A stretch of 53,923 bases of DNA from a virus. Lineage: Duplodnaviria; Caudoviricetes. The notes below the pieces were generated by a model. That model was not told the DNA's origin and made no database searches. It saw only the letters and a list, made by a program, of their open reading frames with translations. Both the position numbers and the translations under genes were made by a program. Below, piece after piece: positions 1-53,923 of this stretch (the first letter of the stretch is position 1; the number at the start of each line of letters is the position of its first letter). Where the stretch lies: the IMG/VR virus record IMGVR_UViG_3300009108_000013, positions 1 through 53,923 of that record. One strand, written 5' to 3'.

Positions 1-414
1 GGGTACTTCGGCGGAGGTTTGGGGCCTGTCTCCACAGTTGACAAGTTTGCGTTCTCTGACGATTCCCGCACGACATTGAGTACGGGTTTGTCATCGGTTC
101 GCCAACGACTCGCTGCAATGGCAAACTCTGGCACAGCGGGGTACTTCGGCGGAGGTTTTGTTACTTCCACAGTCGACAAGTTCGCTTTCAGCAATGACTC
201 CCGTTCCACGTTGAGTACGGGTCTTTCTTCGTCGCGTTACGCTCTTGCTGGAATGGCCGATTCGGGAACCGCTGGGTATTTTGGAGGTGACGGGAACTCC
301 ACCACCACAGTTGACAAGTTCGCTTTCAGCAATGACTCCCGTTCCACGTTATCAACAGGTTTGTCGGTGGGCAGAGAATACCCTGCTGCTATGGCTAACG
401 GAAACATCGAATGA
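1..414 (+). CDS. Repeat (beta-propeller/Kelch-like) tail-associated protein, 5' truncated by window
   Basis: Frame is open from base 1; three ~43-aa repeats GYFGG..STVDKFAFSxDSRxTLSTGLS..R..AxMA. Confidence 0.65.
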   Translation, partial: GYFGGGLGPVSTVDKFAFSDDSRTTLSTGLSSVRQRLAAMANSGTAGYFGGGFVTSTVDKFAFSNDSRSTLSTGLSSSRYALAGMADSGTAGYFGGDGNSTTTVDKFAFSNDSRSTLSTGLSVGREYPAAMANGNIE

Positions 415-941
415 ACATTCACGATGCAATCGCAGAAATACAGCAACCCCGCTCCCGATACCAAATCATCCACTTTGTGCTCGGCCAACACGACACACCC
501 GAAATGCAGTTCTACCAGTTGATGATGGAACTTCAAGACACAGGCTACAAACTACGGATGGCTGAACTGGGTGTACGAAAAGCCAAAATAGAGATAGCCC
601 GCCTGTTAGAGACAGGCGACGAACTAGACGCAATCGAAGCCGAAGAAAAGCAGGTCGGCTTGGAACAAACCCTGATTGTTATGAAAGGCGCGCAACGCGA
701 AATGGCGGTGCTGGAGGACATCTTCAATGACTGCCAGCATTACACCCGCGACGAAATAGAGCACGCCCAACCTGAGTATTGGGAGAAGCGACTCACACGG
801 CAAACGAATCTTCAGATGATGTCGGGGAGCGTGCAGTGGGCGCAGTTGGATTCGATGCGCCAGATCGGGAAGTTGGACGATCTGATTGAGGCTCGCGAGA
901 AGCAGTTGATGGCCGAAGTGGCTAAGGAGTTGGGCGGATGA
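411..941 (+). CDS. Hypothetical coiled-coil phage protein
   Basis: 176-aa ORF; ATGA overlaps with both neighbours. Confidence 0.75.
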   Translation: MNIHDAIAEIQQPRSRYQIIHFVLGQHDTPEMQFYQLMMELQDTGYKLRMAELGVRKAKIEIARLLETGDELDAIEAEEKQVGLEQTLIVMKGAQREMAVLEDIFNDCQHYTRDEIEHAQPEYWEKRLTRQTNLQMMSGSVQWAQLDSMRQIGKLDDLIEAREKQLMAEVAKELGG

Positions 942-1216
942 TTTACTTGAAATGGCGCCTGTCCGGCGGAGCCCATGGGACTGGCCCCGAAGGCCACATC
1001 GCAGACAGCGGTGGTCACGCTGAAGCCGGTTGGGCTGTCGATGGTGACGGGTACCGCATCGGCTATCTCGCTGAGAGTGTCGATCTGACTGGGTTGGAAA
1101 CTTGGGATGTAACGGAAGTTACCGAAGCGGAAGCACTTGCTTTCTGCCAAGCGGTTTGGGCTGATGCTGAAGTGCTGGCTAGCGGATACATTTCCGGTCC
1201 TCCACCGCCTGAGTGA
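938..1216 (+). CDS. Hypothetical tail-fibre-associated protein
   Basis: 92-aa ORF with ATGA overlap; ends PPPPE. Confidence 0.7.
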   Translation: MIYLKWRLSGGAHGTGPEGHIADSGGHAEAGWAVDGDGYRIGYLAESVDLTGLETWDVTEVTEAEALAFCQAVWADAEVLASGYISGPPPPE

Positions 1217-1261
1217 CGCTCGTATAGGGCGCCTACACCCTCTCTCATCCTGTGTAACAGG

Positions 1262-1340
1262 TCGTCAGGCTCTTCGGGATTATCCGGCACAATCGGACAG
1301 GGTTTCAACGCTTCCGGCGTGGCCTACGCCACCTGAATAG
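1262..1340 (+). pseudogene. C-terminal remnant of phage tail assembly chaperone
   Basis: RQALRDYP...WPTPPE* matches the typical chaperone C-terminus; no credible start. Confidence 0.55.
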
Positions 1341-1444
1341 TTCGTAGCAAAACAGTATAAGATGCTGGTTTCAGCATAATATTGTAGAGTAAACTATGAA
1401 AGCCTTCAACGGCTGACATTATTGTCGAACAAATGAGGTTAGAT

Positions 1445-1651
1445 ATGGCCGAGTACAAAGATTTGGCTGAACGTACAATTGCGACTTTTATTCAGGCCGC
1501 TATTGGTGCCATGGGTACCAACAGCGTTATGGATTTGGGCGTTGATAATTGGAAGATGATCCTGATGGCCGGTGTGTCAGCAGGTGTTGCAGTTATCAAG
1601 GGCTGGGCCGCAAGCAAGTTCGGTGATCGTTCACCGTCGATGATGTCCTAA
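1445..1651 (+). CDS. Holin (r1t-like)
   Basis: DLAERTIATFIQA motif, two hydrophobic helices, 68 aa. Confidence 0.75.
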   Translation: MAEYKDLAERTIATFIQAAIGAMGTNSVMDLGVDNWKMILMAGVSAGVAVIKGWAASKFGDRSPSMMS

Positions 1652-1742
1652 ACATTATCGAAAAGACATTTCATTCTATGATTTTCTGTATGGAATGGGA
1701 GGCTATGATACATAGCAACTAGGCTCACAAGGGGTTGTTGTT

Positions 1743-2162
1743 ATGGGTGATAGTCTACAGAAACGTCTTGAGGGCGCTGCGGATCTAATCTCGCAAGCCT
1801 TAGAAGAGACGGGAACTACTGGGCAGGCAGTCGGGAACTCAGGCAACGTTGGCTTGATCGACAAGATCAAAGACAATATTGCTTATGTTCTTGGGCTGCC
1901 TGCCGCTTTTTCGGGTGCTTTTGGATTTCTATGGCAATCATCTGGAGAAGAAGCAGCCCTAGATTACAAGGTGGGGTTGCTGGAAGAAGCAGTAGCGGAA
2001 TTGAAGGCCGAGAATGATCTTCTTGGTGGAGGGACTAAAAACTTTTCTCTAGATATGAGTGGGGCACCGGGCGGCTCTACAACTGCAATTATTGTAGGAG
2101 CCTGTCTGGTCCTATTCATCGGTCTTCTCTTCTGGTACCAGAACAAACGTAAACGGCAGTAA
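1743..2162 (+). CDS. Membrane protein
   Basis: Two hydrophobic segments, basic C-terminal tail. Confidence 0.7.
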   Translation: MGDSLQKRLEGAADLISQALEETGTTGQAVGNSGNVGLIDKIKDNIAYVLGLPAAFSGAFGFLWQSSGEEAALDYKVGLLEEAVAELKAENDLLGGGTKNFSLDMSGAPGGSTTAIIVGACLVLFIGLLFWYQNKRKRQ

Positions 2163-2166
2163 CGCC

Positions 2167-5100
2167 GTGAAGAAATTCGTTGCTGTCTTATTGGCAGGTG
2201 CGTTAGTTCTTTCGGGCTGTGGTGGCGGCAGTAGTGACCCTGACACTCCCACAACGACTCTCTTTCCCCCTACCACAACTACTAGTGTTGTCACGACAAC
2301 TACTAATGCAATCGGTACTGTTCCTACCACTACCACCATTGCTTCAACTGTCCTTGAAGAAGTTCCTCTAGCGGATCACTCCATTCCGGATTACACAACC
2401 AATGAGGACACTTTCTCATTTGAGAACTTTGGTGGTGGTGAGGCACCCGCAGATCTGACAGTAAACATGGCGCGTCGCCTGTATGGCGACAACCAAGTCT
2501 GTTCAGATGTAACCGATGGTCAATGTACGCCGTATCCGGTGATCTTGCAGTTGATGTCGCAGGCGAACAAGTCAATGCGTGGAGGGCTGTGCGAAGGCTT
2601 GGCCGTGTTGAGCCTCCGCCTCGCAGGTGACATAGAAACCCTTGCGACCTTCCAAAACACGCAAACTGTTGCGGAACTCATTAAGCAGGATCCGGCACTG
2701 CTTTCTGAAATCGCCTACTGGTATGTAACCCAGTTCGCTATGGAGGTACAGCAGGAAGCCTCCTCTTATCTAGAGAAGTCTCCCACAGAATTGGCAGAGG
2801 TTCTTCTTTACGATTTCTCAGAAGCAGAAAAAGGAAACCCACACACCGGTTTCACAATCGGTATTTACAGCGAACAGGGCGGACACGCCGTCACCCCTTA
2901 CCGGGTAGAAGAGATGGCCGGTGGCTATCGCATCTATATCTACGATTCCAACTGGCCCAACGAGGAACGTTGGATCGACGTATCCAATGACGGTCAGTGG
3001 ATGTATGCCCTTGCTGCGACCAATCCCACGGAACAATCGGAGGCTTGGTTTGGTGGGACAGGGACTATGGAACTCACTCCGATGCGTTCCCGGTCCGGTC
3101 CATTTACTTGCAGTTTCTGCCCTCAGGAAGAGGGAGAAGAGTCGGGGACGATGCTTACCGTTGCCGCTTCTGGTGACAAGCAGATGGCTCTCAAGATTGA
3201 AACTGAATCAGGTGACAGGCTGGGTTATTACGATGGTGCGTTTGTCAATGAGATTGAAGGCGCTACCTATCGTTATCTGATTTCAGGACCAAGCACCGCT
3301 GATCCAGTTTTGGTGTTTCTTCCACCGGGGGTGGAGTCGTTCTCCGCAGATGTTGAAGAGATTGACGTTCCAACTCCTGAAGCAGAAGAGCCGACTTCTA
3401 CGAGGGACAGAATCGAAGAAGCAATAGAGGAACAGATAGAAGAAGAAACTGAACAGAAGTTTTCTCTACTGGTTCTGAGCGAGGAGAAATCTGTTCAGAT
3501 TGAAGCGGTCATCGTGGAGGAGGAAGAACCGGAACGGTGGGAAGAGGCTGAGGAAGAGGCTGAGGAAGAATCTGAAGAGGTTGAGTCGTTGTTGGCCTTC
3601 TCTGAAGAAGCAATCGAAATTGCAGAGATAGAGGAAGCGACTGTCGCGATTGCTGTTGATGCCCTTGAGGTTGAGATCGAACTGGAAGCCGGTCAGCAAA
3701 TTGAGGTGGCTTTTGCCCCAGAACCGGAGCCTGAACCTGAGCAGCCGGGTGTCATAATTCCTGAGTCGGAGCCAGTCAGAGACACGCTGGATATTGCTAT
3801 TCAGGATGAAGCGGGCGAGGTGCTGGCCGAGGTAGAGGTTGACATGACCGCCTACCGGGTTGTCGAACAGGTGTTCGATGAACCGACTGTCACCATTCCG
3901 GATCGACCGGATGTTCCGGCAGTGACCCTGCCCCCTGCACCAGAACCGGTAATCGTTCCCGTTGTTATCGAACTGACGTTCGATGCAGATGTAGGGGAGA
4001 TCTCCACAGAAGAAGTTGAAGTTGAAGCGTGGGTCGCTTCGGATGCTGAATATTTCCAAGCGGTTGCTGAGGATCGCATCGAAGAAGTGTTGGGCGCGTC
4101 CTACGTCGAAGAGATTGAATCAGTTGAAGAGTGGGAAGCCCCTGAAATATTTGAAGAAGATGAGATTGATTTCGTTGAGATTCTTCTCAGTGTGGATGAA
4201 GAGTATTGGGAAGACGAGCAGTGGGATGAAGTCGAATACGACGACGAATATTTTGAAGAAGAACAGGAGTTGATGGACGATCTCTTTGGTGAGGCTGTCG
4301 ATGTCGAAGAACTGTTTGAAGAAGTTGAATCGTTCATGGAGGAGGTCGAAGAGGAGCGCATCGAATTCTTTGAAGAACATGAAGAGTTTGATGAGGAGGA
4401 GTTCTGGGAGGAATACGAAGAAGAATATTACGAAGAGGATTTCGCCTTTCAGGAGTATGACGCCGATTTGGAAGAGGCGTGGATTCTGGAAGAGATGGGT
4501 TTGGAGGAGTGGAACGAAGACCTCATGGGTCCGTCGCCTACCGAAACCGTTGACTGGGAAGAAGAAGACTGGGACGCCTACGACGAGGAAATGGACGCCA
4601 TCTGGGAAGAGGAGATAGAGGATCCAGAGGCGTGGGAAGAAGAACTGCTGGAGGAATTAGGCGTAGAGGAATGGCCTGAGGAGTGGGGTCCATCACCCAC
4701 GGAATCGGCTGAGTGGACTGAAGACGATTGGGACGCTTACGACCAAGAATGGGCCGCGGATGAAGAGGTCATGATCCTTGCAGAAGAGGGTCTGGACGAG
4801 TGGCCCGAGGACTGGGGACCGTCACCTAGCGAGACATGGGAGTGGACGGAGGAGGACTGGCAGGAATACGACGAGGAAATGGAAGCCCAGTGGGAGGAGG
4901 ACTGGGAGGACATGACCGAGGAGTGGACCGAGGAGGAGTGGGACGACTGGAATGAATTCACGGGTGAAGATGTTGATGACTTAGAAGAGCCAGAGTTGTG
5001 GGAAGATGTAGACCCTGATGACGACAACCCCGGATGGGAAGAGGAAGAATGGGAAGAATTTGACGAAGACACAGAATCCGACGGCTCTATTCCTGAAGAA

Positions 5101-6726
5101 GAAGAAGTGGATGAGGAGCAAGTGGATGAAGAGGAACCAGTAGACGAGGAACCAGTAGACGAAGAGCCAGTGGACGAAGAGGAGCCTTGGGACGAGGAGA
5201 TCGAAGAAGACCCAGACTGGGAGTTAGAAGACCCAGACTGGGAGGTAGAAGATCCAGACTGGGATCCAGATTGGGAGCCTGACGAGCCTGACGTTTGTGA
5301 TGATGGCTGGTGCGAGGATCCGGGTTTCGATCCGAACGAGGGGGATGATGACCCCGGTTGGGACGACCCCTATGGGGGCTGCCGAGGCACCTCTGCCTGT
5401 GCTGATGCCCCCGGAGGGTATGAAACTTGGGACGATTACGATCAAGCAAATGACCCCGGCTACTACGACGACTGGGGCGACGAACTGCCGAGTGGGTATG
5501 CAACATGGGCTGACTTCGCCCAAGAGGTAGAAATAGGGGTAGTCAGCGCCGACGTTGCTGCCGAGTATCTGCCCGAAGAGGTGCAGGAAGCGATCATCCC
5601 TGTGGTCGTCGTAGAGACTGTCTACTACCCGACGGTTTCCTACACATACGAGGACGTTCCCATATCGGAAATCCTGTCAACCAGTGTTTCCACGGCTCAG
5701 ACCGGAACGGCTACCAGTTCAGCCGTGACGGCTACGAACGTCACCGGCACTGAGGTAACGGCTGCGAATGTCACTGGTACAGAAGTCTCTACGGATATGA
5801 CCGCCGTGTTGAGTCGTGATGCCAATGACGGGCACTGGCACACTTGGGAGACAACGGTAACTACGACTGAAACTACGACTGAAACTACGACCCAAACTAC
5901 GACAGAAACTACGACTGCTACGACGGTGACCAATACCCTTGTTGACACAACGACTGTTGTTGCTCGTACTGGTTCCGACATGACAACTTGTACGTTCTAT
6001 GACGGGGTGAACGTCGGCTGCTCCACGGCGCGTGGATGGAGTCCTGAAACAACTACTGTCACCGTCGGAGATGCATATACTGAGGTCAGCACAACGACCG
6101 CTACGGCTGACGTTGTAACGAGTGTTACAGCAGATGTTGTAACGACTGCTAGTACGTCAGCGAGTCAACAGGTTGAACAGGGTTGCTCTGAGGGCGGCTG
6201 GACAGGGATGGGGGACTGGTGCATCGTCTCGTCTAGCAGTCACACCGATTACGACTACGTCCAGTTCACATTGGACGAACCGACGAGCATCCGTATCGAC
6301 GCTGAAACGAACCTGACCCACGCCCAGTTCAATACGAACAACGAGGCTGGTGACCCGTACATCTATCTGAACTGGGATACCCACGCTCCTGAAGGAAACC
6401 ACTCAGGAGACGCATCAGCGGTAGGGGTTGGTCAACTGATTGAAAGTGACGATGACGGCGGGAACGACTGTGGGAACACTTGTGTCAACCCGCCTAGTAC
6501 CGCTGTGGATGTGGATGAAACTCCACATGTAATTAGATGCGAAGATGCTGGTACCGATTGTTCAGATTGGCCGGATCTCCCTCCAGTCATCGACAATGTT
6601 AGTGATCAGTGGGATAGTCGCATCGTTCGCACCAATCAGGCTGCGGGCGACTATGTAGTAAGAGGTTCGGTCTATAACGGAAACAATGACGGGTGGTATC
6701 GCTTGACTATAGAAGAGGTAGAATGA
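2167..6726 (+). CDS. Very large acidic lipoprotein (1519 aa)
   Basis: Signal peptide with lipobox LSG-C, Thr linker, globular N-domain, E/D/W-rich central region, Thr-rich stretch, PPC-like C-terminus (ESDDDGG...AGDYVVR). Confidence 0.85.
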   Translation: MKKFVAVLLAGALVLSGCGGGSSDPDTPTTTLFPPTTTTSVVTTTTNAIGTVPTTTTIASTVLEEVPLADHSIPDYTTNEDTFSFENFGGGEAPADLTVNMARRLYGDNQVCSDVTDGQCTPYPVILQLMSQANKSMRGGLCEGLAVLSLRLAGDIETLATFQNTQTVAELIKQDPALLSEIAYWYVTQFAMEVQQEASSYLEKSPTELAEVLLYDFSEAEKGNPHTGFTIGIYSEQGGHAVTPYRVEEMAGGYRIYIYDSNWPNEERWIDVSNDGQWMYALAATNPTEQSEAWFGGTGTMELTPMRSRSGPFTCSFCPQEEGEESGTMLTVAASGDKQMALKIETESGDRLGYYDGAFVNEIEGATYRYLISGPSTADPVLVFLPPGVESFSADVEEIDVPTPEAEEPTSTRDRIEEAIEEQIEEETEQKFSLLVLSEEKSVQIEAVIVEEEEPERWEEAEEEAEEESEEVESLLAFSEEAIEIAEIEEATVAIAVDALEVEIELEAGQQIEVAFAPEPEPEPEQPGVIIPESEPVRDTLDIAIQDEAGEVLAEVEVDMTAYRVVEQVFDEPTVTIPDRPDVPAVTLPPAPEPVIVPVVIELTFDADVGEISTEEVEVEAWVASDAEYFQAVAEDRIEEVLGASYVEEIESVEEWEAPEIFEEDEIDFVEILLSVDEEYWEDEQWDEVEYDDEYFEEEQELMDDLFGEAVDVEELFEEVESFMEEVEEERIEFFEEHEEFDEEEFWEEYEEEYYEEDFAFQEYDADLEEAWILEEMGLEEWNEDLMGPSPTETVDWEEEDWDAYDEEMDAIWEEEIEDPEAWEEELLEELGVEEWPEEWGPSPTESAEWTEDDWDAYDQEWAADEEVMILAEEGLDEWPEDWGPSPSETWEWTEEDWQEYDEEMEAQWEEDWEDMTEEWTEEEWDDWNEFTGEDVDDLEEPELWEDVDPDDDNPGWEEEEWEEFDEDTESDGSIPEEEEVDEEQVDEEEPVDEEPVDEEPVDEEEPWDEEIEEDPDWELEDPDWEVEDPDWDPDWEPDEPDVCDDGWCEDPGFDPNEGDDDPGWDDPYGGCRGTSACADAPGGYETWDDYDQANDPGYYDDWGDELPSGYATWADFAQEVEIGVVSADVAAEYLPEEVQEAIIPVVVVETVYYPTVSYTYEDVPISEILSTSVSTAQTGTATSSAVTATNVTGTEVTAANVTGTEVSTDMTAVLSRDANDGHWHTWETTVTTTETTTETTTQTTTETTTATTVTNTLVDTTTVVARTGSDMTTCTFYDGVNVGCSTARGWSPETTTVTVGDAYTEVSTTTATADVVTSVTADVVTTASTSASQQVEQGCSEGGWTGMGDWCIVSSSSHTDYDYVQFTLDEPTSIRIDAETNLTHAQFNTNNEAGDPYIYLNWDTHAPEGNHSGDASAVGVGQLIESDDDGGNDCGNTCVNPPSTAVDVDETPHVIRCEDAGTDCSDWPDLPPVIDNVSDQWDSRIVRTNQAAGDYVVRGSVYNGNNDGWYRLTIEEVE

Positions 6727-6815
6727 TAAAAGTATGGATTGATCAAGATCTTTGCACTGGGGATGGTTTATGTGAAGAAATATGTCCGAGCGTTTTTGCA
6801 GTGTATCTTCATTGA
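6723..6815 (+). pseudogene. Truncated ferredoxin
   Basis: MIKVWIDQDLCTGDGLCEEICPSVF then stop at 30 aa; lacks the C-terminal Cys-Pro ligand. Confidence 0.75.
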
Positions 6816-6844
6816 GTTGGCTGAATAGGCATTAGTATATTTCG

Positions 6845-7207
6845 ATGCAGTTATATCAATATCGCGCCAAGGTGGACCGAGTCGTAGACGGGGACACCAT
6901 AGATGTCATTTTTGATTTGGGTTTTGATATTTCATACAAGTCACGCGTGCGGTTTGTAGGGGTCAATACTCCGGAATCTCGTACCAGAGACTTGGAGGAA
7001 AAGGCTTTGGGTCTTGCGGCAAAAGATTTTGTTGGACGCTGGCTTCTTGAACATGCTGGGAACTGTCCCATTATTGAAACTTCTTTAGATAAAAAGGGAA
7101 AGTTTGGTCGGGTTCTGGGGCGGATAGTCAATGACGAAGGTATTTGTTTAAACGATGTATTGATTGCTGAGGGTATTGGAACGCCATATGACGGAGATAA
7201 ACGATAA
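6845..7207 (+). CDS. Thermonuclease (SNase)-family nuclease
   Basis: RVVDGDT, RVRFVGVNTPE, GKFGRVL motifs. Confidence 0.9.
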   Translation: MQLYQYRAKVDRVVDGDTIDVIFDLGFDISYKSRVRFVGVNTPESRTRDLEEKALGLAAKDFVGRWLLEHAGNCPIIETSLDKKGKFGRVLGRIVNDEGICLNDVLIAEGIGTPYDGDKR

Positions 7208-7329
7208 TGGCAGCGAAAAGAAAAGCAACAAAGACAAAGGGGCTACGAGGAACTGGATCTCGTCGGGGTCCGGGCAGCAGGGGAACTTCGCCGCGCCGAG
7301 CAAGGGCACGGCGGTTGCGGAGGCGGTAA
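7207..7329 (+). CDS. Small Arg/Lys-rich protamine-like peptide (40 aa)
   Basis: MAAKRKATKTKGLRGTGSRRGPGSRGTSPRRARARRLRRR; TAATG coupling to the nuclease gene. Confidence 0.6.
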   Translation: MAAKRKATKTKGLRGTGSRRGPGSRGTSPRRARARRLRRR

Positions 7330-7345
7330 CAGTTAGGAGTTAGTC

Positions 7346-8188
7346 ATGTCCATCTTGGTTCATGAAACTTTTGAAGAGGGATGGCAGGAATCGTGGAGCG
7401 GGAATGTCCACAACGCTTATGTAAGCGGTGACGCTTTACGGCTAATGTTCCGCGAGGGCGATCATTATGGATGCGCCCTCTACAAAGAGGTGCCGCCGTG
7501 TCGCCATGTGAAAGTGTCTTACATGGTGAGGGCACTTGGCAATTGGAATTCCCACAGTACGGGAAAGACGCTGGGGTTTGCCGATCTGCGGTACAAGAAC
7601 GAGAGGGGCCAGTCTTACGGCCATGGAAACCGGCAACCGAATCCGGACGGATTCTCGTTCCGTACATGGTTCGGCAAGACTAAGGATGGCTACATGCCTA
7701 TCGGTATGTACTTCTACCATCTTGGTCAGGTTCCGAAGTGGGGCGATTCAGTCAAGGTCGGACAGATCAAGGTGGGCGGTAATCCCGTTCTCTTTGAGTG
7801 CGAGGCTGATTTCGATGAGGGTTTCATTCGTGCCCGAGTGGATGGAGGTGACTGGGTTCGCCACAATCTTGTAGTCACTGATAAGACGGCGGTGGTTTGG
7901 GCGTGGTTGGACGCCTATTACGGCGGGCCTGCGGTGTCTCCTGAGAACATGGCGTGGGATATTTCAGATTACAAGTTAGAAAATCTTGGTCCTGATCCAT
8001 TGGATCCCGGTATTGACTGGGATGCTATTGCCCGGATGATTGCCGAGAAGGAAGAGGCTGCGAAGGAAACCGCAGAATCAGAGAAGATTATTGAGGCACC
8101 ACCGAAGCCGTCGGATCCGATGGCTGAAATGGCTCCGAGTTTGTCTGAACAACTTAGGAGAATCGCAGATCAAATCGAAGCGTTATGA
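7346..8188 (+). CDS. Polysaccharide lyase (PL14-like) domain protein
   Basis: GKTLG, GFSFRTW, MYFYH, WGD motifs; AGGAG SD. Confidence 0.55.
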   Translation: MSILVHETFEEGWQESWSGNVHNAYVSGDALRLMFREGDHYGCALYKEVPPCRHVKVSYMVRALGNWNSHSTGKTLGFADLRYKNERGQSYGHGNRQPNPDGFSFRTWFGKTKDGYMPIGMYFYHLGQVPKWGDSVKVGQIKVGGNPVLFECEADFDEGFIRARVDGGDWVRHNLVVTDKTAVVWAWLDAYYGGPAVSPENMAWDISDYKLENLGPDPLDPGIDWDAIARMIAEKEEAAKETAESEKIIEAPPKPSDPMAEMAPSLSEQLRRIADQIEAL

Positions 8189-8692
8189 ATGCAAACCAAG
8201 CAGGAACTTGAAGAATGGTATGAGCAGGATGACCCGTGGGAGTACACGGTCACTCCAGATGACATCTACCGCAAGCGTTTCTACCTGACAGTCCTAGAAG
8301 GCTTAGGCGAACATTACGACAGGGCATTGGATGTCGGCGCTGGTGAGGGATTCATAACGGGGGATCTTCCGGCAGAGCAGATCCACGCCATTGAGATGAG
8401 TGATAATGCTGCGAGCAGGTTGCCTAAGAATGTCGAACGCGTGTTCGCCCCACAGGGAGAGTACGATCTAGTTCTAGTGACTGGTCTGCTTTATAGGCAG
8501 TACGACCATGAACAGATAGCGAGGCTGGTGTCGGAGGTAGCCAGTAAGCATGTCTGTGTTGGTGGGATTCAAGACTGGTTGTTGCCTTATCCGTTTGGAA
8601 GGTTGATAGAAACGTTTCGATTTCCTTACAGGGAATACACTTCAGTGTTCAATGTTTACAAGTATGAACGGTATTCCCCATGGAGCGGTTGA
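8189..8692 (+). CDS. SAM-dependent methyltransferase (NodS-like)
   Basis: DPWEY N-terminal motif; ALDVGAGEG motif I. Confidence 0.8.
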   Translation: MQTKQELEEWYEQDDPWEYTVTPDDIYRKRFYLTVLEGLGEHYDRALDVGAGEGFITGDLPAEQIHAIEMSDNAASRLPKNVERVFAPQGEYDLVLVTGLLYRQYDHEQIARLVSEVASKHVCVGGIQDWLLPYPFGRLIETFRFPYREYTSVFNVYKYERYSPWSG

Positions 8693-9186
8693 GGCTAGCG
8701 CACAACATTGGAAACGAAGATCATCCCAATTATCATACCCGTGAGGAAATACTTGCCTGTGATGATCCGATTGGATTTGATGGGGTATATCGAAACGTTT
8801 ACGAGAATCAAGATGTGTTGGAGGGCAAGTCTGGCATTATGTTCGTGATGGGAAACTTCTTAGGTGGGACTAATGAGTTTGACTTATCAAATGTTCCCAA
8901 ACTAGAACGTTATTGTACTATGCAAGAAGTAAAAGAATTATGCAATAATTATGCATTTGAAATAGGGTGGCATACATGGTCGCATAGGAACCTTTGTTTA
9001 CTATCAGAAAAAGAGATACTGCAAGAAATAACTCCACCATTTAGAACTAAATACTTACGTTATCCCTATGGAGAATATTGCGATAAAGTTATAGAGTGCG
9101 TGAAGCAGGTGGGTTTTCAAAAGGCTTATTCTGTTACACAAGGTGTACACGATAACCAATACAAGATTTACAGTGATTATGTTTAA
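8680..9186 (+). CDS. Polysaccharide deacetylase (NodB/CE4)
   Basis: FDG, EIGWHTWSH, RYPYG motifs. Confidence 0.8.
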   Translation: MERLRLAHNIGNEDHPNYHTREEILACDDPIGFDGVYRNVYENQDVLEGKSGIMFVMGNFLGGTNEFDLSNVPKLERYCTMQEVKELCNNYAFEIGWHTWSHRNLCLLSEKEILQEITPPFRTKYLRYPYGEYCDKVIECVKQVGFQKAYSVTQGVHDNQYKIYSDYV

Positions 9187-9895
9187 AGAATACGAAGAAG
9201 AAGGAGTGGCGGTTATACCCTCCGTCTTTACCGCGGAAGAGTGCGACAGGATAAAAAAAGAAGCATACGGGGTTACGGACGATCAAATCAAGTCGGCAGG
9301 ATATAAGCATGTTCCAAGTGAGCAAGCCTACAATAAAAAGTCTTTGATATTCTTTCCCGCATTAGCCAATAGTTATTTGAATAACATACGCGTTGATGAG
9401 CGTATGCGGGCGGTTGTGCATATGTTTTTAGGTGATGAAGTTCGGCAGATCAATAACCAGATTTACTTCCGAGAACAAGCAGACTTGGATACTTTTGCAT
9501 GGCATAGGGACACTATATTCAGGGAAAGCCATGTGTTTACTTCAGATCTTGCAACGGATTATCTTCAGACAATCATTGCCGTAGACGACATCACCGAAGA
9601 CAACGGTTCTGTTGAATTCATCCAAGGCTCTCATAAATGGCCGACTTTTGAAGATCCTAAGAATCTAAGAGTTTTTGAGAGAGGGGAATACAGGGGAAAG
9701 AAATACACGGCGAAGAAGGGAGACATGATGATCTGGTCAGTAATGATTGTTCATGGAAGCGAAGAGAACAAATCGACCGGTTCTAGGATGACCTACATGA
9801 ACGGTTTCTGTCGAAGCAGATCAGCGAGCGCCTATCCCGACTATCTTGTCGATGGCAAAATCGTTGAGAATATCAATCCCCAAAAGATTCCTTAA
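9179..9895 (+). CDS. PhyH-family Fe(II)/2OG dioxygenase
   Basis: WHRD, DITEDNG..FIQGSH, HGS..N.S...R motifs. Confidence 0.85.
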   Translation: MFKEYEEEGVAVIPSVFTAEECDRIKKEAYGVTDDQIKSAGYKHVPSEQAYNKKSLIFFPALANSYLNNIRVDERMRAVVHMFLGDEVRQINNQIYFREQADLDTFAWHRDTIFRESHVFTSDLATDYLQTIIAVDDITEDNGSVEFIQGSHKWPTFEDPKNLRVFERGEYRGKKYTAKKGDMMIWSVMIVHGSEENKSTGSRMTYMNGFCRSRSASAYPDYLVDGKIVENINPQKIP

Positions 9896-10500
9896 CGACA
9901 GTCAATGAAGTTCTCTCTGTGCCTTCTGTAGTAGAGGAGAGGTTCCGAGAGGTGAACGCGTCTCGCTCCCATTTCCAGCATCCGATCCCACAGCACCCAG
10001 TCTTCTTCTGAATTTGTTCCACCTTCTCGTCGGGCATACCCTGCTGCTTGCCCAAAGGATGTGCGGTACAACATAGAACCGTGATGCCCATCCCTGTGCC
10101 ACCAGACATCTCCGTTGTACATTGCGTTTGGCAGACGAGCATTGGGGTGGTTCATCTTGAACTCTCCGGTCACCATGATTTCATAAGTAACAATGTCGGC
10201 GTCTTGTCCTAACAGTTTCTCTATGGCATCAGAACGGAACCAGTTGTCTGCGCCGATAAACATTGTGTATTCGGTTTCCACCCTCATGAGCATGTCTTGA
10301 AAGTTGTCTACCGTGCCAAGATTTTCCTCCCGCAAGACGTATTCGATCTCAGGATAAATATCTGGTAGGTGTGTGCAGTCGCCAACGCCGTCATCCACAA
10401 ACAGAATCTTGTCGGGCTGCTTGGTTTGCGATAAGAGACTTTCAATACAGTGTGCGGCTAGGTGTCCGTACTGATAAGAAGCAATGATTACGGTTAACAT
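9892..10500 (-). CDS. Glycosyltransferase family 2
   Basis: TVIIASY, VDDG, EEDW, YYRRH motifs. Confidence 0.85.
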   Translation of the reverse strand: MLTVIIASYQYGHLAAHCIESLLSQTKQPDKILFVDDGVGDCTHLPDIYPEIEYVLREENLGTVDNFQDMLMRVETEYTMFIGADNWFRSDAIEKLLGQDADIVTYEIMVTGEFKMNHPNARLPNAMYNGDVWWHRDGHHGSMLYRTSFGQAAGYARREGGTNSEEDWVLWDRMLEMGARRVHLSEPLLYYRRHRENFIDCR

Positions 10501-10600
10501 GGTGCTGAAGAATACGCCATCCGAATGATTTTTTTGTGAATGCGAATAGCAGTATGGACATGTTTGCTATGATCAGCAGCACCTTCCAAGAGGACATGAC

Positions 10601-10936
10601 ATGGAATCTCTTTTCGCGAGCGGAGCCGTAGGTGCTGTACTAGTGGCTATCGCCGCGATTTTTAGAGAGCGAAACGTGCGAAGGAAACATAAAACTGAGC
10701 GTTATCAATCCGACTTTCAGATTGGACAGCGTTTACGCGACGAGTTGCGTGACGAGATGGATCGCCGGGAACGGGAGTACCTGTCGGATCGTGCTGTTCT
10801 TGAAAGTCGGATAACTGCTTTGGAGAAAGAAGTGGCACGATGCCATGAAGAGCGGAGAGAACTACAGGAGATGGTGATTCAAGCAGTGAAGGAAGCACCG
10901 GCACCGAAGAAGTCGAAGGCCAAAAAGAAGAACTAG
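10601..10936 (+). CDS. Membrane-anchored coiled-coil protein
   Basis: N-terminal hydrophobic helix, coiled coil, GAGG SD. Confidence 0.7.
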   Translation: MESLFASGAVGAVLVAIAAIFRERNVRRKHKTERYQSDFQIGQRLRDELRDEMDRREREYLSDRAVLESRITALEKEVARCHEERRELQEMVIQAVKEAPAPKKSKAKKKN

Positions 10937-11280
10937 CGAGTGACTTCCTTACTCAAATTGAAATCGCCTTCAATGACTCGTTCCACCACGCCTGCTGCTT
11001 CTATTTCTAGATCGTAAACTCCGCCTTGAGATAAGGCGGCGGTGTTAGTTGCACTCACCGTGACCTGAATAACACCGCTGGAATTCAGGGTGATGTCTCC
11101 TCCGGCTGAGGTCAGGTCCAAGAGTTTGGTAGACGATGTGATATCCGGGCGTACCTGCATCCGGGCCGCGTGTGCGCTAAGGTCGCGAGCAACGGAAGAA
11201 CTGTCCTTGATAGTAAGTGTTTTGATGAACGTCGTTCCCTGTTCACAGGTCAGATCGTGTTGGGCTGCGGTCATTGACAT
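10933..11280 (-). CDS. Probable virion structural protein (Ig-like, baseplate/tail associated)
   Basis: QGTTF, ARMQVR, GVYDLEI, RVIEG..EVTR pattern typical of phage structural regions. Confidence 0.65.
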   Translation of the reverse strand: MSMTAAQHDLTCEQGTTFIKTLTIKDSSSVARDLSAHAARMQVRPDITSSTKLLDLTSAGGDITLNSSGVIQVTVSATNTAALSQGGVYDLEIEAAGVVERVIEGDFNLSKEVTR

Positions 11281-11334
11281 ACCTCCAGCAACAGTCTATC
11301 CTAATCAACAAGCCCCAGAGCAGAAAGAATCATA

Positions 11335-11514
11335 ATGGCAAGTTTGGATATCAATCCAGAAGAAGTTATTCAAAACTTGAGTTCACAAATCGGAACATTG
11401 ATGTCTGAAAATACTGTTCTCAAAATGGCTATTGCTAAGTTGCAAGCAGCACTAGCCGAGGTGGAGATCCTTCCGGCTACCGTAGAGCCAGAAGCCGAGA
11501 AAAAAGACAAGTAA
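11335..11514 (+). CDS. Small coiled-coil hypothetical protein (59 aa)
   Basis: MASLDINPEEVIQNLSSQIG...; TAATG coupling to the next gene. Confidence 0.65.
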   Translation: MASLDINPEEVIQNLSSQIGTLMSENTVLKMAIAKLQAALAEVEILPATVEPEAEKKDK

Positions 11515-11840
11515 TGGAAACAGCGTTAGGCGCTGATGTTGTTTGGCATACCGACGGTCATATTATTTCTCTGCGTTTAAACAAGCATGAAGTAGAAGTA
11601 GAACTATCCCACTGTCCCGAAGATGGTTTCTGCAATGTTCGGGAAGCCCAATGCGTAGTTGGGTATTTCATAAACACTTTTGGTTTGGAATGCAACGTAG
11701 GTAGTGCCGAGGTTTCCTCAAAGATGGAAATCGCATGGGCGCTGATGGGCGATGATTTCCATGTGCAGGAATGTCAACTCTGGTGGATCCCGGTAGAAGA
11801 CGACGCATTCTCCAGTTGGTTATCTGCGAAACTGGATTAA
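11514..11840 (+). CDS. Cys-containing hypothetical protein
   Basis: 108-aa coupled ORF. Confidence 0.7.
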   Translation: METALGADVVWHTDGHIISLRLNKHEVEVELSHCPEDGFCNVREAQCVVGYFINTFGLECNVGSAEVSSKMEIAWALMGDDFHVQECQLWWIPVEDDAFSSWLSAKLD

Positions 11841-12292
11841 TCTTCTTGAGTATGAAGTAGATGTTCTGGAAGTCTATACGTCGTTGGGTCAGCCGTTACG
11901 ATTGACCTTTGATCGTCTGGCATTTTTCGTTTCGGAGCGTCTTTGACTTCTGCTATTTGTAGATGATGTTCTACTTCTGGAAGCGTGATCACCTTCTGGG
12001 ATGTGACCCGGATAGAACTAGGCAGAATCGTTGGAGATTTCGTCAAGGTTCCGGCATTGTCCAGACATGCTTTCAGATTAGACATGGGAATGATGTGCGA
12101 TTCAAACCCGGCCTGTCCAACGCGTCCTCCGGCAATGATCGCGTCGTAATGGAGTAGGAAAGTCTCTTCGATTTGGGCGTCCATCATGGTGGAAGCCATC
12201 TCCTCCAACAACATTTCTGTGGATTTGAGTGACAAATCCTCGCCGGGTGCCGATGTTGCCTCTGCTCCTGCTGATCCAAGTGATTCTGTCAT
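11837..12292 (-). CDS. Hypothetical protein
   Basis: 151-aa ORF. Confidence 0.65.
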   Translation of the reverse strand: MTESLGSAGAEATSAPGEDLSLKSTEMLLEEMASTMMDAQIEETFLLHYDAIIAGGRVGQAGFESHIIPMSNLKACLDNAGTLTKSPTILPSSIRVTSQKVITLPEVEHHLQIAEVKDAPKRKMPDDQRSIVTADPTTYRLPEHLLHTQED

Positions 12293-12357
12293 ATGATTTT
12301 CCGCTCGTTTTGCTTCGATTTAGACTCTAACATAGCAAAATCGTGTATATCAAGTAC

Positions 12358-12786
12358 CTATTCTGGTTGCTCTTTGGACATTCTTAGTACAGCAAGAGCA
12401 AATCTCCACACATCTGGGTGCTTCCACACCTCTTCGTAGGCTGGTGTGTAGGTAAACCCGTTTCCGCGCTTTTGTCGTTCTACTAGTCCATCCTCCACGC
12501 ATTTTGTTATTGCACGGTGGGCTGCATTCTCTAAAACCCCCAATCTAGTGGACACATCACGGATGCTAGATTCAGGGTTTTCTACCAGAACAACAAATGC
12601 GCGACCTGTTGCGGTGAGTAGGGACGCTCTTTCTTGGGTGTTATACGCGAGTAGCCGGATCTCATTGAGAACTCGCATAACGGTTTCTGCTGCGATTTCT
12701 ACTGTGTCGGCTCCTGCAATAGCATCAGTGATCCGCTTCTTTATGAAGTGTTCGTGATGCGGTCCATAGCCTTTGAACTCACCCAT
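12358..12786 (-). CDS. MarR-like winged-helix DNA-binding protein
   Basis: NPESSIRDVSTRLGV...LVERQKRG wHTH pattern; start chosen at ATG 12786. Confidence 0.65.
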   Translation of the reverse strand: MGEFKGYGPHHEHFIKKRITDAIAGADTVEIAAETVMRVLNEIRLLAYNTQERASLLTATGRAFVVLVENPESSIRDVSTRLGVLENAAHRAITKCVEDGLVERQKRGNGFTYTPAYEEVWKHPDVWRFALAVLRMSKEQPE

Positions 12787-12884
12787 TTCTATTGGTCCCT
12801 TAGTAGCCGGGTTCTGTGGATTATCATAGACGACAGCGGCTGATGTCGTGACGACCACAACGTCATCTAACAAGGGACACTGAT

Positions 12885-13166
12885 GTGGAAGAACTGAGAG
12901 CAAGGTTGCAGGAACTGGCGGTACAGGAACCGTCCACCTGTCCGGCCCAAAGGCTTCTAGAGAAATACCGAGAGGAAGACCTAGAACTGGGAATCCTTAT
13001 TTCAGATTCAATGATGAACCCGGATATTTCAGTTGCGGAAGTTCACCGTGAATTGACTAGCAACGGAATCAAGATATCTAGAGAAACCATTTCCAAATAT
13101 CGCAGCCAGATTTGCAGATGCGATCCGCACTGTTCTGAGCGTTTAGGGAGTCCAGCCAATGGCTAA
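12885..13166 (+). CDS. Small Cys-containing protein upstream of phosphoesterase
   Basis: 93-aa ORF with CP and CRC motifs; overlaps the next gene. Confidence 0.65.
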   Translation: MEELRARLQELAVQEPSTCPAQRLLEKYREEDLELGILISDSMMNPDISVAEVHRELTSNGIKISRETISKYRSQICRCDPHCSERLGSPANG

Positions 13167-14310
13167 GAAGGATCTAAAAGCAAACTTGCAGAAGATGCAA
13201 AAGCCGAGCAGAGCATCCTTGGGGAAACTGGCAGAGATGTTGGATCGGCAGGACATCGACATCGAACAAATTGGTGACATCAAAAAGGTATCGGTGTACC
13301 AATCGTTGACAAAGGATGCGGAAGGGGATCCGCACATCCACGATTTGGTTGGCATTCAGATCTCTCCATCTTGGGAGACTGGTCCTGACTGGCCGGTGAT
13401 AGTGCCGGGTCCGAAAGTTGCAGTACCAAAGAACACCACCAAGAAGAAGAAGACGGCGTTCAAAAAGTGTGTGGTTTTTCCTGACATGCAGATTGGTTAC
13501 TTCCGAAACAGGGACGGGGAACTGGAACCAACCCACGACGAGGGAGCCATCGACATTGCTTTGTCGATTTGTAAGGATGTGAATCCTGACAGGGTTGCGT
13601 TGGTCGGTGACAATTTAGATCTACCAGAGTTGGGTAAGTATCGACTGTCTCCGGCGTTTCAACAGACGACGCAGGCGTCGATTGATCGGGCGACGGAAAT
13701 TTGTGCTGCGGTGAGAGAAGTAGCACCGAAGGCTGAAATCCAATGGCTTGCTGGAAATCATGAAGAACGTTTAACAAACTTTATGTTAGATAATGCTATG
13801 GCAGCGTTTGGTATACGTCAAGGTAAAAGCCCTGAGAGTTGGCCGGTGTTGAGTATTCCTAACTTGTGTCGTTTAGATGATTACAATATCGAATATCTTT
13901 CTGGTTATCCAGCATCCACTATTTGGATCAATGAACATATTAAGGTAATACATGGAGATCTTGTTCGCAGTGGAGGTTCTACTGCTCATGCATATTTAAA
14001 GCGAGAGAAGATTTCTGTAATATACGGACACATTCATAGGCGTGAATGGGCTGAGATGACTAGAAATGATTTTGACGGACCAAAGACTGTTACGGCGATG
14101 TCGCCGGGGTGCTTGGCCCGTATCGACGGAGCGGTCCCTTCCACGAAGGGCGGTACGGATTTGGATGGACGACCGTTGACAAGATATGAGGATTGGCAAC
14201 AGGGTCTTGCAGTTGTGGATTACGAAGAGGGCGACGGCAAATTCAACCTAGAAATGATAACCATTCGTGATGGTTGGGCTTTGTATCGGGATAAGGAATA
14301 CAAGGTGTAG
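13159..14310 (+). CDS. Calcineurin-like metallophosphoesterase
   Basis: DxQ, GDxxD, GNHE, HG, GHIH motifs. Confidence 0.88.
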   Translation: MAKKDLKANLQKMQKPSRASLGKLAEMLDRQDIDIEQIGDIKKVSVYQSLTKDAEGDPHIHDLVGIQISPSWETGPDWPVIVPGPKVAVPKNTTKKKKTAFKKCVVFPDMQIGYFRNRDGELEPTHDEGAIDIALSICKDVNPDRVALVGDNLDLPELGKYRLSPAFQQTTQASIDRATEICAAVREVAPKAEIQWLAGNHEERLTNFMLDNAMAAFGIRQGKSPESWPVLSIPNLCRLDDYNIEYLSGYPASTIWINEHIKVIHGDLVRSGGSTAHAYLKREKISVIYGHIHRREWAEMTRNDFDGPKTVTAMSPGCLARIDGAVPSTKGGTDLDGRPLTRYEDWQQGLAVVDYEEGDGKFNLEMITIRDGWALYRDKEYKV

Positions 14311-14691
14311 ATGAATGATGACAACTTAGGTGGACTTGAGGAGACTCACTGGACGGATAAAGCGAATTGTAAAGGCCGAGGGGTAGCGATGTTTCCCAAA
14401 CGGCATAAAGACATTACTTATATTTCAGAAGCGCGGCGCATTTGCAGGGCGTGCGATGTAAAGCCGGAGTGTTTGCTATACGCCTTGAGTTTTCCGGCAG
14501 CAGACATGCATGGTGTGTGGGCTGGTTTAACTCCGAGGCAGTTGGCTAAAGAGCAAAAGACTAGAGGGGTTAAGCCTACTAAACCCACTATTGCAGAGTT
14601 CATGGCAGACATGCTGCGATACTATAAGGAGGATCCACAGTTTAAGGATGATCTTCCTCCACCTCTAGGGGACTATAATTACGATGACTAG
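14311..14691 (+). CDS. whiB: WhiB-family transcription factor
   Basis: C..CxxC.xxxxC and GVWAG turn. Confidence 0.9.
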   Translation: MNDDNLGGLEETHWTDKANCKGRGVAMFPKRHKDITYISEARRICRACDVKPECLLYALSFPAADMHGVWAGLTPRQLAKEQKTRGVKPTKPTIAEFMADMLRYYKEDPQFKDDLPPPLGDYNYDD

Positions 14692-15298
14692 CAATAATTT
14701 GACTAAAGAGTTTATTGCCGAGCGGGATTTGAAAATGTTTCGGATGCGGCAAGCAGGTTCTTCTCACTCAGAAATTGCTAAACGCTACGAGATTTCCGTG
14801 TCTGCCGTGTCCAAGGGCGTCGGTCGCGTCTTAGAAAGATTAAACCGTGAAGCAGCATATGCATATCCAGAAGTGTTGCGTTTGGAATTGGAACGCTTAG
14901 ACAATTTGCAATCTTCGGTTTGGCCGTTGACGCAGTTCAGGCGCGAAACGCATGGCGATGAAGAGATCGTTGTGGAACCAGACATGAAAGCGATTCAAAC
15001 GGTGCTTGGCATTATGGATCGACGTTCAAAACTTTTGGGTATGGAAGTGCAAAAGGTGGACTTGAATGTTACTGGGGCTACCGATGTGCGTCATTCTTTG
15101 GCTGGGGAAGATTTGGCTACGGTCGGCTTGATTGATTACCGCACCGAATCTATGCAACTTTTGGAATTGATGCGTAAGTCTGGGATTCTGGAAAAGGATG
15201 TTGTGGAGAGGGTATTGGCAGAGGTCGAAGATGAAGAAGAAGTAATTGATGCTGAACTATTACCGGACAAAGACAGTGGAGACAATGATGATGAATGA
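14684..15298 (+). CDS. Probable terminase small subunit / HTH protein
   Basis: N-terminal HTH, LELERLD and IMDRRSKLLG motifs seen in actinophage TerS-like proteins. Confidence 0.6.
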   Translation: MTSNNLTKEFIAERDLKMFRMRQAGSSHSEIAKRYEISVSAVSKGVGRVLERLNREAAYAYPEVLRLELERLDNLQSSVWPLTQFRRETHGDEEIVVEPDMKAIQTVLGIMDRRSKLLGMEVQKVDLNVTGATDVRHSLAGEDLATVGLIDYRTESMQLLELMRKSGILEKDVVERVLAEVEDEEEVIDAELLPDKDSGDNDDE

Positions 15299-15524
15299 AG
15301 AAGAAACTAAGACAGCACAAATTCTTGTTCGGATTTCAGAAGAAGAACGAGATGAATGGAAAAAGGCTGCTGAAAAAATGAATGTCAGCATGTCTGATCT
15401 CATTCGATCTACCGTCGCGCCTGTTGTCAAAGAAGCATTGCATTGCACACATCCGGATGAATTCCGTACTTCATATCCGTGGTCGGAGTTTTGTAATAAG
15501 TGTGGGGAGCGTTTACGGGGATGA
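15285..15524 (+). CDS. Ribbon-helix-helix protein with C-terminal Zn ribbon
   Basis: QILVRISEEERDEWKKAA..SMSDLIR; CxH..CxxC; exact start among three ATGs uncertain. Confidence 0.7.
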   Translation: MMMNEEETKTAQILVRISEEERDEWKKAAEKMNVSMSDLIRSTVAPVVKEALHCTHPDEFRTSYPWSEFCNKCGERLRG

Positions 15525-15657
15525 TCTGTCCGTTTCTCAGTGGGGTAGCGGTCTGCTACGCGCTCATCTGGGCAGGCAGAAAGACGCGTCTGTGGGCAAC
15601 GACTGAACCCACGCGTCGGAAGAAGATCAACTTATTTCCAAGAGTGTTGCCGTAGCC

Positions 15658-17670
15658 ATGCGTTGGGGAGGGTTACGTCCGGAGCCGTACAAGTTGTCAC
15701 CGCCTGACGCGGATAGCGACATGATCGTCCAAGAGGGCACGGCTTGGGAACGTCCGGGTGGACTCCGACTGCTGGACAGGTTGGGTAACGCTATTGAAGC
15801 CGGGATGGAATCTCTGTCGTCGGTTGACGGCTTACGGTACGTCGATGCCGATGGGAATGATGTCGCTTATACCCCCACTTGGGCTACGGAAGAAATTCCT
15901 GTACCGGGTACCGGGTTGCGGACTTTGAAAAATTCGGGGGTTCGCACCGTAGGAGAAATGACTGGTGGTTCTGCGTCTTTGAAGGATCGGGGTTTGGCTC
16001 TGGGGGATCGCCGGAAGGCAGTAGCAGAGGCGATTCGGGAAGCACAGAAACCGAAGGTACCGGAGCCGGAACCTGAGCCGCATCCATTGCTGACGGGTAT
16101 AGCAAAAGCGGAGAAGGTGAAAGCGGAGTTGGAGGCTGTCGGGGGTCATTGGAGTATGACAGCGAAAGAAAGAAAAGCGTTTACCGATTCGGAAGCGAAA
16201 AGATCGGAAGGCACGGCAGAGAAAGCAGCCTTGGGAAGACCATGGGTGGCTAGCACTAAGACGACTGCCGAGTTAGTAACGCAGAGCCGTGAAAAAGTAT
16301 TGGAAAGATTGAGAGAACAACTAGATATTCAAGATGACGTTTTGGCTGGGCCACACGATCAGGAGATTAAAGACCGACATGGAAAGTACAAGGAACGTTT
16401 ACAGAAAGCAATCGACTATTTAGAGTCACACACTGATGAGGAGTTCGTCGCTGAACTTGCTAAAGCATTACGAATCTGGTACGACGATGAAGACAATGAT
16501 CTTTGTGTAGCAATGCCACACGGCGAAGTGTTCGATTCGTTTTTGGAAGATGGTTACAAAACTACGCATGAAGTAACAAGTCAACATAGCGGCGAGGACA
16601 TCCGCGGAGATTACGAGGTGTCACAGGGTGTACCGAGGGATGCTCCCGAATCGGTGCGCCCTGCGTCTGGTTTTGTACATGCTGGGGCTACGAAAAGGTA
16701 TCTTGCGGAAGAAGACGAAGGCTTTGTTCACGATCCGCGGCGGGATCATCCTGACAGGGATCATACGTTGACTGCTCTGAACCATCAGCGTTCGATGCAT
16801 GGAAAGTCGGTTTATGGTCAGATTCAATTGGTATTGAATGAGGATGTGAAAGAGCGAACGAAGGCAGGTAACGGGGACACTCTTAACGCTGGAGTTGTGG
16901 CAGCACCGATGGTTGGTGCCACCGATGAAGAGTTGGTTGAATCTTTTCTTAGTTCGGTTAGCCCGCAAACAGCCCCCCTCAAAAAAACCACTACTGATAA
17001 AGTCTTGGACGCATTGGAACTAGTCATAGATGGTGCGGGTGCAAACAATAAAAATATAGGTTACCGCGATCAGGGCATCCATGAGACAGAGATGAAGTTA
17101 GGTGGTGACCTGTATGTGGAAGCGTTGATCTTTGGTTCTTTCGATTTGGATGATGTTGCCGAGATCAAGATTCCTCCAACCGTATGGACAACCCATGCTT
17201 TGGAACATGCACCACTGAGGTCGATGACACCTAGTTATGGTCGTGACGATTCGCCTGCCGACCAAGCGCTTATGGGTGTGTTGCAAACCGGGAGAGACAT
17301 TGAAGATCTTGATCCCGAGATCGAAGCGTCGATTCGTGATGCATTGATAGAAACGCCTGAACGGGTAAGAGATGCAATAAGGAATACACGATTTGCCATA
17401 GTGATGGACAATCTTGCTTCGATGAGGAAACGTGCAGCCATGTTGGCAGCAGTTCGTGCGAAGAATAAAGAAGTCAAGGTTACATTTTTGAGCGAGTTGG
17501 GGGTAGATATGGATGACGTATCCATCTTCGGAGCGGAGGGGGTAGGTAAGACTGTCGAACAGGTTTACCAAGCCCGTTTGATAGAGGTGTTAGAAAAACT
17601 TGCGATTGAAATAAAAAACTGGGAACCTCCTGCTGAGCGTGTTCCCATTCCCATGAGTCAACGATTGTAG
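15658..17670 (+). CDS. Large protein with putative ADP-ribosyltransferase-like (DUF3626-like) domain
   Basis: RPASG, YGQIQLVL, GDTLN, YVEALIFG motifs; the domain call is tentative. Confidence 0.5.
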   Translation: MRWGGLRPEPYKLSPPDADSDMIVQEGTAWERPGGLRLLDRLGNAIEAGMESLSSVDGLRYVDADGNDVAYTPTWATEEIPVPGTGLRTLKNSGVRTVGEMTGGSASLKDRGLALGDRRKAVAEAIREAQKPKVPEPEPEPHPLLTGIAKAEKVKAELEAVGGHWSMTAKERKAFTDSEAKRSEGTAEKAALGRPWVASTKTTAELVTQSREKVLERLREQLDIQDDVLAGPHDQEIKDRHGKYKERLQKAIDYLESHTDEEFVAELAKALRIWYDDEDNDLCVAMPHGEVFDSFLEDGYKTTHEVTSQHSGEDIRGDYEVSQGVPRDAPESVRPASGFVHAGATKRYLAEEDEGFVHDPRRDHPDRDHTLTALNHQRSMHGKSVYGQIQLVLNEDVKERTKAGNGDTLNAGVVAAPMVGATDEELVESFLSSVSPQTAPLKKTTTDKVLDALELVIDGAGANNKNIGYRDQGIHETEMKLGGDLYVEALIFGSFDLDDVAEIKIPPTVWTTHALEHAPLRSMTPSYGRDDSPADQALMGVLQTGRDIEDLDPEIEASIRDALIETPERVRDAIRNTRFAIVMDNLASMRKRAAMLAAVRAKNKEVKVTFLSELGVDMDDVSIFGAEGVGKTVEQVYQARLIEVLEKLAIEIKNWEPPAERVPIPMSQRL

Positions 17671-17693
17671 ATCCTTAATCTAACAATCATCGT

Positions 17694-18776
17694 GTGATAA
17701 AGATTGTTACTGTGAGAGAAGCCGGATGGATCGAACGTATCAGTTTCAATGACGTTCTTCTAAGCCCTCAATATTCTGAAGTCAGAAGTCGTAACGATGT
17801 AAGTCTCGTAACTGAACTTTCTTCAGGACTAAAACTAGACATCCCTATCATTGCGTCGAACATGGACACCGTATGCGGTCCAGCCATGTTGACTGCCATC
17901 TCAGACCTTGGCGGTATCGGCGTGTACCCGCGAGGGGTGCAGGCGGGCCACAGGATATCCCTCATCCGACAGACGGTGGAGGAAGGCCGCAAGGTTGCCG
18001 TAGCCGTAGGGGTGAACTCTCTGCTAAAAGAAATCGGCTATTACGCAGACGTTGGAGTATCAGCAATCGTTCTTGACATAGCGCACGGCGATTCCGCACA
18101 TGCCTTAGAAAAAATTGTTCAGATTCGACGCATCGTAGAAAGACGCAATCCAAATGTTTGCGTGATTGGTGGGAACGTAGCAACAGCAGGCGCAGTCAAA
18201 CGTATGGCTGAGGCTGGTGCCCACTGTGTCAAAGTCGGAATCGGTGGAGGGTCAGCGTGTACGACACGCGTCAACACTGGAGTAGGTGTGCCGACACTGT
18301 CTTCGATCATGGATTGTGCTACCGAGGCTGACAAACATGGAATCTTTTCAATAGCAGACGGCGGAATAAAAACACCGGGAGATGTAGCGAAAGCATTAGC
18401 CGCAGGTGCAGACGCGGTGATGTTGGGCGGGATGCTTGCCGGAACAGACGAATCACCGGGAGGCGTTGTTCTAATCAATGGGCAACAGTTCAAAAACTTC
18501 CGAGGCAACGCTTCCGCAGAAGCAGGTTCCAAGTATGTCGAAGGTGGAGCCGGACTGGTTCCCCATACCGGACCTTTACGAAATATTATTGAATCAATTG
18601 AAAACGGTTTGAAAAGTGCATTCTCTTATACGGGTGCCAGAAACATCGAAGAGTTCCATGCCAAAGCAAAGTTTGTTAGAGTGTCCGCAATGTCAGTTAT
18701 GGAAAATGGGGCACACGGTTTATCACACGAACGGAAATACGATCCACAAATAGGAGTAAGGAAGATTCTTCCATGA
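17694..18776 (+). CDS. IMP dehydrogenase / GMP reductase family (no CBS domains)
   Basis: FNDVLLxP, IPIIASNMDTV, DIAHG, GNVAT, KVGIGGGSACTTR, ADGG; start uncertain. Confidence 0.93.
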   Translation: MIKIVTVREAGWIERISFNDVLLSPQYSEVRSRNDVSLVTELSSGLKLDIPIIASNMDTVCGPAMLTAISDLGGIGVYPRGVQAGHRISLIRQTVEEGRKVAVAVGVNSLLKEIGYYADVGVSAIVLDIAHGDSAHALEKIVQIRRIVERRNPNVCVIGGNVATAGAVKRMAEAGAHCVKVGIGGGSACTTRVNTGVGVPTLSSIMDCATEADKHGIFSIADGGIKTPGDVAKALAAGADAVMLGGMLAGTDESPGGVVLINGQQFKNFRGNASAEAGSKYVEGGAGLVPHTGPLRNIIESIENGLKSAFSYTGARNIEEFHAKAKFVRVSAMSVMENGAHGLSHERKYDPQIGVRKILP

Positions 18777-18877
18777 CGGAAGTAAATGTTGTCCTGCTGT
18801 TTCTAAGTGTTACCGTAGGTTTCACTCTTGCTACAATGTTATGGGTTTGGTGTAATCGAAATTCGTTTGGAGATTGA
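18773..18877 (+). CDS. Small membrane peptide (34 aa)
   Basis: MTEVNVVLLFLSVTVGFTLATMLWVWCNRNSFGD; ATGA overlap and fills the gap exactly. Confidence 0.55.
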   Translation: MTEVNVVLLFLSVTVGFTLATMLWVWCNRNSFGD

Positions 18878-18878
18878 A

Positions 18879-19910
18879 ATGCAAAAGCCAAAAAGTAAAC
18901 ATGTGTTACTTACCGGTGGGTTGGGATTCATCGGCGGGCACACCGTAGAGCATTGGCTAAAAAACACGGATTGGGATATCACCGTAATGGATGCGTTGCG
19001 TTTCTCAGGACGCATCGAACGCCTAACAGAAATGGAAGGCTACAACCCTGACCGGGTGAAAGTTGTTTGGCATGATCTCCGAGCGCCGATCCATGAACAA
19101 CTAAAAGAAACGATTGGAAATGTTGACTGGATTGTCAACATGGCATCCGACTCGCACGTTGACCGATCTATCACCGACCCAGTTCCGTTCGTTCAAAACA
19201 ATGTGAACCTCGTCTTGAACATGCTGGAATACGCCCGTGATATACAGCCGGAAAAGTTCATTCAAATCTCCACCGATGAAGTTTACGGACCTGCACCGGT
19301 AGGACATTCCCACTGTGAGGGCGAGGTTTTGCGCCCATCGAACCCGTATAGCGCGTCGAAAGCGGCGCAAGAAATGATCGCGTTCTCATACTGGAGAACC
19401 TACGGGGTGCCAGTAATCGTCACCAACACGATGAACAACTTTGGGGAACGGCAACATCCCGAAAAGTATGTACCGATGGTGATGAAAAAGATCTTGCATC
19501 AGGAAGAAATCCAAGTTCACGGCAAAGAAAGAAGCGAAGGAGGATGGGACATCGGTGCCCGAGTCTGGTTACATGCCAGAAACCACGCCGACGCTGTCCA
19601 GTTCATCCTAAAAAACGTGCCAGTTTTGCATTACGACGATGACACACCGGAGCCGGAACGCTTCAACATCGCCGGGGAAAAAGAAATCGACAACCTAGAG
19701 ATAGTCGAAATGATCGGTGAAATCTTAGAGTGCCCGCCATTGTGGAGACTGGTGGACTTTCACACCAGCAGGCCCGGACATGACCTAAGATACTCACTGG
19801 ATGGAACGAAACTAAAAGAGTACGGATGGGATGCTCCCATGTCTCTAGAGGAATCGTTTGAAAAGACAGTTAACTGGACAATGAAACACACAGAATGGTT
19901 GACAGAATGA
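18879..19910 (+). CDS. rmlB: dTDP-glucose 4,6-dehydratase-like NAD-dependent dehydratase
   Basis: GGLGFIG, SHVDRSI, STDEVYG, PYSASKA, RPGHDLRY. Confidence 0.88.
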   Translation: MQKPKSKHVLLTGGLGFIGGHTVEHWLKNTDWDITVMDALRFSGRIERLTEMEGYNPDRVKVVWHDLRAPIHEQLKETIGNVDWIVNMASDSHVDRSITDPVPFVQNNVNLVLNMLEYARDIQPEKFIQISTDEVYGPAPVGHSHCEGEVLRPSNPYSASKAAQEMIAFSYWRTYGVPVIVTNTMNNFGERQHPEKYVPMVMKKILHQEEIQVHGKERSEGGWDIGARVWLHARNHADAVQFILKNVPVLHYDDDTPEPERFNIAGEKEIDNLEIVEMIGEILECPPLWRLVDFHTSRPGHDLRYSLDGTKLKEYGWDAPMSLEESFEKTVNWTMKHTEWLTE

Positions 19911-20116
19911 AATCAAAAAAACTGGCTGATCTGCGAGTAGCGGTAGGTTTGGAAGAAGGCGACGACAAAGAAGTAATCGAAGAAGCCGTCGCCCTGATCC
20001 ACCATCTCGCTGACGAAATCAGTCAACTAGAAACCAATATAATCTGTATCAATGCACGGCTAGCATTACATGAAGGTTCACGCAAGCACAAGAAGTGGTT
20101 CCGTCGGCTGTTCTAA
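19907..20116 (+). CDS. Hypothetical protein
   Basis: Coupled ORF, 69 aa. Confidence 0.65.
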   Translation: MKSKKLADLRVAVGLEEGDDKEVIEEAVALIHHLADEISQLETNIICINARLALHEGSRKHKKWFRRLF

Positions 20117-20367
20117 TGAACGAAGTTTTCTTTCTAGAACATAAGAATACTCAGATCGAAGTAGATCTAGAACCAGACGACAGGATAAGACTATCCCTAC
20201 GGGACATCGACTTATACCTCACCGCAAGCGAAGCACAACACATCGCAGACATGCTAACCAAAATCTTCCAATGGGATCAAGAAGAAGAACCCTACGAAGT
20301 AGAAGAATTCAAAGGTGAAGGCATCGCTTGGGCCGACGACGAAGACGAACCATCACCGTACTGGTAA
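20116..20367 (+). CDS. Acidic hypothetical protein
   Basis: TAATG-coupled ORF, 83 aa. Confidence 0.65.
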   Translation: MNEVFFLEHKNTQIEVDLEPDDRIRLSLRDIDLYLTASEAQHIADMLTKIFQWDQEEEPYEVEEFKGEGIAWADDEDEPSPYW

Positions 20368-20377
20368 ACGCTGGCGC

Positions 20378-20515
20378 ATGAAAACTTGGTTGGCTATCAT
20401 AGGGATCATCCTATGCGGAGCAATCATCGCCGGGGGAGTCATCGGAGAATGGTGGGCATTCGCCATAATGATCCCAGCAGGCGCAATAGCAGAATGGAAA
20501 TGGGCAGAACGTTGA
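20378..20515 (+). CDS. Small two-helix membrane protein
   Basis: MKTWLAIIGIILCGAII... Confidence 0.55.
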   Translation: MKTWLAIIGIILCGAIIAGGVIGEWWAFAIMIPAGAIAEWKWAER

Positions 20516-20829
20516 ACCCCACGCACAAATACACCAGAGAAATCCTTTACCATTACACATGCGGACAATGCGGACACTGGTGGTCATACGCACACACCGC
20601 ACACAAATACGACATCCACTACCCAAAAATGCTAGAAGAACTCACATGCCCCCACTGCGGCTACCACACGACATGTGAAGAAAAAAGCGGCGCATATCCT
20701 CACCACGAATGGGACCGCTACAGCAGACCCAGAGGAACCACTAGGAGAGACTACAGTAAGGGATGGCAACCGTCTTCTATGGGACCGGACTTACATGTAG
20801 TGGAGGACTTTCTTGAAACGGACCAGTAA
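20494..20829 (+). CDS. Zn-ribbon protein
   Basis: CGQC...CPHC; start uncertain. Confidence 0.6.
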   Translation: MEMGRTLNPTHKYTREILYHYTCGQCGHWWSYAHTAHKYDIHYPKMLEELTCPHCGYHTTCEEKSGAYPHHEWDRYSRPRGTTRRDYSKGWQPSSMGPDLHVVEDFLETDQ

Positions 20830-21950
20830 ACAAGCCAAAGGCTTTCTAAAGAAGCAAACAAAGAAACAACAGAAAGCCAAAACCAAAGCCAACAAAACCA
20901 AACGAGACAACAAACCCAAATGGCCCAACGGCCCCAACAAACGAACCTCCTACCCCCGATGACCACCATTTACCTAGTGTTCCTACTCCTACCAGCACTA
21001 CTCGTCCTACTATCACGATCAATAAAATAACTCACCAAAACCCCCCACTATCACCCACAACCACCCACTAACCTAAAAAACCCCACCAAAAAACAACACA
21101 AAAAAATGCCGCGTGCGTGTGCGTTTTTCTGTGGGGTGTTGCTTTTGTCGTTGTGCGGGTTTTGTTAGGGGCTATCTGTTGTAGTTAGTAGGTCTATCTA
21201 CTGTAGATAGTATATACTATTGCTGCTAGTAGTAGGAGATATCTACTATAGATAGTAGGAGATACTGCCTACTATAAGTAATAAAAACCCCAACCCTTCC
21301 ACCGCATTACATCATTACATGTAACTACCGAGGGGCGTGGTTCTGGATTCTTTTGCACCGCATAGGTCTAGACCTATACTGTCTCCATCCGAGTTATCCA
21401 CACCGCCTTGCAAATCTTTGCAAGTTTTGGAAGGCGGTGTGACATTCCGAGGTGACCACTTCCTTGCTATTACTGCTATCTAGAAAAAGGGTCGAAAACT
21501 TTTTAGGCATACCGTGTGCCGAAACAGTTCTATCTAAACACTACATTTGTAACGCCACCGTAACACCCACCGGGACTTGCTTATACCATGCATGTCTACC
21601 GCAAGTGTTGCACGGCGGGGCTTGTCCTAACATGACAACCGTAACCTCACCATAACAAAAGCGGGGCTTGCCTTTACCAAACACCGCAAGCCGCCCCGCT
21701 TCTTTACCGTAACCGATACCGTCCCGTTTCTTTTACACCGGACGCGTAAAAGCGGGACTACTTTACAATCTCTGCAAAGCAGCCCCGCCTTTACTGTAAC
21801 GAATGGGAGGACCAAGAACCCCACCGGAAGAGAGGAGGAAAACGGTAGGGAACCATTACCTTCTCGTTACGGTGGATATAATGACACCGTTGTAGTATGT
21901 TGTCAACCCTAAATGAAAGTTTCTTTTTCACACCGTGACAGTTCTTTTTG
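20830..21950. other. Large non-coding region, candidate replication origin / insulator
   Basis: A/C-to-G/T skew switch at ~21110, AT-rich TAG/CTA palindromes 21170-21285, repeated ACCGTAAC. Confidence 0.45.
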
Positions 21951-21959
21951 TAGTAGGAT

Positions 21960-22154
21960 TTGCAAATGAGTGATCATACCGAAGCCATCCATCCCAAGAC
22001 TGGGCGTCCGCCGAAGCGTGCCGCTGATGGTTCCTCAATAACTCTTACCGTGCGAATACCTGCCGAAATCAAGAACCAAATGATCGACCGTGCCGAGGAG
22101 TACGACCTCACCGTGACCGAATACTTGATTTCTTTAGTGGAGCGAGATGCCTAG
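21960..22154 (+). CDS. Ribbon-helix-helix DNA-binding protein
   Basis: GRPPK then LTVRIPAEIK...LTVTEYL. Confidence 0.75.
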   Translation: MQMSDHTEAIHPKTGRPPKRAADGSSITLTVRIPAEIKNQMIDRAEEYDLTVTEYLISLVERDA

Positions 22155-22509
22155 CGGCAGGAAACCCAAGCATTACCCGGACGACGCCACCGTAGACTTC
22201 CGAATAAACTTACCGGGAAGGGTTCGCAACATGATTGCGGACCATGTGATGTCCTTACCGAACACCAACATGAACGAATGGTGCGGGATTGTGCTGCGGC
22301 AGGCTGTTGAAGAAGCCCGAGGCTTACCGACGCCACCTCCTCCGGCGGCTCCGATTCCAAGAAAGGTCGATATTTTAAGAGAGTACCTTACCGGCGAGAC
22401 TATTCTTGAACCGTGCGGTCAACCGTACCCTTGTCAAAGAGAACGAAACGACTCCGAGTTCCATGGTTCCATTGAGTTCTGCGGATATTGCCGCATCATG
22501 GTTTCATAG
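22147..22509 (+). CDS. RHH-like protein with C-terminal Cys cluster
   Basis: FRINLP...MNEW; PCG..C..CxxC. Confidence 0.65.
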   Translation: MPSGRKPKHYPDDATVDFRINLPGRVRNMIADHVMSLPNTNMNEWCGIVLRQAVEEARGLPTPPPPAAPIPRKVDILREYLTGETILEPCGQPYPCQRERNDSEFHGSIEFCGYCRIMVS

Positions 22510-22596
22510 AACCCGAAGCCGTCCCGTTTCTTTACAATGTTCCTTAAAGAAACACTGGCTTTGTCTTCGGTTTTCGCAGACCTAAACGGTTGTAAC

Positions 22597-23031
22597 TTAG
22601 TCCACTTTGCGAATGACTTCAAGCACCTGATCGAACTCTTCGCGAAGTCCGGGTGCATTGGCAATCATGATGCCTTCTGTCATTGTTGACTTTAGAAGGT
22701 CAAGGATTAGATCACCGTTGTCGTTGATGTGTTCTGCAAACCAGTCCAACGGATCTGATTCCCGTGACATCTGTGCGGCGGTCTTTGCGATTAGGTTCAA
22801 CAAAGGCACCGCAGCGATTTGTCCCAACGTTGTTTGATGGGACATCTCTGATGGTTCCTCACTGATCTGCATCTCACCGTCGTCCGGGTTGGCGTACATG
22901 GGTGTTTCCATCCACTTGCTTACCAGCCGTTCGATCCGGTCAGTTGTTACATCGAACATTGCCTCTTCTTTTTCTAACGAGTCAAGTCCCTGTAACTCCT
23001 TGTTCCAGTCTACGTTTACATTATCTTCCAT
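22597..23031 (-). CDS. Hypothetical protein
   Basis: AAAGGAG SD before ATG 23031. Confidence 0.65.
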   Translation of the reverse strand: MEDNVNVDWNKELQGLDSLEKEEAMFDVTTDRIERLVSKWMETPMYANPDDGEMQISEEPSEMSHQTTLGQIAAVPLLNLIAKTAAQMSRESDPLDWFAEHINDNGDLILDLLKSTMTEGIMIANAPGLREEFDQVLEVIRKVD

Positions 23032-23161
23032 TATGCGCGCTCCTTTCGATAGATTACACGCTAAAGAGGGGGGCGGGCGGCAGTGCCGAAGCACATACCG
23101 CCCGCCGGGTACGGGGATTAGTCGGAAGGAGACAAGAGAAAACAACTAACCCCGGTACCGA

Positions 23162-23557
23162 TCATGATCCTACACCTACCATTGGGATTTCCCAAGCAAG
23201 TTGTAGGTCATCTGGGTCTATTGGCCCGTCGTAACACCACGATTCCGTGCCCTCTGGGAAGAAGGCATGGGAATGATCAGTAGATTCGCGGAGGAGTTCT
23301 GGGTCTAGATCGTCGGTGTCTACCGAAAATACGAAGATCTTGTCATGGTTGACCATCTTCGGGAAGGTTTCTATCTTCCCGTCGATTTCAACCTCTTCGT
23401 ATCCGTCGAACTCTCCGCCCCTGATCGCCACAAACGTGGCTGCGTGCGCGGGCAACGGCCCAGCAAGGTAGACGCAGCCGTCGATTCCGGGCTGTAGCCC
23501 TTCCTCCATGATCTGGTCAACCTTGCTAGGCCATGTTGCGTGAAAGATCTCAGCCAT
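23162..23557 (-). CDS. Putative ADP-ribosyltransferase-fold (Tpt1/KptA-like) protein
   Basis: FHAT...IMEEGL.P...VYLA and terminal GPI.P motifs. Confidence 0.55.
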   Translation of the reverse strand: MAEIFHATWPSKVDQIMEEGLQPGIDGCVYLAGPLPAHAATFVAIRGGEFDGYEEVEIDGKIETFPKMVNHDKIFVFSVDTDDLDPELLRESTDHSHAFFPEGTESWCYDGPIDPDDLQLAWEIPMVGVGS

Positions 23558-23942
23558 CGTTGATCTCTAGGTCTGCGTCGGGATAGTTCTCAGCCACCCA
23601 ATCAACCCACTGCGCCCCTGTCAGGGTGCCCATCGTGTTTACCACGGTGGGATGGTTGACGGATAGTCCGTGATCCTCGTCCCAAAAGACCTGCGGGATC
23701 GGATGCTCGTTGTCGTCCGGTGCTTTGACACAAATGCCAAACCCAGTCGTCGTTCGATCATCCTGCTGCAACTCGTTCAACGCAATGCGCGTGAAGTAAC
23801 TGGGGTCGGAACACCGCATCCCAGCCTTCTTGATCGCACGCGCCAACGCGATGTTGACGGAAGACCCACGCCAATGCGTGTATAGATACACACTGTCGCA
23901 GTTCTTCATCTGCTTGATCTCTATGTTTCCGCGGTCACCCAT
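23550..23942 (-). CDS. Conserved phage hypothetical protein
   Basis: MGDR...VYLYTHW.G pattern. Confidence 0.7.
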   Translation of the reverse strand: MGDRGNIEIKQMKNCDSVYLYTHWRGSSVNIALARAIKKAGMRCSDPSYFTRIALNELQQDDRTTTGFGICVKAPDDNEHPIPQVFWDEDHGLSVNHPTVVNTMGTLTGAQWVDWVAENYPDADLEINDG

Positions 23943-24073
23943 CAGGTAACCGCCTTGTCTTTGGCGAGTTCCTTCTTCAACTCGTCCTTCAGTTCTTTCT
24001 CGGTCTTCTCCCGAATCTCCGTGCCTGAAAACACGAAGGTGGTGAAGCCGTCATCTTTGTTTACTTTTGGCAT
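23942..24073 (-). CDS. Small charged protein (43 aa)
   Basis: AGGAG SD; MPKVNKDDGFTTFVFSG...; TGATG coupling. Confidence 0.6.
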   Translation of the reverse strand: MPKVNKDDGFTTFVFSGTEIREKTEKELKDELKKELAKDKAVT

Positions 24074-24229
24074 TTCTCTCTCCTATTCGTTTATCGCCGC
24101 CTGTTGGCGGCAAGTGGATGGGGGGCCGAAGCCCCCCGATCAATCACCAGCGCTTTTTGCGCCGCTTCTTTTTTGGACCCTTCAGAACCTTTTTGACTCC
24201 GAAGAATGCACCTCTCGCTTTGAAGTCCA

Positions 24230-24484
24230 TCAGTTTGGTAGCCCTCCCTTCAGGTTGGCTACTAGGAACTGACCCATCTGGTCGGCCAGTTCAGCCTTCG
24301 CCTCAACATACTCAGTCCACGCCAACGTCCCGAAGGACTCGTCGCTGATCTCGTCTGTCTGGTCGGATAGATCCTTCCATTCAGACATCCACATGCCAAG
24401 GCTTCCGCAAAAGTCTCCATGGTCGGGGACGATCACTGTGCTATTGGTGATGCTTATGGTGTCGTTCATGGTTACCAGCCCCAT
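24230..24484 (-). CDS. Hypothetical protein
   Basis: 84-aa ORF; true start may be ATG 24469. Confidence 0.6.
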   Translation of the reverse strand: MGLVTMNDTISITNSTVIVPDHGDFCGSLGMWMSEWKDLSDQTDEISDESFGTLAWTEYVEAKAELADQMGQFLVANLKGGLPN

Positions 24485-24639
24485 CCGCTCTTGACACCAA
24501 AGGCTTCTGCTAGTTGGTAGAGATCTGCGTGCAGATCCCCGTCTATGTTCAGGAAGTTCAGCCCTTCTGTTAGCGCACTGGCTTCCGCGTTGTTTAGTAC
24601 GATAACGGTTATATCGCTACCGCTTGTTACTTCAGCCAT
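24472..24639 (-). CDS. Hypothetical protein (55 aa)
   Basis: AAGGAG SD; own promoter at 24678-24706. Confidence 0.65.
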   Translation of the reverse strand: MAEVTSGSDITVIVLNNAEASALTEGLNFLNIDGDLHADLYQLAEAFGVKSGWGW

Positions 24640-24747
24640 AGTTAGTCTCCTTTGGCTAGTTATGTTTACATGTACCAGTATAGCACATGTCAGCCCTTCT
24701 GTCAAGTCGGGCAAGTGGGGAGTGGGGGGCTTTCGCCCCCCACCCAA

Positions 24748-26244
24748 TCAGACCAGTTTGGTTCCGGTCTGGTTCTCGTAGGTCCGCCTGAACCATGCAG
24801 GCCACCACTGCTTGACAGGCTTCCCTGTCGCCAAGTCGTGGAGAAGTTCGACGGCATCCGAAACCTCGTTTCGGATAAGCACCTTCGACTTCTGGACAGT
24901 CTTGATGCACTGCATCGCCAACTGATCCCTGTAGCCCTGACCCGGACCAAGCACCCCGCCATCAGTCACCCACACGACTGGTGCGTTCCTGCGCTGCTTC
25001 TGCTGCACAGCCCACACCAATGCGGGATGATCGACACCGTTGCCTCCGCGAGACTCTGGAATCGCTGTGGTCATCCGACCACGCTCTCCCAAAATCCAGC
25101 AGTTCGCTTTGCCGTCCCTGTCAAAGTCGTTGGTTGTGTAGCACGCTACGGTGCAACCGGGGGCTGCATCCATAATGTCCAACACATCCTTCTCTGACAA
25201 AGCCATTGAGCCTGAGTAGTCGATAAGCACGACACCTCCATTGCCCTTGACCTTCCGATCAAAAATCCGCTTCTGCGGATCGGTGAACATCCGGCCAACA
25301 CGACGCGGGTTGCGACCCATGTTGGATGCGATTCGACGCTTCCCCAGTCCACCCGGAACGTGCCGGGTGAGGTTCTGCTTCTTCACATTCAACTGTGACC
25401 AAGACCCAGCCTCGTCGCTGCGAACAGGCTTCTGGTTCTCCAAGTCTTCTTTGGAGATAGGTGCCTCTTCTTCGGAGTCCGTATCGACCTCGCCAGCACC
25501 ACCCTCGTCGCCACCTTCTTCGGTGTCGCCTGCTGTGGTATCGCCTTCGGTCTTCTCGTCCTCGTCAGTTTCGGGGTTGGCCAGTCGGTCAAGCCACTCT
25601 CCGATGGATTCTGTATGAAAGAATCCTTCGATAAGTTCGTTGGCCGGGTCAAGCCTGCCAGAACTAGTCATTGTCGAACACAAACTCGTGTGGTTCGTGC
25701 GTGACAGTTGACGCAGTTCCTTTTGAAGCAACTGATGGATACGACGGAGTCGTGGTCCCCATCCCGGTCGGTGTCGCCTGATGCCTACGAGGTACTTGTT
25801 CAAGCCCCCACAGCCAGAAACACTGGCCGTGAAGTAAACAGCCTCTGCCCAGTCGCCGCGTTCCGCGATGCGCTCGCCTGCATTCATCTCTGTGCCATCC
25901 TCAAGAATGTCCAGATCGAATCCAGCCTTGCTCACTAGGAAGTTCACACGGGCTTCCTCCGCACAGATCATGGCCCGGTCGGAGCAAATGCCCCTGTTGA
26001 CCCATACCGACCTGTCGCCGGGTGAAACCTTTGCGTGCATCATCTCATGCGCCCTGATGACACGGTCCAGTTCAAAGTCTTGAACAGGCACGATCATCGT
26101 GCGAGGTAGCACACCCGTTCGGGGTAGGCCACGCTCCGCGGCGCATGGGTGAATCTCCCACTCCGCAGGTTCGTCATTGGCTCCATCCCTACGCCTGATT
26201 AGTTCAGGCATGGGGCGTAGATCCTTATGTTCTATAGTTTCCAT
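24748..26244 (-). CDS. MoxR-associated metallopeptidase-like/VWA domain protein
   Basis: HEMMH (HExxH), acidic linker, MIDAS DYSGSM...TDG; adjacent to AAA ATPase. Confidence 0.8.
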   Translation of the reverse strand: METIEHKDLRPMPELIRRRDGANDEPAEWEIHPCAAERGLPRTGVLPRTMIVPVQDFELDRVIRAHEMMHAKVSPGDRSVWVNRGICSDRAMICAEEARVNFLVSKAGFDLDILEDGTEMNAGERIAERGDWAEAVYFTASVSGCGGLNKYLVGIRRHRPGWGPRLRRIHQLLQKELRQLSRTNHTSLCSTMTSSGRLDPANELIEGFFHTESIGEWLDRLANPETDEDEKTEGDTTAGDTEEGGDEGGAGEVDTDSEEEAPISKEDLENQKPVRSDEAGSWSQLNVKKQNLTRHVPGGLGKRRIASNMGRNPRRVGRMFTDPQKRIFDRKVKGNGGVVLIDYSGSMALSEKDVLDIMDAAPGCTVACYTTNDFDRDGKANCWILGERGRMTTAIPESRGGNGVDHPALVWAVQQKQRRNAPVVWVTDGGVLGPGQGYRDQLAMQCIKTVQKSKVLIRNEVSDAVELLHDLATGKPVKQWWPAWFRRTYENQTGTKLV

Positions 26245-26366
26245 CTCGTCTCCTAACGTGATTGGTTACTTGCTTACTTGCTTTGCATAGCCTATCACAT
26301 GGGTGTGACAGGCAAGTGTGGGCGAGGGTTGGGGGTGCCGAAGCACCCACCAACCACTCGCTGGGA

Positions 26367-27092
26367 TCAGGAAGCCGATCCGACCGTGTCAACCTTGACA
26401 GCGTCAAGGAAGGCTTCTGCCCGTGATCCGAAGATCAGTTTGGCAGCACGCTCGTCGCCGTGGCTCCGCGCCAACTGTCCGTAGGCGTAGAACTGGCGAA
26501 GGCTAATCCGGCGATCACCCGCGTCGGCCATCTTTCGGGCGTATTCCCGAATGCTGGTCGGCAGGTTCAACAACGCATTGGGATGCGGTTCGTTGATACG
26601 AATCGCACACGGGAAACGGTCCTTCAAAGCAGAAGGCAGTTCCTCCATGTTCTCAATGTTCGTTGTCATGATAACGCTGAACCCGTCCTTAGGCGTTTCC
26701 ACCCGGCCAGTCGCGGGGTTCTCCCACTTAGCCGAATCGACGGTATCCGTCATGGCAAGCAAGGTTGCGAATACATCGCCACCTGCCTTGTCAATCTCGT
26801 CTACGACGAGCCTGCCACCCCGGATGCCGTTTCCACGCCATGCCTTGATAGCCGATCCATCGTTCCAGTCGAATGACCCGTCCTGACCGGGGAGGAAGCC
26901 TCCCGTTACGTCAAAGTTAGTCATGTCTTCTGTGCAGACGAGACGCCACGAACCGGAGTCCGTATCGCCCATGTTGAGTCCGGCGAATGTCTTGCCGGTC
27001 CCCGGTGGGCCGAACAGGATGATCCTGTCGATCCCTGCTGCCAGAACATCGTTGTAGTCCTGCCAGCACTGGGGTAGGTTTTCGTTTGTCAT
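26367..27092 (-). CDS. MoxR/CbbQ-type AAA+ ATPase
   Basis: GPPGTGKT, LVVDEID, TTN, ALKDRF; AGGAG SD. Confidence 0.88.
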   Translation of the reverse strand: MTNENLPQCWQDYNDVLAAGIDRIILFGPPGTGKTFAGLNMGDTDSGSWRLVCTEDMTNFDVTGGFLPGQDGSFDWNDGSAIKAWRGNGIRGGRLVVDEIDKAGGDVFATLLAMTDTVDSAKWENPATGRVETPKDGFSVIMTTNIENMEELPSALKDRFPCAIRINEPHPNALLNLPTSIREYARKMADAGDRRISLRQFYAYGQLARSHGDERAAKLIFGSRAEAFLDAVKVDTVGSAS

Positions 27093-27234
27093 AGTATGTC
27101 TCCTATGAGTTGTTGGTTGGTACATATGCAGTATAGCACATGCGTGTGACGCTGTCAAGTCGGCAGCATCAGCACAAGTGGAGTCACCCCCGACTTGCTA
27201 GAAACAAGTCTAGCAGCCGGGTGTGACAGTCGGA

Positions 27235-27468
27235 TCAGACTCGCTCCAACGTGTCCATGTCAACGATTCTCTCGCTGGTATGAACTCCGTTGCGAATCTC
27301 GCCGCGACCGTTGCTCTCCTGAAACGTGAGGTTGGTGTAGATGACGATCTGGCCGTCATTGTCCTCACCGAACTCAACGAAGTCCATGAGTTGGCGCAAT
27401 GCCTGCCCCACGCTGGTGAACTGGTGATAGTCAAGCCACGATCCCTCGTTGCTCTTTCCGTCGTACAT
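27235..27468 (-). CDS. Hypothetical protein (GQIVIYT family)
   Basis: AAGGAG SD; shares a motif with 29286..29579. Confidence 0.7.
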   Translation of the reverse strand: MYDGKSNEGSWLDYHQFTSVGQALRQLMDFVEFGEDNDGQIVIYTNLTFQESNGRGEIRNGVHTSERIVDMDTLERV

Positions 27469-27585
27469 GTCTCTCTCCTTGTAGTTGGTATGCCCCTAGT
27501 GTAGCAGGGGGGTGTGACAGCGGGGACCGTAGGGTAACGGGTGTCCCCCGCCATCACAGAACAAGTATACTACGGGGGTGTGACA

Positions 27586-27601
27586 TCGAACAGGTGTTCG
27601 A
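27586..27601. promoter_or_regulatory. LexA (SOS) box
   Basis: TCGAAC-AGGT-GTTCGA, perfect actinobacterial consensus. Confidence 0.7.
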
Positions 27602-27665
27602 CTCTCCATCACCGCAGTCACCTAGTATACCACACTTCAAGACGCTTGTCAAGTTTACAGCAACG

Positions 27666-27872
27666 TTACGTTTGTAACTTGTTCGTAACATTACGATAGG
27701 CCACCGCATAAGGTGCGCCGGGGCTACCGCATAACCAGCAAGTCAAACTAGATTTAGCCAACCAAGTTACATCGCAAGCATCGCACCCAATGACCGGAGG
27801 CGCGCCCGTCCCGTTGCTTATCTCTAACATGTCGACAACCGGCGGGGCTTTTTTACCTTTGATGAGCCACAT
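27666..27872 (-). CDS. Small Zn-ribbon protein
   Basis: CDAC...CWLC. Confidence 0.55.
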   Translation of the reverse strand: MWLIKGKKAPPVVDMLEISNGTGAPPVIGCDACDVTWLAKSSLTCWLCGSPGAPYAVAYRNVTNKLQT

Positions 27873-27955
27873 AGCCCCGTAGTTCTAACACGGGGCGGGG
27901 CTACACCGGAGAAGGCTTTCGGTATACGGTAATCTGAAGCCTTACTCTTTACCGC

Positions 27956-28213
27956 TTACCAGATTTCGTCGTTTTTTGCAGCGGGAGTTGTCTCCGGCGG
28001 CAGGCTTCCATTGGAAGAAACTCCACCGAAATCAAGTTTGCCTGAAGTAACCCACCGTTCACCTTTACCATGAACCGGAGTTACACAAAGATCTATCCGA
28101 CCGAAGTGCGTCTTTACATTTACAACCGTGATCTCAATAGTCAAACCATCGGTTGTTTCGTATTCGGCCTTCTTTCCCACATACTCGTCAATCAAATCTT
28201 CTACCGTTGGCAT
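27956..28213 (-). CDS. Hypothetical protein
   Basis: GGAG SD, 85 aa. Confidence 0.7.
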   Translation of the reverse strand: MPTVEDLIDEYVGKKAEYETTDGLTIEITVVNVKTHFGRIDLCVTPVHGKGERWVTSGKLDFGGVSSNGSLPPETTPAAKNDEIW

Positions 28214-28225
28214 CTCGCCTCTCCT

Positions 28226-28432
28226 TTACACGTCCGCAGAAAGAACAAGAAGTTCCCAGACCTGATCCATTTCTTCAGGTGTGTCGTACTTCAGAGTGTC
28301 CACGAATCCTTGGCTTTCACATAGGATGGTCAGAACGTCCCGATGCTTTTGGTAACAACCCAGTTCGCCGTTGAAGATTTCATCAGCGGGGCTGTGCCAG
28401 AGTTGCTTGGTTTCTTCGGCGTCGAACTCCAT
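28226..28432 (-). CDS. Hypothetical protein
   Basis: 68-aa acidic ORF. Confidence 0.65.
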   Translation of the reverse strand: MEFDAEETKQLWHSPADEIFNGELGCYQKHRDVLTILCESQGFVDTLKYDTPEEMDQVWELLVLSADV

Positions 28433-28482
28433 CTGCTACCTATTGTAGCAAGCGGAAGCGGGGGGCGCAAGCCCCCCGTCCG

Positions 28483-28749
28483 TTACCGCTTCGCCGGGTC
28501 GATCTTGCTATCCGGCATCGGGATGTGAGACTCGCTTACCCAGTCTCCCCATTCCTCGTAGGTCATGCCCACCGTTCCAAGGTGAAGATCGTCGTAGACC
28601 ATTCCGTCTACCTGAACTACCCGAAGTCCAAATACGTCGAAGATAATACCTTCCCCGGTGATGGTGACCGTCATGTTCCGGCCATCGCCAAGGTCAATGT
28701 CCATTCGACTGTCGGTTGCGGACTTGGTTTCTGTGTAGATAATGCTCAT
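28483..28749 (-). CDS. Hypothetical protein
   Basis: ATGA-coupled; followed by a hairpin. Confidence 0.7.
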   Translation of the reverse strand: MSIIYTETKSATDSRMDIDLGDGRNMTVTITGEGIIFDVFGLRVVQVDGMVYDDLHLGTVGMTYEEWGDWVSESHIPMPDSKIDPAKR

Positions 28750-29096
28750 CGGGCTTCCCTTCCACGAACCGGACTGAACGCCGGGGACATTACGTCCTCA
28801 GGATCGTAGTTGTCCTTCGTGATCTCGTAGCCCTGCAACGTGTAGAAGTCCAGCCATGTGGACTCGCACACATTACAATGAACCGTGTAGCAACCGCTGG
28901 GGCCGTCGAAACTTTCGTCGTCCGCGGTAATGTCGTCAGCCTTGCATACAGGACAGAAGTCCGCGCATCCAAGGTACTCACGATTGTAGTTACGACGCCG
29001 TTGGTTGGCGAGTTCGTCTTGCCTTTTCCAATCTTTTTCACGCGCTTCGGCTCTCGCCTGCGCTTCCAAGATCAGATTGGCTTGGTGAATGCTCAT
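28746..29096 (-). CDS. Zn-ribbon protein
   Basis: CPVC...CNVC; AAGGAG SD. Confidence 0.7.
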   Translation of the reverse strand: MSIHQANLILEAQARAEAREKDWKRQDELANQRRRNYNREYLGCADFCPVCKADDITADDESFDGPSGCYTVHCNVCESTWLDFYTLQGYEITKDNYDPEDVMSPAFSPVRGREAR

Positions 29097-29120
29097 TGTT
29101 GTCTCCTTGTTAGTTGTAAA

Positions 29121-29231
29121 GGGGGGCAACCCATAGGACCACGATGCCTGAGTAAGTCGAAACTGCTCAGTTTGCGTGTCGTAAACACTCGCTGTTGCCA
29201 GCGAGATAACTCTAACCCTATGGGCTACCCC
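29121..29231 (-). ncRNA. Structured RNA element (multi-branch, closed by 15-bp stem)
   Basis: GGGGUAGCCCAUAGG pairs with CCUAUGGGUUGCCCC; three internal hairpins including a GCAA tetraloop. Confidence 0.55.
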
Positions 29232-29285
29232 AAGTGGATGACGGCGGGGGGGAGAAAGGACAAGAAACGCCCCCCCGCCATCAAA

Positions 29286-29579
29286 TCAAACGCTCAGTTC
29301 GACCTCTACGAACGACTGAATGGCTTCCGCCTGCTCGTCGGTCATGTTGTGATCGCGCCAGACCAAGACGGTCTTGCTCACGCCGGGAATGTAGGCTTCT
29401 GGATCAGCACCGGGGTTCCCGAAGTTCCCGTACTCAAACTCTCCAGTTTCCTTGTTGATGCGTGCCCCTGTGTAAAGCACGATCTGGCCTAGTTCGTCAA
29501 TGACGAACCCTGCCGTGCAAATCTCATCGCCCCATCCTTCGAGGAAGTCGTGAATGTCAATGTCCTTGATAAAGTCCAT
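29286..29579 (-). CDS. Hypothetical protein (GQIVLYT family)
   Basis: Own promoter at 29611-29639. Confidence 0.7.
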   Translation of the reverse strand: MDFIKDIDIHDFLEGWGDEICTAGFVIDELGQIVLYTGARINKETGEFEYGNFGNPGADPEAYIPGVSKTVLVWRDHNMTDEQAEAIQSFVEVELSV

Positions 29580-29742
29580 GTCTTGTCTTTCTACTAGTTG
29601 GTATGCTATTAGTATAGCACACGGGTATGATACTTGTCAAATGGTGGACCGGGGACTGCCGGAACGCGCTAACGCTCCTGTCCTGTTCCCCGACCCACCA
29701 AGCGGACAGCCGGGGAGGGACCGAAGTCCCTCCCCGACCGGA

Positions 29743-30153
29743 TCAGACGATCTTGACCGCTGGCTTGCGGTCCTTGAACGAGATCGTGCTGGCGACAGCA
29801 CCCTCGTCCAGTCGTCCTGCTTCGACCTCCGCGTCGAACCGGGTAGCCACGACCGAAGTCTTAGCAATCCGATCAAACACATCGGTCGGGAGGATGGCCC
29901 GAATCGCATCGGTGTCGATCTCTCGCACCTGCGAATGGACGACCTGAACAGTCCGTCCGTCCGACAGAACAACCTCGTCCTCACCCAAGGCAAGAAACGC
30001 GTTCTCAGCCTCACGGTAGGCGTCGGAAGCCTCCTTGACCATCGCCTTTAGGTCAGCGACCTGCTGGGCAACAGTCTGGACGGCGGTGGCTGCCATAGCC
30101 GTTGCCATCTTCCTTGCGGTGCCGATGCCCGCTACGGCGGTAGTAGTATCCAC
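29743..30153 (-). CDS. Hypothetical protein
   Basis: AGGAG SD, GTG start, 136 aa. Confidence 0.7.
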   Translation of the reverse strand: MDTTTAVAGIGTARKMATAMAATAVQTVAQQVADLKAMVKEASDAYREAENAFLALGEDEVVLSDGRTVQVVHSQVREIDTDAIRAILPTDVFDRIAKTSVVATRFDAEVEAGRLDEGAVASTISFKDRKPAVKIV

Positions 30154-30271
30154 GCTAGTCTCCTATGTGGGTCTGATCAGCGGATGGGCTTTCCATCCAC
30201 TAAGTGATAGTCTAGCATGGGGGTGTGACAGTCGTTCTGCCACGACCCCCTTGCCGACTCCCTGTATGTTA

Positions 30272-30535
30272 CTACCGGGGTGTGACACTCACATGCCCGC
30301 TGATGAACAGCGTCACGATCTTGTGTGCAGCCCGCTCGTAGGCCATACAAATGTGGTCACCCTGAATCTTGTCTTGCTCAGGATGGCGCTTTGAGGCATA
30401 GGTGATCTTCGACGCGATGTATTCGCTTCGCATCAGAGCCTTTGCCTGCTCCGGTGTGTCCACGCCGTCGATACGGGCAATAGCCATGTCGATAGCGTGA
30501 CGCGTGAACCGGAGGTTCCGGTAAGTGTTGTCCAT
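30272..30535 (-). CDS. DUF4258/RelE-like small protein
   Basis: LRFTRHA...KIVT pattern; own promoter and structured leader. Confidence 0.5.
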   Translation of the reverse strand: MDNTYRNLRFTRHAIDMAIARIDGVDTPEQAKALMRSEYIASKITYASKRHPEQDKIQGDHICMAYERAAHKIVTLFISGHVSVTPR

Positions 30536-30871
30536 GTCCTTCTCTTTCCTATGTTAGCCGTTACCCCTAAGACACCGAATGGGGGTCTGATCCGACCCTT
30601 ATTCGGTGCCCGTAGATAACGAGCGTTTACGTTAGACCCGTAGTATAGCATACGGGTATGACAGTTGTCAAGTCGGTCTAGTCAGGGGGGGACCAAAGTC
30701 CCCCCCACCAGATCAGACCGGGTAGACCTTGTCGTGGTCCGTCGGGTCGCACTCAGGGCAAAGCGCCCCGTCCGGCGTTTCGTCTATGGTGTAGCACGGC
30801 TCAATGTCCGTCCATTCGCCACAGTCGCAGCATTGGCTCAGATCACCAAGACCATCCCTACCGGTGTGACA

Positions 30872-30887
30872 TAGAACATGTGTTCGA
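30872..30887. promoter_or_regulatory. LexA-like box
   Basis: TAGAAC-ATGT-GTTCGA. Confidence 0.55.
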
Positions 30888-30951
30888 TCACCGCATTTGC
30901 CTTCTTATTACATAGACACCGCAACCACACCCGATCCGACCCAAACCCCCC

Positions 30952-31000
30952 GACCGTCCCGTTTTTTTAGAACCAACTCGGACCGTCCCGTTTTTTTTAG
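30952..31000 (+). repeat. Direct repeat GACCGTCCCG-T7/8-AG x2
   Basis: Copies at 30952 and 30981; core CCGTCCCGTTT also at 21719 and 22519. Confidence 0.7.
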
Positions 31001-31110
31001 TTATTTTTCGGGGCTTCCCCGCCTCGGGAGGCCGGGGCTAAACGGGTACGCGACAAAACCCCCAACCGATTGGTCAGGGGTTCTGTCCGGCGATTGCCGT
31101 GTTGACAACT

Positions 31111-31192
31111 TCGTGGAGGTGCGGAGAATCGAACTCCGGTCCGAAAGCGTTCCGACATGCGGCTTTCACTTCCGTCTACACCGATCACCCCC
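31111..31192 (-). ncRNA. ssrA: Mini tmRNA-like RNA (tRNA-like domain only)
   Basis: GGGGGUG/CACCUCC-A acceptor with G3-U70, stemless D-loop ending in GAC, GGAC before T-arm CGGAG-UUCGAUU-CUCCG; no tag ORF; own promoter at 31206-31234. Confidence 0.75.
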
Positions 31193-31267
31193 GGTGCTTG
31201 GCACTAGTATAGCATACCGGTGCCTGCTTGTCAAGTGGGGGGCCGTAGCCCCCCACCGACTTGCGTC

Positions 31268-31507
31268 TTACAGGCTCACCGGGTGGTGAGCCGTTGCGCC
31301 GTGGCCTTCCTCAATCCGAAGAAGTCGCACGGCCAGTTCGCCGTCAACGCCACAGGCGTTGTACCACCGCAGAGCGTCAAAGCGCTCGTTATCGGCTGCG
31401 AACACGGCTGCCATCTTTGCGGCAACCAGTACCATCGCCGTATCGAACCGGAACTCGTTGAGATCCTTTACGATTGTAGCGAAGGCTTCATAATCCTTGC
31501 GGGTCAT
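31268..31507 (-). CDS. Hypothetical phage protein (MTRKDY...RFD..R family)
   Basis: AAGGAG SD; own promoter. Confidence 0.75.
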   Translation of the reverse strand: MTRKDYEAFATIVKDLNEFRFDTAMVLVAAKMAAVFAADNERFDALRWYNACGVDGELAVRLLRIEEGHGATAHHPVSL

Positions 31508-31560
31508 GATGTCTCCTTATTCTGTTGTCAAGGGATGGCTTGTCCCATCCACTAACCACA

Positions 31561-31629
31561 AGTATACACGCCGGGTGTGACACTGTCAAGTCAGCCCGAT
31601 TTGACATTGTCTCACCCATGTGCTATACT
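31561..31629. promoter_or_regulatory. Back-to-back sigmaA promoter cassette 1
   Basis: TTGACA-17-TATACT on both strands. Confidence 0.85.
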
Positions 31630-31681
31630 TACTTTATCGGGTCAACGGACCTGCTGTATCACAGCGATACGTCACTGCTTT

Positions 31682-31769
31682 GCGCGTCCCGCCTTATTTA
31701 GCCCCGCTGTTGGTGCGTGGGTTCGGGGCTGATTCGGGACGCGGAAAAGGGGGGGGCCGAAGCCCCCCC
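31682..31769. terminator. Convergent junction cassette (CGCGTC..TTAGCCCCG..CGGGGCTGA..GACGCG + hairpin)
   Basis: Type example of a motif repeated between convergent units; GGGGGGG-CCGAAG-CCCCCCC hairpin with U-run on - strand. Confidence 0.75.
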
Positions 31770-31774
31770 AGTTC

Positions 31775-31981
31775 TCAGTAGACATACGGCCCTTCGACGC
31801 CGGGGATCGTATCCCCGCACGAATCGCAGGGGGTGTCGAACTCCAGTTCGTGGCAGCCGTCCCAACCGGCGTAGTCCACGTTCTGGTTCTGGCACCAACT
31901 CCGGTGGCAGTAATCGCCGCAGAAGTAGACCCGATCCATAACGTCGCCGTTGGTGTCGTCAATGTCATGCTTGTGCGCCAT
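31775..31981 (-). CDS. Small Cys-rich protein
   Basis: CGDYC...CDSC; AGGAG SD. Confidence 0.7.
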   Translation of the reverse strand: MAHKHDIDDTNGDVMDRVYFCGDYCHRSWCQNQNVDYAGWDGCHELEFDTPCDSCGDTIPGVEGPYVY

Positions 31982-32031
31982 GACAGTCTCCTATTCAGTT
32001 GTCAACGTGACCCTTCCGGCCACTGAGAACA

Positions 32032-32103
32032 AGTCTAGCACCCCGGTATGACAGTCACCAAGTCGGGGGCCGGTTTGACAATGTCGCACCAGTATGCTAT
32101 ACT
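32032..32103. promoter_or_regulatory. Back-to-back promoter cassette 2
   Basis: + strand TTGACA-17-TATACT; - strand TAGACT with degenerate -35. Confidence 0.8.
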
Positions 32104-32109
32104 TATTGT

Positions 32110-32368
32110 TGTTGGGGAGAGAAAACCCCAACGCGAGGGTTTCTAGAAACCACAGAAACCCCCCGATTCCACAGGAACTAGGCTAGTTCTTTACCAGAAC
32201 CGCCAGTGTCGATGGGACAGGGACAGAAAGGACGAAAGTCCGCCACGGAGACAGTAGCCCGATTGTAGGGTTTGAGGCCAAACGCTGGGTCCGCAACGCA
32301 GTTCCTCCACCCCACGCACGAAAGCGTGAAACGAACTAGAAGTCCTGACACGGAAGCGGGGGGTTTTT
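32110..32368 (+). ncRNA. ~260-nt structured ncRNA candidate
   Basis: Promoter upstream, no credible ORF; nested long-range stems AAACCCCCCG/CGGGGGGUUU, CAGGA/UCCUG, CUAGUUC/GAACUAG; GAAA tetraloops. Confidence 0.65.
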
Positions 32369-32459
32369 GCGCGTCTGGTCTTATTTAGCCCCGCCGGTTG
32401 GTGCGAGGGCCGGGGCGTGTCGGGGCGCGAAAAAAGGAGGGCCGAAGCCCTCCTTCTCC

Positions 32460-32612
32460 CTACTTGCTAGCCGGGAACATTTCCATCCCGACCGGTACGC
32501 CATCGACGTACTTCGTACAAACAACACACGGGTATGGTCCCATCATGTTGCCGTCGCAGTTCCCCTCGCACTCGTACTGAATGCGAGCGGTATTCCGTAG
32601 GCGCTTTGCCAT
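32460..32612 (-). CDS. Small Cys-rich protein (50 aa)
   Basis: MAKRLRNTARIQYECEGNC...CVVC; AAGGAG SD; terminator follows. Confidence 0.65.
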   Translation of the reverse strand: MAKRLRNTARIQYECEGNCDGNMMGPYPCVVCTKYVDGVPVGMEMFPASK

Positions 32613-32660
32613 CGGATGCTCCTTTATGTAGTTGTCAATGGCCCCTCGGCCACTAGAACA

Positions 32661-32729
32661 AGTATAGCAGACTAGTGTGACAGTGTCAAATCGGCCTGAC
32701 TTGACTATGTCTCATCCGTGTGATGGAAT
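32661..32729. promoter_or_regulatory. Back-to-back promoter cassette 3
   Basis: - strand TTGACA-17-TATACT; + strand TTGACT-17-TGGAAT. Confidence 0.75.
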
Positions 32730-32767
32730 AGTTTTATTCCGCAAGGAGCGGATACAGAAAGGAAACG

Positions 32768-32848
32768 ATGGTATTCCTACCATTACTGCCCATCGTGACC
32801 GTTTGCGCGGCGCTTTGGTTGGTGTGTTCTGACCGGTTCACCGGTTAG
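32768..32848 (+). CDS. 26-aa hydrophobic peptide
   Basis: AAAGGA SD; MVFLPLLPIVTVCAALWLVCSDRFTG; hairpin follows. Confidence 0.55.
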   Translation: MVFLPLLPIVTVCAALWLVCSDRFTG

Positions 32849-32976
32849 TCCACCGCCCCCCTTCACGGGGGGGCAGCCATTTAGCCCCGGTACTGGAGCG
32901 GGAGTCGGGGCTGATCGACTTGACTCCAGACGCGCAGAAGCGCCACCCTTTCGGATGGCGCTCCTATTTCTTCGAC

Positions 32977-33291
32977 CTACCAGCCTGACGCTGCCAGAGC
33001 ATCTTCTTCCGTGACGACGAACCATTCTCCGTCCATCCACATCGAAGTCACTCCAAACGATGAAACATGCTCATGGAAAGCATCTTCCACTTCGTCCGCG
33101 ATCTCCATCGCTACGTCTGGAATGTTGGCAATCGTCCAACCACGGTCGTAGGCACGCATGATGCGCTTCTGCGATTCCGTGGCGTAGTCGTCCAACACGT
33201 TCAGAACCAGATGCGAAATCGCACGCCAGCCGTGAGTGCCATCAACGTGGCAGCCCAGATCGAATCCGATCACATTGCTGTAGTTCAGCAT
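32977..33291 (-). CDS. Hypothetical protein
   Basis: AGGAG SD; own promoter and terminator. Confidence 0.75.
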   Translation of the reverse strand: MLNYSNVIGFDLGCHVDGTHGWRAISHLVLNVLDDYATESQKRIMRAYDRGWTIANIPDVAMEIADEVEDAFHEHVSSFGVTSMWMDGEWFVVTEEDALAASGW

Positions 33292-33343
33292 GGTGTCTCC
33301 TATTTAGTTGTCAACGCAGATGGTGTCCCATCCACTAGATACA

Positions 33344-33412
33344 AGTATAGCAGATAGGTGTGACAGCGTCTAATCGGCCCAGTTTGACAATGTCACACTG
33401 GTATGCTATACT
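33344..33412. promoter_or_regulatory. Back-to-back promoter cassette 4
   Basis: TATACT on both strands; + strand TTGACA-17. Confidence 0.82.
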
Positions 33413-33418
33413 TACTTG

Positions 33419-33514
33419 TGAAGAAAGCGATGAGACAATGCGTATCAGCGCCATTCGACCCGATTAGGGAACTAGCAACAGGCGAATACGTCCTTTCGAT
33501 CTCGTCGCTTTTTT
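33419..33514 (+). ncRNA. ~95-nt rod-like sRNA candidate
   Basis: AAAGCGAUGAGA/UCUCGUCGCUUU closing stem, inner CGUAU/AUACG and CGCC/GGCG stems, U-tail. Confidence 0.65.
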
Positions 33515-33600
33515 CGCGTCTTGTTTAGCCCCGCAGCCAGCAGCGGGGATCGGGACTGATTCAGGACGCGGAAAAGGGAGGGCTTTCGCCCTCCCCCTTC

Positions 33601-33891
33601 TCAGACTGTAACTCCGTGAACGAATCGTGAGTAGTTCACGATCCACTCGTCGGTGCCGTTCAGCAGTCGGGCGTTCTCTAGAACGTCCTTCCGGTAAACG
33701 TCTCCCAAGTCGAATCCACCGAATGTGTGCGGGGACGAGACGTAGCAGAACCACCGGGAGTAGCCATCCTCGTTGTCCGGATGCTGGTAGGTCTTTACGA
33801 CGTACCAAGTCCATCCTGCGTCATTGACGTAGGTGGCGTAGGGATCGTCTTGTGGGACGATGCGCCCGAACGGATTGGTCTTACGAGCCAT
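33601..33891 (-). CDS. Hypothetical protein (DUF2958-like)
   Basis: GWTWYV...WFCYV...DLGDVY; AGGAG SD. Confidence 0.65.
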   Translation of the reverse strand: MARKTNPFGRIVPQDDPYATYVNDAGWTWYVVKTYQHPDNEDGYSRWFCYVSSPHTFGGFDLGDVYRKDVLENARLLNGTDEWIVNYSRFVHGVTV

Positions 33892-33942
33892 GATGTGTCT
33901 CCTATTTAGTTGTCAACGTGACCGGGTCGGCCACTAAGAGAG

Positions 33943-34011
33943 AGTCTAGCATACTGGTGTGACACTGTCAACTCGGCCCAGTTTGACACTGTCCTACCCA
34001 TGTGCTATACT
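33943..34011. promoter_or_regulatory. Back-to-back promoter cassette 5
   Basis: TTGACA-17-TAGACT (-) and TTGACA-17-TATACT (+). Confidence 0.85.
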
Positions 34012-34067
34012 TATTGTTGTTGGAGGGGCCAGAAAGTGCCCCACTGATTCACCCAAGGAGGTGAGAC

Positions 34068-34187
34068 ATGAATCCAGCAGGAGACGAACTGGACTACGAA
34101 GCCCTCGCGGCTGAGTGGTACGGGCCGGACCCCAGCCGTTGGGACGACGATCCGTCGCCCTACGCGGGGACTTACTCTGAGGAGTAA
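34068..34187 (+). CDS. 39-aa acidic peptide
   Basis: AAGGAGGT SD; ...WDDDPSPYAGTYSEE; terminator follows. Confidence 0.75.
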   Translation: MNPAGDELDYEALAAEWYGPDPSRWDDDPSPYAGTYSEE

Positions 34188-34317
34188 GCCGGTGAACCCC
34201 CCGAAAGGGGGGTTTTCCCGCGTCCGGGTGCGCCCCGCAGGCAGTTGGGGGGGCGGGGCTGATTGACTTGGCTCTAGACGCGACGAAGGGGAGAGGCTTT
34301 CGCCCCTCCCCTTTCGC

Positions 34318-34533
34318 TCAGCCCACCAAGTCGCTGTTGCGCTTGATGTAGTTAGCCAGTTGGCCCATCGACTTCGTGACCGTGAAAGTCGCCATCGCTG
34401 CGAAAGCGTTGAGATTCTCGTAACGGTACTCCGTGTCGCCCCACAGGATCGCTGCGTCGCCGTTCACCCAGAGGGTGATCAGACGGGCACCGCTTGTGGT
34501 GGGGTGCTGGATGGTACACATTGGGATGTGCAT
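34318..34533 (-). CDS. Hypothetical protein
   Basis: SD, own promoter and terminator. Confidence 0.7.
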   Translation of the reverse strand: MHIPMCTIQHPTTSGARLITLWVNGDAAILWGDTEYRYENLNAFAAMATFTVTKSMGQLANYIKRNSDLVG

Positions 34534-34588
34534 CCTCTGTCTCCTATTTAGTTGTCAACGTGGGTAGCAGTTGCTCCCACTAGAAACA

Positions 34589-34659
34589 AGTATAGCATAC
34601 CAGTGTGACAGTGTCAAGTCGGGGGCCGGTTTGACAGTGTCATACCCATGTGCTATACT
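34589..34659. promoter_or_regulatory. Back-to-back promoter cassette 6
   Basis: TTGACA-17-TATACT on both strands, each -35 inside TGACA-N-TGTCA. Confidence 0.88.
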
Positions 34660-34706
34660 TATTCTCAGTGGCTACCGGCCACGACAACTACAACTTAGGA
34701 GACACG

Positions 34707-34832
34707 ATGGACTACGACGCTTGGCTAGAAGCGCCCTACATGGAAGAAGGGTGCGAATGCGACGGCGGTTGCCATAGATGCGATGCCATACTGGCCGAAG
34801 ATTACCACTGGTCTACGGACCCAAGAGTCTAA
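34707..34832 (+). CDS. 41-aa acidic Cys peptide
   Basis: AGGAG SD; MDYDAWLEAPY..CECDGGCHRC. Confidence 0.7.
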   Translation: MDYDAWLEAPYMEEGCECDGGCHRCDAILAEDYHWSTDPRV

Positions 34833-34921
34833 AGAAACGGGGGGAGCCGAAAGGCTCCCCTCTTTCGCGTCCCCCCTCAGTCCGCCCCGGAAGTCGCAAC
34901 AAAAAGCGGGGCTAGACGCGC

Positions 34922-35206
34922 AGAAACCCCCTTTCGGGGGATCTGGCTCGGGGGCTAGTCGGCGTCCATCTCTGGATCACCGCTTCCGCGAATGCGCCGG
35001 TTCTTCGCAACAACGCCATTTCAGGGTTGCTGGCCGGTTCTCGGCTGGCGTGGTATTCGCCAGCACTTAGACATTGGGGGAGAGCCGCTTTACTCAGCCG
35101 TGGTGACTGAGTGACAGATACCATCCTGTCACGGACTCGCCTTGAGCGCGACTCAGGCTATGTCCCCCTCCGATTCGCCTGCCTATTGGCAGGGCTTCGA
35201 TCTGTT
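34922..35206 (-). ncRNA. ~285-nt structured ncRNA candidate
   Basis: Promoter at 35213-35241, at least six hairpins, ends at CCCC-GAAA-GGGG terminator; the only ORF runs through the terminator. Confidence 0.65.
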
Positions 35207-35243
35207 AGTAATAGTATAGCACATAGGTGCGACACTGTCAAGT

Positions 35244-35310
35244 CCTCCAGCGGAGAATCGAACTCCTACAACCCATACTGGCGTTGCCCACTCCTCTACA
35301 TGACTGGAAG
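35244..35310 (-). ncRNA. T-loop-containing tRNA-like remnant
   Basis: CUUCCAGU/GCUGGAGG stem plus GGAG-UUCGAUU-CUCC arm; 17 nt identical to the mini-tmRNA T-arm. Confidence 0.4.
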
Positions 35311-35354
35311 GTGTTTCGACCGGTTCTGTTGCCACCCCCGGTCAGGGCCGATTC

Positions 35355-35570
35355 TCAGTCAGTGAAGATGTCGCGTGGCGTGATGCCAAGCGCTGCGTAG
35401 CGCCTCGCCCGTTCCGCTTCCACGGCCCGTACTTGCGCCTTGCGTGCCCGCTCCGCTCCCCAAGTGCGACGGTAGGTCGCTTTCGCTGCCCGGTAGGCGT
35501 GATTGCCTCCAAGCGTGGCGAGGGTTGCGAACATCGCTGCGACTGCGTCGGTGTCCTGCTTCGTTGCCAT
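35355..35570 (-). CDS. Basic hypothetical protein, leaderless
   Basis: ATG 7 nt from the TATAAT -10. Confidence 0.7.
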   Translation of the reverse strand: MATKQDTDAVAAMFATLATLGGNHAYRAAKATYRRTWGAERARKAQVRAVEAERARRYAALGITPRDIFTD

Positions 35571-35576
35571 GTAGGT

Positions 35577-35645
35577 ATTATAGCACCCCTGTGTGACATT
35601 GTCAAGTCAGCCCGATTTGACACTGTCATACCAGTGTGCTATACT
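35577..35645. promoter_or_regulatory. Back-to-back promoter cassette 7
   Basis: TTGACA-17-TATAAT (-) and TTGACA-17-TATACT (+). Confidence 0.88.
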
Positions 35646-35694
35646 GTTTCTTAGTGGGGAAGCGCCCCACTTGTTGACAACAAGAGGAGACAAC

Positions 35695-35934
35695 ATGCAG
35701 TTCAGCATGTACACCCATGAGGGCGACAGGATGGTCCTAGCGTCCCTCCAGCGCCAACTGGAGATCGTCCTGTCCTTCACCCACGCAGTCACTGCGGAGG
35801 CGCTGGTAGGGCGAGTCGAAGCGGAGGTGACAGCGTGTGGTCACCCTGAGGTGACTGACACAGCGGTCAGGGAGTGGATTTACACCTATCTTGAGAACGA
35901 GGGCCACATCGTTCAGACGGAAGTGATCGTCTGA
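35695..35934 (+). CDS. Hypothetical protein
   Basis: GAGGAG SD; MQFSMYTHEG...EVTDTAVRE. Confidence 0.75.
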   Translation: MQFSMYTHEGDRMVLASLQRQLEIVLSFTHAVTAEALVGRVEAEVTACGHPEVTDTAVREWIYTYLENEGHIVQTEVIV

Positions 35935-35950
35935 TCGAACAGGTGTTCGG
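35935..35950. promoter_or_regulatory. LexA-like box
   Basis: TCGAAC-AGGT-GTTCGG. Confidence 0.6.
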
Positions 35951-36031
35951 AGGGGGGGGCGAAAGCCTCCCCTCCACCCCTTTAGCCCCGCTTCTTCAAG
36001 GAGGTCCACTACTCAACAGACTGCGGGGCTT

Positions 36032-36472
36032 ATGATGTCCTTCATGGCGATCAGTTACGAGAAGGCGCGCAAACTCTTTGGCAAGTTCATCTCGTTCAAC
36101 CAAATGTTGTCGGAACAAGTTGAAGTAGAAAACTATTATCAGTTCTCTTATCGTTTAGATACTTATCAACTTTGGGCTGACTGTGATGAAGAACATCTCC
36201 CTTCGTCCCGCATGTTGTGCGCCCATGCGGGGCTACACATGGCAATCGTGGATTCGGACAACAGATTGGAGCAGGCGGAGTTCGCTGTGATGATGGGGCC
36301 GTTTGATCTGATGCGTGGTGATGATCCTGAACTTCTTTATCGACAGATGACGAAGAGTGTGAAAGCGGTGATAGGGACGGCGCAACTTCATATTCACGCG
36401 TTGGGTTACCCGTGTCATGATGAGTGCCAGTGCGAATCCATAGTGAATGAAGAGAACTATCTTGGCCCCTAA
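36032..36472 (+). CDS. Hypothetical protein
   Basis: 146-aa ORF; start may be ATG 36044. Confidence 0.6.
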   Translation: MMSFMAISYEKARKLFGKFISFNQMLSEQVEVENYYQFSYRLDTYQLWADCDEEHLPSSRMLCAHAGLHMAIVDSDNRLEQAEFAVMMGPFDLMRGDDPELLYRQMTKSVKAVIGTAQLHIHALGYPCHDECQCESIVNEENYLGP

Positions 36473-36634
36473 ACCCCGTATTAGCGCCTCTGTGGGCCAT
36501 GGGCGACGACTGCGCCAAAGCGATCAGTCGCGTGAGCCGAGCCCGACGATGACCGTTAGTCGAATACTTATCGACCTACAAAATAACTGGAGTTTCTTTG
36601 CACCTCTTCCTTATAAGAAACGGTTGTACCACAA

Positions 36635-36772
36635 ATGATGCTTGAAGTAGAAAACCGTGAACGATGGCTCATACTGAGAGCCTTACGGCGACTAGGCAAC
36701 GACGACAACAACGTCAAACTCGCCATCGAAGCCATCGACCTGCTAGAAAGACTCATCGATGACTACGACTGA
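36635..36772 (+). CDS. Small hypothetical protein (45 aa)
   Basis: MMLEVENRERWLILRALRRL... Confidence 0.5.
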   Translation: MMLEVENRERWLILRALRRLGNDDNNVKLAIEAIDLLERLIDDYD

Positions 36773-36959
36773 ATACACGACAGCGATACTGTCCCCCGAC
36801 GAAACACGCCTCATCGCCCAAGCACTACACTACCTGCACGGCTCCGACCAAATCACAACAAATAAAGACATCATCGAAGCAGGGCAACTCGTCCAATACT
36901 TCGACAGAGCATCTGGGATGGAGAGGAAACAATGGAAGATGTCTCACGCCACACAATAA
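36759..36959 (+). CDS. Small hypothetical protein
   Basis: 66-aa ORF. Confidence 0.6.
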   Translation: MTTTEYTTAILSPDETRLIAQALHYLHGSDQITTNKDIIEAGQLVQYFDRASGMERKQWKMSHATQ

Positions 36960-37684
36960 ACCTGTTCGCCGCCCTATTCGCAGGCGGACACATCGCCACC
37001 GACGACCCCACGGACAATAAAGGGTTTCGCCCATGGGAAAACCCTGCCGGAGGATGGCACAAAGCAACAGGAGCAGGCTACACAACGGCTGTTGAAGACC
37101 ACCTCACCAACGCAGACAAACCCAACATCGGTGTTTACCCGTTGACACGACACAACACCGAAGACGACGCAGCCGTCTACGTCACCCAATGGGGGTGCGT
37201 AGACTTTGACGAAGGCGAAGAAGCCTCACTAGCCCACGCCGTCAACCTCCAGACTGTACTACAACAACTTCAAGTAACTTCATGGATAGAACGCTCCCGA
37301 TCCAAAGGCTACCACCTGTGGGTATTTTTTGAGGAACCACTCCCGGCGCGCAAAGTACGAGAAGGACTGATCGGTGCATGCAACGTAGTTGATGCACCGA
37401 CAGTGGAGGTCAACCCGAAACAGTTGGTGCTAACAGGGCAAGGACTAGGCAACGGGGTACGTTTGCCGTACGGTTATCCCCGAAATGAGCACCGAAACAT
37501 TGTTGTTTACGGTGGCGCAGACATGTCGTTGGATGGATTTGCGGAACTCGCATCGAAAACAAGGGTCACACCTGTTGCGTGGAATGCCGTCACAGCCTTG
37601 TACAGCCCCCCCAAGCCCGTCCCAGCCCCCAAAGTGACCTACACCTACGGTGGGGGGGGTCAGAATGGCCCTAAATCCGTTTGA
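36932..37684 (+). CDS. AEP/TOTE-type primase catalytic domain (short paralog)
   Basis: IGVYP, CVDFDEGE, ERSRSKGYHLWV, EVNPKQ, GNGVRLP; paralog of 52689..53654. Confidence 0.8.
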   Translation: MEDVSRHTINLFAALFAGGHIATDDPTDNKGFRPWENPAGGWHKATGAGYTTAVEDHLTNADKPNIGVYPLTRHNTEDDAAVYVTQWGCVDFDEGEEASLAHAVNLQTVLQQLQVTSWIERSRSKGYHLWVFFEEPLPARKVREGLIGACNVVDAPTVEVNPKQLVLTGQGLGNGVRLPYGYPRNEHRNIVVYGGADMSLDGFAELASKTRVTPVAWNAVTALYSPPKPVPAPKVTYTYGGGGQNGPKSV

Positions 37685-37726
37685 CCCCAGACGCGAAGAA
37701 ACCCCCCTTTCGGGGGGTTTCCAAGA

Positions 37727-38032
37727 TTACGCTACGACGTAGCGATTCGCTCTGTCTAGGAGCGTCCTGCCCTTCACGGTCACGCAGCGATCCACGCGAT
37801 CCGAATCGAAGGGTTCACCCACGCGACCCATGATGGGTTCGTGGTCCTGCCACTTGCAGTTTGGAGCGAAAGGCCGTGAAACGGAGCAGGTACCGTGACC
37901 ATGACGGTCCACTAGGCCGTAAAACTTCCTACCCGTGATCTTGCTACCCTCAATGTGCGAGGAGTAACGCAGGTACAAATCGCACCCGCAGTACCAGCAA
38001 GAATCCACGATAGGAGCATTTTTGAAATACAT
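37727..38032 (-). CDS. Cys-containing hypothetical protein
   Basis: AAGGAGG SD; terminator follows. Confidence 0.65.
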   Translation of the reverse strand: MYFKNAPIVDSCWYCGCDLYLRYSSHIEGSKITGRKFYGLVDRHGHGTCSVSRPFAPNCKWQDHEPIMGRVGEPFDSDRVDRCVTVKGRTLLDRANRYVVA

Positions 38033-38100
38033 AACGCCTCCTTGGATTATCGGGGACGATCCCCGACGAGCAATACTTTACCAGACGCTTGTGACGGTGT

Positions 38101-38178
38101 CAAGTCAGGGGCAAGTCAGGGGCAAGTCACGCACGCAGGCGCACGCACGCGTGGGCGCGCACGCACGCGTGGGCGCGC
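38101..38178 (+). repeat. Short tandem repeats
   Basis: CAAGTCAGGGG x2 + CAAGTCA; GCGCACGCACGCGTGGGC x2. Confidence 0.75.
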
Positions 38179-38275
38179 GAGTCCCGAATAGGGCCGCAGC
38201 CCTCGGGGCTGGCGCGGGGGTTCGGGCGGGTGTAGACGCGAAAAAGCCCCCCCTTGCGGGGGGGGCGGTGGTGGG

Positions 38276-38410
38276 TTAGGCTAAATCAGCCTCTTCCACC
38301 TCGCGTGCGAAGTCGGCAGCCGCTTCGGCGTTGCGCCGTCGCTGCTCTTCCTTCAGCCACTTCATTTGAGTGGCGCTGGGTTCGTGCCAGCCACAAGGGA
38401 TGTAACTCAT
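38276..38410 (-). CDS. 44-aa hypothetical protein
   Basis: AAGGAGGTG SD; own promoter and terminator. Confidence 0.7.
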   Translation of the reverse strand: MSYIPCGWHEPSATQMKWLKEEQRRRNAEAAADFAREVEEADLA

Positions 38411-38544
38411 AAAATCACCTCCTTCGTGATACCAGTATTCTAGCACACCAGCATGACAGTGTCAAGTCGGCGTTATGCGGGCGCAGCCGCGCACCTGCGC
38501 GAGTCCCGAAGGGGGCGCAGCCCGCCGGGACGTAACGAGGGACA

Positions 38545-38675
38545 AAAAAAAGCCCCCACCTGTCGGGATAACCCATTGGTGGAGACTTTTTGCTGCGGGC
38601 CGGTCGGTCATTTCTTTGTGCTGCCCGTGCGGGGTTTCGCGTCCCCGGCGGTCTTTCCGCTGCTTTCACTCAACA
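38545..38675 (-). ncRNA. ~130-nt ncRNA candidate
   Basis: Between the promoter at 38681-38709 and a hairpin + U8 terminator; no ORF fits. Confidence 0.45.
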
Positions 38676-38680
38676 CAATA

Positions 38681-38749
38681 AGTATACCACACCCTTACGA
38701 CAATGTCAAGTCGGGCCGATTTGCTATTGTCCTAGCCCTGTGCTATACT
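38681..38749. promoter_or_regulatory. Back-to-back promoter cassette 8
   Basis: TTGACA-17-TATACT (-) and TTGCTA-17-TATACT (+). Confidence 0.82.
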
Positions 38750-38798
38750 TGTGGTTAGTGGGAGGGGGCCGCCTCCCACACGACGGCAAGGAGCCATC

Positions 38799-38903
38799 AT
38801 GGACGACTTCTACGAGGATTACCCGGAGGACTTCTACGCGGAGCATCCCGAACAATGGGATCTCTTCGGAGAGGGCTACGAGGATCCGGCAGATCCGGCC
38901 TAG
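38799..38903 (+). CDS. 34-aa acidic peptide
   Basis: AAGGAG SD; MDDFYEDYPEDFYAEHPEQWDLFGEGYEDPADPA. Confidence 0.7.
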   Translation: MDDFYEDYPEDFYAEHPEQWDLFGEGYEDPADPA

Positions 38904-39213
38904 TGGTCAGCCCCCCGCTTCGGTGGGGGGCTTTCTCGCGCCCTCGGGGCTTGCGGGGACGGAGGATAGATGATCTTGGTGCCTTCGGGGAGAATCCCGA
39001 TCAAAGAACGAAGGCAATGACGAATCTCGCCCTCGGAATCAACCCATTCTACCCAATAAATAGGATTAGTCAAGTTTTCGTAGTTTGATTCCGGGCGGTA
39101 CTTCTCTCGGGCCATGTCTTATTCTATCTCATCCGCCGCAGCCCCGCAAGTGGATGACAGTTTCGGGACTGATTGGGGACGCGAAGAAACCCCCACCGGA
39201 GTGGGGGCTGCTT

Positions 39214-39369
39214 CTAGTAGTTTAGCGTCGGTTCATCCAACGCTTCCCATGCTTCGTCGTTCCACTCGCCCTCGCCCCTAGCCCAACGATGGAGTTCTTC
39301 CATCTGGGCCTGAAACTCGGCAAGCGTGCCTTTATGTTCGACAAGCATGAGATCATGTTCGATCTTCAT
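39214..39369 (-). CDS. 51-aa acidic protein
   Basis: AAGGAG SD; terminator follows. Confidence 0.7.
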   Translation of the reverse strand: MKIEHDLMLVEHKGTLAEFQAQMEELHRWARGEGEWNDEAWEALDEPTLNY

Positions 39370-39457
39370 TGCTTCTCCTTCGTTCGTTCCCCGCTGGGGC
39401 CGTAGCCGCGGCGGGGGCGCTTTACGGGCATCTGCGCCATCCCTTCTTGATAGAATA

Positions 39458-39526
39458 AGTATAGCATACCCGTGAGACAATGTCAAGTCAGTCGGATTTG
39501 ACAATGTCATCCTAGTGTGCTATACT
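39458..39526. promoter_or_regulatory. Back-to-back promoter cassette 9
   Basis: TTGACA-17-TATACT on both strands. Confidence 0.88.
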
Positions 39527-39582
39527 TACTTCATGGAGGGAAACCCCTTCATTGACAACTAAATAGCCTTAGGAGGCAATCC

Positions 39583-39720
39583 ATGACAGTCATAAACTGG
39601 ATGGACCTCGTAGACTGGGAAGCCCCAGTGGACGAGGACGATCTCTGGGAGGCAATCGCTGAAGCGAACGGCGTCGAATACGACGAAATCGCTGACGGTG
39701 ATCTCCTAGAGTTCATCTAA
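39583..39720 (+). CDS. 45-aa acidic peptide
   Basis: AGGAGG SD; MTVINWMDLVDWEAPVDEDDLWEAIAEANG... Confidence 0.75.
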   Translation: MTVINWMDLVDWEAPVDEDDLWEAIAEANGVEYDEIADGDLLEFI

Positions 39721-39796
39721 TCTCAAGAGGGAACCCCGGCCAATCGGTCGGGGTTTCTTCGCGTCTAGGGTTCCGCCCCCCGTTTAGTCCCGATGG

Positions 39797-39812
39797 TCGA
39801 ACGAATGTTCGG
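39797..39812. promoter_or_regulatory. LexA-like box
   Basis: TCGAAC-GAAT-GTTCGG. Confidence 0.55.
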
Positions 39813-39900
39813 GGCTTAGTGACGCCTGCCATAGAACAAGTGAACCGATTCACAAGTTCATCCGGTAGAATAAAGGCTGACCGACAAGCAAGAAAGAATA

Positions 39901-40050
39901 ATGAAAACTCTATTCAATAAAGTAAAGCATCTTCTAAAGCCAAGAACTAACCATTATTACTATCATAATCAAGTTATGACTGATGAACTGGAACGGGAAC
40001 TCATGAAGGCATATGCCGGGACTGGTTACCGCCGGGGCCGACGCCTTTAG
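39901..40050 (+). CDS. Possible 49-aa protein
   Basis: AT-rich ORF after a TAGAAT -10-like element; weak SD. Confidence 0.35.
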   Translation: MKTLFNKVKHLLKPRTNHYYYHNQVMTDELERELMKAYAGTGYRRGRRL

Positions 40051-40099
40051 TCCAACTTCGGACGCGGAAAAGCCCCCGACCGAAGCCGGGGGCCAATCC

Positions 40100-40273
40100 T
40101 CAATCCTTGGGGCAGGCGCATCCTGCAATGTTTGTGTACCACCCCCCGGCCACCATCTCATCGAATGTGTCGATGTGGCCGTAATCGCTACATTCGTCAC
40201 ATTGGACTAGGCCGGTGAATCCGGTCCCTACTGGTCGCCCGTTACGGCTACGGAGGTCGGTTGTGATTCCCAT
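40100..40273 (-). CDS. 57-aa Cys-containing protein
   Basis: AAGGAG SD; CDEC...CACP; terminator follows. Confidence 0.7.
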   Translation of the reverse strand: MGITTDLRSRNGRPVGTGFTGLVQCDECSDYGHIDTFDEMVAGGWYTNIAGCACPKD

Positions 40274-40331
40274 TGGGATTCTCCTTCTATTTAGTTGTCA
40301 ACTAAGCGGGGTACTTTCTCCCACTACAAGT

Positions 40332-40401
40332 ATTATAGCATAGTCACTAGCCCCTGTCAAGTCGAATCAGACTTGACATTGCCTCACCCTTGTGCTATAC
40401 T
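40332..40401. promoter_or_regulatory. Back-to-back promoter cassette 10
   Basis: TTGACA-17-TATAAT (-) and TTGACA-17-TATACT (+). Confidence 0.85.
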
Positions 40402-40412
40402 TAGTATTACGA

Positions 40413-40527
40413 GGTCGGCCAAAGATGAGGCACGGTGTCCTTGGGTAATGTAACTGCACGGCGTGGCGTATTACAGCGTGAAACCGTGTTGCCCAAGTAT
40501 TGCAGGGTTCGACTCCCTGTCCGATCA
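40413..40527 (+). ncRNA. tRNA-like RNA with expanded anticodon domain
   Basis: GGUCGG/CCGAUC acceptor, CAGGG-UUCGACU-CCCUG T-arm, CUUGGGUAA/UUGCCCAAG stem enclosing ~40 nt. Confidence 0.65.
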
Positions 40528-40676
40528 CTAACGAGTGAAGAACGCCCCCGCTTCGGCGGGGGTTTTCTCGCGTCTACACCCCTTTAGACACCGCAAGCCC
40601 CGCCAACCCGACCGAAACTCGGGACTATTCGACTCCGCACGCGAAAAAGCCCCCCGATGTGGGGGGCTAGATCGGA

Positions 40677-40937
40677 TCACCAAGCCATTCCGGCTCGTTC
40701 TGCCCAAGCCTCTTCGGCTTCTTCGGCTGCCTGCATCGGAGAACCGTATTCCCAATGATGATGACCCGCTTCGCAAGTCCAACCATCGGAACCGTTCTCA
40801 TGAACCGCCGTTCGTGGTGCGCCGCATTCCACCTCGTCGTAAAGATCAGACGGGAAGTCGATTTCACGGGTGGTGTTGCGAACCAGAACCAGCCATGTGC
40901 AGGGGTTTCCGTCAAGAAACGCACCTTTGTAAAGCAT
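40677..40937 (-). CDS. Hypothetical protein with Cys/His motif
   Basis: AAGGA SD; ECG...WTCEAGH. Confidence 0.7.
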   Translation of the reverse strand: MLYKGAFLDGNPCTWLVLVRNTTREIDFPSDLYDEVECGAPRTAVHENGSDGWTCEAGHHHWEYGSPMQAAEEAEEAWAERAGMAW

Positions 40938-41015
40938 GATTGTTCCTTCTATTCTGTTGTCAAGTGGAGGGTTCTCCCCCACGAACCAATAGTCTATCAT
41001 TCGGGTGTGACAAAG

Positions 41016-41225
41016 TCAAGTCCGATCCAAGTCATCCTTGCCGAACAAGTTCTCACACCAAATCGGCGGGAACACATGCTGATCCTCCATCACAGAGATG
41101 AAGTAGTCCCGTGGATCTTCGCCGTCGTCTGAGATTGCTTCGATCCACTCACGAATCTGGATTCTGGTAAGAAGATCCTCTTCCTCAAAGAAGATAACGT
41201 CCACATTGCTTTGGCTGTGCGTCAT
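41016..41225 (-). CDS. Acidic hypothetical protein
   Basis: ATGA overlap with the upstream gene. Confidence 0.6.
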   Translation of the reverse strand: MTHSQSNVDVIFFEEEDLLTRIQIREWIEAISDDGEDPRDYFISVMEDQHVFPPIWCENLFGKDDLDRT

Positions 41226-41701
41226 GCCGGGGCTTTCGCGCATTCCAAGCAGGCGCCGGGTGCGGTCATCCACTTGCCGGGTTGACGGGCACCCATCATC
41301 GAATACATTTCCTTTCGACGCAGGGCTTTGCCCTCAAAGCCTCGCCCGCAGTCCAAGCAAAGTCCCCACCAAGGCTTCCGTCCCATAAACCAGACGTAAA
41401 CGGGGGAGTTCATCAGCCACAAGTTCCTCCAAGATGGACGCTTGCCCTTCTTCTTGGAACGCACGCTCTTCTCCATACACTCCTGAAGCCATGTGGCAAC
41501 CTGATCCCTGCTGATTCCCTTCGCTCCACGACCGTACCCGTATTCGGGGTTGTACAGTTCGTGATCTTTGTCGTGAAAGTCGATCATCATCTTGGTGTGG
41601 AGATCGTTGACAAAGGCGAGTTGGCCCCGCACTGTGCGCGGGAGTTTCATGGGTTTAGTCCACAGGTGTTCACCTGTCTGATAGTTCTTAATGAATCTCA
41701 T
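41222..41701 (-). CDS. Zn-finger-containing protein
   Basis: CLDC...CLEC; GAGG SD. Confidence 0.7.
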   Translation of the reverse strand: MRFIKNYQTGEHLWTKPMKLPRTVRGQLAFVNDLHTKMMIDFHDKDHELYNPEYGYGRGAKGISRDQVATWLQECMEKSVRSKKKGKRPSWRNLWLMNSPVYVWFMGRKPWWGLCLDCGRGFEGKALRRKEMYSMMGARQPGKWMTAPGACLECAKAPA

Positions 41702-41783
41702 AGTTTCCTCTCCATGTTCTTTACAAGGAGGCTTAGGTCTAGGAATGTAAAGAAGGGGTGGGGATTTCTCCCCACCCTCTCCT

Positions 41784-42302
41784 TTAGACGTTCTTCATCG
41801 TGATGACGGGCCGTCCACAGCCATGCTCATCGTCCTCAAAGTCAATGAGTTCGACCTGACTACCGTAACCCTCGTCCCAACCATCTTCGGTGGGAACGGG
41901 GAGAAAGGTAAAGGACGACCGCTCCATGTTCATCAGAATCGCTGCCACTCGTCCATTTCCATCCTCAAACGGATGAATCTTTAGAAACTCCAGAACGAAT
42001 GCCTGACGATCCGTGTCCCACAAGTCTGAATCACAAAGTTGATCCATCAGTCGTGGAATCTGATCGGCTTTCGCTCCGGTGTTTCCGTTTAGGAACGTGA
42101 CCGGTGTGGTCCGATAGGTTGCGATCCGAACCGAATCGCGAACCCTTGCGTTTAGACACTTGATGGTTTTCTGTAACGGATACGGCGTGGCATGGGCAAA
42201 GTCCCATGCGGTGAGGAAGCCGGGGACAGATAGGGCACTATCGCCCTGCTTGTCCACTTCCTCGCACGCCCATTTGATTAGGTTAGCGTTGTAGTTGTTC
42301 AT
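41784..42302 (-). CDS. fic: Fic-domain protein, leaderless
   Basis: HPFEDGNGR motif; ATG about 7 nt from the TATACT -10. Confidence 0.9.
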   Translation of the reverse strand: MNNYNANLIKWACEEVDKQGDSALSVPGFLTAWDFAHATPYPLQKTIKCLNARVRDSVRIATYRTTPVTFLNGNTGAKADQIPRLMDQLCDSDLWDTDRQAFVLEFLKIHPFEDGNGRVAAILMNMERSSFTFLPVPTEDGWDEGYGSQVELIDFEDDEHGCGRPVITMKNV

Positions 42303-42323
42303 GCGTATTAGTATAGCATCTTT

Positions 42324-42629
42324 CTAGTCGTTTGTCAAGTCAGCCACATGACTCAAGTCAATGGCCCTCAAACGCAGGATGTTGTTACGTTCAGCCGGTG
42401 TAGCCCCGCCCCAAACGCCAAACTCTTCCTTCTGGCGCAAGGCGTAATCCAAGCATTCCTTCTGAACTGGGCAACTCCGACAGATTGCTTTCGCAATCGG
42501 AATGTTGGATGACTTCCCAACATCAACGAAGAATACTTCAGTTGGATGGCCCGCACATGCTGCGTCGTCGGCCCATGCTGTTTCTTCAAAGTCTCGTTCT
42601 TCACCGATGTGTCTTTGTCTAGGTTCCAT
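42324..42629 (-). CDS. whiB: WhiB-family transcription factor (second copy)
   Basis: AAC...AKAICRSCPVQKEC...GVWGG. Confidence 0.92.
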   Translation of the reverse strand: MEPRQRHIGEERDFEETAWADDAACAGHPTEVFFVDVGKSSNIPIAKAICRSCPVQKECLDYALRQKEEFGVWGGATPAERNNILRLRAIDLSHVADLTND

Positions 42630-42662
42630 CGTTCTCTCTCTTTCGGGGCTTATGGGGTAGGG

Positions 42663-42794
42663 GGAGGCAGGAGGGTGCCACCTAACTAGATACGTCTAGT
42701 GATTTCGACCCACTACAGGCACGGCTGGGCTAAGCACCCGCAGTACCGCTTTTGGCCGTACCGTTATTCGGTGTGCGTACACCCTCCTACTTCC
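42663..42794 (-). ncRNA. Structured RNA / 5' leader upstream of whiB
   Basis: GGAAGUAGGAGGGUG pairs with CACCCUCCUGCCUCC (14/15); internal hairpins; promoter at 42803-42831. Confidence 0.6.
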
Positions 42795-42813
42795 TTAGTT
42801 CTAGTATAGCAGA

Positions 42814-43743
42814 TCAGCCAGTCAATGTCAAGTCAGGGTTACCGACCGACGTATCACCATTTGCAGCCAGAATCGTGTTCAGATGCGCGTGGGCCAACGA
42901 GTTCCGGCTGTAACCGGACATGACGTAGCCACCCGCCAGCACGAATGCCGTCGGGATGCCCAAGCCCCGCAGGTGATTGAACACAATCTGCTCACGTTCT
43001 GCCAACGTGTCGAAGCCGATCCAAGGAAACGGGTCAACTCCTGCATTATACAACACCAAGCCGCAGTTGTCAAAGTTGACACGATTCAGCAAGTCTGTTA
43101 TAGTAGACAGGTATTCCTCTTTGTCGTTGACGATGATGAGTTCATCGGGACTCGTCGGCCTGTAGGTGTCGAACGCTTGGGTTGAAACGTCGTACTGTTC
43201 CACCCAGTCCATCCCAAACTCGTTCATGAACTGCATCGTTCCCCCGCCGCAATGCGCGTCGAAGTCAAGGATAAACACCTTCTTCTTCAAGCCAAGGTAA
43301 TGGCGAGCAAAGTAGGCAGCAATCGCAAGTCCGTTGACCGTGCAGAATCCCTCGCCCGCATACGGGGTTGCGTGATGCAGTCCCGAAGAAAGGCTTCCGT
43401 GGATTCTGTGATTGAGTCCGCCAGCGAGGGCGTCGTCGGTTGCACTCAGAACTCCCGCCGTGGAATGCACGGCCATGTTCCAGATGCCTTCGTCCCACGA
43501 AAATCCGTTGGATTCAGCAAGATTCCGTGGTTCGCCAGTCGCCAACGCGTGGGCGTATTCGGAATCAAGCATCGAAAGGATCAAACTTTCGGCCCGTGCC
43601 AACGATTGTGCTGTCGGTTCGGCCAGTTCGATGTCAACCCAGCAATCTTTATTGATGAGTTTGGCGATATCTGCCGACTTACGGGTGGTATCGAAGTCCG
43701 CACCAGTCCCGACATAGGCGTCATCGTAGTAAATAGTAGTCAT
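42814..43743 (-). CDS. Histone deacetylase-family (Zn-dependent) deacylase
   Basis: GLHHA, GFCTVN, DFDAHCGGGT, NAGVD, AGGY. Confidence 0.9.
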   Translation of the reverse strand: MTTIYYDDAYVGTGADFDTTRKSADIAKLINKDCWVDIELAEPTAQSLARAESLILSMLDSEYAHALATGEPRNLAESNGFSWDEGIWNMAVHSTAGVLSATDDALAGGLNHRIHGSLSSGLHHATPYAGEGFCTVNGLAIAAYFARHYLGLKKKVFILDFDAHCGGGTMQFMNEFGMDWVEQYDVSTQAFDTYRPTSPDELIIVNDKEEYLSTITDLLNRVNFDNCGLVLYNAGVDPFPWIGFDTLAEREQIVFNHLRGLGIPTAFVLAGGYVMSGYSRNSLAHAHLNTILAANGDTSVGNPDLTLTG

Positions 43744-43884
43744 AAGTTATTCCTCCTGTGTATTAGTATAGCACAAAGCAAGTCGTTTGTCAAGTCCGGG
43801 GCTTACCGTGTGGTTAGAAATCATTACAGTTGCGTGTATCGCTCCCCTCGCCGTGTTGTTTGTGCTGACTTGGTGGGACAACAA

Positions 43885-44057
43885 ATAAAGAAGCCCCCGC
43901 ACGGGACCAGAGGTCATAGGCGGGGGCTTCTCTCCTGCATCAACCAATGCACTTGGACTTACCGATGCAGAAACTGCGTAACTCGTCCGTTTTTCCTTTC
44001 ATAACGGGTGGCCTTCACCAGATACGGACAAACTCATCCGGTCATCCCGATTGCAAT
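43885..44057 (-). ncRNA. ~170-nt ncRNA candidate
   Basis: Promoter at 44064-44092, three stem domains, terminal AAGCCCCCGC/GCGGGGGCUU hairpin. Confidence 0.5.
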
Positions 44058-44093
44058 ACTATAAGTATAGCACACGGTTTACGACTTGTCAAG

Positions 44094-44549
44094 TTAGTCC
44101 TTCTTCGTGGTGCCTTTGCGTCCGATCACGAACTCATCGGCAGGAACAACCTTGGTAGTCCCGAGTTCGTTGACAAAGATGCGAACCTTGTTGTTCTCGT
44201 AGCATTCGACAACGTAACCTTCGGAACGGGCAGTCCCCTTCTTCGCTTTGAGTTGCACGAAAACGTTGGTGCCCTTCTTTAGAATACGCCCGCCTTCGCG
44301 TCGGATCTCGTCAATCGGATCGCCGGGGTCGTCAAGACGGGACTGCTCCAGACGCTTTGCACAAATGGCAAGGTTGTAGGCAATGCCGTCCCTCATGGAA
44401 AGGCGCTCGCCCTTCACGACGAATGCCATACCGTTCGCTATCGAACGAGCCGTGGTGCAATACCCGCATCGGGCCATGCCGAACTTGGTTTTCCGTTCGC
44501 ACGGGGAGTTCAAAAGTTGGGGAAATTCTTTTAGTATTGAAGTGTCCAT
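44094..44549 (-). CDS. Hypothetical protein with SH3-like C-terminus, leaderless
   Basis: 151 aa; ATG about 7 nt from the -10. Confidence 0.7.
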   Translation of the reverse strand: MDTSILKEFPQLLNSPCERKTKFGMARCGYCTTARSIANGMAFVVKGERLSMRDGIAYNLAICAKRLEQSRLDDPGDPIDEIRREGGRILKKGTNVFVQLKAKKGTARSEGYVVECYENNKVRIFVNELGTTKVVPADEFVIGRKGTTKKD

Positions 44550-44591
44550 GACTGTAGTATAGCAGATTGGAACTGACTTGTCAAGTCCCGG

Positions 44592-44798
44592 TCAGAAGAG
44601 GGTCGGTCCCTCACCTTGGGGGTTCTTCGACTTCTTTGCTTCGATGTCGATGCAAGTAACGTGCGCCCAACCGTCCCATTCTTGGACGAGTTTCATCCCC
44701 GACTTCTTGCCCGGTTTGATCCAGCACAGCACACGCTTCATTGCTGAATAACGAGAATCAAGTTCTTCGCTGCAAAACTCGCAGATTACTTTAGCCAT
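44592..44798 (-). CDS. Small Zn-binding protein
   Basis: CEFC...HVTC. Confidence 0.7.
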   Translation of the reverse strand: MAKVICEFCSEELDSRYSAMKRVLCWIKPGKKSGMKLVQEWDGWAHVTCIDIEAKKSKNPQGEGPTLF

Positions 44799-45168
44799 TT
44801 CGGATGTGAGACTTCGCTGCTTCCATGCTTCGATTCAACCACAACGTGATCACCGAAGCCCCGGCAGTCCCGACATGAGTGTCGTAGTCGTCCGTGTTTC
44901 CGACATTGGCTAGTTCTTCTTTCGCTTGACGAATGGCTCGGTCAAGTTCTTGACTCATTCGGTCGCCGTCGAAAGTGACAAGCAGTCGTTTCACATCGCC
45001 CTCTTCTTCCAAGTCGATCACTTCGGGGACGACTTGTTGGTTCACAGCCGGGGCGGGCGCGGCTACGACCATGACTTCGTATTTCTGACCATCGGAGACA
45101 AACTGCGCCTTGGCTAGAATGTCGGGGTCGTCACGATAACCTTGAATCTTGAAGTCCAAGATACTCAC
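44791..45168 (-). CDS. Hypothetical protein
   Basis: GAGG SD, 125 aa. Confidence 0.7.
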   Translation of the reverse strand: MSILDFKIQGYRDDPDILAKAQFVSDGQKYEVMVVAAPAPAVNQQVVPEVIDLEEEGDVKRLLVTFDGDRMSQELDRAIRQAKEELANVGNTDDYDTHVGTAGASVITLWLNRSMEAAKSHIRNG

Positions 45169-45331
45169 CTATCCTCTTGTTGCATAGTGTAACACATCTT
45201 TGCAACGATGTCAAGCCTTCGGCCATCAAGTCATGGTCGCCGGAAAGGAAGGCTTCGGTTGTCGCGTGATACGCGTCGGAGAGGCTGTCAAACAGGGGTT
45301 CGGAGATGTTCGTGGGGATGCGGGTTGACAT
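45131..45331 (-). CDS. Hypothetical protein
   Basis: 66-aa ORF. Confidence 0.55.
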   Translation of the reverse strand: MSTRIPTNISEPLFDSLSDAYHATTEAFLSGDHDLMAEGLTSLQRCVTLCNKRIGEYLGLQDSRLS

Positions 45332-45370
45332 GTGCCAACCCTACACCCCCGACGAACATGGGACCGAAGA

Positions 45371-45637
45371 TCAGGCGACGTTGACAGCGCCGGTATCTTC
45401 GACCTTCTCCTTGTACGCTCGCACGATGATCGTGCGCTCGTCCTTCGTGTGCGTGCGGGCCTTGAGGCCACGACGCTTGGCAGTCCCGTGGACATGCGCC
45501 ACGAAAGTCCGGGGAGCCATCTCAAAGTCAACGCCCTGAGACAGTTCCCAAGTCTTGCCGTTCAAGATGGTGTCCCAATCGTACTTGGACTTACCACCTG
45601 TATTCGTTGGGAACCTGAAGTGTGATACTTCCTGCAT
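45371..45637 (-). CDS. Small basic probable DNA-binding protein
   Basis: SKYDW...G..W.L..G.DF pattern; GAGG SD. Confidence 0.65.
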   Translation of the reverse strand: MQEVSHFRFPTNTGGKSKYDWDTILNGKTWELSQGVDFEMAPRTFVAHVHGTAKRRGLKARTHTKDERTIIVRAYKEKVEDTGAVNVA

Positions 45638-45730
45638 GGTTCTTTCCTCTTCTTGCTTGTGCCGGACCGATACTGGTCCGTGCCTCAGATCTTGAGGCTA
45701 TCGTAGCCGGTTGCGAAACGCAACTATTTG

Positions 45731-46378
45731 CTACAAGTATTCGACCTGCCGGATCTCATGGATCACCTTGTGCAAGTCTATGTCGTTCTCAAAGAAGAAG
45801 CATTCGATAAGGAGATCGCCGTCTTCGTCAGCGTTCTCTGGTTCTACTTTGAAGTATGTTTCCCAAGCACTCTCTGCGTAGAAGCAGGCAGCGATGGGAC
45901 GGTTGTGACGGATCATGGTTAGAGCCTGTGTAGTCCCGTAGCCTTCCATGAGCATCAGGTAGAACACCATTGACGGTGCCCTGTTGATCCCCATGTGGCA
46001 ATGCACCATGACCTTCGCCGTGGGGTTCTCGTCAATGATGGCTTTGTACGCATCCCAGCCCGCATGGAACCATGACGGGGCTTGACTCCCGCCGTCGTCG
46101 TGCGTGCCAAGGTAGACGTATCCCACATCGGGGTACGCCTCTGCTACCAAAGCCTCGTCCGAGTATTCCTCACGAACATCTAGGATGTGCGTGATGCCGT
46201 GGTCCTCTACCCAAGTTCGGAGATGCGGCAACGCACGCTCGCCGTGCGGCAGATCGCCGGATAGGTAGATGTTCGGTGTGATCTGACAGACGGTCCTCCA
46301 CCACTTAGCACCTTCGGTGTTGAGTAGTCCCGAAGGCTCAGGTGGGAAGCATCGTTGTCGTTGTTCTAGGTTGTTCAT
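45731..46378 (-). CDS. Dual-specificity/tyrosine phosphatase
   Basis: VHCHMGINR (HCx5R), GITHILD, general-acid DDG. Confidence 0.88.
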   Translation of the reverse strand: MNNLEQRQRCFPPEPSGLLNTEGAKWWRTVCQITPNIYLSGDLPHGERALPHLRTWVEDHGITHILDVREEYSDEALVAEAYPDVGYVYLGTHDDGGSQAPSWFHAGWDAYKAIIDENPTAKVMVHCHMGINRAPSMVFYLMLMEGYGTTQALTMIRHNRPIAACFYAESAWETYFKVEPENADEDGDLLIECFFFENDIDLHKVIHEIRQVEYL

Positions 46379-46518
46379 GTGCAGAAGCCGCATTCGGTCA
46401 GGCCGTCGCCGGATGGCGACTCGCCGTGACAGTACGGGCACTCCTCTTCTAAGTTAGTTGTTTGCTCTAGTATGCCAGTCTGGTAATACTTTGTCAAGTC
46501 GTAGGTGGAATAGGTCAT
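46375..46518 (-). CDS. 47-aa Zn-ribbon peptide
   Basis: MTYSTYDLTKYY...CPYC...CGFC; ATGA overlaps on both sides. Confidence 0.6.
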   Translation of the reverse strand: MTYSTYDLTKYYQTGILEQTTNLEEECPYCHGESPSGDGLTECGFCT

Positions 46519-46640
46519 CGTTCTCCATCCTTCATCGCCTGTTCATCACGGTCGCAGTAGTCGTCGTATGCCATTTGAGCATCACAGTATTTGCATCCTG
46601 CGCCTTCGCATTCCTCGCAAGGCTCTTCCTCGTCAGTCAT
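46515..46640 (-). CDS. 41-aa acidic Cys peptide
   Basis: CEECEGAGCKYC. Confidence 0.6.
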   Translation of the reverse strand: MTDEEEPCEECEGAGCKYCDAQMAYDDYCDRDEQAMKDGER

Positions 46641-46848
46641 GCTCGCCTGCTGTCATGGCGTCCCGGCGACGAGAGATCGCTGACACGATGGTCGATGTGG
46701 ATGTGGAGAACATGGGGAAAGACCACTTGTGCGAGAAGTGATCGGTGTCCGTCTTGTTCCATGCCCATAGGTCGATGCGTTGTCGGGATGACATCGCCTT
46801 CCATTGGGCAAAGTTGTCCATGCGTTCCTGTAGTTCTTCGGGCAACAT
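46633..46848 (-). CDS. Hypothetical protein
   Basis: AAGGAG SD, coupled. Confidence 0.65.
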   Translation of the reverse strand: MLPEELQERMDNFAQWKAMSSRQRIDLWAWNKTDTDHFSHKWSFPMFSTSTSTIVSAISRRRDAMTAGEHD

Positions 46849-47129
46849 TAGTCAATCTCCTTCGCCCAGTCGTAGGGCTGCCTATCGGTGTCGATGATTC
46901 GCTCCTTCGCCCAGTCGTAGGGCTGCCTATCGGTGTCGATGATTCGGATGTGATCTTCCTCAGGACCGAAGTCGTGTGAGGGAACGATGATCTTGTCGTG
47001 GTCTAGTTTGGTGAGCCTCACGATCCATGACCAAAGCAAACTACCGATAGGGATAGCAAAGCAAGTCATGAGCATGGCGAGTACCAACATGTGTAGTGTC
47101 TCGTATGAGATAAGCGGTTCGTATGTCAT
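46848..47129 (-). CDS. Membrane protein with internal duplication, leaderless
   Basis: N-terminal TM helix; RIIDTDRQPYDWAKE x2. Confidence 0.65.
   Translation of the reverse strand: MTYEPLISYETLHMLVLAMLMTCFAIPIGSLLWSWIVRLTKLDHDKIIVPSHDFGPEEDHIRIIDTDRQPYDWAKERIIDTDRQPYDWAKEID
46857..46946. repeat. Perfect 45-bp tandem duplication
   Basis: 46857-46901 = 46902-46946. Confidence 0.9.
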
Positions 47130-47257
47130 GAGTATTAGTATAGCAGAAGGGATAGAGAATATCAAGGGTTATGCTCGCCTATACGCTCGCCTATTGCGAG
47201 GCGATTCAACTAGCAAGAGACTTGACAAGACGATCAGGGTTTGCTAAACTACCGGGC

Positions 47258-47392
47258 ATGTCAGAACGATACGATATCAAACCAAACCCCGACGGCGGAT
47301 GGCTCGTCATCGACACCGGCAATCGAAACGTCGAAGTGTCGAAGCATAAGACCCACGGTGAGGCGCTGCGAGAGGCGATCCGAAGGGGCTGA
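47258..47392 (+). CDS. DUF2188-like small protein, leaderless
   Basis: PNPDGGW.V...HKTHGEA; promoter TTGACA-17-TAAACT at 47222-47250. Confidence 0.65.
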   Translation: MSERYDIKPNPDGGWLVIDTGNRNVEVSKHKTHGEALREAIRRG

Positions 47393-47400
47393 GGACAAGG

Positions 47401-47629
47401 CCGAACATACGTTCGGAGAGATGGTCAAAGCATTGACGATCAAACATGAAGGTATGTAGCCCCGGTTGAGCCGCAGGTTACCGACGAGTAACTTACGGGA
47501 AGCGAACCAAGTCCAACCGACAAGTTACCGACCGGTAACCGAACACTTGTTCGACCAAAAAATCGCTCGCCATAACCAGCGAAATCTCAAGTTACCGACG
47601 AGTAACATCTCAAGTTACCGACGAGTAAC
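47401..47629. promoter_or_regulatory. Operator cluster: 4x GTTAC-N6-GTAAC and 2 LexA-like boxes
   Basis: GTTACCGACSRGTAAC at 47477, 47524, 47591, 47614; CGAAC-N4-GTTCG at 47401 and 47539. Confidence 0.7.
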
Positions 47630-47908
47630 ATAGCAAAACCGAATCAGCCCCGAACATTTCCGAACTTCCAACAGTGGGGGGGGAGGTTTGTGGCATTTTT
47701 TTTGTGTTCGCTTTTTCTAGAATAGTTTTATCCGGTTGCTATTTGGACGGTGGCTTCGGGGTCTAGGTAGAGTTGGCCGTATTTGGTGTTGGCTGCTATC
47801 CATCCGAAGATGACTGATTGTTTCTATCCTGTGATGGTTAGGTGTTGCCTGTTTGTGGTCCTATGGGTTTGTCGCCTATTTGTAGTTCTTTGACTTGTTT
47901 TGTTTCCA

Positions 47909-48136
47909 TTAGTTTTGGTCGTGGGGGGCTTTTGGTATTTTGGGCGCGATTTTTGTTGCTGTGTTGTGCATGTCTAGCATTCGGTCTTGGATGTCGTTGC
48001 TGGTGAAGATGTCTCTGGTGTTGGTTAGGGCTAGGAGGTCTTGGATTTCTTGTAGGAGGGTGTCTATGGGTGTGGTTGCTTGGGCGATCCATCCTTCTGT
48101 TTGGGTTTCTTCTTCTAGTGCTGGTGCTTCTGTCAT
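47909..48136 (-). CDS. Hypothetical protein
   Basis: 75-aa ORF with AGGA SD. Confidence 0.6.
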   Translation of the reverse strand: MTEAPALEEETQTEGWIAQATTPIDTLLQEIQDLLALTNTRDIFTSNDIQDRMLDMHNTATKIAPKIPKAPHDQN

Positions 48137-48250
48137 GTTGGTCCTGTCTGAGGGTAGCGGTCTTGTGTGTTTAAGGGTTACGTTGTAGGGTAGCAGCCGG
48201 GGCTGGGTGGCCTTGTTTGAAAAATATTTTTTAGTGATGTGTGTTGTTGG

Positions 48251-49207
48251 TTATGCGGGGCTGTCCCATAGGTTGTCTAGTCCTTTGATCATGCCTCCGT
48301 TGCGTAGGAATTCCACGGCTACGGATAGGCGGAAGTGATTTTTGTTGGGTGTGCCGGGTGGGTATCGTTCTTCTAGTAGGAGGATTGTTTGTTCAAAGGG
48401 GTATCCGTCCCATTCGGCGTCGAATAGGTCGTAGTCGTCTATGTTGGCTGGCGGTTCGGGTGTTGGGGCTTCTTCGGGTTCTAGTTGTGGTTCGGGTGGG
48501 GGTTGCGGTGAAGGATCTGGCTCTTCCGGAATAGAGGGGGTCGGTTCCGGGGCCGGATCCTCCACCGCAGGCTGTGTAGTTGTCGTGGGTGGGGTGCTGG
48601 TTGTAGTTGTTGTGGGGATGCTTGGGGTGCATTGGAGTTTCCAGAAGTTCCAGTTCGACACGCCGTCGAACAAATGCTCCCAGTAGGTGTTCTGATAGTG
48701 CCGCCCGTATCCGTCGTGACCCAACGCCCATTCGGTCACTATGCCTGTTTCTACGAGTGGTATGGGTGAAGTGCCGCCGTAGAGGAATACGCCGTGGTCG
48801 GTGACGGTGATGTTTGTGGACGCGATGGAGCCTTCAGCGATCAGGCGGTCAACTGTTGTTTCTAGTTTTCTGATGCATGGCGTTTTTGTTTGCCGGGTTT
48901 CGACTTCGTAGTCGGGTGGGTGAACCGTTGGCGGGATTGGGGCTGCTTGCCATACGCCGGTTTGGCCGAGGCGGCATTGGTGTTCCCAGTTTGTGTAGCC
49001 ACCTGATCCCGGCTTTTCTCCCCACCACGGGTCGTCGTATCGGAGAGCGGTTCCGCTTTGGTAGTCCTGATACCAGACCTGTTCGTTTAGCGGTCGGGTG
49101 TCTTCGGGGTCGCATGGCGCGTAGACCTGATCGTGATGGGCGCTTACTGGGGCTGCCATGACGATGGTTGAGATTATTGCTAGTAGCACGAATGCTTTGA
49201 GTTTCAT
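48251..49207 (-). CDS. Secreted Pro/Thr-rich protein
   Basis: Signal peptide MKLKAFVLLAII...VSA; T/P/E-rich linker. Confidence 0.75.
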   Translation of the reverse strand: MKLKAFVLLAIISTIVMAAPVSAHHDQVYAPCDPEDTRPLNEQVWYQDYQSGTALRYDDPWWGEKPGSGGYTNWEHQCRLGQTGVWQAAPIPPTVHPPDYEVETRQTKTPCIRKLETTVDRLIAEGSIASTNITVTDHGVFLYGGTSPIPLVETGIVTEWALGHDGYGRHYQNTYWEHLFDGVSNWNFWKLQCTPSIPTTTTTSTPPTTTTQPAVEDPAPEPTPSIPEEPDPSPQPPPEPQLEPEEAPTPEPPANIDDYDLFDAEWDGYPFEQTILLLEERYPPGTPNKNHFRLSVAVEFLRNGGMIKGLDNLWDSPA

Positions 49208-49452
49208 CTTCTTCCTCTTCTTCTGTCCCGTCGGCAGGATTCGCATCGTCGGGCGACTTTGGTTTCGCCGTTGTGCTTATATTTGAAGTCTTCGATTGTG
49301 TACCACAGTCGGCAGTCGGCGCACAAGTATTGGCCTTCGGCGTTCTTGGCTTCTGCTTCTTTTATGAATTCGGCCCGTTTTTGGGCGCGGCTTGCTTGTT
49401 TGTTGGCTTTCTTGAACCGGTTCTTAGGTCCACCGCTTGGTGTAAAACCCAT
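49204..49452 (-). CDS. Basic Zn-finger protein
   Basis: CADC...CESC. Confidence 0.7.
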   Translation of the reverse strand: MGFTPSGGPKNRFKKANKQASRAQKRAEFIKEAEAKNAEGQYLCADCRLWYTIEDFKYKHNGETKVARRCESCRRDRRRGRR

Positions 49453-49483
49453 AATGGTTCCCCTCTTTCAGATAGTTTTATCC

Positions 49484-49572
49484 GGGTAGCGACTATGCTA
49501 CCCAACCGTGCCTGCCATGCCTGACCCGGCCTTGCCTTACCTCGCCCATCGATGCCCCGACTGCCGTGTCAA
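49484..49572 (-). ncRNA. NN-GGY pentamer array, putative guide RNA (VIPR-like)
   Basis: Minus strand ACGGC AGTC GGGGC ATCGA TGGGC GAGGT AAGGC AAGGC CGGGT CAGGC ATGGC AGGC ACGGT TGGGT, ending in GGGTAGC/GCTACCC hairpin; downstream of a Cas7-like operon. Confidence 0.8.
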
Positions 49573-49573
49573 C

Positions 49574-49627
49574 GGGGGAAGGGAGAGGGTGGCGCTCTCA
49601 GCAAACCACCCTCTCCCCACATTCCCC
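49574..49627 (-). other. Strong hairpin between accessory gene and pentamer array
   Basis: GGGAGAGGGTGG/CCACCCTCTCCC 12-bp stem, no U-tail. Confidence 0.75.
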
Positions 49628-49639
49628 ATTATTCTGTTG

Positions 49640-50116
49640 TTACTCTTCGTCCTTGGGGAGTTCTGGCAGATCCTCAATTGCTGCGAGGACTGGTGTGAAC
49701 TCTTCAAAGGCGGAGAGAGCCGCCCGGTATCCACGCAAGGTGGAACGGTACCGGTTGAACAACTGTGCCCGACCGACAGCGTTCTTCAAGGCTACGTTCG
49801 TGGGAACGTACTCCTTGCGACCCGTCACGACCTCAATGGGCACGAACGCACGGACCGTTTCTGATCCGCCTGCCTGAATCAGCAGGACTTCACGGAGAAT
49901 CTTGCGAGCCTCAATGATGTTGTACTGGTAGGCAGCCTCATCAACATCCCATGTGAACCGGTCGTGGAGCGGATGCTCCGGGTCGCGTGCGACCTCAACC
50001 AGTTCCTCCGGGGTGACACCAGCAGACTGAAGGTCTGTGATGATATCGTTGATGTGGTCAACGTTTGTCTTGCGAGGAACAACAACCTCTTCTGTTGTGT
50101 CCGTTACTTCGCGCAT
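49640..50116 (-). CDS. Accessory protein coupled to the Cas7-like gene
   Basis: TPEELVEVARDPEHPLHDRFTWD..EAA...EAR motif; TAATG coupling. Confidence 0.8.
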   Translation of the reverse strand: MREVTDTTEEVVVPRKTNVDHINDIITDLQSAGVTPEELVEVARDPEHPLHDRFTWDVDEAAYQYNIIEARKILREVLLIQAGGSETVRAFVPIEVVTGRKEYVPTNVALKNAVGRAQLFNRYRSTLRGYRAALSAFEEFTPVLAAIEDLPELPKDEE

Positions 50117-50751
50117 TACTCAGCCGCTTCCTCTTCGGTGAGAACCTTCACACCACCGTCTACGGTCTGGAAACGCCCGTAGTCGCCGTTGCTCTTCGGA
50201 GCCGTGGGACGCCACTCACCGATACCGCCGATACCGGCTGCATCCACGATGGAGATGACGCTGTCCAACGACAGGATCGAAGGAATGAACTCAACCTTGA
50301 TGGTTGCGCCCCACTTCTCAAACATGGGACGGTACCGAAGGTCAACGACCCCGGTAGCGTTGCGGACGGCGTCCTCGCGCATGATCGGTTCATCGGTGAA
50401 CCCGGTGAGGCGAACCAACTGGTCCGGACCCTCGCCGTGGACAAAGATGCCCTGACGCAATGCCGTCATGGTGACGCCGTTGAAGAAACGACCGGCGCTT
50501 ACACAAGCGCCCTTGAAACCCGCAGCCGGGAAGCCGTAGGAGCCGTCGGGGAGCAGGTACTTCGCACCCTCAAACAGTTCCGCAGGGTTCTTCGGCAACT
50601 GCAACTTTTTCTTGCCAGCCTGTGCCTGCCTGATCTGCTCTTTGATCTTTTCCGAAAAGTTATTGCAGATCAAGGGCGTAAGACCCTCAACTTCGATCTC
50701 AACAACCGTAGGAACGATCTTGGTCAACTCTGTTGCTACTGACGTAGCCAT
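50116..50751 (-). CDS. Cas7/RAMP-like RNA-binding protein (Vipr-like)
   Basis: IEVEGLTPL first strand, FPAAGFKG helix, RYRPMF..W, Gly-rich loop GIGEWRP...GDYGRF. Confidence 0.75.
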   Translation of the reverse strand: MATSVATELTKIVPTVVEIEVEGLTPLICNNFSEKIKEQIRQAQAGKKKLQLPKNPAELFEGAKYLLPDGSYGFPAAGFKGACVSAGRFFNGVTMTALRQGIFVHGEGPDQLVRLTGFTDEPIMREDAVRNATGVVDLRYRPMFEKWGATIKVEFIPSILSLDSVISIVDAAGIGGIGEWRPTAPKSNGDYGRFQTVDGGVKVLTEEEAAE

Positions 50752-50816
50752 AATAGTTATCCTCTGTTCGTGTATTTACGGTAACTGACCGGAAGGATTT
50801 CCGTGCCAGTAGGGGT

Positions 50817-50845
50817 AGTGTATCGAACCTTTGGGTTCGTGTCAA
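50817..50845 (-). promoter_or_regulatory. Promoter of the Cas7-like operon with palindromic spacer
   Basis: TTGACA-CGAACCCAAAGGTTCGA-TACACT. Confidence 0.75.
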
Positions 50846-50867
50846 GTATTTGAATGTTGCGGTTCTA

Positions 50868-51023
50868 TTACAAGCCTAGCCTGCGATACCATGCCTTTGC
50901 ATGGATCTCGCATCGGGGATAGTGTCGCCCGTCACGGTATCGGACATGGAATTTCACATCCCCGGAACAAGCACCGACACCCTCGGGCCGATAGTTAGCA
51001 CACGCTGCTGCTGGTAATGGCAT
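50868..51023 (-). CDS. 51-aa Cys/His protein
   Basis: AAGGAGGT SD; MPLPAAACANY...CEIH. Confidence 0.65.
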   Translation of the reverse strand: MPLPAAACANYRPEGVGACSGDVKFHVRYRDGRHYPRCEIHAKAWYRRLGL

Positions 51024-51042
51024 GATGACCTCCTTCTAAGGT

Positions 51043-51228
51043 CTAAGTTTTGGGCTGGAATGCCCATGTTGCTATTCGTAACTCTCTGATCTCTGCACGC
51101 AGAGCCCAAACCTCTTCCATCATCCACATGATGGCATCGGACTCAATATCTTCACTGTCTAACTCAGTAATGTTGTTGTGGTGTTGGCGGTACATGGCCA
51201 CCAACTTGACCATGGCTTTGTCGGTCAT
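51043..51228 (-). CDS. Small hypothetical protein
   Basis: GAGGAG SD. Confidence 0.7.
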   Translation of the reverse strand: MTDKAMVKLVAMYRQHHNNITELDSEDIESDAIMWMMEEVWALRAEIRELRIATWAFQPKT

Positions 51229-51276
51229 ATCTCCTCTAGGGTGCTGCTAGGCGTATTTGTGGGCGTGCTTTGATGC

Positions 51277-51453
51277 TCACGGGGTGTTCCTTTCGTTGGG
51301 TTCACGGTCGCAGATTTCGCCGTGGATTCTCGCTAGTGTAGCGAGTTCGGGGTGGAGGCGGTTGGCTGACACCGGGTATTGGTCGGCTAGTTCGCAGACA
51401 CGGTTGACGAGTGCCCGATACACAGCCTCCCACGGGAACGGCTCATCGGTCAT
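51277..51453 (-). CDS. 58-aa hypothetical protein
   Basis: MTDEPFPWEAVYRALVNRVCELAD... Confidence 0.5.
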   Translation of the reverse strand: MTDEPFPWEAVYRALVNRVCELADQYPVSANRLHPELATLARIHGEICDREPNERNTP

Positions 51454-51589
51454 TTCATATCCCTTCCGCTAGCGGCAGCAATGTGCAACCGTGTCTTAGC
51501 CGTCATGTAGGCAACGGTTGTTTCATTTCTGACAGGAGGTGCAAAGAAACTCCAGTTTTTTTGTAGGTCGATAAGTAATGCACTAACGA

Positions 51590-52348
51590 TCATTGCTGGG
51601 CCTCCACATCAAGGAGCAGCCTGCGCTTCAACTCCTGACACAGATCAGCCTCAGTCGTAAACCACTCCGCCAGTTCGTGGTTTTCGGTACGCTCCATGTC
51701 CACAGATGTGTTGAGGGTGTGATCGAAGGCATCGTCTAAGCCTCGTTCGATTCTGCACCAGTCATCCCAGTTCACCTGAAGGGTGAACATCTGCTCATCC
51801 CATTGCACGACATTTTCTGGCGCAACTTCGATGGTGTCGAATGATCGCCCAACAATCTCTACTGCGATACCAGATGGGTGGGTTCCAGACTCCTGAACGG
51901 ACGGCTCCCGCAACCCGAACAGGCACCTGTCGGCCTCATGCACGCCGTCGTCGTCCGTGATTGGCCCCCACGACCAGTCCAATGTCTCCAACTCGAACGC
52001 TGGGAAGCGGTACTTGCCGCAACTACAAGGTGCAGCCTGTAACTTTTCGTCTGTTCCACAAGGTGCAGCCTGTACATCCGCATCCTGAGATGCACTATCC
52101 GCTTCGTGGACATCACCAATCAGCCACGGCACCGCTCGATCCATCAGTTTCTTCAACCCAGGTAGGAACCTGGGGCGGTCGTCGTCGACCATCGCAACAA
52201 ACTCATCCCACGCCTTCTCCTCCAAAAGAAACACCCTGTCCTCGTCTAAACAGACACAGGTCGGATCTTTCCCAGCCTCAGCCCTGAACGTCCCCCAATC
52301 CGTCACACCGTAACAAACAGAACAGTTGGTTGGCAGCCTGTTACCCAT
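51590..52348 (-). CDS. Hypothetical protein
   Basis: 252 aa, coupled to rusA; contains a 17-nt duplication (QAAPC x2). Confidence 0.65.
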   Translation of the reverse strand: MGNRLPTNCSVCYGVTDWGTFRAEAGKDPTCVCLDEDRVFLLEEKAWDEFVAMVDDDRPRFLPGLKKLMDRAVPWLIGDVHEADSASQDADVQAAPCGTDEKLQAAPCSCGKYRFPAFELETLDWSWGPITDDDGVHEADRCLFGLREPSVQESGTHPSGIAVEIVGRSFDTIEVAPENVVQWDEQMFTLQVNWDDWCRIERGLDDAFDHTLNTSVDMERTENHELAEWFTTEADLCQELKRRLLLDVEAQQ

Positions 52349-52689
52349 TACCGCTTCTTCCCGACAAGACGATGCACCTGGCGGTCATCGTCATACGCCA
52401 AGCCGTTCAAAGCATCCTCGACAAGTTTCAAATAGTTGGATACGTCACCACGAAGCGGCGACTTCTCAACCGCCAACGGAGTCAACGAAATAATGATCTT
52501 GTCTTTCTGAAACACACACGACAACGACACAGGCCCCTCAAACTTCGGCCCACTGTACGCCTCCGCTATTATCTGCTCGGCATCTATCGTCGCCTTCGGC
52601 GTGTACGTGCGTCCCCGCGCAAAACGGGGACGCCCCTTCACCCTGGGGCTGGTATGCACCGTGAACTTGTGTGTCAACGGGTTCGGCAT
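52348..52689 (-). CDS. rusA: RusA-family Holliday junction resolvase
   Basis: KGRPRF, GDVSNYLKLVEDALNGLAYDDDRQV. Confidence 0.9.
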   Translation of the reverse strand: MPNPLTHKFTVHTSPRVKGRPRFARGRTYTPKATIDAEQIIAEAYSGPKFEGPVSLSCVFQKDKIIISLTPLAVEKSPLRGDVSNYLKLVEDALNGLAYDDDRQVHRLVGKKR

Positions 52690-53654
52690 CAATCTCTCCC
52701 AACGTCAGTGTCGATCTTGGCATGTTCAACGAGTTCATGCAGACGCTTCTCGCGGTCGGAGCGGCCAACAAACTTGCCGATCTTCTCATCCAGGGCGGCA
52801 GACCAACGGAACACAGAGTCATCTCTGTAGTTTTGGCGAAACAGGGAGCAGGCGAAGGCGTACAGGGCGTTTGACCTGTCTTCTCGAACGTCGCCTTCCC
52901 ATATCTGTCTCGCTATGTATTTGAAGTTTTTGTCGTCACGTCCCTGGATGGCGCCGACACCCGACTCGTCGAGGAAAGCATTCGCCCTCCTGAGGTGTCG
53001 TTCCTTGTGTAGCGAGTGGAGGGTTTGTATCGAGTGGACGGGTGCCCTGGTTGTCCACGCCAGATGCGTGAACCGTGCAACGGTTGTCGGGCTGTCGTCC
53101 TCGTCGAGGATGACCTGTCGGCCAGGGTTCGACATGTTGGGGAACGGAAGTAGCAAACAGTTGCCGTATCCTTTGCCGTCGAGTTCTGTTTGTTTCGGAT
53201 ACACCTCTCTGGTTGGTACATCAATGAGTTCGCATGCTCCGAACAGGGCTTCACGCGCCAGGACAGCGGTTACTGGTTGTTTCAGGTACACCCAGATGTG
53301 GAATCCTTTGGAGCGGGAACGCTCAATGAACGCTGTGATCCCAAACTTGTTGAGTAGCAGTTTCAGGTTCTTGGCGTGGACGAGGTCGCCTTCGCCTTCG
53401 TCGAGGTCGACTGCGCACCAGTTGACATGCCATCTGCCGCCGTGGTCGTCGTTGCGGAACAGTGGGTACACCCCGATGGGTGGTTCGTCGTTGAGGTGGT
53501 CTCTGATTGCGTCTTCGTACGGCTCCCCTGTTGCTGCGTATGGGGCGCCCTGGGCGTCTACGAGAGGTTTGATGCTGCCGTAGTTGATGGCGATGCGGCC
53601 TCCTTCGTGGAGGGCCGCAAACATTGCCACTGTTTCTTCGGTTACATCATCCAT
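52689..53654 (-). CDS. AEP/TOTE-type DNA primase with C-terminal helical domain
   Basis: IGVYP, AVDLDEGE, ERSRSKGFHIWV, EVYPKQ, GNCLLLP, DRSNALY. Confidence 0.85.
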   Translation of the reverse strand: MDDVTEETVAMFAALHEGGRIAINYGSIKPLVDAQGAPYAATGEPYEDAIRDHLNDEPPIGVYPLFRNDDHGGRWHVNWCAVDLDEGEGDLVHAKNLKLLLNKFGITAFIERSRSKGFHIWVYLKQPVTAVLAREALFGACELIDVPTREVYPKQTELDGKGYGNCLLLPFPNMSNPGRQVILDEDDSPTTVARFTHLAWTTRAPVHSIQTLHSLHKERHLRRANAFLDESGVGAIQGRDDKNFKYIARQIWEGDVREDRSNALYAFACSLFRQNYRDDSVFRWSAALDEKIGKFVGRSDREKRLHELVEHAKIDTDVGRD

Positions 53655-53923
53655 TGGCCTGGTATGTCAGAGTCGAAGTATTCTCGAACCATGCCGCAGC
53701 GAGGGTCCATGAAGTAGTCGATTGGCGGGTTGGTTATCTCGCAGGGAGGACGCTTGTTCTTGCACAGGTCTAGTGAAACAGATACCGAATGGATTCGTTT
53801 CTCATGGTCGTCGAGTTTCGGGTTATCTCGTTTGCGAAACACATTCAACTGGAGGATGGCGTATTCGTCAGCGTTGAACTTGCCGTCGTCCATGCCCCTG
53901 GAGGAACCACGCGTCGATGACTT
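53642..53923 (-). CDS. C-terminus of probable DnaB/RecA-like helicase (truncated by window)
   Basis: Frame is open to the window end; LCKNKR motif; directly upstream of primase. Confidence 0.55.
   Translation of the reverse strand, partial: KSSTRGSSRGMDDGKFNADEYAILQLNVFRKRDNPKLDDHEKRIHSVSVSLDLCKNKRPPCEITNPPIDYFMDPRCGMVREYFDSDIPGQWMM

Follow-up and report, generated by a model that had tools for sequence, protein, structure and literature searches.

A minimal viral locus of two genes, vipr and vap, with a short guide array beside them, is almost certainly a VIPR system, a CRISPR-related RNA-guided silencer of DNA. The locus lies on the minus strand of the stretch analysed here (the window, 53,923 nucleotides), which is positions 1 to 53,923 of IMG/VR record IMGVR_UViG_3300009108_000013, a linear virus contig about 41% complete; the runs containing the stretch are marine. 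All parts of the locus named in the original prediction were found where they had been placed (Table 1). The same prediction had guessed at the architecture of phage VIPR, and the guess proved right on four counts, namely a predicted RAMP fold, homology to the Vipr of phage SUSP1, the co-occurrence of GGY/NN arrays with related genes and a skip code that holds among relatives. The implied novelty did not survive. VIPR was first described in 2026 (10.64898/2026.04.26.720920) and its filament structure has been published too (10.64898/2026.04.26.720927); the staggered arrays and the skip rule likewise appear in preprints of that year. The locus is thus a further example of a published kind, whose system, code and array layout are already in print.

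The predicted lack of cas1, cas2, cas3, cas5 and cas6 held for cas1, which is absent from the record (about 41% complete); for the other four it held among the 65 ORFs scanned with PHROGs, a general scan rather than a search by family. At least 60 repeat families are present in the 54-kb fragment; among the 20 largest, none has CRISPR-like spacing. The features of class 1 CRISPR-Cas, a CRISPR array and cas1 together with several cas genes, were not found in this fragment.

Table 1. Annotated features of the putative VIPR locus and its upstream flank (window coordinates)
Feature	Position	Strand	Basis
51-aa ORF at the site of the relatives' upstream array, last codons read from the remnant	50868..51023	-	phrog_6230
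Putative remnant of upstream staggered vrRNA array, 24 nt, about 5 units, one degenerate slip	50872..50895	-	Arrays of relatives
Sigma-70-type promoter of vipr-vap	50817..50845	-	10 of 12 consensus positions; boxes conserved; phage-wide family
vipr, 211-aa predicted stand-alone RAMP (Cas7-like)	50116..50751	-	Profile, hhalign, model, fold match
vap, 158-aa accessory gene, translationally coupled	49640..50116	-	Family behind related vipr genes; phrog_15946
Strong hairpin between vap and array, 12-bp core 49617-49606 / 49592-49581	49575..49627	-	Folding z, relatives
Array leader and first GGCA slip (49565-49562)	49562..49572	-	Identical in L087, L090 and L091
Single full guide, 9 pentamers, NN = GG AT TG GA AA AA CG CA AT	49517..49561	-	Parse
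Second GGCA slip (49516-49513) and 3-pentamer stub running into the tail	49498..49516	-	Parse
3′ tail, 7-bp stem, loop can pair 5 bp downstream	49472..49503	-	H-type pseudoknot candidate

Vipr is a predicted RAMP related to SUSP1 Vipr

The motifs quoted in the prediction (GLTPL, PAAGFKG and GIGEWRP..GDYGRF) all occur in the 211-residue product of vipr. A search for homologues returned 154 among 679 candidates, and a profile was built from 111 sequences, the query and 110 of the 120 homologues listed. Against 177,635 PDB sequences the sole significant match of this profile was the Vipr of SUSP1 (36pp_D, E = 2.7e-8). A single-sequence search reached only E = 0.013 with the same protein, and the hhalign alignment to it, at 96.9%, was confined to the C-terminal 54 columns. 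Across the six frames of the window the profile gave one match only.

The structure model, with a pLDDT of 91.9, agrees with the fold that had been proposed. Foldseek gave CRISPR RAMPs as every match listed, the first 42 of the 50 matches listed by VIA-align are CRISPR RAMP proteins, and the best RAMP match has Z 11.4 and an rmsd of 4.1 over 160 aligned residues. The modelled fold consists of an RRM core, a thumb and a G-loop, elements shared (Z 8-11) with the RAMPs of class 1 CRISPR systems (Csm3, Cmr4/Cmr6, type VII Cas7 and Csf2); however, the identity to these proteins is only 7-18%, and the guide code here is a five-base, non-contiguous one. The structure of SUSP1 Vipr was absent from both fold searches, the Foldseek library ending on 8 April 2026.

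According to the structural report, R138, D177, W178 and R179 hold GGY in SUSP1 Vipr (10.64898/2026.04.26.720927). These residues, together with K82, align to R141, E179, W180, R181 and R88 of the protein studied here, and R88, R141 and R181 are invariant across the Vipr alignment. H17 of SUSP1 aligns to N30, and K33, E71, M72, G87, K88 and C173 are without a clear counterpart in the alignment.

The accessory gene and the signals around the operon

The predicted translational coupling of vap to vipr takes the form of a one-base overlap (TAATG). Members of the Vap family make up 54 of the 66 distinct ORFs found behind related vipr genes. No sequence likeness to SUSP1 Vap1 was detected, there was no match in Pfam or the PDB, none of the nuclease families matched, and PADLOC returned nothing useful. 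The model was poor (pLDDT 56) and its fold search empty; the ESM Atlas neighbours are unnamed viral clusters. By analogy, Vap would probably help repression without cleavage of DNA.

The predicted promoter has the sequence TTGACA-17-TACACT. A match of this quality is expected by chance about once per 2 kb. The relatives L085, L087, L090, L091 and L097 retain both its −35 box and its −10 box but have different spacers, and it belongs to a phage-wide pattern, which has 42 matches in the window against 1-6 in 20 shuffles. About 38 near-consensus copies of this family (TTGACA, 14 bases, TGCTATACT) lie on both strands between 24705 and 47250, often as overlapping divergent pairs 250-1100 bases apart that are linked by repeated hairpin-like motifs, and this region reads as a long run of small-gene cassettes bounded by promoters. 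The 5′ leader of vipr (50784-50811, minus strand) contains a hairpin with z -2.2, the sequence of which is largely kept in relatives.

The 12-bp hairpin called after vap folds at z -6.8 (0 of 200 shuffles), and its core is kept with G-U and compensatory changes in three relatives, in an alignment read by eye. Because it has no U-run, it is more likely to be an RNA boundary than a plain terminator.

A GGY array with a single full guide

The tract downstream of the hairpin parses as it was written in the prediction, with GGY in 12 of 14 units. It is the only GGY pentamer tract on either strand of the window, and its best in-phase score is 8 out of 10, whereas 60 approximate dinucleotide shuffles of the entire window never exceeded 5. 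The two ‘phase breaks’ correspond to the GGCA/G one-base register slips of staggered vrRNA arrays, in which neighbouring guides overlap by one base (10.64898/2026.04.26.720920). They enclose nine units, and the guide string that had been proposed is the segment that they delimit. Two of these nine units have degenerate scaffolds (GTC and CGA). The NN string is the same in L090, from which the guide differs at one scaffold base, CGA being a step more remote from GGY than its counterpart GGA in L090. L087 has 10 units where the window has the three-pentamer stub.

The closing 7-bp hairpin is also present and may be half of a pseudoknot, with a layout and much of its lettering like two SUSP1 vrRNA tails. 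In a test for such pseudoknots, 4 of 107 array ends were positive, three of them in this sub-clade, against 3 of 321 shuffles. That test had been drawn up with knowledge of the SUSP1 tail, its 107 ends include some internal breaks, and among the four sequences the second stem lacks covariation; the putative SUSP1-like pseudoknot is therefore put forward as a lead. A 5-bp hairpin competes with it, and an Rfam scan gave three sub-threshold matches only. The possibility that deletion of the guide between the slips creates a promoter (TTGACA, 17 bases, TAGCAT) was considered and set aside, because its −10 box differs widely from the TGCTATACT consensus and L087 does not keep the spacing.

Arrays in relatives and the loss of the upstream array

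The prediction expected homologous loci to keep GGY while NN varied, and this pattern was widespread. Of the 90 distinct related vipr genes compared, 77 are flanked by a GGY/NN array on their coding strand and 1 by one on the opposite strand; among the 13 that lack a coding-strand array, 5 are cut within 600 bases downstream. The GGCA/G slip occurs at 60 of the 90 loci. Arrays were parsed in 86 of 101 sequences, with inter-slip segments that peak at 9-10 units and all 16 dinucleotides at NN; the parser favours GGCA, and its count of boundaries is therefore not independent evidence.

These data bear on the simplest alternative, that no RNA guidance exists and a low-complexity pentamer repeat happens to lie beside an orphan Cas7-like RNA-binding gene. 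Such a reading would fit the missing target of the guide (see below), but it has to contend with the strand-specific co-occurrence, the variability of NN, the skip-rule matches described below and the homology to a protein shown to work in this way. We regard it as highly improbable.

The four close relatives that have long arrays, with Vipr proteins 86-91% identical, carry 11-16 or more parsed guides of at least 8 units each, most of them in an array of 0.5-1 kb upstream of the promoter. The remnant in the window matches the 3′-terminal part of the arrays that lie upstream in L085, L087, L088 and L090. The 51-residue ORF matches phrog_6230 with E 4.3e-5 over profile positions 3-44 of 79. Likeness between the window and its relatives starts at 50895, and contigs of the marine runs X9 and X10 agree with the window to 50876 or 50895 and then continue in GGY/NN letters. 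Judged from these alignments, the upstream array is here replaced by a small gene, leaving the remnant. In L097 (about 950-1200) the upstream array is missing too, and a similar short remnant lies behind a different gene; repeated overwriting at this site is suggested. L087 and L088 share 9 of 16 guides, and 1-2 are shared between the other pairs of L085, L087, L088 and L090, a pattern that points to fast turnover.

The skip code and the search for a target

A search of 337 guides of relatives (8-14 units) against related vipr genes gave two matches at 19/20 with a one-base skip. In both, the skip falls on the third codon position. Shuffled guides produced 6 such matches in 1,137,375, and skips of 0, 2 and 3 bases gave no match at 0.9 or above in a control run that missed the second of the two matches, probably since that match sits at the extreme end of the stretch compared. 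One guide of the L020 array (3684-3938) matches the vipr genes of L007/L008 near their start in antisense, and one guide of the L034 array (from 4594) matches the vipr gene of L128 near its end in sense. Both appear to be cases of VIPR directed against VIPR within the staggered clade. For the SUSP1 family, a further report likewise places vipr-targeting guides at these two positions (10.64898/2026.10.15.759431).

From the two wobble-phase matches it follows that the published skip rule applies to slip-delimited segments of the clade, and the idea of a non-contiguous guide thereby holds at clade level (2 of 337 guides of relatives). The matches also support the slips as probable guide boundaries, and we infer that cutting may occur there.

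For the guide of the window itself, no site with three or fewer mismatches was found in the window and none in the record of relative L001. Exact sites numbered 2 in IMG/VR and 13 in GTDB, the latter against about 17 expected, and none of these 15 has the skip at the wobble position of its longest frame. The two IMG/VR sites, which by sequence reading fall in clpX and a fibre-like gene, have the skip at codon position 1; the 13 GTDB sites are at chance level and have no title naming an actinobacterium. All were rejected as chance. Without its first or last unit the guide matched 81 and 18 stretches, respectively. Of the former (80 examined), 77 come from one phage family of 37% GC and are in a non-wobble phase. 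Two wobble-phase sites of the shortened guides reach 16/18 only, and the one inspected shows no link; the stretches matched by the shortened guides were likewise dismissed as chance. The guide specifies 18 bases, too few to stand out in collections of such size. One 10-unit guide of L087/L090 and one guide of phage Quico had no exact match in IMG/VR, and among 356 guides of relatives searched against the window a skip of one was not in excess.

The missing target raises the question of whether the locus is in decay, with intact proteins, a collapsed guide supply and a last guide that has no current target. Vipr could then load from arrays in the unsequenced 59% of the genome or from foreign solo vrRNAs. 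Consistent with this are the replacement of the upstream array, the reduction of the downstream array to one guide and a stub, and the drift of the CGA scaffold. The identity of the guide with that of L090 need not reflect selection, as the next gene downstream in the same block is 95-97% alike as well; selection on the guide was rejected as unproven because this flanking gene is equally conserved. However, both ORFs, the promoter, the hairpin and the tail are intact, the NN string recurs in L090, and run X9 of a separate study has a contig over 49200-49677 that departs from the window at one letter. Moreover, single-guide VIPR systems have been described (10.64898/2026.04.26.720920), and sampling of marine actinobacteria and of their satellites may be sparse. 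Decay is, in our view, unlikely.

Possible transcription of related loci

In one metatranscriptome run, a 1209-nt contig from a relative covers 49628-50801 at a depth of 203 and a second relative contig covers 49207-49566 at a depth of 66; in a second run, parts of vipr and vap are covered. These contigs come from relatives, and such libraries can hold DNA; they are a weak indication that vipr-vap and the array are transcribed in those relatives. The RNA run X15 lacks coverage both upstream of 50808 and over the hairpin; as they come from one study and from contigs only, these gaps were not taken as evidence of transcript ends.

The second contig is relevant to the maturation of the array, as it spans the region of both slips unbroken. 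If the slips were uncut, the whole 94-nt tract and its pseudoknot tail would form one vrRNA, in which a slip would interrupt the filament or shift the target register. The length and the roughly 13 units match the vrRNAs of SUSP1, which have about 100 nt and 9-16 units (10.64898/2026.04.26.720920), the tail resembles that of SUSP1, and in the structural report the filaments of SUSP1 seem to become resolved from the pseudoknot at the 3′ end onwards (10.64898/2026.04.26.720927). On the other hand, contig ends are uninformative, being assembled; the same tail caps four-segment arrays in relatives, no such tail is seen on the upstream arrays, which measure 0.5-1 kb, and each of the two natural matches covers a single inter-slip segment. 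A single long vrRNA is a distinctly unlikely outcome, and we favour guides delimited by the slips.

Comparison with known systems

The locus shares with published staggered VIPR a phage-borne vipr-vap operon without a CRISPR array, the one-base overlap of guides and GGY/NN repeats of 9-16 units. It differs in its single full guide, its gene-replaced upstream array and its pseudoknot-like tail. Processing of staggered arrays is not among the layouts confirmed by sequencing (10.64898/2026.04.26.720920), and our literature search found no study of it.

The type II VIPR of SUSP1 (PDB 36pp) has a homologous Vipr with GGY-binding G-loop and thumb residues, and a tail similar in layout and letters. 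In contrast, this Escherichia phage encodes four separate vrRNAs, each with its own tail, whereas here the guides abut without tails between them; the accessory proteins are unlike in sequence and H17 is replaced by N, as noted above. Neither Vap1 nor separately tailed vrRNAs, the features of type II (SUSP1 / P. fulva), were found here.

Related loci also occur in phages of Mycobacterium (Quico, Florinda, Saal and others) and Gordonia, with 40-47% identity in Vipr and 27-38% in Vap. They too have a GGCA-staggered array, but it lies upstream and holds 3-5 guides. Homologues of both genes, annotated as hypothetical, are present in 27 Mycobacterium and 5 Gordonia phage records; the loci inspected carry a staggered array (for Quico, L098, 2089-3543). 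A literature search found no test of these vipr-vap loci.

Elsewhere in the window (14311-15298, 42324-42629 and 45731-46441) are two WhiB-like regulators, an RNase E-like gene and a dual-specificity phosphatase. An actinobacterial host is suggested by the two WhiB-like genes. An acidic ORF of 1519 residues with internal repeats (2167-6726) has no match in PHROGs.

A model for the locus

Very probably, the locus is a phage VIPR of the staggered type, worn down to one full guide and with the full mechanism. The promoter would drive vipr and vap, and transcription would run on into the array. By analogy with SUSP1, Vipr subunits would polymerise on the RNA, one per pentamer, burying each GGY, and the exposed NN pairs would read double-stranded DNA, two bases at a time with one skipped and no PAM; binding of DNA by the filament would then silence transcription. 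The GGCA/G slips, by breaking the five-base register, would mark the ends of single guides. The guide of the window would bind GGnATnTGnGAnAAnAAnCGnCAnAT in a rival phage, a satellite or a host locus of a marine actinobacterium, and the element bearing this target is predicted to lie outside the collections searched.

A more speculative reading, which we hold to be doubtful, joins the staggered guides and the SUSP1-type tail, two layouts so far described separately, into one combined design in which the GGCA/G slip is a working signal of its own. Either the slip would mark where an undescribed maturation step cuts, or it would shift the register so that one RNA can read across it. A cutter could be Vipr, Vap or the RNase E-like protein of the phage (14684-15298), and the slips would also be crossover points for the gain, shuffling and loss of guides. 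If true, the maturation and turnover of staggered guides could be studied on the 94-nt tract as a minimal natural substrate.

As a staggered VIPR, the locus enlarges a still young family of compact DNA binders that can be programmed, with a member that is marine and probably actinobacterial. Two natural matches in its relatives confirm the one-nucleotide skip code for GGCA-staggered guides, and among its close relatives, whose guides number from 1 to 16 or more, arrays can be seen to have been shuffled, shrunk and overwritten. For the question of how staggered arrays are cut, no construct is simpler than one with a single guide; the same pair of proteins occurs in culturable phages of Mycobacterium smegmatis and Gordonia, in which it can hence be tested.
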